A program made the position numbers and the translations under genes. Positions 1 to 19,359 of a stretch of 19,359 nucleotides of DNA are shown here, piece by piece. Source of the DNA: a virus (Duplodnaviria; Heunggongvirae; Uroviricota; Caudoviricetes); the IMG/VR virus record IMGVR_UViG_2703718791_000007, positions 1 through 19,359 of that record; one strand, written 5' to 3'. Below the pieces are notes generated by a model. That model was given only the letters and a program-made list of their open reading frames with translations, did not search any database and was not told the origin of the DNA. How positions within the stretch are numbered: position 1 is the stretch's first letter; every line of letters starts with the position of its first letter.

Positions 1-103
1 GTATTCCGAAAAATGGCAACGACGAACGCATTCCGTCTGGCGTCACCGCCACTGGCACGCATCTGCCTTCACGGGGATTTGCAACGATTTGGCCGCCGCC
101 TCA
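1..103. repeat. Left arm of a 103-bp perfect inverted repeat (reverse complement of 261..363)
   Basis: Direct comparison: reverse complement of 261..363 equals 1..103 base for base; identity stops at position 104/260. The arm reaches window position 1, so its true length may be larger. Contains the first 30 codons of a gene I homolog on the plus strand. Confidence 0.9.
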
Positions 104-260
104 GCCTGTATGTGAACACGGCAGCGGAAGCCATCCGTGCCCTGTCGATGCAGATGCCGGGATTCCGCCGCCAGATGAACGAAGGCTGGTACCAGATACG
201 TATTGCTGGTGAGGACACGGCACCGGAGGCGGTGTATGCCCGCCTTCACGAACAACTGGG
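13..260 (+). pseudogene. I: Tail assembly protein I, 5' fragment (codons 1-83) in inverted orientation relative to K; ORF runs on into the inverted arm and ends at 321
   Basis: Plus ORF 13..321 begins MATTNAFRLASPPLARICLHGDLQRFGRRLSLYVNTAAEAIRALSMQMPGFRRQMNEGWYQIRIAGED, collinear with lambda gpI as recalled (MAATHTLPLASPGMARICLYGDLQRFGRRIDLRVKTGAEAIRALATQLPAFRQKLSDGWYQVRIAG). After codon 83 it reads into the inverted arm and loses similarity. Confidence 0.7.
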
Positions 261-992
261 TGAGGCGGCGGCCAAATCGTTGCAAATCCCCGTGAAGGCA
301 GATGCGTGCCAGTGGCGGTGACGCCAGACGGAATGCGTTCGTCGTTGCCATTTTTCGGAATACCTCTCCCGTTTACTCAGTTGTTCAGGCAGATGGTGAA
401 GCAGTTCACCGTTGCCGCAGTAAATGGCGGCATGATTGGCCACCGATGCGCCAAAGCAGCACAGCAGGATATCGCCAGGCTGTGCGGAAGGCAGGGAAAT
501 CCTGTAAAAACCAGTCGCCTCCATATTGTCCAGGTAAAGGTTCTGACCGTTGCGCCACCAGTCATCCTCACGCTCAAAATCCGGCATATCAATTCCCGCC
601 AGATGGTAGGCATCCCGGAACAGCGTGTAACAGTCCGTCACCCCGTGCTCAAAGCGCCGTCCTGTCAGATGTGGCACACAGCGGAATTTATGAATTTCCC
701 CCCGGCAGACCAGCCACCAGAACAGTGCACTTTTTATCTGCAGCCGCCGGTCGGCCTCGCTCAGCCAGGGCAGACCACCGGGATGACTGTGGACCAGTGC
801 CACAATCTCCCCCTGCATCTCTGCCCGCAGCCAGTCTTCCGGTGCGATACGAAAATACGCCTCCGGCTCTGCAGAGATATTCACACAAGGGATATACCGT
901 TCCCCCTCCGGCGTGCTTATCACGAAGCCGCACGACTCCGCAGGCGCACACCGCCGGGCATGCGCCAGAATCGCTGATTCAGTCTGTGTCAT
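246..992 (-). CDS. K: Tail tip assembly protein K (JAMM/MPN metalloprotease motif plus NlpC/P60-like domain)
   Basis: Starts MTQTESAILAHARRCAPAESCGF at ATG 990..992, inside track ORF 246..1253. Contains HSHPGG...SEAD (JAMM-type motif) and DCYTLF (NlpC/P60-type Cys). Strong similarity to lambda gpK as recalled. The last 4 codons lie in the 157-bp segment between the inverted arms. Confidence 0.9.
   Translation of the reverse strand: MTQTESAILAHARRCAPAESCGFVISTPEGERYIPCVNISAEPEAYFRIAPEDWLRAEMQGEIVALVHSHPGGLPWLSEADRRLQIKSALFWWLVCRGEIHKFRCVPHLTGRRFEHGVTDCYTLFRDAYHLAGIDMPDFEREDDWWRNGQNLYLDNMEATGFYRISLPSAQPGDILLCCFGASVANHAAIYCGNGELLHHLPEQLSKRERYSEKWQRRTHSVWRHRHWHASAFTGICNDLAAASPSCS
261..363. repeat. 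Right arm of the 103-bp inverted repeat; carries the K 3' end and an I-type start codon on the minus strand
   Basis: Same comparison as the left arm. On the minus strand, ATG at 349..351 opens MATTNAFRLASPPLARICLHGDLQRFGRRL, which matches the lambda gpI N-terminus as recalled. Confidence 0.9.
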
Positions 993-1002
993 AAAACAGG
1001 AT

Positions 1003-1701
1003 TTACTGCGAAAGTTTATTGATGGAAAGGAAACCGCCAAAATTGACCGCCATGCCGCGCATCTCACACCCGCGCATGCATTTACTGCATCTGTCCTTCC
1101 GGATATCCGTGGTGGGTTTATCGAACTCATCCGCCACAGCCCCGCCCGTGTAACCACACTCATCAGAGCGGTAGGTCCACATACAGGTGTTCGCCAGCAT
1201 GATACGACCGGGAAACAGCGCTCCGTCCGTCTCGGTCGGTGTGGCCAGCACAAACGAGGCCGTCATGGCTGTCAGCTGCGACATCTGCTCCACCACCCAG
1301 CGGTCGCTCAGCTCCTGCTCCGGGTCCGCTTCCGGATTGCCCGCCACAAAATTCACCGCATCCAGAAAACGGGCATACACCCGGCGGCGGACCACCGTGG
1401 CCCCCACCAGGCTCTGCAGGTCCTCCGCCATCCCGGTGACCAGACCAAACAGATTGGACACCGTCAGCGACGGTCTGGCACTGCTGCCCTTCCCGTTCAT
1501 CTCAAAGCCACTGCCGTCAATCGGGTATGCCTGATATTGCCGCCCCTGCCAGGTGACCGCCTCCCCTTTTTCATTCAGCTCATTGCAGAAAAAATACCGC
1601 TCACCACCCTGTACCGTCAGGTCGATTTCCCAGAGTACCACCCGCGGTGACTGCTCTGATTTAACCGACTCGTTCAGACTTTCTTCGTGAATATCCTGCA
1701 T
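1003..1701 (-). CDS. L: Minor tail protein L
   Basis: 232-aa ORF, MQDIHEESLNE...FGGFLSINKLSQ, with the C-terminal Cys cluster; collinear with lambda gpL as recalled. Its ATG overlaps the M stop as ATGA. Confidence 0.92.
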   Translation of the reverse strand: MQDIHEESLNESVKSEQSPRVVLWEIDLTVQGGERYFFCNELNEKGEAVTWQGRQYQAYPIDGSGFEMNGKGSSARPSLTVSNLFGLVTGMAEDLQSLVGATVVRRRVYARFLDAVNFVAGNPEADPEQELSDRWVVEQMSQLTAMTASFVLATPTETDGALFPGRIMLANTCMWTYRSDECGYTGGAVADEFDKPTTDIRKDRCSKCMRGCEMRGMAVNFGGFLSINKLSQ

Positions 1702-2030
1702 CAGTTCACCACCTGCTTAAACTCGGCACTGAATTCAACCCGCAGCATGCGAACCCGTGATGACCAGGCGGCACAGGTCACCTTTATCTGCCGCTAGGCA
1801 TAAGGCGGTGTCCACAGAAACGCCTTCCAGCCACCGTGCTCTGCCAGGAATGCCTCCAGATGTCGGGCCTCCTCCCGGGTCACGGAAAGCGTCACACGGT
1901 ATGTTTTCAGGTCAGCATTCAGCCCCGCCGCCATACGCTGCGAATACCCGTCACCAAAACGCACTTCACGCACCGATGGCTGCGAGTTCACCTCCATATC
2001 CGGCTTCACTTTCCAGCGAAATGTTTTCAT
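1701..2030 (-). pseudogene. M: Minor tail protein M interrupted by an in-frame TAG at 1794..1796 (codon 79 of 109)
   Basis: ORF 1794..2030 gives MKTFRWKVKP...FLWTPPYA then TAG. Continuing in the same frame gives RQIKVTCAAWSSRVRMLRVEFSAEFKQVVN then TGA at 1701..1703, matching the lambda gpM C-terminus as recalled (YEWRQIKVTCAKWSSRVSMLRVEFSAEFEQVVN). The TAG sits where lambda has Trp. Confidence 0.85.
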
Positions 2031-4582
2031 CGCCTGCCTCCGGAAAAGACGCCGCCATCACGCATCTGCGCCTGAATCTCATCCTGCGCCCCCTTGCGGG
2101 CCATGTCATACACCGCCTTCATCAGCTGCGGCCCCGCCTGTCCGTTGGTGCCGTCGTTCTGAATCACCACGTGATTGTTCTGATTAAAATTAATGCCTTC
2201 CGTCCGCCGCATCTGCGCCGGACTTCCGGCACCGCCGACATAACCGCCATCCGCATACCCCCGCATCAGACGGTACAGGTTGCCGACACCAATCCGGCTG
2301 GTTGCCTCCTTCGTGAAGACAAATTCACCACGGTGAACAATCCCCGCTGGCTCATATTTGTCGCCGGTTCCCGTAAATCCTCCGGTTGCAAAATGGAATT
2401 TCGCCGCAGCGGCCTGAATGGCTGTACCGCCTGACGCGGATGCGCCGCCACCAACAGCCCCGCCAATGGCACTACCGATACTCCCGACTATCCCCACCAT
2501 CGCCTGCTTCAGAAAAATCTCTGTCAGCATGGAGAGCACAGAACGGGTGAAACCACGCCAGTTCTGTTCGCTGCCGGTCAGCATCGCTGCCATATTCTGT
2601 GCAATACCGTCAAAGGTCTGCGTGGCCACGCTTTTAACCTGCGAAAAACTGTCCGTCGCACTTTCTGCCCACTCGCCCCAGCCGGACTTCAGACCGGCCA
2701 TCCAGCTTCCACGAAGCTGCTCCTCCGCAGACCAGGTGTTCTTCAGTGCAGATGTGGCCTTCGCCAGCGCATCCGGATTATCACCGTACACGTCACGAAG
2801 GCGCTGCTCTTCCGACTCCCGCTGCGCCTGACGGTCGGTGAGGCCGCGGGCTTTTGCGCTGATGGCTGCCTGCTTCGCGCTCTGCTGCTGTTCAAACCGC
2901 GCCGCCTGCTGTGCCAGCTCATTCAGCCGTTTCTGGTGTTCAACCTTGTCGCCAAGCTCAGCCAGCTGGCGTTTGTACTCCAGCGTCTCTTTCTCATGGG
3001 CCAGCAGGGATTTTTCCTGCTCAGATAACTGGCGTTTCGTGGCAGCCTCTTTCAGGACCGCATACTGATTTTCCGCTTTCCATAAATCGCGACGCTGCTG
3101 GCTGATTTTCTCATTCGCACCGCTGTGTTTTTCCAGCGTCCGGAGCTCGGTTTCAAGCGCCAGCAGGGCTGCATGCGCCCGGTCTTCCTGGCGCTCACCG
3201 GCAGACACCTTCACAGCAGATGGCTTTTTCAGCGTCGACTCATAATCCTTTTTCGCCGCCGCCATCAGCGTGTTGTAATCCGCCTGCAGGATTTTCCCGT
3301 CCTTCAGTGCCTTGTTCAGTTCTTCCTGACGGGCGGTATATTTCTCCAGCGGCGTCTGCAGCCGTTCGTAAGCTTTCTGCGCCTCTTCGGTATATTTCAG
3401 CCGTGACGCTTCAGTATCGCTCTGCTGCTGCGCATTTTTGTCCTGTTGACTCTGCTGTTCAGCCTTCTTTCTCGCGGCTTCAAGCGCAAGACGGGCCTTT
3501 TCACGATCATCCCAGTAACGCGCCCGCGCTTCATCGTTAACAAAATAATCATCCTTGCGCAGACTCCAGATGTCGTCCGCTTTCTTAAACGCAGCCTCTG
3601 CCTTAATCAGCATCTCCTGAGCGGTATCAGGACGACCAATATCCAGCACCGCATCCCACATGGATTTGAATGCCCGTGCTGTCCTGTCTGCCCAGGTCTC
3701 TAGCGTACCCATGTTCTCTTTCAGGCGGCGGGTCTGGTCATCAAATCCTTTCGTCGCGGCCTCGTTCGCCGCCTGCAATGCCCCGGCTTCATCGCCGGAA
3801 CGCTGCAACTGAGCAACATACGCAATCTGCTCCGCCGTCACGTTATGGAACTGGCGTGCCATCGCTGTCAGCCCTGACGTCGGGTCTGTGGTCAGCTTCC
3901 CGAAGGCTTCAGCGACCTTGTCCACCTCCACGCCGGATGCAGAGGAGAAACGCGCCACACTCTGGCTGATGGATGCAATCTGAGCCTCACCGCTTACTCC
4001 CGCCTTAACCAGTGCGCTGAGTGACTCGCTGGTCTGGTTAAACGTCAGCCCTGCCGCCTGCCCGGCTCTGGACAGGACCAGCATACGATCTGCCGTCAGA
4101 CCCGACTGATTGCCGGAAAGGACCAGCGTTTTGTTGAAATCGGACAGGGTTGAGTTGCCCTGATACCAGGCATACGCCAGCGCACCTGTCGCCACCGCCA
4201 GCGAGGTGACCCCGACCATCGGCAGGGTGATCGCACCGGCAAGCCCCCTGAACATGGGGATCATCCCGCCGAAGGAGTCCTTCACCTGACCGCCCTGTTG
4301 CAGCAGGATCAGCCAGGGATTCTGACCACCGGCAAGCTGCGTGGCGATATCCGTAAACTGTGCGGGCAGGGTTCGCATGGCCGCTTTATACTGCCCGACG
4401 GAAATCCCGGCTTTTTGTGCAGCCAGCGCCTGACGACTCAGGTTCTGCTCAACGACACCGGCGGTTTTTCTGGCGTCAGTCTCCAGTCCGGAAAAATGAC
4501 GCCTTACCCGGCTCATCTGCTCATCGAAACGGACCGCATCCAGACTCAGGTCAATAACAAGATCACCAACCGGCTGGGACAT
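2027..4582 (-). CDS. H: Tail tape measure protein H
   Basis: 851-aa ORF MSQPVGDLVIDLSLDAVRFDEQ...GGVFSGGRR, near-collinear with lambda gpH as recalled; long coiled-coil middle region and Gly-rich C-terminal region. Confidence 0.95.
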   Translation of the reverse strand: MSQPVGDLVIDLSLDAVRFDEQMSRVRRHFSGLETDARKTAGVVEQNLSRQALAAQKAGISVGQYKAAMRTLPAQFTDIATQLAGGQNPWLILLQQGGQVKDSFGGMIPMFRGLAGAITLPMVGVTSLAVATGALAYAWYQGNSTLSDFNKTLVLSGNQSGLTADRMLVLSRAGQAAGLTFNQTSESLSALVKAGVSGEAQIASISQSVARFSSASGVEVDKVAEAFGKLTTDPTSGLTAMARQFHNVTAEQIAYVAQLQRSGDEAGALQAANEAATKGFDDQTRRLKENMGTLETWADRTARAFKSMWDAVLDIGRPDTAQEMLIKAEAAFKKADDIWSLRKDDYFVNDEARARYWDDREKARLALEAARKKAEQQSQQDKNAQQQSDTEASRLKYTEEAQKAYERLQTPLEKYTARQEELNKALKDGKILQADYNTLMAAAKKDYESTLKKPSAVKVSAGERQEDRAHAALLALETELRTLEKHSGANEKISQQRRDLWKAENQYAVLKEAATKRQLSEQEKSLLAHEKETLEYKRQLAELGDKVEHQKRLNELAQQAARFEQQQSAKQAAISAKARGLTDRQAQRESEEQRLRDVYGDNPDALAKATSALKNTWSAEEQLRGSWMAGLKSGWGEWAESATDSFSQVKSVATQTFDGIAQNMAAMLTGSEQNWRGFTRSVLSMLTEIFLKQAMVGIVGSIGSAIGGAVGGGASASGGTAIQAAAAKFHFATGGFTGTGDKYEPAGIVHRGEFVFTKEATSRIGVGNLYRLMRGYADGGYVGGAGSPAQMRRTEGINFNQNNHVVIQNDGTNGQAGPQLMKAVYDMARKGAQDEIQAQMRDGGVFSGGRR

Positions 4583-5434
4583 ATCTCACACCTCCGGAAA
4601 TCCCCGCTGAAGCCATCATTAATGCGGCATCATCCACCATGACATCCGCCACATCCGCAGACGATAAAATCTCACGCCCACCGTCCCCACCAAACCGTAC
4701 GCCTCCGGCAAGTCCTGCCGCTTTCTGCATCAGCATTTTTTCCTCATCCGGCATCTCCGTCTGCGCTTCCTCACGCCGGGGGGCAAGCAGACTGAAATCA
4801 GAGGGATGCATATCCGGATCGCAAAAAAACAGGCTGAGTACGGCGTACGTCAGCCCGGAAAAATGCATATCCAGTTGGGTATCGAGAAAATAATGCGTAC
4901 GGTAAAAATGTCGCCAGTCGGCATATTCGGTGGATGTCATCCCGGCAAGCATGGCGCGCCAGTCAGGCCTCCCCATCTCACGCGCCAGTCTGAGGGCAAA
5001 ATTCAGCTCGCCGTCGAAGACTTTCCCGCAGAAAAATCATCATCAGTCAGCGCGTTATTTTTCGCCACTTCGGTGCTGTCAGTATCCGCATGAACAGCCC
5101 CGCTCATCCCGGACAGACACAACACCACATCTTCCGCCCGGGCAATGGCATCCGCAGGCCAGGTGGTGAGCACCTCCTGTTCGATCTGCATCACAGCCTC
5201 ATTCATTGACGGTGATGCCGTTTTCTGCGGATGGTTATGCCACAGGGACATCGCCACCAGAAACGCGCCGGTTCTGACGAGATCTTCCACGCTTACCTGC
5301 AGGTTGCCGCTGGATTCTGCCTGTTCTGCACGCCGTTTCAGGAGGGCAAGATGCTCAATACGCTGCAGCGCAGACAATTCGGAAAGCGTGACGGACACAC
5401 CGTTATATTCAAATTGTTCTGTTTTCAGAAACAT
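4563..5434 (-). CDS. T: Tail assembly chaperone G-T fusion made by programmed -1 frameshift; T-specific part 4563..5020
   Basis: T frame (track ORF 4563..4976) is contiguous with G through a -1 shift at the heptamer G GGA AAG (minus strand, 5021..5027), the same slippery sequence as lambda G/GT. The post-shift reading VFDGELNFALRLAREMGRPDWRAMLAG joins the T ORF. Confidence 0.85.
5003..5434 (-). CDS. G: Tail assembly chaperone G
   Basis: 143-aa ORF MFLKTEQFEYNGVSVTLSELSALQRIEHLALL...; GGAGG Shine-Dalgarno upstream; slippery heptamer 18 nt before its stop. Similar to lambda gpG as recalled. Confidence 0.9.
   Translation of the reverse strand: MFLKTEQFEYNGVSVTLSELSALQRIEHLALLKRRAEQAESSGNLQVSVEDLVRTGAFLVAMSLWHNHPQKTASPSMNEAVMQIEQEVLTTWPADAIARAEDVVLCLSGMSGAVHADTDSTEVAKNNALTDDDFSAGKSSTAS
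5021..5027 (-). other. Slippery heptamer G GGA AAG for the G to G-T -1 ribosomal frameshift
   Basis: Plus-strand ctttccc at 5021..5027 is GGGAAAG on the minus strand, in the X XXY YYZ register of the G frame (…TCT GCG GGA AAG TCT…). Confidence 0.85.
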
Positions 5435-5447
5435 GTATTACCTCCGT

Positions 5448-6200
5448 TTACCCTGCAGCGCCCGCTTCAGTAACGGTGACTTCAGCCACTGCGGCGAACT
5501 GACCATTTCCGCTCACCACAGGGATCTGCACCTTACCTGTCGCCACGCCGTTTACCGTAATTGTCATATCTTTCACACTAATGGTGGCTTTCGACGGATC
5601 GGCGGAAACCGCTCTGAACGTCTTGTCTGTTGCACTTTCCGGCTCAAAAGAAACCGTCAGGGTGGTTGTTTTCCCTTTTGCCACCGTACCGGATGTCGGC
5701 GTCACCTTAATCGCACTGACCGGCGTAATTTTGCTGCGTTCTTCCGCTACAGAAGGTTTACCCACGTTAGTGACTTTCACCGTGCGGGTGATCACTTCTT
5801 TCGCCGTCACGGCCTTACCGATACTGCTGACCCAGCCACGAAACACATCCACCGTGCCATTCGGAAAACGGATTTTATAGGCCCGGACATCGCCGCTTTC
5901 AAACCAGCCTATAAGCCCTTTCTGGCCTTCCTCTCCCGGTTTCCAGGCCAGCGTAAAACTGGTATCACCTGCAGATTTCTGCCCCTGCCCGGTCGCGGTC
6001 CAGTCCGCGTCTTCATCATCCAGGTAGTTATCATCGTAGGATTCTGCCGTCATCTCGCCCGGCGTCAGATCCTTCACCTTAGCCAGTCGCTGCCAGTCAT
6101 CGTCTGACAACGGGTTTGCATAAGCGTCACCCTGACCGTTGTAAACCCACAGAGTGGTACCGGCACCTTTTACCGGCTCAAGGGGATTTGGTGTTGCCAT
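5448..6200 (-). CDS. V: Major tail tube protein V with C-terminal Ig-like domain
   Basis: 250-aa [34 protein letters not shown]...; position between U and G and size match lambda gpV; the C-terminal ~90 aa look like a Big_2-type Ig-like domain. Confidence 0.9.
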
Positions 6201-6207
6201 ATCGTCC

Positions 6208-6603
6208 TCACATCTCGTATGTAATGGAATAAGTCAGATCTGCAGAACTCCATAACGCCATATCGTCATCACGACGATACTCATAGCCCTGCGTAACCAT
6301 CGTGGTAATCAGTCCTGCCAGTGCCGGGATCGCGGTCATCGCCGGGTAAATCCGGCTTTCCATCCACTGATCAAGCTCTGAATCCGGTACCTGTGCCGGT
6401 AAAAACACCTCAATATGCAGCGTGGCCCGCCAGGTATCTGCATCCAGCTCTTCACCGGTATACTCTGCATCCGTCAGATAAACCGCGATCGCAGGAAAAT
6501 CCTCTTCGTCAAAAACAACGGGGCGACCATCAAACAGCGTCGCCCCGTGTTCATGCTGCTCGAGTGCATCCAGCACTGCGGCACGAATGTCAGTGTGTTT
6601 CAT
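6208..6603 (-). CDS. U: Tail terminator protein U
   Basis: 131-aa [36 protein letters not shown]...[10 protein letters not shown], collinear with lambda gpU as recalled. Confidence 0.92.
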
Positions 6604-7133
6604 CGTTTTATTGCAATCCTCAGTTGTTGTTTCAGCGCGGATGCCAGTTCTTTAGGCAGGCGTTCACGCCGGATACGGTCAACATTCTCATCAAATGCCT
6701 GTTTCAGTGGGGCCGCCATCGGGATTTTCACCACATCAATGGGGTAACGGTTTTTCCCGGCCACACGCTGCATGACATGCCAGCGACCATTTTTTAATCG
6801 CTGAATAAATGCCCGCTGATACCGATGCTGACCGGCTTTAAGTATGCTGTCCGGACGACGCCCCGGCATCCTGATCCCCAGCTTAATCACAGGGAGATCA
6901 CCGCGGTTAACGATAATTCTGGCATTCGGATTTCTGACCGTCGCCCGTTTCAGTCTGGACCGTTCCTTAACCAGTTTCCGGCGAACCTTTGTCTCCCGGG
7001 CAACCTGTGATGAAGACTGATTAATCGCCGTTGTGGCCACGCGGTTAATGGCCATTGCTGAAGCCGCCGGAATGGCGTTTTTACGAACCCGACTCAGATT
7101 ATCAATCGCCTGCTCAAGCCCTTTTATCGCCAT
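6600..7133 (-). CDS. Z: Tail completion protein Z
   Basis: 177-aa ORF MAIKGLEQAIDNLSRV...[22 protein letters not shown], matching lambda gpZ as recalled; 4-nt overlap with U. Confidence 0.9.
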   Translation of the reverse strand: MAIKGLEQAIDNLSRVRKNAIPAASAMAINRVATTAINQSSSQVARETKVRRKLVKERSRLKRATVRNPNARIIVNRGDLPVIKLGIRMPGRRPDSILKAGQHRYQRAFIQRLKNGRWHVMQRVAGKNRYPIDVVKIPMAAPLKQAFDENVDRIRRERLPKELASALKQQLRIAIKR

Positions 7134-7148
7134 AATTTCACCCTGCGT

Positions 7149-7502
7149 TTATCGTCGCCGGTTAACGGCGGGTGGTTTCCCACGGTTGAGCCAGAGATAA
7201 CAGCTGCCCCCGTCATCCGGAGAAACACGATCCACCCAGAACGTCTCACCATTAATGGTCAGCGTGTCACCACGCCGCACAGCACGAACCGTATCCGTCC
7301 GCACAAATAATGACGGGCTGCTTCCTTCAATACGGACCCCGCCACCGGCAAACCCCAGCGACTCCGGATCGTCAAAAACCCCCTGAACTTCGCTGCCACA
7401 CTGTGCCCCCGAGGTGAACTGCGCACAGAGCCCCATCACTTCAACAATCGTGCTGTCCACCCCGGCGAGGGCAGCATCAAAGGCATTCTGAAAATCACGC
7501 AT
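7149..7502 (-). CDS. FII: Head-tail connector protein FII
   Basis: 117-aa ORF MRDFQNAFDAALAGV...DRVSPDDGGSCYLWLNRGKPPAVNRRR; the C-terminal half is nearly identical to lambda gpFII as recalled. Confidence 0.9.
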   Translation of the reverse strand: MRDFQNAFDAALAGVDSTIVEVMGLCAQFTSGAQCGSEVQGVFDDPESLGFAGGGVRIEGSSPSLFVRTDTVRAVRRGDTLTINGETFWVDRVSPDDGGSCYLWLNRGKPPAVNRRR

Positions 7503-7878
7503 GCTCAGCCGTTCCGTGCTGTATCATGGCTGTCGCCAGTGGTGATGGCACCAGAACACGCATGCCCCGGTACGTCAGTTCAACGGGACGGCCTGTCTCC
7601 GGGCAATACCCCATCACATGCAGGCATTTCCGCACACGGACCGCTTTAACATCATCCGTAGCATCAGTGTTGTGCAACTGCTCACCATCGTCTGTGTGAT
7701 TTTGCTCAGGCCCGCTCTCATCACCAGGCATAATGCCCTCCCGGGAAGCAGCAAGCTCCTCTTCCCACTCAGACACACGTTGCGCAATATCCGCAGCACT
7801 CCCCGACATATCCGCCTCGCGCCCCAGCAGGCCAGCCAGTTGACGAAGACGTTTCTGATTTTCTTCTTTTGTTGCCAT
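7495..7878 (-). CDS. FI: DNA packaging protein FI-like
   Basis: ATG at 7876..7878 with AGGGGG Shine-Dalgarno; product MATKEENQKRLRQLAGLL...; sits in the lambda FI position between E and FII. Sequence similarity to lambda gpFI is weak, so the call is positional. The track ORF start at 7926 is an upstream non-ATG extension. Confidence 0.65.
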   Translation of the reverse strand: MATKEENQKRLRQLAGLLGREADMSGSAADIAQRVSEWEEELAASREGIMPGDESGPEQNHTDDGEQLHNTDATDDVKAVRVRKCLHVMGYCPETGRPVELTYRGMRVLVPSPLATAMIQHGTAEHA

Positions 7879-7893
7879 ATCAGCCCCCTGTGA

Positions 7894-7921
7894 AAAAAGA
7901 CACGGGGGCATTTCGCCCCCG
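7894..7921 (-). terminator. Intrinsic-terminator-like hairpin plus U-tract between capsid gene E and FI
   Basis: Plus gggggc(atttc)gccccc at 7904..7920 gives a 6-7 bp GC stem; on the minus-strand transcript it is followed by UGUCUUUUUU (plus aaaaaa 7894..7899). Confidence 0.45.
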
Positions 7922-7929
7922 CTCACGGA

Positions 7930-16533: not shown

Positions 16534-17024
16534 GTATCCTCCGGATAATAAAAAGCCAGCTTAGTGCACTGAGTGCGGATATATTCCTGCGCCCCTTCCA
16601 GCTGCTTCTGCATTGTCATCAACCGTTCTCTGAGGATGAAATAATCCCGTTCAGCGGTGTCTGCCAGTCGGGGGCCGGTTGCATTATCCACGCTGGAGGT
16701 GCCGGTGGCTTCACGCACGGTACCGGGGCAGGTGGCGTTGACCCGCAGGCGCTTACGACCAGCGGCAACATCAGCGCGCAGAGTTTCAATTTCAGCTCTC
16801 GCATCGGCTAATTCCTTCGTGTATCTGGCATCAAGCGCAGCGACATCTCGCTGGCGCTGCTGCATGTCAGTAATAGTGGCATTCGCCAGTTTCAGCTCAC
16901 TGACTTTTTTATCGCGCTGCGCTTTGTAGGTGATGGCGTTATCGCGGTAATGATTCAGCCCCAGACTAAGCACACCACAGGCTACCAGCAGGACAATAAT
17001 CACCACACACAGAACACGGTTCAT
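16530..17024 (-). CDS. Rz: i-spanin Rz
   Basis: From ATG 17022..17024: [78 protein letters not shown]…[26 protein letters not shown], closely matching lambda Rz as recalled. The track ORF start at 17108 is an upstream non-ATG extension. Confidence 0.93.
16619..16804 (-). CDS. Rz1: o-spanin Rz1, lipoprotein embedded in the +1 frame of Rz
   Basis: [61 protein letters not shown]: lipobox VSAC, Pro-rich mature part, and near-identity to lambda Rz1 over [27 protein letters not shown] as recalled. Confidence 0.9.
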
Positions 17025-17242
17025 ATCACCACCAACGGATTGCCCAGACCAGAACAGCAATGGCCACAATACGAATGGCAAATGCCATTGCCCGAATAAG
17101 TTCAGCACTCATCTTTTTAAAGTTCACGATTTCAGCGCAATGACCAGTTTTGCCAGCCCATACAGCATCGGAGACACAGCAATACCAACAGCCACCCACT
17201 TAATAGCAAAAGCCAGCGCTCTGCTGATGTCATCAGTCACTG

Positions 17243-17374
17243 TCACCCCAGCAGCCCCGACGAAGACAACATCACCCAGGCGAGGGACAGAAAAAGAGCA
17301 ACCAGCATTAGTGAAAATGAAATACCGACAATCACACACAGGACCTTTGCCGGCGTTATGAGTTTGTCTGACAT
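17243..17374 (-). CDS. Candidate small membrane protein, 43 aa, in the R-Rz spacer
   Basis: Hand-translated MSDKLITPAKVLCVIVGISFSLMLVALFLSLAWVMLSSSGLLG; AAGGGG about 5 nt upstream of the ATG. A second hydrophobic reading (…DDISRALAFAIKWVAVGIAVSPMLYGLAKLVIALKS) follows in another frame. Confidence 0.35.
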   Translation of the reverse strand: MSDKLITPAKVLCVIVGISFSLMLVALFLSLAWVMLSSSGLLG

Positions 17375-17543
17375 AGCTACCCCTTAATTGCCACAATTAA
17401 CTGGGATACTACCCATAAAAAAGGGATGCTCCAGACCAGCAAAAATTTCCAGTTTGGTAATTGACTAATCATGAGTCGCAACTCCCTAATCAGTTTGCTA
17501 AAATCAATCAAGGCAGCCTCCCATAGCTTACTGCCATAAAAAC

Positions 17544-17580
17544 AAAACCCCGCTTGCTGCCAACAAACGGGGTTTTTACT
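17544..17580. terminator. Bidirectional intrinsic-terminator-like hairpin about 90 nt downstream of the endolysin gene
   Basis: aaaaCCCCG(cttgctgccaacaaa)CGGGGttttt: GC stem flanked by an A-run on one side and a T-run on the other, so both strands have stem plus U-tract. Confidence 0.55.
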
Positions 17581-17666
17581 TTTATTCACTTACGTTTCGC
17601 CAGTTCGCAGGATTTCATGTTATCCGCCCGCGTGGCCATGCCTTATTTTTCAGCAAAATATTCTGC

Positions 17667-18200
17667 TTATCTGTCGATACCCCAGCACGCCAGCGCGCTC
17701 TCCTGGTCACGACGGGATACCTGACCGTAGCAGTTGTTTGAACGAATACGGCAGTCTCTGCCAGCGTCCTTAATCCACCAGCGAATCGCCTCACATGCTC
17801 CCCTGCGATCACCAGCATTAATTCGTCTGTAAAACGTCGACGGGAAACACTTACCGGGACCAATGTTGTACGGACAGAATGACGCGATCCCCGCTTTCTG
17901 GGGTTCGGTCAATGGCACTTTGATGTTTTTCTCCACCCATGCCAGCGCCTTATCACGTTCGATGGCGTTAACCTGGTCGCATTTCTCCTTCGACAACTTC
18001 ATGCCCGGGACGACAGGTTTACCATCCACCAGAATGGCACCGCGACAGATGGTCCAGATACCCGCGCCATCACGGTATGCCGTGGTGTGGTTACCTTCCT
18101 TTTCATCCAGAAACTGGTCGAGAATGTCAGGCGCAGGCGCACCAGCGGCAATCAGCGCCAGAACGGCAGCCGACAGGCCGTATTTGATTTTGGTGTTCAT
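17667..18200 (-). CDS. R: SAR endolysin (phage lysozyme, T4/P21-type)
   Basis: 177-aa ORF with weakly hydrophobic Gly/Ala-rich N-terminal segment (YGLSAAVLALIAAGAPA) typical of a signal-anchor-release domain, followed by the catalytic E…D…T spacing (EGNHTTAYRDGAGIWT). Resembles the E. coli Qin prophage lysozyme as recalled. Confidence 0.9.
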   Translation of the reverse strand: MNTKIKYGLSAAVLALIAAGAPAPDILDQFLDEKEGNHTTAYRDGAGIWTICRGAILVDGKPVVPGMKLSKEKCDQVNAIERDKALAWVEKNIKVPLTEPQKAGIASFCPYNIGPGKCFPSTFYRRINAGDRRGACEAIRWWIKDAGRDCRIRSNNCYGQVSRRDQESALACWGIDR

Positions 18201-18236
18201 GGATATATTAAATATTCAGCCGCTGTCCCTGGCCCA

Positions 18237-18794
18237 CTAAATACGCACTTTAAGATAAGTCAGCCCCGGATGAAGCCAGTAAGCCGGCACTTTTTTAAAG
18301 GGTGGAGTATTAAAATCACGAAGAAGAGCCTCCCGCACAATTGCATCCTTATCAGCACCACTGGCCAGCGCTTCAATCTCAGCGGCTACCTGAAGATATC
18401 CCATGCAACGGCCAACGCGCTTCATCAGCCCCTGCTTTTTATTGTTCTTCAGGTAATCAATGGCAAATTCAATGAGCTCCTCACTGTGCTGGTGCGATGG
18501 AGGTGTTACTTTCCCATTTTCTGAGATGGTTATTTTCCCAGCATCACCGGATACAACAAAGGATGGCCGGTTACACTCCCATTCCAGCTCACTGAAATTA
18601 TCATTATGAATACTGAAACACTCTGAGAGATTTCTGCTCATCACTTTCCGACAATAATCGTCAAACGCAGCAAACTGCTCATCGCGGCGTTTTTTTTCAT
18701 CTTCAGAAGGCATCAGCGTCGACAGTTTTTTATTCAGTTCAGCAATTTCATTTTCCAGACGACTGAAGCGCTGATTCATTTCTTCATGGTTCAT
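18237..18794 (-). CDS. Hypothetical soluble protein, ~185 aa, between holin and endolysin genes
   Basis: ORF MNHEEMNQRFSRLENEIAELNKKLSTLMPSEDEKKRRDEQFAAF… (ATG 18792..18794; GTG 18795..18797 abuts the S stop). Predicted coiled-coil N-terminus, no hydrophobic segments. Local base composition looks more AT-rich than the tail genes. Family not recognised. Confidence 0.7.
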   Translation of the reverse strand: MNHEEMNQRFSRLENEIAELNKKLSTLMPSEDEKKRRDEQFAAFDDYCRKVMSRNLSECFSIHNDNFSELEWECNRPSFVVSGDAGKITISENGKVTPPSHQHSEELIEFAIDYLKNNKKQGLMKRVGRCMGYLQVAAEIEALASGADKDAIVREALLRDFNTPPFKKVPAYWLHPGLTYLKVRI

Positions 18795-18797
18795 CAC

Positions 18798-19013
18798 CTA
18801 ATCTCCCCGGGCAGCCTTGCGACGGTCCTCTTTAATTTTGAAATACAGGTTAGTCAGATACGTCAGCAGGCCAAACAGCAGACTCCCCAGCACACCTATC
18901 GCCACCCACTGGGACGGAGAGACTTTGTCCAGCAGCTGCAATAACCAGTATCCCGTCCCCACCGCTGACGTGGTGTATGACACACCTGTTGTGATTTTTT
19001 CCATCTGGTACAT
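18798..19013 (-). CDS. S: Pinholin, phage 21 S-type class II holin with dual-start motif
   Basis: 71-aa [74 protein letters not shown]; strongly resembles S21 and E. coli essD as recalled; Met1/Met4 dual start; two transmembrane segments. Confidence 0.92.
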
Positions 19014-19048
19014 ACCCCGTCTCCCGTTATCCGGAAGCTCACAACATG

Positions 19049-19078
19049 AAAAAGGCCAGCAGCTGTTTACTGATGGCC
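19049..19078 (-). terminator. Weak hairpin plus U-tract immediately upstream of S, possibly a tR'-like late terminator
   Basis: Minus strand GGCCATCAG-TAAACAG-CTGCTGGCC followed by TTTTTC, 30-35 nt before the S ATG; the stem has one mismatch. Confidence 0.3.
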
Positions 19079-19089
19079 CTGACTCCCCG

Positions 19090-19359
19090 TTACAGCATCA
19101 TGACCGATTCGGGTTGAGGTTCAGTCGCATCGGCGACCGGTGATTCAGGCTGAACTTCACCGCTCTCTGCGGTGGTATCTCCCGCTTCAGTCGGTGGCTC
19201 TGCCTGTACACCAAGCAGCTCATCCAGAATGGCATCAACCTCTGCATCAAGACGCGCTTCCAGGTTATGGCGAAGTTTTTGTTTCAGTGCGCTCAGGACT
19301 TCTTCAGAGCGCAGGACTTCCTTCACTGCCTCAGCAGTGACCAGGGATGTAATTTCTGA
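19090..19359 (-). CDS. 3' part of an ORF running off the window edge; acidic Pro/Glu-rich C-terminus; function unknown
   Basis: The frame is open from the window edge to the stop at 19090: …[89 protein letters not shown]. No homolog recognised; coding status uncertain. Confidence 0.35.

What the first reader, a model, noticed from the sequence alone, without database searches (positions are those of the whole stretch)
1..363. 103-bp perfect inverted repeat puts the start of gene I head-to-head against K
Positions 1..103 and 261..363 are exact reverse complements flanking a 157-bp unique segment. Both arms encode the first 30 codons of gene I, but only the plus-strand reading (13..260) continues into authentic I sequence; the minus-strand reading (43..351), which is the orientation expected after K, becomes nonsense inside the segment. 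So the K/I junction is duplicated and the I 5' fragment is inverted relative to the rest of the operon. This is either a real fold-back or inversion breakpoint truncating the tail operon, a recombination-prone invertible segment, or an assembly artefact at a contig end; the arm reaches position 1, so its full extent is unknown.
Basis: seen in the sequence. Interest (0 to 1): 0.6.

Follow-up and report, generated by a model that had tools for sequence, protein, structure and literature searches.

The report
Fold-back chimera at a contig end
The 103-base inverted repeat is real in the deposited sequence, but it comes from a single abnormal join at the very end of a draft E. coli contig, linking one prophage's tail gene K to the start of gene I from a second, similar prophage in reverse, and is most likely a sequencing or assembly chimera rather than biology.

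Summary
Positions 1-103 and 261-363 are exact reverse complements around a 157-nt segment. No other inverted repeat in the window comes close.

The window is the whole of draft contig LOGC01000185.1 (E. coli GCA_001606595.1, 19,359 bp), so position 1 is a contig end.

The anomaly reduces to one non-native junction at 260/261. From 19359 down to 261 the contig is collinear (99.8-99.97%) with a defective lambdoid prophage, "A". Bases 1-260 are the K/I boundary read backwards. They differ at 7 sites from the I allele of every A-type relative. They are 100% identical to a second prophage, "B", carried in the two closest complete genomes.

The junction lies on the best native quasi-palindrome of the K-I region (12/14 matches, 5 exact). 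That stem closes the predicted single-strand fold.

Sister prophages sharing two amber mutations with the contig have a normal K-I-sodC-J. The junction and the K tail it creates occur in no other public contig searched.

Best reading: a snap-back chimera carried into a contig end inside a multi-copy prophage repeat (about 0.75). A real in-vivo inverted duplication uses the same anatomy and cannot be excluded without reads (about 0.15). An invertase-type switch is rejected. Interest is low.

The parts
261..19359 (-). Body of the contig: prophage A late operon (lysis genes, Nu1, A, W, portal, protease, D, E, FI, FII, Z, U, V, G, T, H, M, L, K). It is collinear with complete genomes.
   Evidence: One-piece match at 99.8% to E. 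coli OkiPb01713 2367726-2386847. Matches of 99.9-99.97% to L005-L008.
246..992 (-). Gene K (JAB + NlpC/P60 tail-tip assembly peptidase), 248 aa. Its last codons cross the junction, so the tail reads SPSCS* instead of the native SACM*.
   Evidence: This exact protein occurs on only one contig among about 15 billion proteins. The other nine cluster members whose sequences were read (of 6,975) end in SACM or SACT.
261..363 (-). Right arm: the native 3' end of K overlapping the lambda-style start of I (ATG at 351). It is collinear with the operon and lies inside a 283-nt block that is identical in prophages A and B.
260..265 (.). The only non-native junction. The operon strand reaches S[103] (window 261) and then continues with the reverse complement of S[260]. 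Five nt of exact microhomology (TGAGG/CCTCA, window 261-265) make the precise crossover point ambiguous.
   Evidence: The junction 26-mer is absent from genome contigs, viral contigs and metagenome contigs. No complete E. coli genome holds it in one piece.
104..260 (+). Loop: authentic gene I, codons about 31-82 of the long form, including the native K stop and the NCBI-style GTG start at 112. It is in inverted orientation and carries the prophage-B allele.
   Evidence: Seven differences (171, 205-207, 237, 243, 255) from all five closest A-type loci (L002, L005-L008); L001 and L004 share most of them and carry further ones. 100% identity to prophage B of OkiPb01713 and 2013C-4974 and to four other genomes. 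Pfam Lambda_tail_I.
1..103 (+). Left arm: the same K-end/I-start sequence in inverted orientation, ending at the contig end.
90..103 (+). Arm 1 of the native quasi-palindrome (TGGCCGCCGCCTCA). Its native partner in prophage B is S[261..274], TGAGGGGGCGGTCA. In the contig that partner is replaced by the perfect complement at 261-274.
   Evidence: 12/14 matches, the best pair in the K-I region. Frequency among random fold-back junctions is 5e-6. This stem closes the predicted single-strand DNA fold in both the minimum-energy and centroid structures.

Best explanation
The inverted repeat is the footprint of one chimeric fold-back junction at the end of a short-read draft contig. The steps below are inferred unless marked as shown. 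The sequenced strain carries at least two lambdoid prophages. Their K/I boundaries share a 283-nt identical block (shown, for the closest complete genomes). In the I gene of prophage B, a native 14-nt quasi-palindrome lies 157 nt apart from its partner. In single-stranded DNA the two arms can pair. A 3' end can then snap back or pair with a sister fragment and be extended, for example during end repair or amplification. The product runs forward to S[103] and then backwards from S[260]. Because both sides of that junction lie in or next to the block shared by A and B, the assembler attached the product to the prophage-A contig. It then extended through ordinary prophage-B reads read backwards, and stopped 103 nt after re-entering sequence it already held in the opposite orientation. 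The result is a perfect 103-nt inverted repeat, an altered K tail and a truncated, inverted I. None of these is expected to exist in the cell.
For: The window equals the whole contig LOGC01000185.1, 19,359 bp, so the arm stops at a contig end. Most assemblies break this prophage into 10-20 kb contigs: 220 of 282 blocks. There is a single non-native adjacency at 260/261 with 5-nt microhomology. The loop carries a different allele from the contig's own prophage lineage at 7 sites, consistently in the five closest A-type loci. It is 100% identical to a second, oppositely oriented prophage 1.5 Mb away in the closest complete genome, and likewise in 2013C-4974. The junction sits on the best native quasi-palindrome of K-I, 12/14, chance about 5e-6, and this stem closes the predicted ssDNA fold. 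Chimeric reads of exactly this anatomy, forming at near-perfect native inverted repeats with the intervening sequence inverted, are documented for sonication and enzymatic libraries (PMC10908179). Sister prophages sharing both amber mutations with the contig (L004, L005, L007) have a normal K(247 aa)-I-sodC-J. The chimeric K occurs on one contig only. The junction is absent from three collections and from 5,426 complete E. coli genomes. In the OkiPb01713 background, a real A-to-B join of this polarity would amount to a 1.5-Mb deletion spanning the region between the prophages (inference from the strands).
Against: No reads are available, so junction coverage is unknown. Assemblers usually prune low-coverage chimeric links, so survival of this junction suggests appreciable support or a permissive assembler. 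My prediction that the contig would end where A and B diverge failed: identity continues for 113 nt past position 1. The 103-nt arm length is therefore unexplained. It would fit a k-mer of about 103, which I could not verify. The sequencing platform and assembler of GCA_001606595.1 could not be found. Draft E. coli assemblies are poorly covered by the DNA collections searched, so recurrence of the junction is only weakly tested. Presence of prophage B in the source strain is inferred from relatives and was not shown.
Confidence: 0.75

Rival explanations
1. This is a real in-vivo fold-back: a snap-back or template-switch inverted duplication of the tandem-inversion-duplication or ODIRA type. 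During replication, a nascent strand in a prophage folded back at the native quasi-palindrome in gene I and copied itself. This created a large inverted duplication whose head-to-head junction is what the contig shows. The assembler stopped because the far arm repeats the contig in reverse.
For: The junction lies at a short, interrupted native inverted repeat. That is the defining junction type of the in-vivo models (PMC4689423, which also cites Kugelberg et al. for Salmonella tandem inversion duplications). The junction survived assembly. The prophage is already defective, with two amber mutations, so losing I and J would cost nothing. A different small inversion in the same K/I region exists in the complete genome of strain C7, showing that this region can rearrange in vivo.
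Against: The junction is unique to one draft contig. Sister lineages are collinear. The loop allele is that of a different prophage from the contig body. A real event would therefore have to lie within prophage B or a recombinant and be attached to A only through the shared repeat. From established knowledge, such duplications are unstable and usually seen only under selection. A second junction and a raised copy number are required, and neither can be seen here.
Confidence: 0.15
2. This is a real rearrangement between two prophages: an illegitimate A x B join at the microhomology, giving an inversion or deletion breakpoint.
For: The two sides of the junction carry alleles of two different prophages.
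Against: In both complete relatives, A and B lie in opposite orientation. A join of this polarity would then delete about 1.5 Mb of chromosome, which is not viable (inference). Homologous recombination between A and B would give a collinear hybrid, not a head-to-head one. Both arms lie in the 283-nt block shared by A and B, so no A-specific base actually flanks the junction within 216 nt. No inter-prophage event is therefore needed.
Confidence: 0.05
3. This is a programmed invertible segment: a recombinase-driven switch flipping the 157-nt loop between 103-nt inverted repeats.
For: There are perfect inverted repeats flanking a short segment next to tail genes, which superficially resembles the Gin/Cin/Pin-type switches of tail-fibre genes.
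Against: Relatives have one copy of the arm, not two. No invertase or recombinase is annotated in the 99.8%-identical syntenic region. Neither orientation yields a complete I, because the rest of I and J are absent. The structure is explained by one junction rather than by two recombination sites.
Confidence: 0.02

Closest known systems
Inverted-repeat-mediated chimeric reads from NGS library preparation (self-priming / PDSM model; PMC10908179)
   Same: One strand is joined to its own or a sister molecule's complement at a near-perfect native inverted repeat. The sequence between the repeat arms appears inverted. Mismatches within the repeat are overwritten by copying: here G266 and T272 of prophage B are replaced by the complement of arm 1.
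   Different: Those artefacts are described at read level, with arm spacings of tens of bases. Here the spacing is 157 nt, and the product has been built into a deposited contig and annotated as a protein (WP_062896701.1). Read-level support could not be examined.
Tandem inversion duplications / ODIRA-type inverted amplification junctions (Kugelberg et al., cited in PMC4689423)
   Same: A head-to-head junction that preserves a short, interrupted native inverted repeat and its spacer.
   Different: Those are in-vivo events with a second tail-to-tail junction and a 3x copy number, usually recovered under selection. Neither feature can be assessed here, and relatives lack the junction.
Lambda tail-tip assembly genes K and I, with their overlapping reading frames
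   Same: K carries JAB + NlpC/P60 domains and I carries Lambda_tail_I. The long I start overlaps the K 3' end by about 100 nt, as in lambda (from my own knowledge: lambda K 14276-14875, I 14773-15444).
   Different: Here K has an abnormal 5-residue tail, and I is represented only by an inverted 5' fragment of about 82 codons.
Balanced K/I inversion in E. coli C7 (NZ_CP010240)
   Same: It is in the same gene pair and uses a short native inverted repeat (about 14 nt) at its breakpoints.
   Different: In C7 there are two junctions, no duplication, different breakpoints (ref 3690/4142 against 4040/4202), and the inversion sits in a finished genome.

Membership tests
Fold-back chimera (in-vitro snap-back/PDSM artefact incorporated at a contig end) | A single non-native adjacency joins a strand to the complement of nearby sequence. 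Everything on either side is native. | tested here: met
   Window 19359..261 is collinear with the references and 260..1 is native sequence in reverse. The only break is at 260/261.
Fold-back chimera (in-vitro snap-back/PDSM artefact incorporated at a contig end) | The junction coincides with a native near-perfect interrupted inverted repeat. | tested here: met
   12/14 quasi-palindrome with 5 exact bases at the join. It is the best pair in K-I, with chance about 5e-6, and it closes the ssDNA fold.
Fold-back chimera (in-vitro snap-back/PDSM artefact incorporated at a contig end) | It lies at the end of an assembled contig, in repeated sequence, with no continuation. | tested here: met
   The window is the entire contig LOGC01000185.1. 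There is a 283-nt exact repeat between prophages A and B.
Fold-back chimera (in-vitro snap-back/PDSM artefact incorporated at a contig end) | The junction is supported by only a small minority of reads and is absent from long reads or PCR. | not testable with these tools
   There is no access to the raw reads of GCA_001606595.1.
In-vivo tandem inversion duplication / ODIRA-type inverted duplication | [quoted passage not shown] | tested here: met
   This feature is shared with the artefact class, so it does not discriminate.
In-vivo tandem inversion duplication / ODIRA-type inverted duplication | [quoted passage not shown] | not testable with these tools
   This needs read depth and the other contigs of the assembly.
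In-vivo tandem inversion duplication / ODIRA-type inverted duplication | Heritable: present in clonal relatives or in independent assemblies. | tested here: not met
   Sister prophages with the same two amber mutations are collinear. The chimeric K is on one contig only. The junction is absent elsewhere. Coverage of draft genomes in the searched collections is limited.
Site-specific invertible DNA switch (Hin/Gin/Cin/Pin type) | A serine invertase, or another recombinase, is encoded next to the segment. | tested here: not met
   No recombinase appears among the 31 annotated genes that lie under the 99.8%-identical syntenic match in OkiPb01713.
Site-specific invertible DNA switch (Hin/Gin/Cin/Pin type) | Inverted-repeat sites are present natively in related elements, and both orientations encode a functional product. 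| tested here: not met
   Relatives have a single copy of the arm. Gene I is truncated whichever way the loop lies (sequence).
Lambda gpK / gpI tail assembly proteins | Pfam Prok-JAB + NLPC_P60 for K, and Lambda_tail_I for I, in the order L-K-I. | tested here: met
   (K, L, and the plus-strand I fragment). The order L-K is confirmed, but I is present only as an inverted 5' fragment.

The most novel reading that the evidence does not exclude
The junction is real and captures, in a natural E. coli isolate, a snap-back inverted duplication formed at a quasi-palindrome inside the K/I overlap of a defective lambdoid prophage. That would be a natural example of the tandem-inversion-duplication or ODIRA type of rearrangement, which is normally seen only under laboratory selection.
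Probability: 0.12. Interest if true: 0.4.

Novelty: not a real feature. Interest (0 to 1): 0.08.

Why it matters
As biology it probably does not matter. It matters as data hygiene. A public draft contig ends in a chimeric fold-back, and this has produced a non-existent K protein variant now held in RefSeq and UniRef (WP_062896701.1). It would also make this prophage look truncated at gene I in any automated survey. It illustrates that perfect inverted repeats at contig ends inside multi-copy prophage regions should not be read as inversions or switches. If the junction turned out to be real, it would be a modestly interesting natural example of quasi-palindrome-primed inverted duplication.

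Tried and rejected
1. I predicted that the contig would end exactly where prophages A and B stop being identical, as a graph fork would. This failed: identity continues 113 nt beyond position 1. The 103-nt arm length stays unexplained.

2. My first exact look-ups of the chimeric K (and protein 3) used a start one codon short and are void. I repeated them correctly.

3. I searched for the junction 26-mer in genome contigs, viral contigs and metagenome contigs and found nothing. These collections hold few draft E. coli genomes, so this is weak evidence.

4. The two 102-aa ORFs created by the repeat are not in the protein collection. That is uninformative, because they were evidently never called as genes.

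5. I looked for a paper on LOGC01 or neighbouring accessions to learn the platform and assembler, and found none.

6. I looked for homopolymer indels as a sign of 454 or Ion Torrent long reads. There are none: only 16 substitutions and one 13-nt indel relative to OkiPb01713.

7. The C7 two-piece hit looked like a second instance of the junction. It is a different, balanced inversion.

8. I checked the terminal 700 nt of eleven related loci for fold-backs and found none. Only L008-L010 reach real contig ends.

9. An assembler-only false join without chimeric reads is rejected: the two sides share only 5 exact bases, far below any usable k-mer.

Full report
**Observation.** Positions 1..103 are the exact reverse complement of 261..363, and 157 nt (104..260) lie between them. 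With two mismatches the arms extend to 109 nt. The next-best inverted repeat anywhere in the 19,359-bp window is 25 nt at 76%. The repeat is therefore far beyond chance.

**Context.** The window is the late operon of a lambdoid, Stx-phage-like prophage on the minus strand. It runs from the lysis genes through Nu1, A, W, portal, protease, D, E, FI, FII, Z, U, V, G, T, H, M and L to K. K occupies 246..992 on the minus strand and carries JAB + NlpC/P60 domains. L occupies 1003..1701. The plus-strand ORF 13..318 matches Pfam Lambda_tail_I (E 4.8e-12). The minus-strand ORF 46..351 matches nothing. The native K stop lies 12 nt beyond the arm, so K acquires the tail SPSCS* in place of SACM*.

**Anatomy.** I aligned the window against phage JLK-2012 (L001). 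The window's minus strand is collinear up to reference position 4040. It then continues at reference 4202 on the opposite strand and runs back to 3938, which is window position 1. Write S for the native K-end/I-start sequence, with S[1] corresponding to window 363 and to window 1. The contig is then ...K-S[1..103] followed by the reverse complement of S[1..260]. There is a single non-native adjacency, at window 260/261, with 5 nt of exact microhomology (CCTCA/TGAGG). The inverted repeat exists simply because the two native pieces overlap by 103 nt of reference coordinate.

**Provenance.** An exact look-up of the chimeric K found one contig: NCBI GCA_001606595.1, LOGC01000185.1, length 19,359. 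The retrieved 10,992 bases are identical to the window. The window is therefore a complete draft contig and position 1 is a contig end. The tape-measure protein of this prophage occurs in 282 blocks of the collection. In 220 of them the longest contig carrying it is 10-20 kb. Short-read assemblies thus routinely break this prophage into pieces of the window's size.

**The inverted piece comes from a different prophage.**
- From 19359 to about 261 the contig matches E. coli OkiPb01713 in one piece at 99.8%. It matches five other assemblies at 99.7-99.97%.
- The folded-back 265 nt match those same loci at only 96-98%. All differences from the five closest loci fall in the loop, at 171, 205-207, 237, 243 and 255.
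- Window 1..260 is 100% identical to six complete genomes.
- In OkiPb01713 the identical copy lies at 841,573-841,832 in a second lambdoid prophage, "B". That is 1.5 Mb from prophage A and on the opposite strand. The same holds in strain 2013C-4974.
- A and B are identical over a 283-nt block, S[-113..170], which contains both arms.

**The junction sits on a native quasi-palindrome.** In prophage B the sequence after S[260] is TGAGGGGGCGGTCA. This is an imperfect inverted copy (12/14) of S[90..103], TGGCCGCCGCCTCA. It is the best such pair in the whole K-I region. Among 200,000 random fold-back junctions drawn from the same locus, 5e-6 had 12/14 or better and 1.2e-3 had 5 or more exact bases. 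When native B sequence is folded as single-stranded DNA, this stem is the closing helix in both the minimum-energy and the centroid structures. In the contig the two mismatched bases of arm 2 have been replaced by the perfect complement of arm 1. That is what copying from arm 1 as a template would produce.

**Relatives lack the junction.**
- The contig carries two amber mutations: terminase A CAG to TAG at 13477..13475, and M TGG to TAG at 1796..1794. Four independent assemblies share both (L004, L005, L007, L009).
- The three of these that extend past K have a normal K (247 aa)-I (193 aa)-sodC-J.
- No complete E. coli genome out of 5,426 holds the junction in one piece.
- The junction 26-mer is absent from the genome, viral and metagenome contig collections.
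- The chimeric K occurs on one contig among about 15 billion proteins.
- The other nine cluster members whose sequences were read (of 6,975) end in SACM or SACT.

**Interpretation.** Both the in-vitro and the in-vivo mechanism use this anatomy. Library-preparation chimeras form at near-perfect native inverted repeats, with the intervening sequence inverted (PMC10908179). In-vivo tandem inversion duplications and ODIRA junctions likewise preserve short interrupted inverted repeats (PMC4689423). What tips the balance toward an artefact is the combination of five points:
- The junction is at a contig end, inside a multi-copy repeat.
- The two sides carry alleles of two different prophages, while both arms lie in their shared block.
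- The junction is unique to this contig.
- The sister lineages are collinear.
- A real A-to-B join of this polarity would delete 1.5 Mb in the arrangement seen in relatives (inference).

I put the artefact at about 0.75, a real intra-prophage snap-back duplication at about 0.15, an inter-prophage rearrangement at about 0.05, and an invertase-type switch at about 0.02. The switch is rejected for three reasons. No recombinase is annotated in the syntenic region. Relatives have a single copy of the arm. Gene I is truncated in either orientation.

**Weak points.** Five things remain open:
- No reads were available.
- The platform and assembler could not be identified.
- My graph-fork prediction for the position of the contig end failed, so the 103-nt arm length is unexplained. 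A k-mer of about 103 would fit but is unverified.
- The presence of prophage B in the source strain is inferred from relatives.
- The UniRef name string for the chimeric K says n=5. This may only reflect merged sub-fragments, but it was not resolved.

**Errors corrected.** and protein 3 used a K start one codon short. They are void and were superseded.

Noticed in passing
L003 2559..3010 (E. coli C7, NZ_CP010240.1 4118867-4119318): A finished genome carries a balanced inversion of the K 3' half plus the I 5' part (JLK-2012 reference about 3690..4142). The breakpoints overlap by about 14 nt, which implies a short native inverted repeat. NCBI annotates four partial pseudogenes there. The breakpoints and topology differ from those of the window.
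   Followed up: partly
window 13475..13477 and 1794..1796 (minus strand): There are two amber mutations: terminase large subunit A (CAG to TAG, splitting it into 394-aa and 264-aa ORFs) and minor tail protein M (TGG to TAG, 78 aa instead of 109 aa). Both are shared with four other assemblies (L004, L005, L007, L009) and absent from L006, L008 and OkiPb01713. This marks a defective prophage lineage.
   Followed up: yes
window ~16217: A 13-nt deletion relative to OkiPb01713 prophage A, in the small-ORF region between the lysis cassette and Nu1. It is the only indel in 19 kb.
   Followed up: no
L002 7821..8348; L004 15104..15631: In collinear relatives a sodC (Cu/Zn superoxide dismutase) gene sits on the opposite strand between I and J. 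The contig stops before reaching it.
   Followed up: no
window 246..992 (protein KYS01078.1 / WP_062896701.1): The chimeric K protein is in RefSeq and UniRef as an ordinary 'C40 family peptidase'. The UniRef100 name string gives n=5, which may only reflect merged sub-fragments of native K.
   Followed up: partly
L013 24554..27122 and L012 6929..10401: The tail-tip gene J is annotated as frameshifted in OkiPb01713 prophage A and in 2013C-4974 prophage B. This is further decay in these prophages.
   Followed up: no

What the first reader, a model, noticed from the sequence alone, without database searches (positions are those of the whole stretch)
1701..2030. Tail tip protein M truncated by an in-frame amber codon with an intact downstream tail
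M stops at TAG 1794..1796 (codon 79), yet the next 30 codons in the same frame reproduce the lambda gpM C-terminus as recalled, ending at a TGA that overlaps the L start as ATGA. The stop replaces the Trp codon of lambda; TGG to TAG is one substitution. This looks like a recent point inactivation or a base-call error rather than long-term decay.
Basis: partly seen in the sequence, partly recalled or inferred. Interest (0 to 1): 0.5.

Follow-up and report, generated by a model that had tools for sequence, protein, structure and literature searches.

The report
Amber-inactivated prophage tail gene M
A lambda-like prophage of E. coli has lost its tail gene M, and also its DNA-packaging gene, to single-base changes at sites where the host methylates cytosine; this is real but ordinary prophage decay.

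Summary
Gene M lies on the minus strand (2030..1701). An in-frame TAG (1796..1794) replaces Trp79, and 30 intact codons follow. One detail is wrong: the M stop and L start overlap as TGATG, while ATGA is the H-stop/M-start overlap.

The nearest intact alleles differ from M here at that one base (TGG to TAG). It is not a base-call error: the same TAG is in at least eight other NCBI assemblies.

The terminase large subunit has CAG to TAG at codon 376 (13477..13475).

Both changes are C-to-T at the inner cytosine of a Dcm site (CCWGG to CTWGG). That is the classic 5-methylcytosine deamination hotspot. A double-amber genome and a no-amber sister differ by 3 substitutions in 13.7 kb, and 2 of them are these ambers (P about 6e-5). 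The same M amber arose independently in strain E105.

About 30% of possible Dcm deaminations in this region give an amber, so there is no sign of selection.

Verdict: an ordinary, recent prophage pseudogene at a known hotspot. RefSeq already annotates the same M amber in strain E105, and the terminase amber in 2010C-3053, as 'internal stop'.

The parts
1701..2030 (-). Gene M (lambda gpM-type distal tail protein, Pfam PF05939), now a pseudogene: 78 codons, TAG, 30 codons, TGA
1794..1796 (-). In-frame amber codon TAG replacing Trp79 (TGG in intact alleles)
1794..1798 (+). Mutated Dcm site: CTAGG here, CCAGG in intact alleles. The inner C at 1795 became T on the plus strand, which is the template strand of M
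1701..1793 (-). Untranslated C-terminal remnant of M (30 codons plus TGA), identical to the intact allele
2027..2030 (-). ATGA overlap of the M start codon with the stop codon of tape-measure gene H
1699..1703 (-). TGATG overlap of the original M stop with the L start. This is a translational-coupling junction that ribosomes stopping at codon 79 no longer reach
   Evidence: the coupling effect is inferred
1003..1701 (-). Gene L (PF05100), intact here at 232 aa. Its C-run at 1401..1405 has 5 bases, against 6 (a frameshift) in most close relatives
12674..14602 (-). Terminase large subunit gene (gpA type), a pseudogene: 375 codons, TAG, 266 codons
13475..13477 (-). Second in-frame amber, Gln376 (CAG) to TAG, inside the nuclease domain
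13474..13478 (+). Second mutated Dcm site: CCTAG here, CCTGG in the intact allele. The inner C of the minus (coding) strand became T

Best explanation
The window is a contig (GCA_001606595.1, LOGC01000185.1) holding the late operon of a lambda-like prophage of E. coli. Its tail gene M encodes the distal tail protein, which in lambda forms a six-copy ring joining the tail tube to the tip. M was knocked out by a real, heritable C-to-T transition at the inner cytosine of a Dcm methylation site (CCAGG to CTAGG on the plus strand), which turns Trp79 (TGG) into amber (TAG). The likely mechanism is spontaneous deamination of 5-methylcytosine to thymine that escaped very-short-patch (Vsr) repair. This step is inferred from the sequence context, not shown. 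The same process hit a second Dcm site and turned Gln376 of the terminase large subunit into amber. As a result the prophage cannot by itself make full-length gpM or terminase, so it cannot package DNA or finish tails. The truncated gpM lacks the last 31 of 109 residues of a single beta-sandwich domain. Early termination 93 nt before the TGATG junction probably also lowers translation of L and later tail genes; this too is inferred. The downstream M codons look intact only because the mutation is very young.
For: The only difference from the intact allele in M is G to A in codon 79. The same TAG is present in independent assemblies: GCA_003015285.1, GCA_000194215.2, GCA_005393035.1, GCA_028909355.1, GCA_001607265.1, GCA_026134195.1 and GCA_012494245.1. 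It is also in the complete genome E105, where RefSeq annotates 'internal stop'. The terminase amber is in all nine loci retrieved, including three Logan assemblies of SRA runs, and in O111:NM 2010C-3053, also annotated 'internal stop'. Both changes are at the inner C of CCWGG, and only 2 of the 40 Dcm sites in the region are altered. The double-amber locus L033 and the no-amber sister L032 differ at 3 positions in 13,710 bases, and 2 of these are the ambers. The probability that at least 2 of 3 fall on Dcm inner cytosines is about 6e-5. Recurrence: E105 carries the same TAG in a different prophage (H region about 10% diverged), while its sister genome PE164 has the same prophage at the same tRNA-Ser/hyaA site with TGG. 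Literature: Vsr repairs T:G mismatches in CTWGG/CCWGG that arise by deamination of Dcm-methylated cytosine, and vsr mutants show frequent C-to-T changes at these sites (PMC2715241). In lambda, gpM is a hexameric distal tail protein ring with all 109 residues in one fold (PMC10721106; PDB 8iyk). The truncated product covers only profile positions 1-76 of 108 of PF05939.
Against: Methylation of this site in the host was not measured, and the dcm and vsr genes of the source strain were not seen. Deamination is therefore inferred from the motif and the transition type. A polymerase error at the same base would look identical. Loss of function was not tested. Low-level natural readthrough of UAG, or supply of gpM from a second prophage in the same cell, could mask the defect. 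I could not look at raw reads for the window's own assembly.
Confidence: 0.85

Rival explanations
1. The TAG is a sequencing or assembly error. One example would be a methylation-induced nanopore miscall at the Dcm site. The gene would then really be intact.
For: The site is a Dcm motif, and base modifications are known to cause strand-specific nanopore errors (PMC11610603). The window has an odd fold-back at its left end that looks like an assembly artefact. For the single genome E105 this explanation cannot be excluded.
Against: The same TAG is present in at least eight other NCBI assemblies with different accession prefixes and their own private differences. The companion terminase amber is found in Logan assemblies of three different SRA runs. 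The window shows no scatter of homopolymer indels against its nearest relative, OkiPb01713: 18 mismatches and 2 gaps over 19.1 kb. The same paper reports about 99% read accuracy within CCWGG with current models.
Confidence: 0.03
2. The amber codons are functionally read through, by a host amber-suppressor tRNA or by leaky termination. The prophage would then still make some full-length gpM and terminase and remain viable.
For: The downstream codons of both genes are intact and in frame. Few copies are needed, since the solved lambda structures contain six gpM chains per tail. The base after the M amber is C, which from general knowledge is a weaker termination context in E. coli.
Against: The window has no tRNA gene and no Rfam match. 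The stop is not conserved: only 1 of 421 complete genomes carrying this 61-mer family has TAG. The intact downstream codons are explained by youth alone, given 3 differences in 13.7 kb. Close relatives show further damage, namely a frameshift in L and an IS insertion. That fits decay rather than maintenance.
Confidence: 0.05
3. The knock-outs were favoured by selection on the host, as prophage disarming or domestication, and are not neutral hits at a hotspot.
For: Both Dcm-site changes in the region are nonsense, and they hit two different essential modules, packaging and tail. The same M amber arose twice.
Against: 24 of the 80 possible Dcm deaminations in this region (30%) would create an amber. 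Two nonsense hits out of two therefore has P of about 0.09 under neutrality. Loss of terminase or gpM does not stop prophage-induced lysis, so the benefit to the host is unclear (inference). Recurrence is expected at a mutational hotspot.
Confidence: 0.07

Closest known systems
Bacteriophage lambda gpM (distal tail protein; Pfam PF05939 Phage_min_tail; PDB 8iyk, 8iyl, 8k35, 8xcg, 9e7m)
   Same: Same length (109 codons) and same position between H and L, with the same overlapping start and stop signals. With the stop read as Trp, the protein aligns over residues 1-109 at E = 6.5e-58, and Trp79 is present in lambda.
   Different: The reading frame is cut at codon 79, so only profile positions 1-76 of 108 can be made. 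About 20 residues differ from lambda across the protein.
Amber mutations at Dcm sites: the 5-methylcytosine hotspots of lacI and lambda cI, and very-short-patch repair. Coulondre et al. 1978 is cited from my own knowledge; Lieb 1991 is cited in PMC2715241.
   Same: The same motif (CCWGG), the same base (the inner C), the same change (C to T) and the same outcome (CAG or TGG becomes TAG). It recurs at the same site in an independent lineage.
   Different: Here the mutations are fixed in natural prophage lineages rather than selected in the laboratory. Methylation and Vsr status were not measured.
Defective lambdoid prophages of EHEC/EPEC-type E. coli. The 'defective prophage pool' of O157 (Asadulghani et al. 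2009) is cited from my own knowledge.
   Same: A lambda-like late operon with point lesions in morphogenesis genes. It sits in genomes that hold several near-identical copies of the same tail genes (median 2, up to 13 places per genome). Relatives carry sodC and effector cargo.
   Different: Complementation or mobilisation by co-resident prophages was not tested here.
RefSeq pseudogene annotations 'internal stop': M in E. coli E105 (J0O73_RS09060) and the terminase in O111:NM 2010C-3053 (KP537_RS10420)
   Same: The identical amber codons in identical 61-base contexts.
   Different: Each of those complete genomes has only one of the two ambers. The window and its clade have both.

Membership tests
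Lambda gpM / Phage_min_tail (PF05939) distal tail protein | Sequence match to the family profile and to lambda gpM | tested here: met
   PF05939 at E = 7.5e-39 over profile positions 1-108 with the stop read as Trp. PDB 8iyk_M at E = 6.5e-58 over residues 1-109.
Lambda gpM / Phage_min_tail (PF05939) distal tail protein | Gene order H-M-L-K-I with overlapping stop and start codons | tested here: met
Lambda gpM / Phage_min_tail (PF05939) distal tail protein | Uninterrupted reading frame giving the full beta-sandwich domain | tested here: not met
   TAG at codon 79. The product covers profile positions 1-76 of 108.
Lambda gpM / Phage_min_tail (PF05939) distal tail protein | Assembly into a hexameric ring between the tail tube and the tip | not testable with these tools
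   Known for lambda (PMC10721106).
Nonsense pseudogene in a defective prophage | Premature in-frame stop relative to intact close orthologs | tested here: met
Nonsense pseudogene in a defective prophage | The stop is a real allele, seen in independent samples | tested here: met
Nonsense pseudogene in a defective prophage | Other lesions in the same element or in its close relatives | tested here: met
   Terminase amber. L frameshift and an IS insertion in relatives.
Nonsense pseudogene in a defective prophage | Loss of function: no virions, no suppression | not testable with these tools
   Needs induction and complementation experiments.
Dcm-site 5-methylcytosine deamination hotspot mutation | The mutated base is the inner C of CCWGG in the ancestral allele, and the change is C to T | tested here: met
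   CCAGG to CTAGG at 1794..1798 and CCTGG to CCTAG at 13474..13478.
Dcm-site 5-methylcytosine deamination hotspot mutation | Excess of substitutions at such sites relative to other positions | tested here: met
   2 of 3 substitutions in 13.7 kb, P about 6e-5.
Dcm-site 5-methylcytosine deamination hotspot mutation | Independent recurrence at the same site | tested here: met
   E105 against its sister genome PE164. A sequencing error in E105 is not excluded.
Dcm-site 5-methylcytosine deamination hotspot mutation | The host has active Dcm and the site is methylated | not testable with these tools
   The host genome outside the window was not examined, and no methylation data exist here.
Programmed stop-codon readthrough or recoding | The stop codon is conserved across diverged orthologs | tested here: not met
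   1 of 421 complete genomes with this 61-mer family has TAG. The carriers that share the window's H/tape-measure allele are near-identical to it. The only other carrier, E105, is an independent private change.
Programmed stop-codon readthrough or recoding | A suppressor tRNA or known recoding RNA element in the locus | tested here: not met
   No tRNA and no Rfam family in the window.

The most novel reading that the evidence does not exclude
Host Dcm methylation may act as a systematic, recurrent disarming mutagen for resident lambdoid prophages. In this late operon 24 of 40 Dcm sites are one deamination away from an amber codon. The same Trp79 amber in M arose at least twice, and a double-amber lineage arose within 3 substitutions of its intact sister. 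The lesions might be tolerated, or even reversible, because co-resident prophages carry identical intact M copies that could complement or gene-convert them.
Probability: 0.1. Interest if true: 0.35.

Novelty: already known. Interest (0 to 1): 0.12.

Why it matters
This matters mainly for annotation and housekeeping. It shows that the interrupted M gene is a true allele and should be annotated as a pseudogene. It also shows that the prophage has a second lesion, in the terminase gene. So the prophage should be scored as defective for packaging and tail assembly when judging whether it can spread its cargo. The Dcm context gives a clean natural example of a textbook hotspot and a caution: CCWGG sites in frame with CAG or TGG are the first places to look for recent prophage knock-outs. 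They are also places where methylation-related sequencing errors could mimic them. Nothing here opens a new question.

Tried and rejected
1. Base-call error: rejected, because the TAG is present in many independent assemblies.
2. Selection for knock-outs: 30% of possible Dcm deaminations give ambers, so two out of two has P of about 0.09, which is not significant.
3. Suppressor tRNA or recoding RNA in the window: none found.
4. Identity by descent of the E105 amber: rejected in favour of independent origin, because the sister genome PE164 has the same prophage with TGG.
5. Naming the source strains from accession prefixes in the paper library: no useful hits.
6. Fetching CP027597.1 from the complete-genome collection: it is not held there.
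7. Using the L homopolymer to order the events: all four combinations of the M79 state and run length exist, so the run length is too unstable, or too error-prone, to be informative.
8. PMC8495745 was read for nanopore error patterns at CCWGG, but it only describes methylation detection.

Full report
**What is in the sequence**

The window carries the late operon of a lambda-like prophage on its minus strand. The genes run from the lysis genes through Nu1, A, W, B, C, D, E, FI, FII, Z, U, V, G, T, H, M, L and K to the start of I. Gene M occupies 2030..1701. Translated on the minus strand it reads 78 residues, a stop, 30 residues, then a stop.

The M start overlaps the H stop as ATGA (2030..2027). 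The original M stop overlaps the L start as TGATG (1703..1699).

With the stop read as Trp, the protein aligns over all 109 residues with lambda gpM of the solved tail structures (8iyk_M, E = 6.5e-58). Position 79 is Trp in lambda, and 27 of the 30 downstream residues are identical. Pfam PF05939 covers profile positions 1-108 of the restored protein but only 1-76 of the truncated one.

**Is it a single substitution?**

Yes. Over window 1600-2130 (M plus the adjoining H and L ends) no complete E. coli genome is identical. The best matches are 99.8% identical. Aligning M with O55:H7 CB9615 and 2014C-3061 (protein WP_000847304.1) shows 329/330 identity, and the only difference is G to A in codon 79. 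The nearest complete genome overall is OkiPb01713 from bovine faeces in Okinawa. It is 99.83% identical over window 252..19359 and has TGG.

**Is it real?**

Yes. An exact look-up of the 78-residue product found it on many contigs. Some of these are only contig-end fragments. The TAG itself is present in these assemblies:
- GCA_003015285.1
- GCA_000194215.2
- GCA_005393035.1
- GCA_028909355.1
- GCA_001607265.1
- GCA_026134195.1
- GCA_012494245.1

It is also in the complete genome E105, where RefSeq annotates the gene as a pseudogene with an 'internal stop'. These assemblies have different accession prefixes and their own private differences. A base-call error in one run cannot explain them. 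The window itself is contig LOGC01000185.1 of GCA_001606595.1.

**A second amber**

The comparison with OkiPb01713 turned up a second nonsense change. Plus-strand 13477 is A instead of G, which turns codon 376 of the terminase large subunit from CAG into TAG. The stop lies in the nuclease domain. This allele is also widespread. All nine loci retrieved with the 375-residue fragment carry TAG, including Logan assemblies of three SRA runs. O111:NM 2010C-3053 has it annotated as 'internal stop'. The window's clade carries both ambers.

**Mutational context**

Both changes sit at Dcm sites:
- At M the plus strand reads CTAGG where intact alleles read CCAGG.
- At the terminase the plus strand reads CCTAG where intact alleles read CCTGG.

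In both cases the inner cytosine of CCWGG on one strand became T. These are the only 2 of the 40 Dcm sites in the region that are altered.

Dcm methylates that cytosine. Its deamination gives a T:G mismatch that Vsr normally repairs, and vsr mutants show frequent C-to-T changes there (PMC2715241). From my own knowledge, these are the classic amber hotspots of lacI and of lambda cI.

The excess is measurable. The double-amber locus L033 and the no-amber sister L032 differ at only 3 positions in 13,710 bases, and 2 of them are the ambers. The chance that at least 2 of 3 substitutions fall on the 62 methylated cytosines is about 6e-5.

The same M amber also arose separately. E105 carries it in a different prophage, with an H region about 10% diverged from the window. 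The sister genome PE164 has that same prophage at the same tRNA-Ser/hyaA site with TGG. A sequencing error in E105 alone cannot be excluded.

**Selection or neutral decay?**

I enumerated every possible Dcm deamination in the region against the annotated genes. The outcomes were 24 of 80 amber, 47 synonymous, 7 missense and 2 non-coding. Two nonsense hits out of two therefore has a probability of about 0.09 under neutrality, so there is no evidence of selection.

Relatives show further damage. Most close relatives, including some without the ambers, have an extra base in a homopolymer of L. One relative has an IS3-family insertion upstream of Nu1. The picture is ongoing decay of a defective prophage. 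The intact 30 codons after the stop reflect youth, not maintenance.

**Consequences (inferred)**

In lambda, gpM forms the hexameric distal-tail ring that joins the tube to the gpL/gpJ tip, and all 109 residues belong to one beta-sandwich fold (PMC10721106). Loss of the last 31 residues should abolish it. Termination 93 nt before the TGATG junction should also weaken coupled translation of L. Without full-length terminase the prophage cannot cut and package DNA.

E. coli genomes that hold this region have a median of 2 and up to 13 copies of it. Several draft contigs end exactly at the polymorphic base, with A or with G. That suggests intact and amber M copies can share a genome, so complementation in trans is possible. 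It was not tested.

**Readthrough**

I considered readthrough and rate it unlikely. There is no tRNA gene and no Rfam match in the window. The stop is not conserved: only 1 of 421 complete genomes with this sequence family has it.

**Comparison with known things, and verdict**

This is a nonsense pseudogene of a lambda gpM-family gene in a defective lambdoid prophage, created at a textbook mutational hotspot. RefSeq already annotates the same allele as a pseudogene in another genome. It is real and recent, and it is ordinary. The added value of this second look is the second amber, the shared Dcm context, the evidence for recurrence, and the rejection of the sequencing-error reading.

Noticed in passing
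window 12674..14602 (-), stop at 13477..13475: The terminase large subunit gene carries its own in-frame amber (Gln376 CAG to TAG), also at a Dcm site. It is shared with many assemblies and annotated 'internal stop' in O111:NM 2010C-3053.
   Followed up: yes
window 1..363: There is a fold-back at the contig end. Bases 1..103 are the exact reverse complement of 261..363. The spacer holds the continuation of the inverted gene I copy, and the junction has a TGAGG microhomology. The true continuation of gene I is missing. This looks like a chimeric-read or assembly artefact rather than biology.
   Followed up: partly
window 1401..1405 (gene L): A homopolymer of 5 C (plus strand) leaves L intact here. 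Most close relatives, with or without the ambers, have 6 and a frameshifted L. All four combinations with the M79 state exist, so the run length changes repeatedly or is mis-sequenced in some assemblies.
   Followed up: partly
window 16216/16217: A 13-base deletion in an intergenic stretch between the lysis genes and Nu1, relative to both OkiPb01713 (L005) and GCA_003015285.1 (L016).
   Followed up: no
L016 7673..8978 (corresponds to window about 15617..15625): A relative with both ambers has a roughly 1.3 kb IS3-family insertion upstream of Nu1. The window lacks it.
   Followed up: no
L009..L013, contig ends: Several draft contigs stop exactly at the polymorphic base of codon 79, one ending ...CCTA and four ending ...CCTG. 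This is expected if the same genome holds M copies that differ at that base and share the sequence downstream.
   Followed up: partly
window 1342..1447 (gene L): Eight substitutions cluster here relative to OkiPb01713 but are absent relative to L007 and L008. This looks like a short recombination patch between prophage L alleles.
   Followed up: no
L031 (GCA_000194215.2) positions 440, 1934, 4504, 11230: Four differences private to this assembly are all G:C-to-A:T transitions. None is at a Dcm site.
   Followed up: no
L035 (PE164) portal, major capsid and tape-measure genes: Three late genes are annotated as frameshifted in PE164 but are intact in its near-identical sister E105. The differences are small indels, possibly long-read sequencing errors.
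   Followed up: no

Follow-up and report, generated by a model that had tools for sequence, protein, structure and literature searches.

The lysis cassette and its accessory gene

The stretch of DNA analysed here, called the window in the following, comprises 19,359 nucleotides (positions 1 to 19,359 of the Caudoviricetes record IMGVR_UViG_2703718791_000007 in IMG/VR). It matches a lambda-like prophage of E. coli OkiPb01713 with 99.86% identity over 13.1 kb and is closed by a lysis cassette on the minus strand, in which S, an accessory open reading frame, R, a 642-nt stretch with small open reading frames, and Rz with the embedded Rz1 follow each other in this order (Table 1). The Met1/Met4 dual start is present in S. 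R begins with MNTKIKYGLSAAVLALIAAGAPAP, a hydrophobic, SAR-like N-terminus, and has E35/D44/T50 in place. The initial annotation, which had been made from the sequence alone, took these two neighbours for a pinholin and a SAR endolysin, in accordance with the Pfam matches PF04971 and PF00959, which make them a P21-type pinholin and a SAR-type lysozyme, and the coordinates it gave for an open reading frame right behind the S stop and 36 nt ahead of R proved to be exact.

Table 1. Coordinates of the lysis cassette features in the window and, in the last row, of a neighbouring gene found at other loci
Feature	Position	Strand	Basis and remarks
S, class II (P21-type) holin, 71 aa	18798..19013	-	PF04971 Phage_holin_2_1 'P21 holin S', E 8.5e-33; phrog_9876 and phrog_20 (holin)
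Shine-Dalgarno GGGGAG, within 3' end of S	18803-18808	-	8 nt before ATG, 5 nt before GTG
Accessory gene, BC form, 185 aa + TAG stop	18237..18794	-	ORF list; PHROG 1085; dN/dS
Module B, residues 1-58, two-helix coiled coil, MNHEEMNQRFSRLENEIAELNKKLS...RRDEQFAAFDDYC	18621..18794	-	AlphaFold; phrog_2091, phrog_15975
Module C, residues 69-185 (~117 residues)	18240..18590	-	Alignments, AlphaFold
Spacer between accessory gene and R, 36 nt	18201..18236	-	AT-rich near R; no Shine-Dalgarno for R
R, SAR-type phage lysozyme, 177 aa	17667..18200	-	Phage_lysozyme PF00959, E 2.8e-24
Small ORF, 70 aa	17377..17589	-	phrog_6632 (unknown); TM-like C-terminus
Small ORF, 43 aa	17243..17374	-	TM-like
Rz spanin	16530..17024	-	PF03245, E 1.2e-50; ORF list; RefSeq annotation; cassette complete with Rz
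Rz1, inside Rz	16619-16804	-	Lipobox LVVSAC
phrog_1853 copies, other loci	L007:2230-2544(+), L005:2228-2542(+), L008:4722-5039(-), L178:495-812(-), L040/L049/L050

The stop codon of the accessory gene (TAG, 18237-18239) is separated by a gap of 36 nt from the start codon of R (ATG, 18198-18200), and the same 36-nt spacer is also present behind longer inserts of 931 and 1029 nt, which belong to the ABC class described below. At the other end the stop codon of S (TAG, 18798-18800) is directly abutted by an in-frame GTG at 18795-18797, which as an alternative start would yield a protein of 186 aa (open reading frame 18237..18797). The ATG at 18792-18794, located 3 nt further on, is the start used by RefSeq, where the identical protein (WP_001364645.1, 100%) is labelled 'hypothetical protein' and also occurs in the OkiPb01713 record.

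Comparison of the accessory open reading frame with 14 non-identical homologues by the Nei-Gojobori method yielded dN/dS ratios of 0.18-0.39 (345-555 aligned bases). DNA resembling it was found in 811 of 5,426 complete E. coli genomes (~15%), many of them Shiga-toxin strains, and in 278 of these the match covers at least 80% of the reading frame. Because of these low ratios and the wide occurrence of matching DNA in E. coli genomes, the open reading frame is a genuine gene under purifying selection. Its GC content of 44.8% (GC3 43.5%) is below that of S (52.3%), R (54.9%), and the whole window (54.1%), so the impression of AT-rich cargo which the initial annotation had conveyed was correct.

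Consensus scans of the minus strand near the accessory gene yielded no sigma-70-like site and no credible terminator, the sole hairpin (18278-18261) being weak, intragenic, and devoid of a U-tract, which fits the earlier proposal of co-transcription with the lysis genes. The protein contains four cysteines and has no transmembrane or signal segment (maximal 19-residue Kyte-Doolittle mean 0.75; GRAVY -0.64). As the gene lacks a promoter and terminator of its own, has its start at the S stop behind a good Shine-Dalgarno sequence, and belongs to a Q-dependent late operon, its product is predicted to be made late from the lysis transcript, together with the lysis proteins and in the cytoplasm.

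A second variable slot is located between R and Rz (17025-17666, minus strand), with 46% GC and small hydrophobic open reading frames. RefSeq calls further peptides of 51 and 28 aa there in addition to the two reading frames of Table 1, and in BP-4795 and phage 86 the anti-repressor gene ant is found instead. The small membrane peptides of this slot could be modulators of lysis. A strong terminator-like hairpin (17544-17576, minus strand), with a 15-bp stem (AAAACCCCG...CGGGGTTTT) followed by GTTTTTATGG, lies ~90 nt past the R stop and before Rz within the late operon, where it overlaps the start of the 70-aa reading frame.

Architecture and distribution of a modular protein family

No search placed the accessory protein in a well-characterised family with a housekeeping role in lysis. 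There was no meaningful match in Pfam (E <= 0.1), NCBIfam, or PADLOC; NCBIfam matches at E ~0.05 are short coiled-coil noise, and none of the defence profiles of PADLOC-DB 2.0 matched at E <= 0.1. Neither Pfam nor PHROG gave a holin-type match, and a transmembrane or SAR segment as in membrane lysis regulators is missing. The protein belongs to PHROG 1085 (E 7.8e-113, 377.7 bits), a family annotated with unknown function. Its residues 1-185 align with positions 117-296 of the 296 positions of the profile, the N-terminal third of which is without counterpart in the accessory protein.

The initial annotation had pointed to a DUF1327 gene, ydfR, at the same position in the Qin prophage of E. coli and had been cautious about assigning the open reading frame to that family. 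The position is right, the order in Qin being essQ-ydfR-rrrQ, and so was the caution. PF07041, the DUF1327 profile with a gathering score of 25 bits, did not match the accessory protein in the Pfam search to E <= 0.1 and was matched with 138-152 bits by the controls (the Stx2_95 protein and P0033), and a BLASTP comparison with K-12 YdfR produced no alignment. The idea that the C-terminal domain might be a diverged DUF1327 was rejected as well, as hhalign against DUF1327-like N-terminal domains returned a probability of 0.2%. A link beyond the reach of the initial annotation is that there are longer proteins which start with DUF1327, and that the accessory protein is a homologue of what follows in them, the coiled coil and the C-terminal part.

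Alignment of the annotated proteins from the slot between S and R yielded three modules, which are designated A (DUF1327 plus linker), B (coiled coil), and C. In Stx-type and related lambdoid phages the slot proteins comprise a 114-aa A-only protein in BP-4795 ('YdfR family'), a 169-aa AB protein in PhiR12_1 ('DUF1327 containing'), a 268-aa protein in phage 86 ('YdfR family'), and a 329-aa ABC protein in Stx2_95 (BCI50300.1, hypothetical); hypothetical proteins of 213 aa and 161 aa are further found there in phage records, and homologues of 287 and 296 aa carry PF07041. Module B, with the core ...IEKLEN..ELNKKLS...RRDEQFAAFYDYC, is common to the accessory protein and to the DUF1327-containing AB and ABC proteins. 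In module C the conserved residues are H103, GRCMGxLQxAAEIE (128-141), PPFK (164-167), and W173..PG..YLK. In this alignment the accessory protein is shown to consist of B+C, the short form of a modular A+B+C family, without A.

Residues 31-185 of the accessory protein are 92% identical to the Stx2_95 protein, and its own N-terminus, MNHEEMNQRFSRLENEIA, replaces the DUF1327 domain and the linker. At the DNA level the window and Stx2_95 are ~95% identical on both sides, but 522 nt of Stx2_95, which encode A and a different B, are exchanged for a 5'-terminal 90 nt of the accessory reading frame. The difference between the two forms is, judged from this comparison, a mosaic exchange and not a recent simple deletion.

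With close E. coli homologues only, AlphaFold predicted the C domain with a pLDDT below 50, and relatives from Salmonella and metagenomes were then added. The resulting model has a mean pLDDT of 71.6, with 77-93 across residues 71-160 and values below 50 in the linker (residues 54-71), so that confidence in it is moderate overall. It starts with two helices (residues 3-27 and 31-60; pLDDT 78-86 over the first 20 residues), and a heptad pattern is formed by L13/I17/L20/L24/L27. These helices, together with the absence of a transmembrane segment, agree with the soluble coiled-coil protein that had been expected from the sequence. The C part is modelled as a three-stranded sheet (79-97) and helices at 101-117, 123-144, 151-162, and 178-184. 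A surface motif is conserved in it, but motifs indicative of catalysis or binding were not recognised, and the structure libraries searched contained no match to its fold. A PhoU homologue, the best match when PDB sequences were searched with a profile of the C-domain alignment, was dismissed as a relative of the C domain since its E value of 0.044 is not credible.

The C-domain family is narrow, confined to prophages of Escherichia, Shigella, and Salmonella and to metagenome contigs. When 1.84 billion cluster representatives were searched exhaustively by HMM, only 42 matches at E <= 1e-3 were returned, and three of these (P0145, P0147, P0158) are large repeat proteins, discarded because summing over repeats had produced artefactual matches. 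In a set of 185,579 species-representative genomes three loci only were detected (Escherichia sp., Shigella flexneri, and E. coli), and only 5 of 50,697 sequenced phage records, representing three distinct phages, contain the C domain.

The distant relatives, 33-43% identical in C, come from Salmonella enterica and metagenome contigs. Their N-terminal domain resembles DUF1327 weakly, with E values of 0.004-0.04 that miss the threshold; a coiled coil and C come after it, and one of the relatives (P0126) aligns over 95% of its own length with gp05 of phage 86. As the distant relatives keep an A-like domain along with B and C, ABC is probably the ancestral form, and the BC form has arisen more than once (P0161, P0163, P0165). 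A search of sequenced phages and IMG/VR with three distant homologues (P0126, P0144, P0134) added one new locus (L176), with A and B only.

In Salmonella the gene order is Q, hicBA (minus), the homologue, a 105-aa gene (minus), holin, lysozyme, methyltransferase, and Rz. On three metagenome contigs the homologue precedes, by 0.5-1 kb, a holin (PF04971 or PF16080) or a GH108 endolysin, and the A-B-only relative lies upstream of yet another pair of holin and endolysin. The lysis genes vary in type, yet the family keeps its place at the head of the lysis region, which fits a conserved position in lambdoid phages rather than a specific partnership with the pinholin and the SAR endolysin.

Some further genes were observed at these loci. 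One Salmonella enterica locus (L008, AANWXQ010000010.1) harbours an N6/N4 DNA methyltransferase gene between endolysin and Rz and a hicA/hicB toxin-antitoxin pair between Q and the family homologue, which is more cargo inside the lysis cassette. At two unrelated distant loci (L176:3523-3921 and L181:200-484) the gene immediately ahead of the family member is of the DUF4406 type (nucleoside deoxyribosyltransferase-like), a hint that the local gene order upstream of the lysis cassette may be conserved. Immediately behind the C-domain gene, and in convergent orientation, there is a conserved gene of ~105 aa (phrog_1853, a family annotated as unknown; 40-77% identity) in phage 86, in Stx2_12E129, at three IMG/VR loci, in Salmonella prophages, and on one metagenome contig, and two other distant loci have a DUF1883 gene at the equivalent antisense position. 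As far as gene order can tell, the C-domain gene and phrog_1853 may form a two-gene cassette; in the window the phrog_1853 gene was sought and is absent.

Occupied and empty slots between S and R

Eighty loci were fetched from IMG/VR with the S protein, all with an S at least 93% identical. Six of the contigs ended before R, and the state of the slot was counted on the remaining 74. It was empty in 31 of these, with a gap of -1 to 16 nt between S and R. The others carried A only (20/74), AB (3/74), ABC (11/74), or BC (9/74), six of the latter with a gap of ~600 nt like the window. The gene had been regarded as an insertion into a canonical cassette from the beginning, and this view was corroborated: 43 of the 74 loci are occupied and 31 are empty, and every class of insert has 44-47% GC as compared to 52-55% in S and R, thus combining presence/absence with deviating composition, two features of a moron.

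Among the empty loci, 22 pair S with a different SAR endolysin of the phage 21 type, and nine have an R of the same family as in the window. In these nine, R begins 1-4 nt past the S stop and is 67-93% identical to that of the window; eight range from 87 to 93%, and the value of 67% (L060) extends over 43 residues only. With S and an R of the same family as direct neighbours in nine empty loci, the insert is dispensable for the S/R pair, and as far as gene content can show it the accessory gene is not required for the S/R/Rz lysis machinery.

In the 22 loci with the other endolysin (L023-L088) S is 94-97% identical, and the endolysin (MSPSLRKAVAAAIGGGAVAIASV...) is ~30% identical to R of the window, with its start overlapping the S stop (ATAATG). 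Near-identical S proteins are found with two types of R, so the same holin serves two lineages of endolysins.

The converse survey started from the C domain and retrieved 82 loci. Both flanks were available for 79 Escherichia/Shigella copies, and all of these have S upstream and R downstream. The 79 loci comprise 43 ABC and 36 BC forms. BC proteins of 185 and 213 aa form clusters of 205-338 member sequences.

These numbers bear on the question whether the accessory gene might be decaying, as what remains of an ABC gene after loss of its N-terminal part, without a function of its own. The A domain of the likely ancestral architecture is indeed missing, and two of the nine BC loci from IMG/VR (L056, L068) gave interrupted matches. 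On the other side the dN/dS ratios of 0.18-0.39 hold over the whole length and include comparisons of BC with BC, the start is intact and equipped with a Shine-Dalgarno sequence, and the BC form is abundant both in the sequence clusters and in the surveyed loci (36/79). A remnant is therefore considered extremely improbable.

Another finding was that the insert takes over what appears to be the ribosome-binding site of R. In the nine empty loci with the same R family, R starts with MSRKLRYG, and its Shine-Dalgarno sequence is the GGGGAG at the end of S, the junction reading GGGGAGAGTAAGCTG-ATG. When the slot is occupied (loci L014-L093), GGGGAG serves the inserted gene and R starts with MNTKIKYG or MNAKIRYG, preceded by AT-rich DNA without a Shine-Dalgarno sequence (...AATATATCC-ATG or ...GATAAATATCC-ATG). 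As the Shine-Dalgarno sequence is taken by the insert and the start of R is altered, insertion changes the translation-initiation region and the first codons of R.

In the Qin prophage of K-12 the lysozyme gene rrrQ starts within ydfR, the two genes having 4 nt in common. According to a screen cited in a study of RNase E interactors, ydfR scored as important for envelope integrity (PMC13232886). Replacement of ydfR by a cassette could act via altered expression of rrrQ and not via loss of YdfR.

An explanation to be weighed at this point is that the accessory product might be a cytoplasmic regulator of lysis timing, which would bind the charged cytoplasmic C-terminal tail of the pinholin or affect the release of the SAR endolysin from the membrane, by a logic resembling that of T4 RIII. 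It is favoured by the position between S and R in 79/79 Escherichia/Shigella copies, by the homologues of 33-43% identity, which are always located ~0.5-1 kb or less from a holin, and by the coupling of the start to the S stop. An occupied slot also strips R of its Shine-Dalgarno sequence and alters its first codons, which amounts at least to an effect in cis on the expression of the lysis genes. However, near-identical S genes work beside R when the slot is empty, and a dual-start antiholin is already contained in S. The distant homologues accompany PF04971 or PF16080 holins and PF00959 or GH108 endolysins, which speaks against a specific partner, and additional genes generally cluster in a hotspot between Q and the lysis genes. 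Furthermore, no similarity to known lysis regulators was detected in Pfam, PHROG, and NCBIfam. A regulator of lysis timing is conceivable but unlikely.

Possible function and relation to known systems

The tentatively preferred reading is that of a late-expressed cytoplasmic accessory gene in a polymorphic S-R slot, the product of which acts on a host target. Its descriptive part is nearly certain, its mechanistic part weak. Translation would proceed on the lysis transcript, within the Q-dependent late operon of a lambda-like prophage, and would begin at the gene's own start right after the S stop, presumably with the Shine-Dalgarno sequence that serves R in phages with an empty slot. The product may oligomerise through the short leucine-zipper-like B module, the C domain may act by binding a partner, and the protein would most likely address a host target at a late stage of the lytic cycle. 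For the family as a whole, targeting could be the task of A, and B-C could serve as effector or for assembly. The BC copy might then act alone or pair via B with paralogues that carry A and are frequent in E. coli.

Searches of the literature turned up nothing on the accessory protein itself and, on YdfR, only the 2026 paper on RNase E interactors. [quoted passage not shown] These residues correspond to module A. The accessory protein may share the pathway of the A domain, i.e. binding of RNase E and possibly of RNA, and RNA decay is the sole candidate with data behind it. As the BC copy is devoid of A, the link to RNase E may not apply to it, and the constant position near the lysis genes would be equally compatible with a role related to lysis. 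A bolder version, which must be called quite improbable, is that the S-R slot houses modular late factors for host takeover, in which DUF1327 would target RNase E, the coiled coil would join the parts, C would be an effector of a kind so far undescribed, and BC would work in trans, by itself or paired through the coiled coil with DUF1327-bearing paralogues of co-resident prophages. If this were true, the lambdoid prophages in a single STEC cell would pool parts of one device for RNA decay or lysis control.

The initial annotation had also considered a defence or superinfection-exclusion factor, and anti-defence cargo can be added to this group. The AT-richness, the presence/absence polymorphism, and the shuffled modules are what might be seen with such cargo, as is the convergent ~105-aa phrog_1853 gene behind the C-domain gene in some relatives. 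This option has been weakened by the lack of a PADLOC match and of a promoter of its own, without which expression of the accessory gene in the lysogen is not expected, and the phrog_1853 partner is absent from the window. Anti-defence genes are usually early, and late expression would be poor timing both for them and for an exclusion function expressed in the lysogen. Cargo of this kind is judged distinctly unlikely.

The same segment of the late operon holds stx and nanS-p-type genes in related phages, and a DUF6645/nanS-like pseudogene is found upstream in the OkiPb01713 record. By analogy with the NanS-p esterases, the accessory protein, which is soluble and has no signal peptide, might be released by lysis and act outside the cell. 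Yet signatures of enzymes or toxins as well as fold matches are missing, four cysteines and a coiled coil do not suggest an extracellular protein, and the A domain which is fused to its modules in relatives binds a cytoplasmic enzyme. A released protein is thus very improbable. Nothing so far points to an unusual mechanism, and the reading of a late cytoplasmic protein with a host target is retained as the working view.

The accessory gene shares its transcript with genes that set the timing of lysis, which in turn governs the release of Shiga toxin. If the family tunes lysis or the late decay of host RNA, the yields of toxin and phage would be affected; if it has no measurable effect, the gene is one more conserved hypothetical. 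Apart from this, the junction of holin and endolysin is a recombination slot with shuffled combinations of three modules. The gene was already known as a hypothetical one (PHROG 1085 and the RefSeq WP entry), and the slot was known for genes of the ydfR type. New are the recognition that the open reading frame is a BC form, without DUF1327, in a family of three modules, the shuffling in the slot, the C domain without a family or fold relative, and the takeover of the ribosome-binding site of R.

T4 RIII is a cytoplasmic antiholin cofactor which takes part together with RI in the lysis inhibition of a class III holin. Like RIII, the accessory protein is small, soluble, and cytoplasmic, and its gene adjoins that of a holin, but the two have neither sequence nor fold in common. 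A classical moron is an autonomous unit expressed from the prophage, in which the gene is flanked by its own promoter and terminator. With morons and late cargo such as bor, lom, stx, and nanS-p the accessory gene shares the character of an extra gene, the deviating GC content, the presence in some and absence from other phages, and the location in the region from Q to the lysis genes. Unlike the classical moron of Hendrix and colleagues it showed neither a promoter nor a terminator of its own in consensus scans and is part of the lysis transcript. The PHROG 1085 members of Stx2_95 (BCI50300.1) and phage 86 (gp05) occupy the same genomic slot, although the accessory protein covers only positions 117-296 of their profile. 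The YdfR/DUF1327 genes, ydfR of Qin and ORF47 of BP-4795, are located in the same slot between a P21-type holin and a lysozyme, the order in BP-4795 being S-ORF47-R, and they are likewise AT-rich inserts which start right after the S stop. The accessory protein differs from YdfR in lacking the DUF1327 domain, to which the reported binding of RNase E maps, and it is related to this group through the longer DUF1327 proteins, which run on into its B and C modules.
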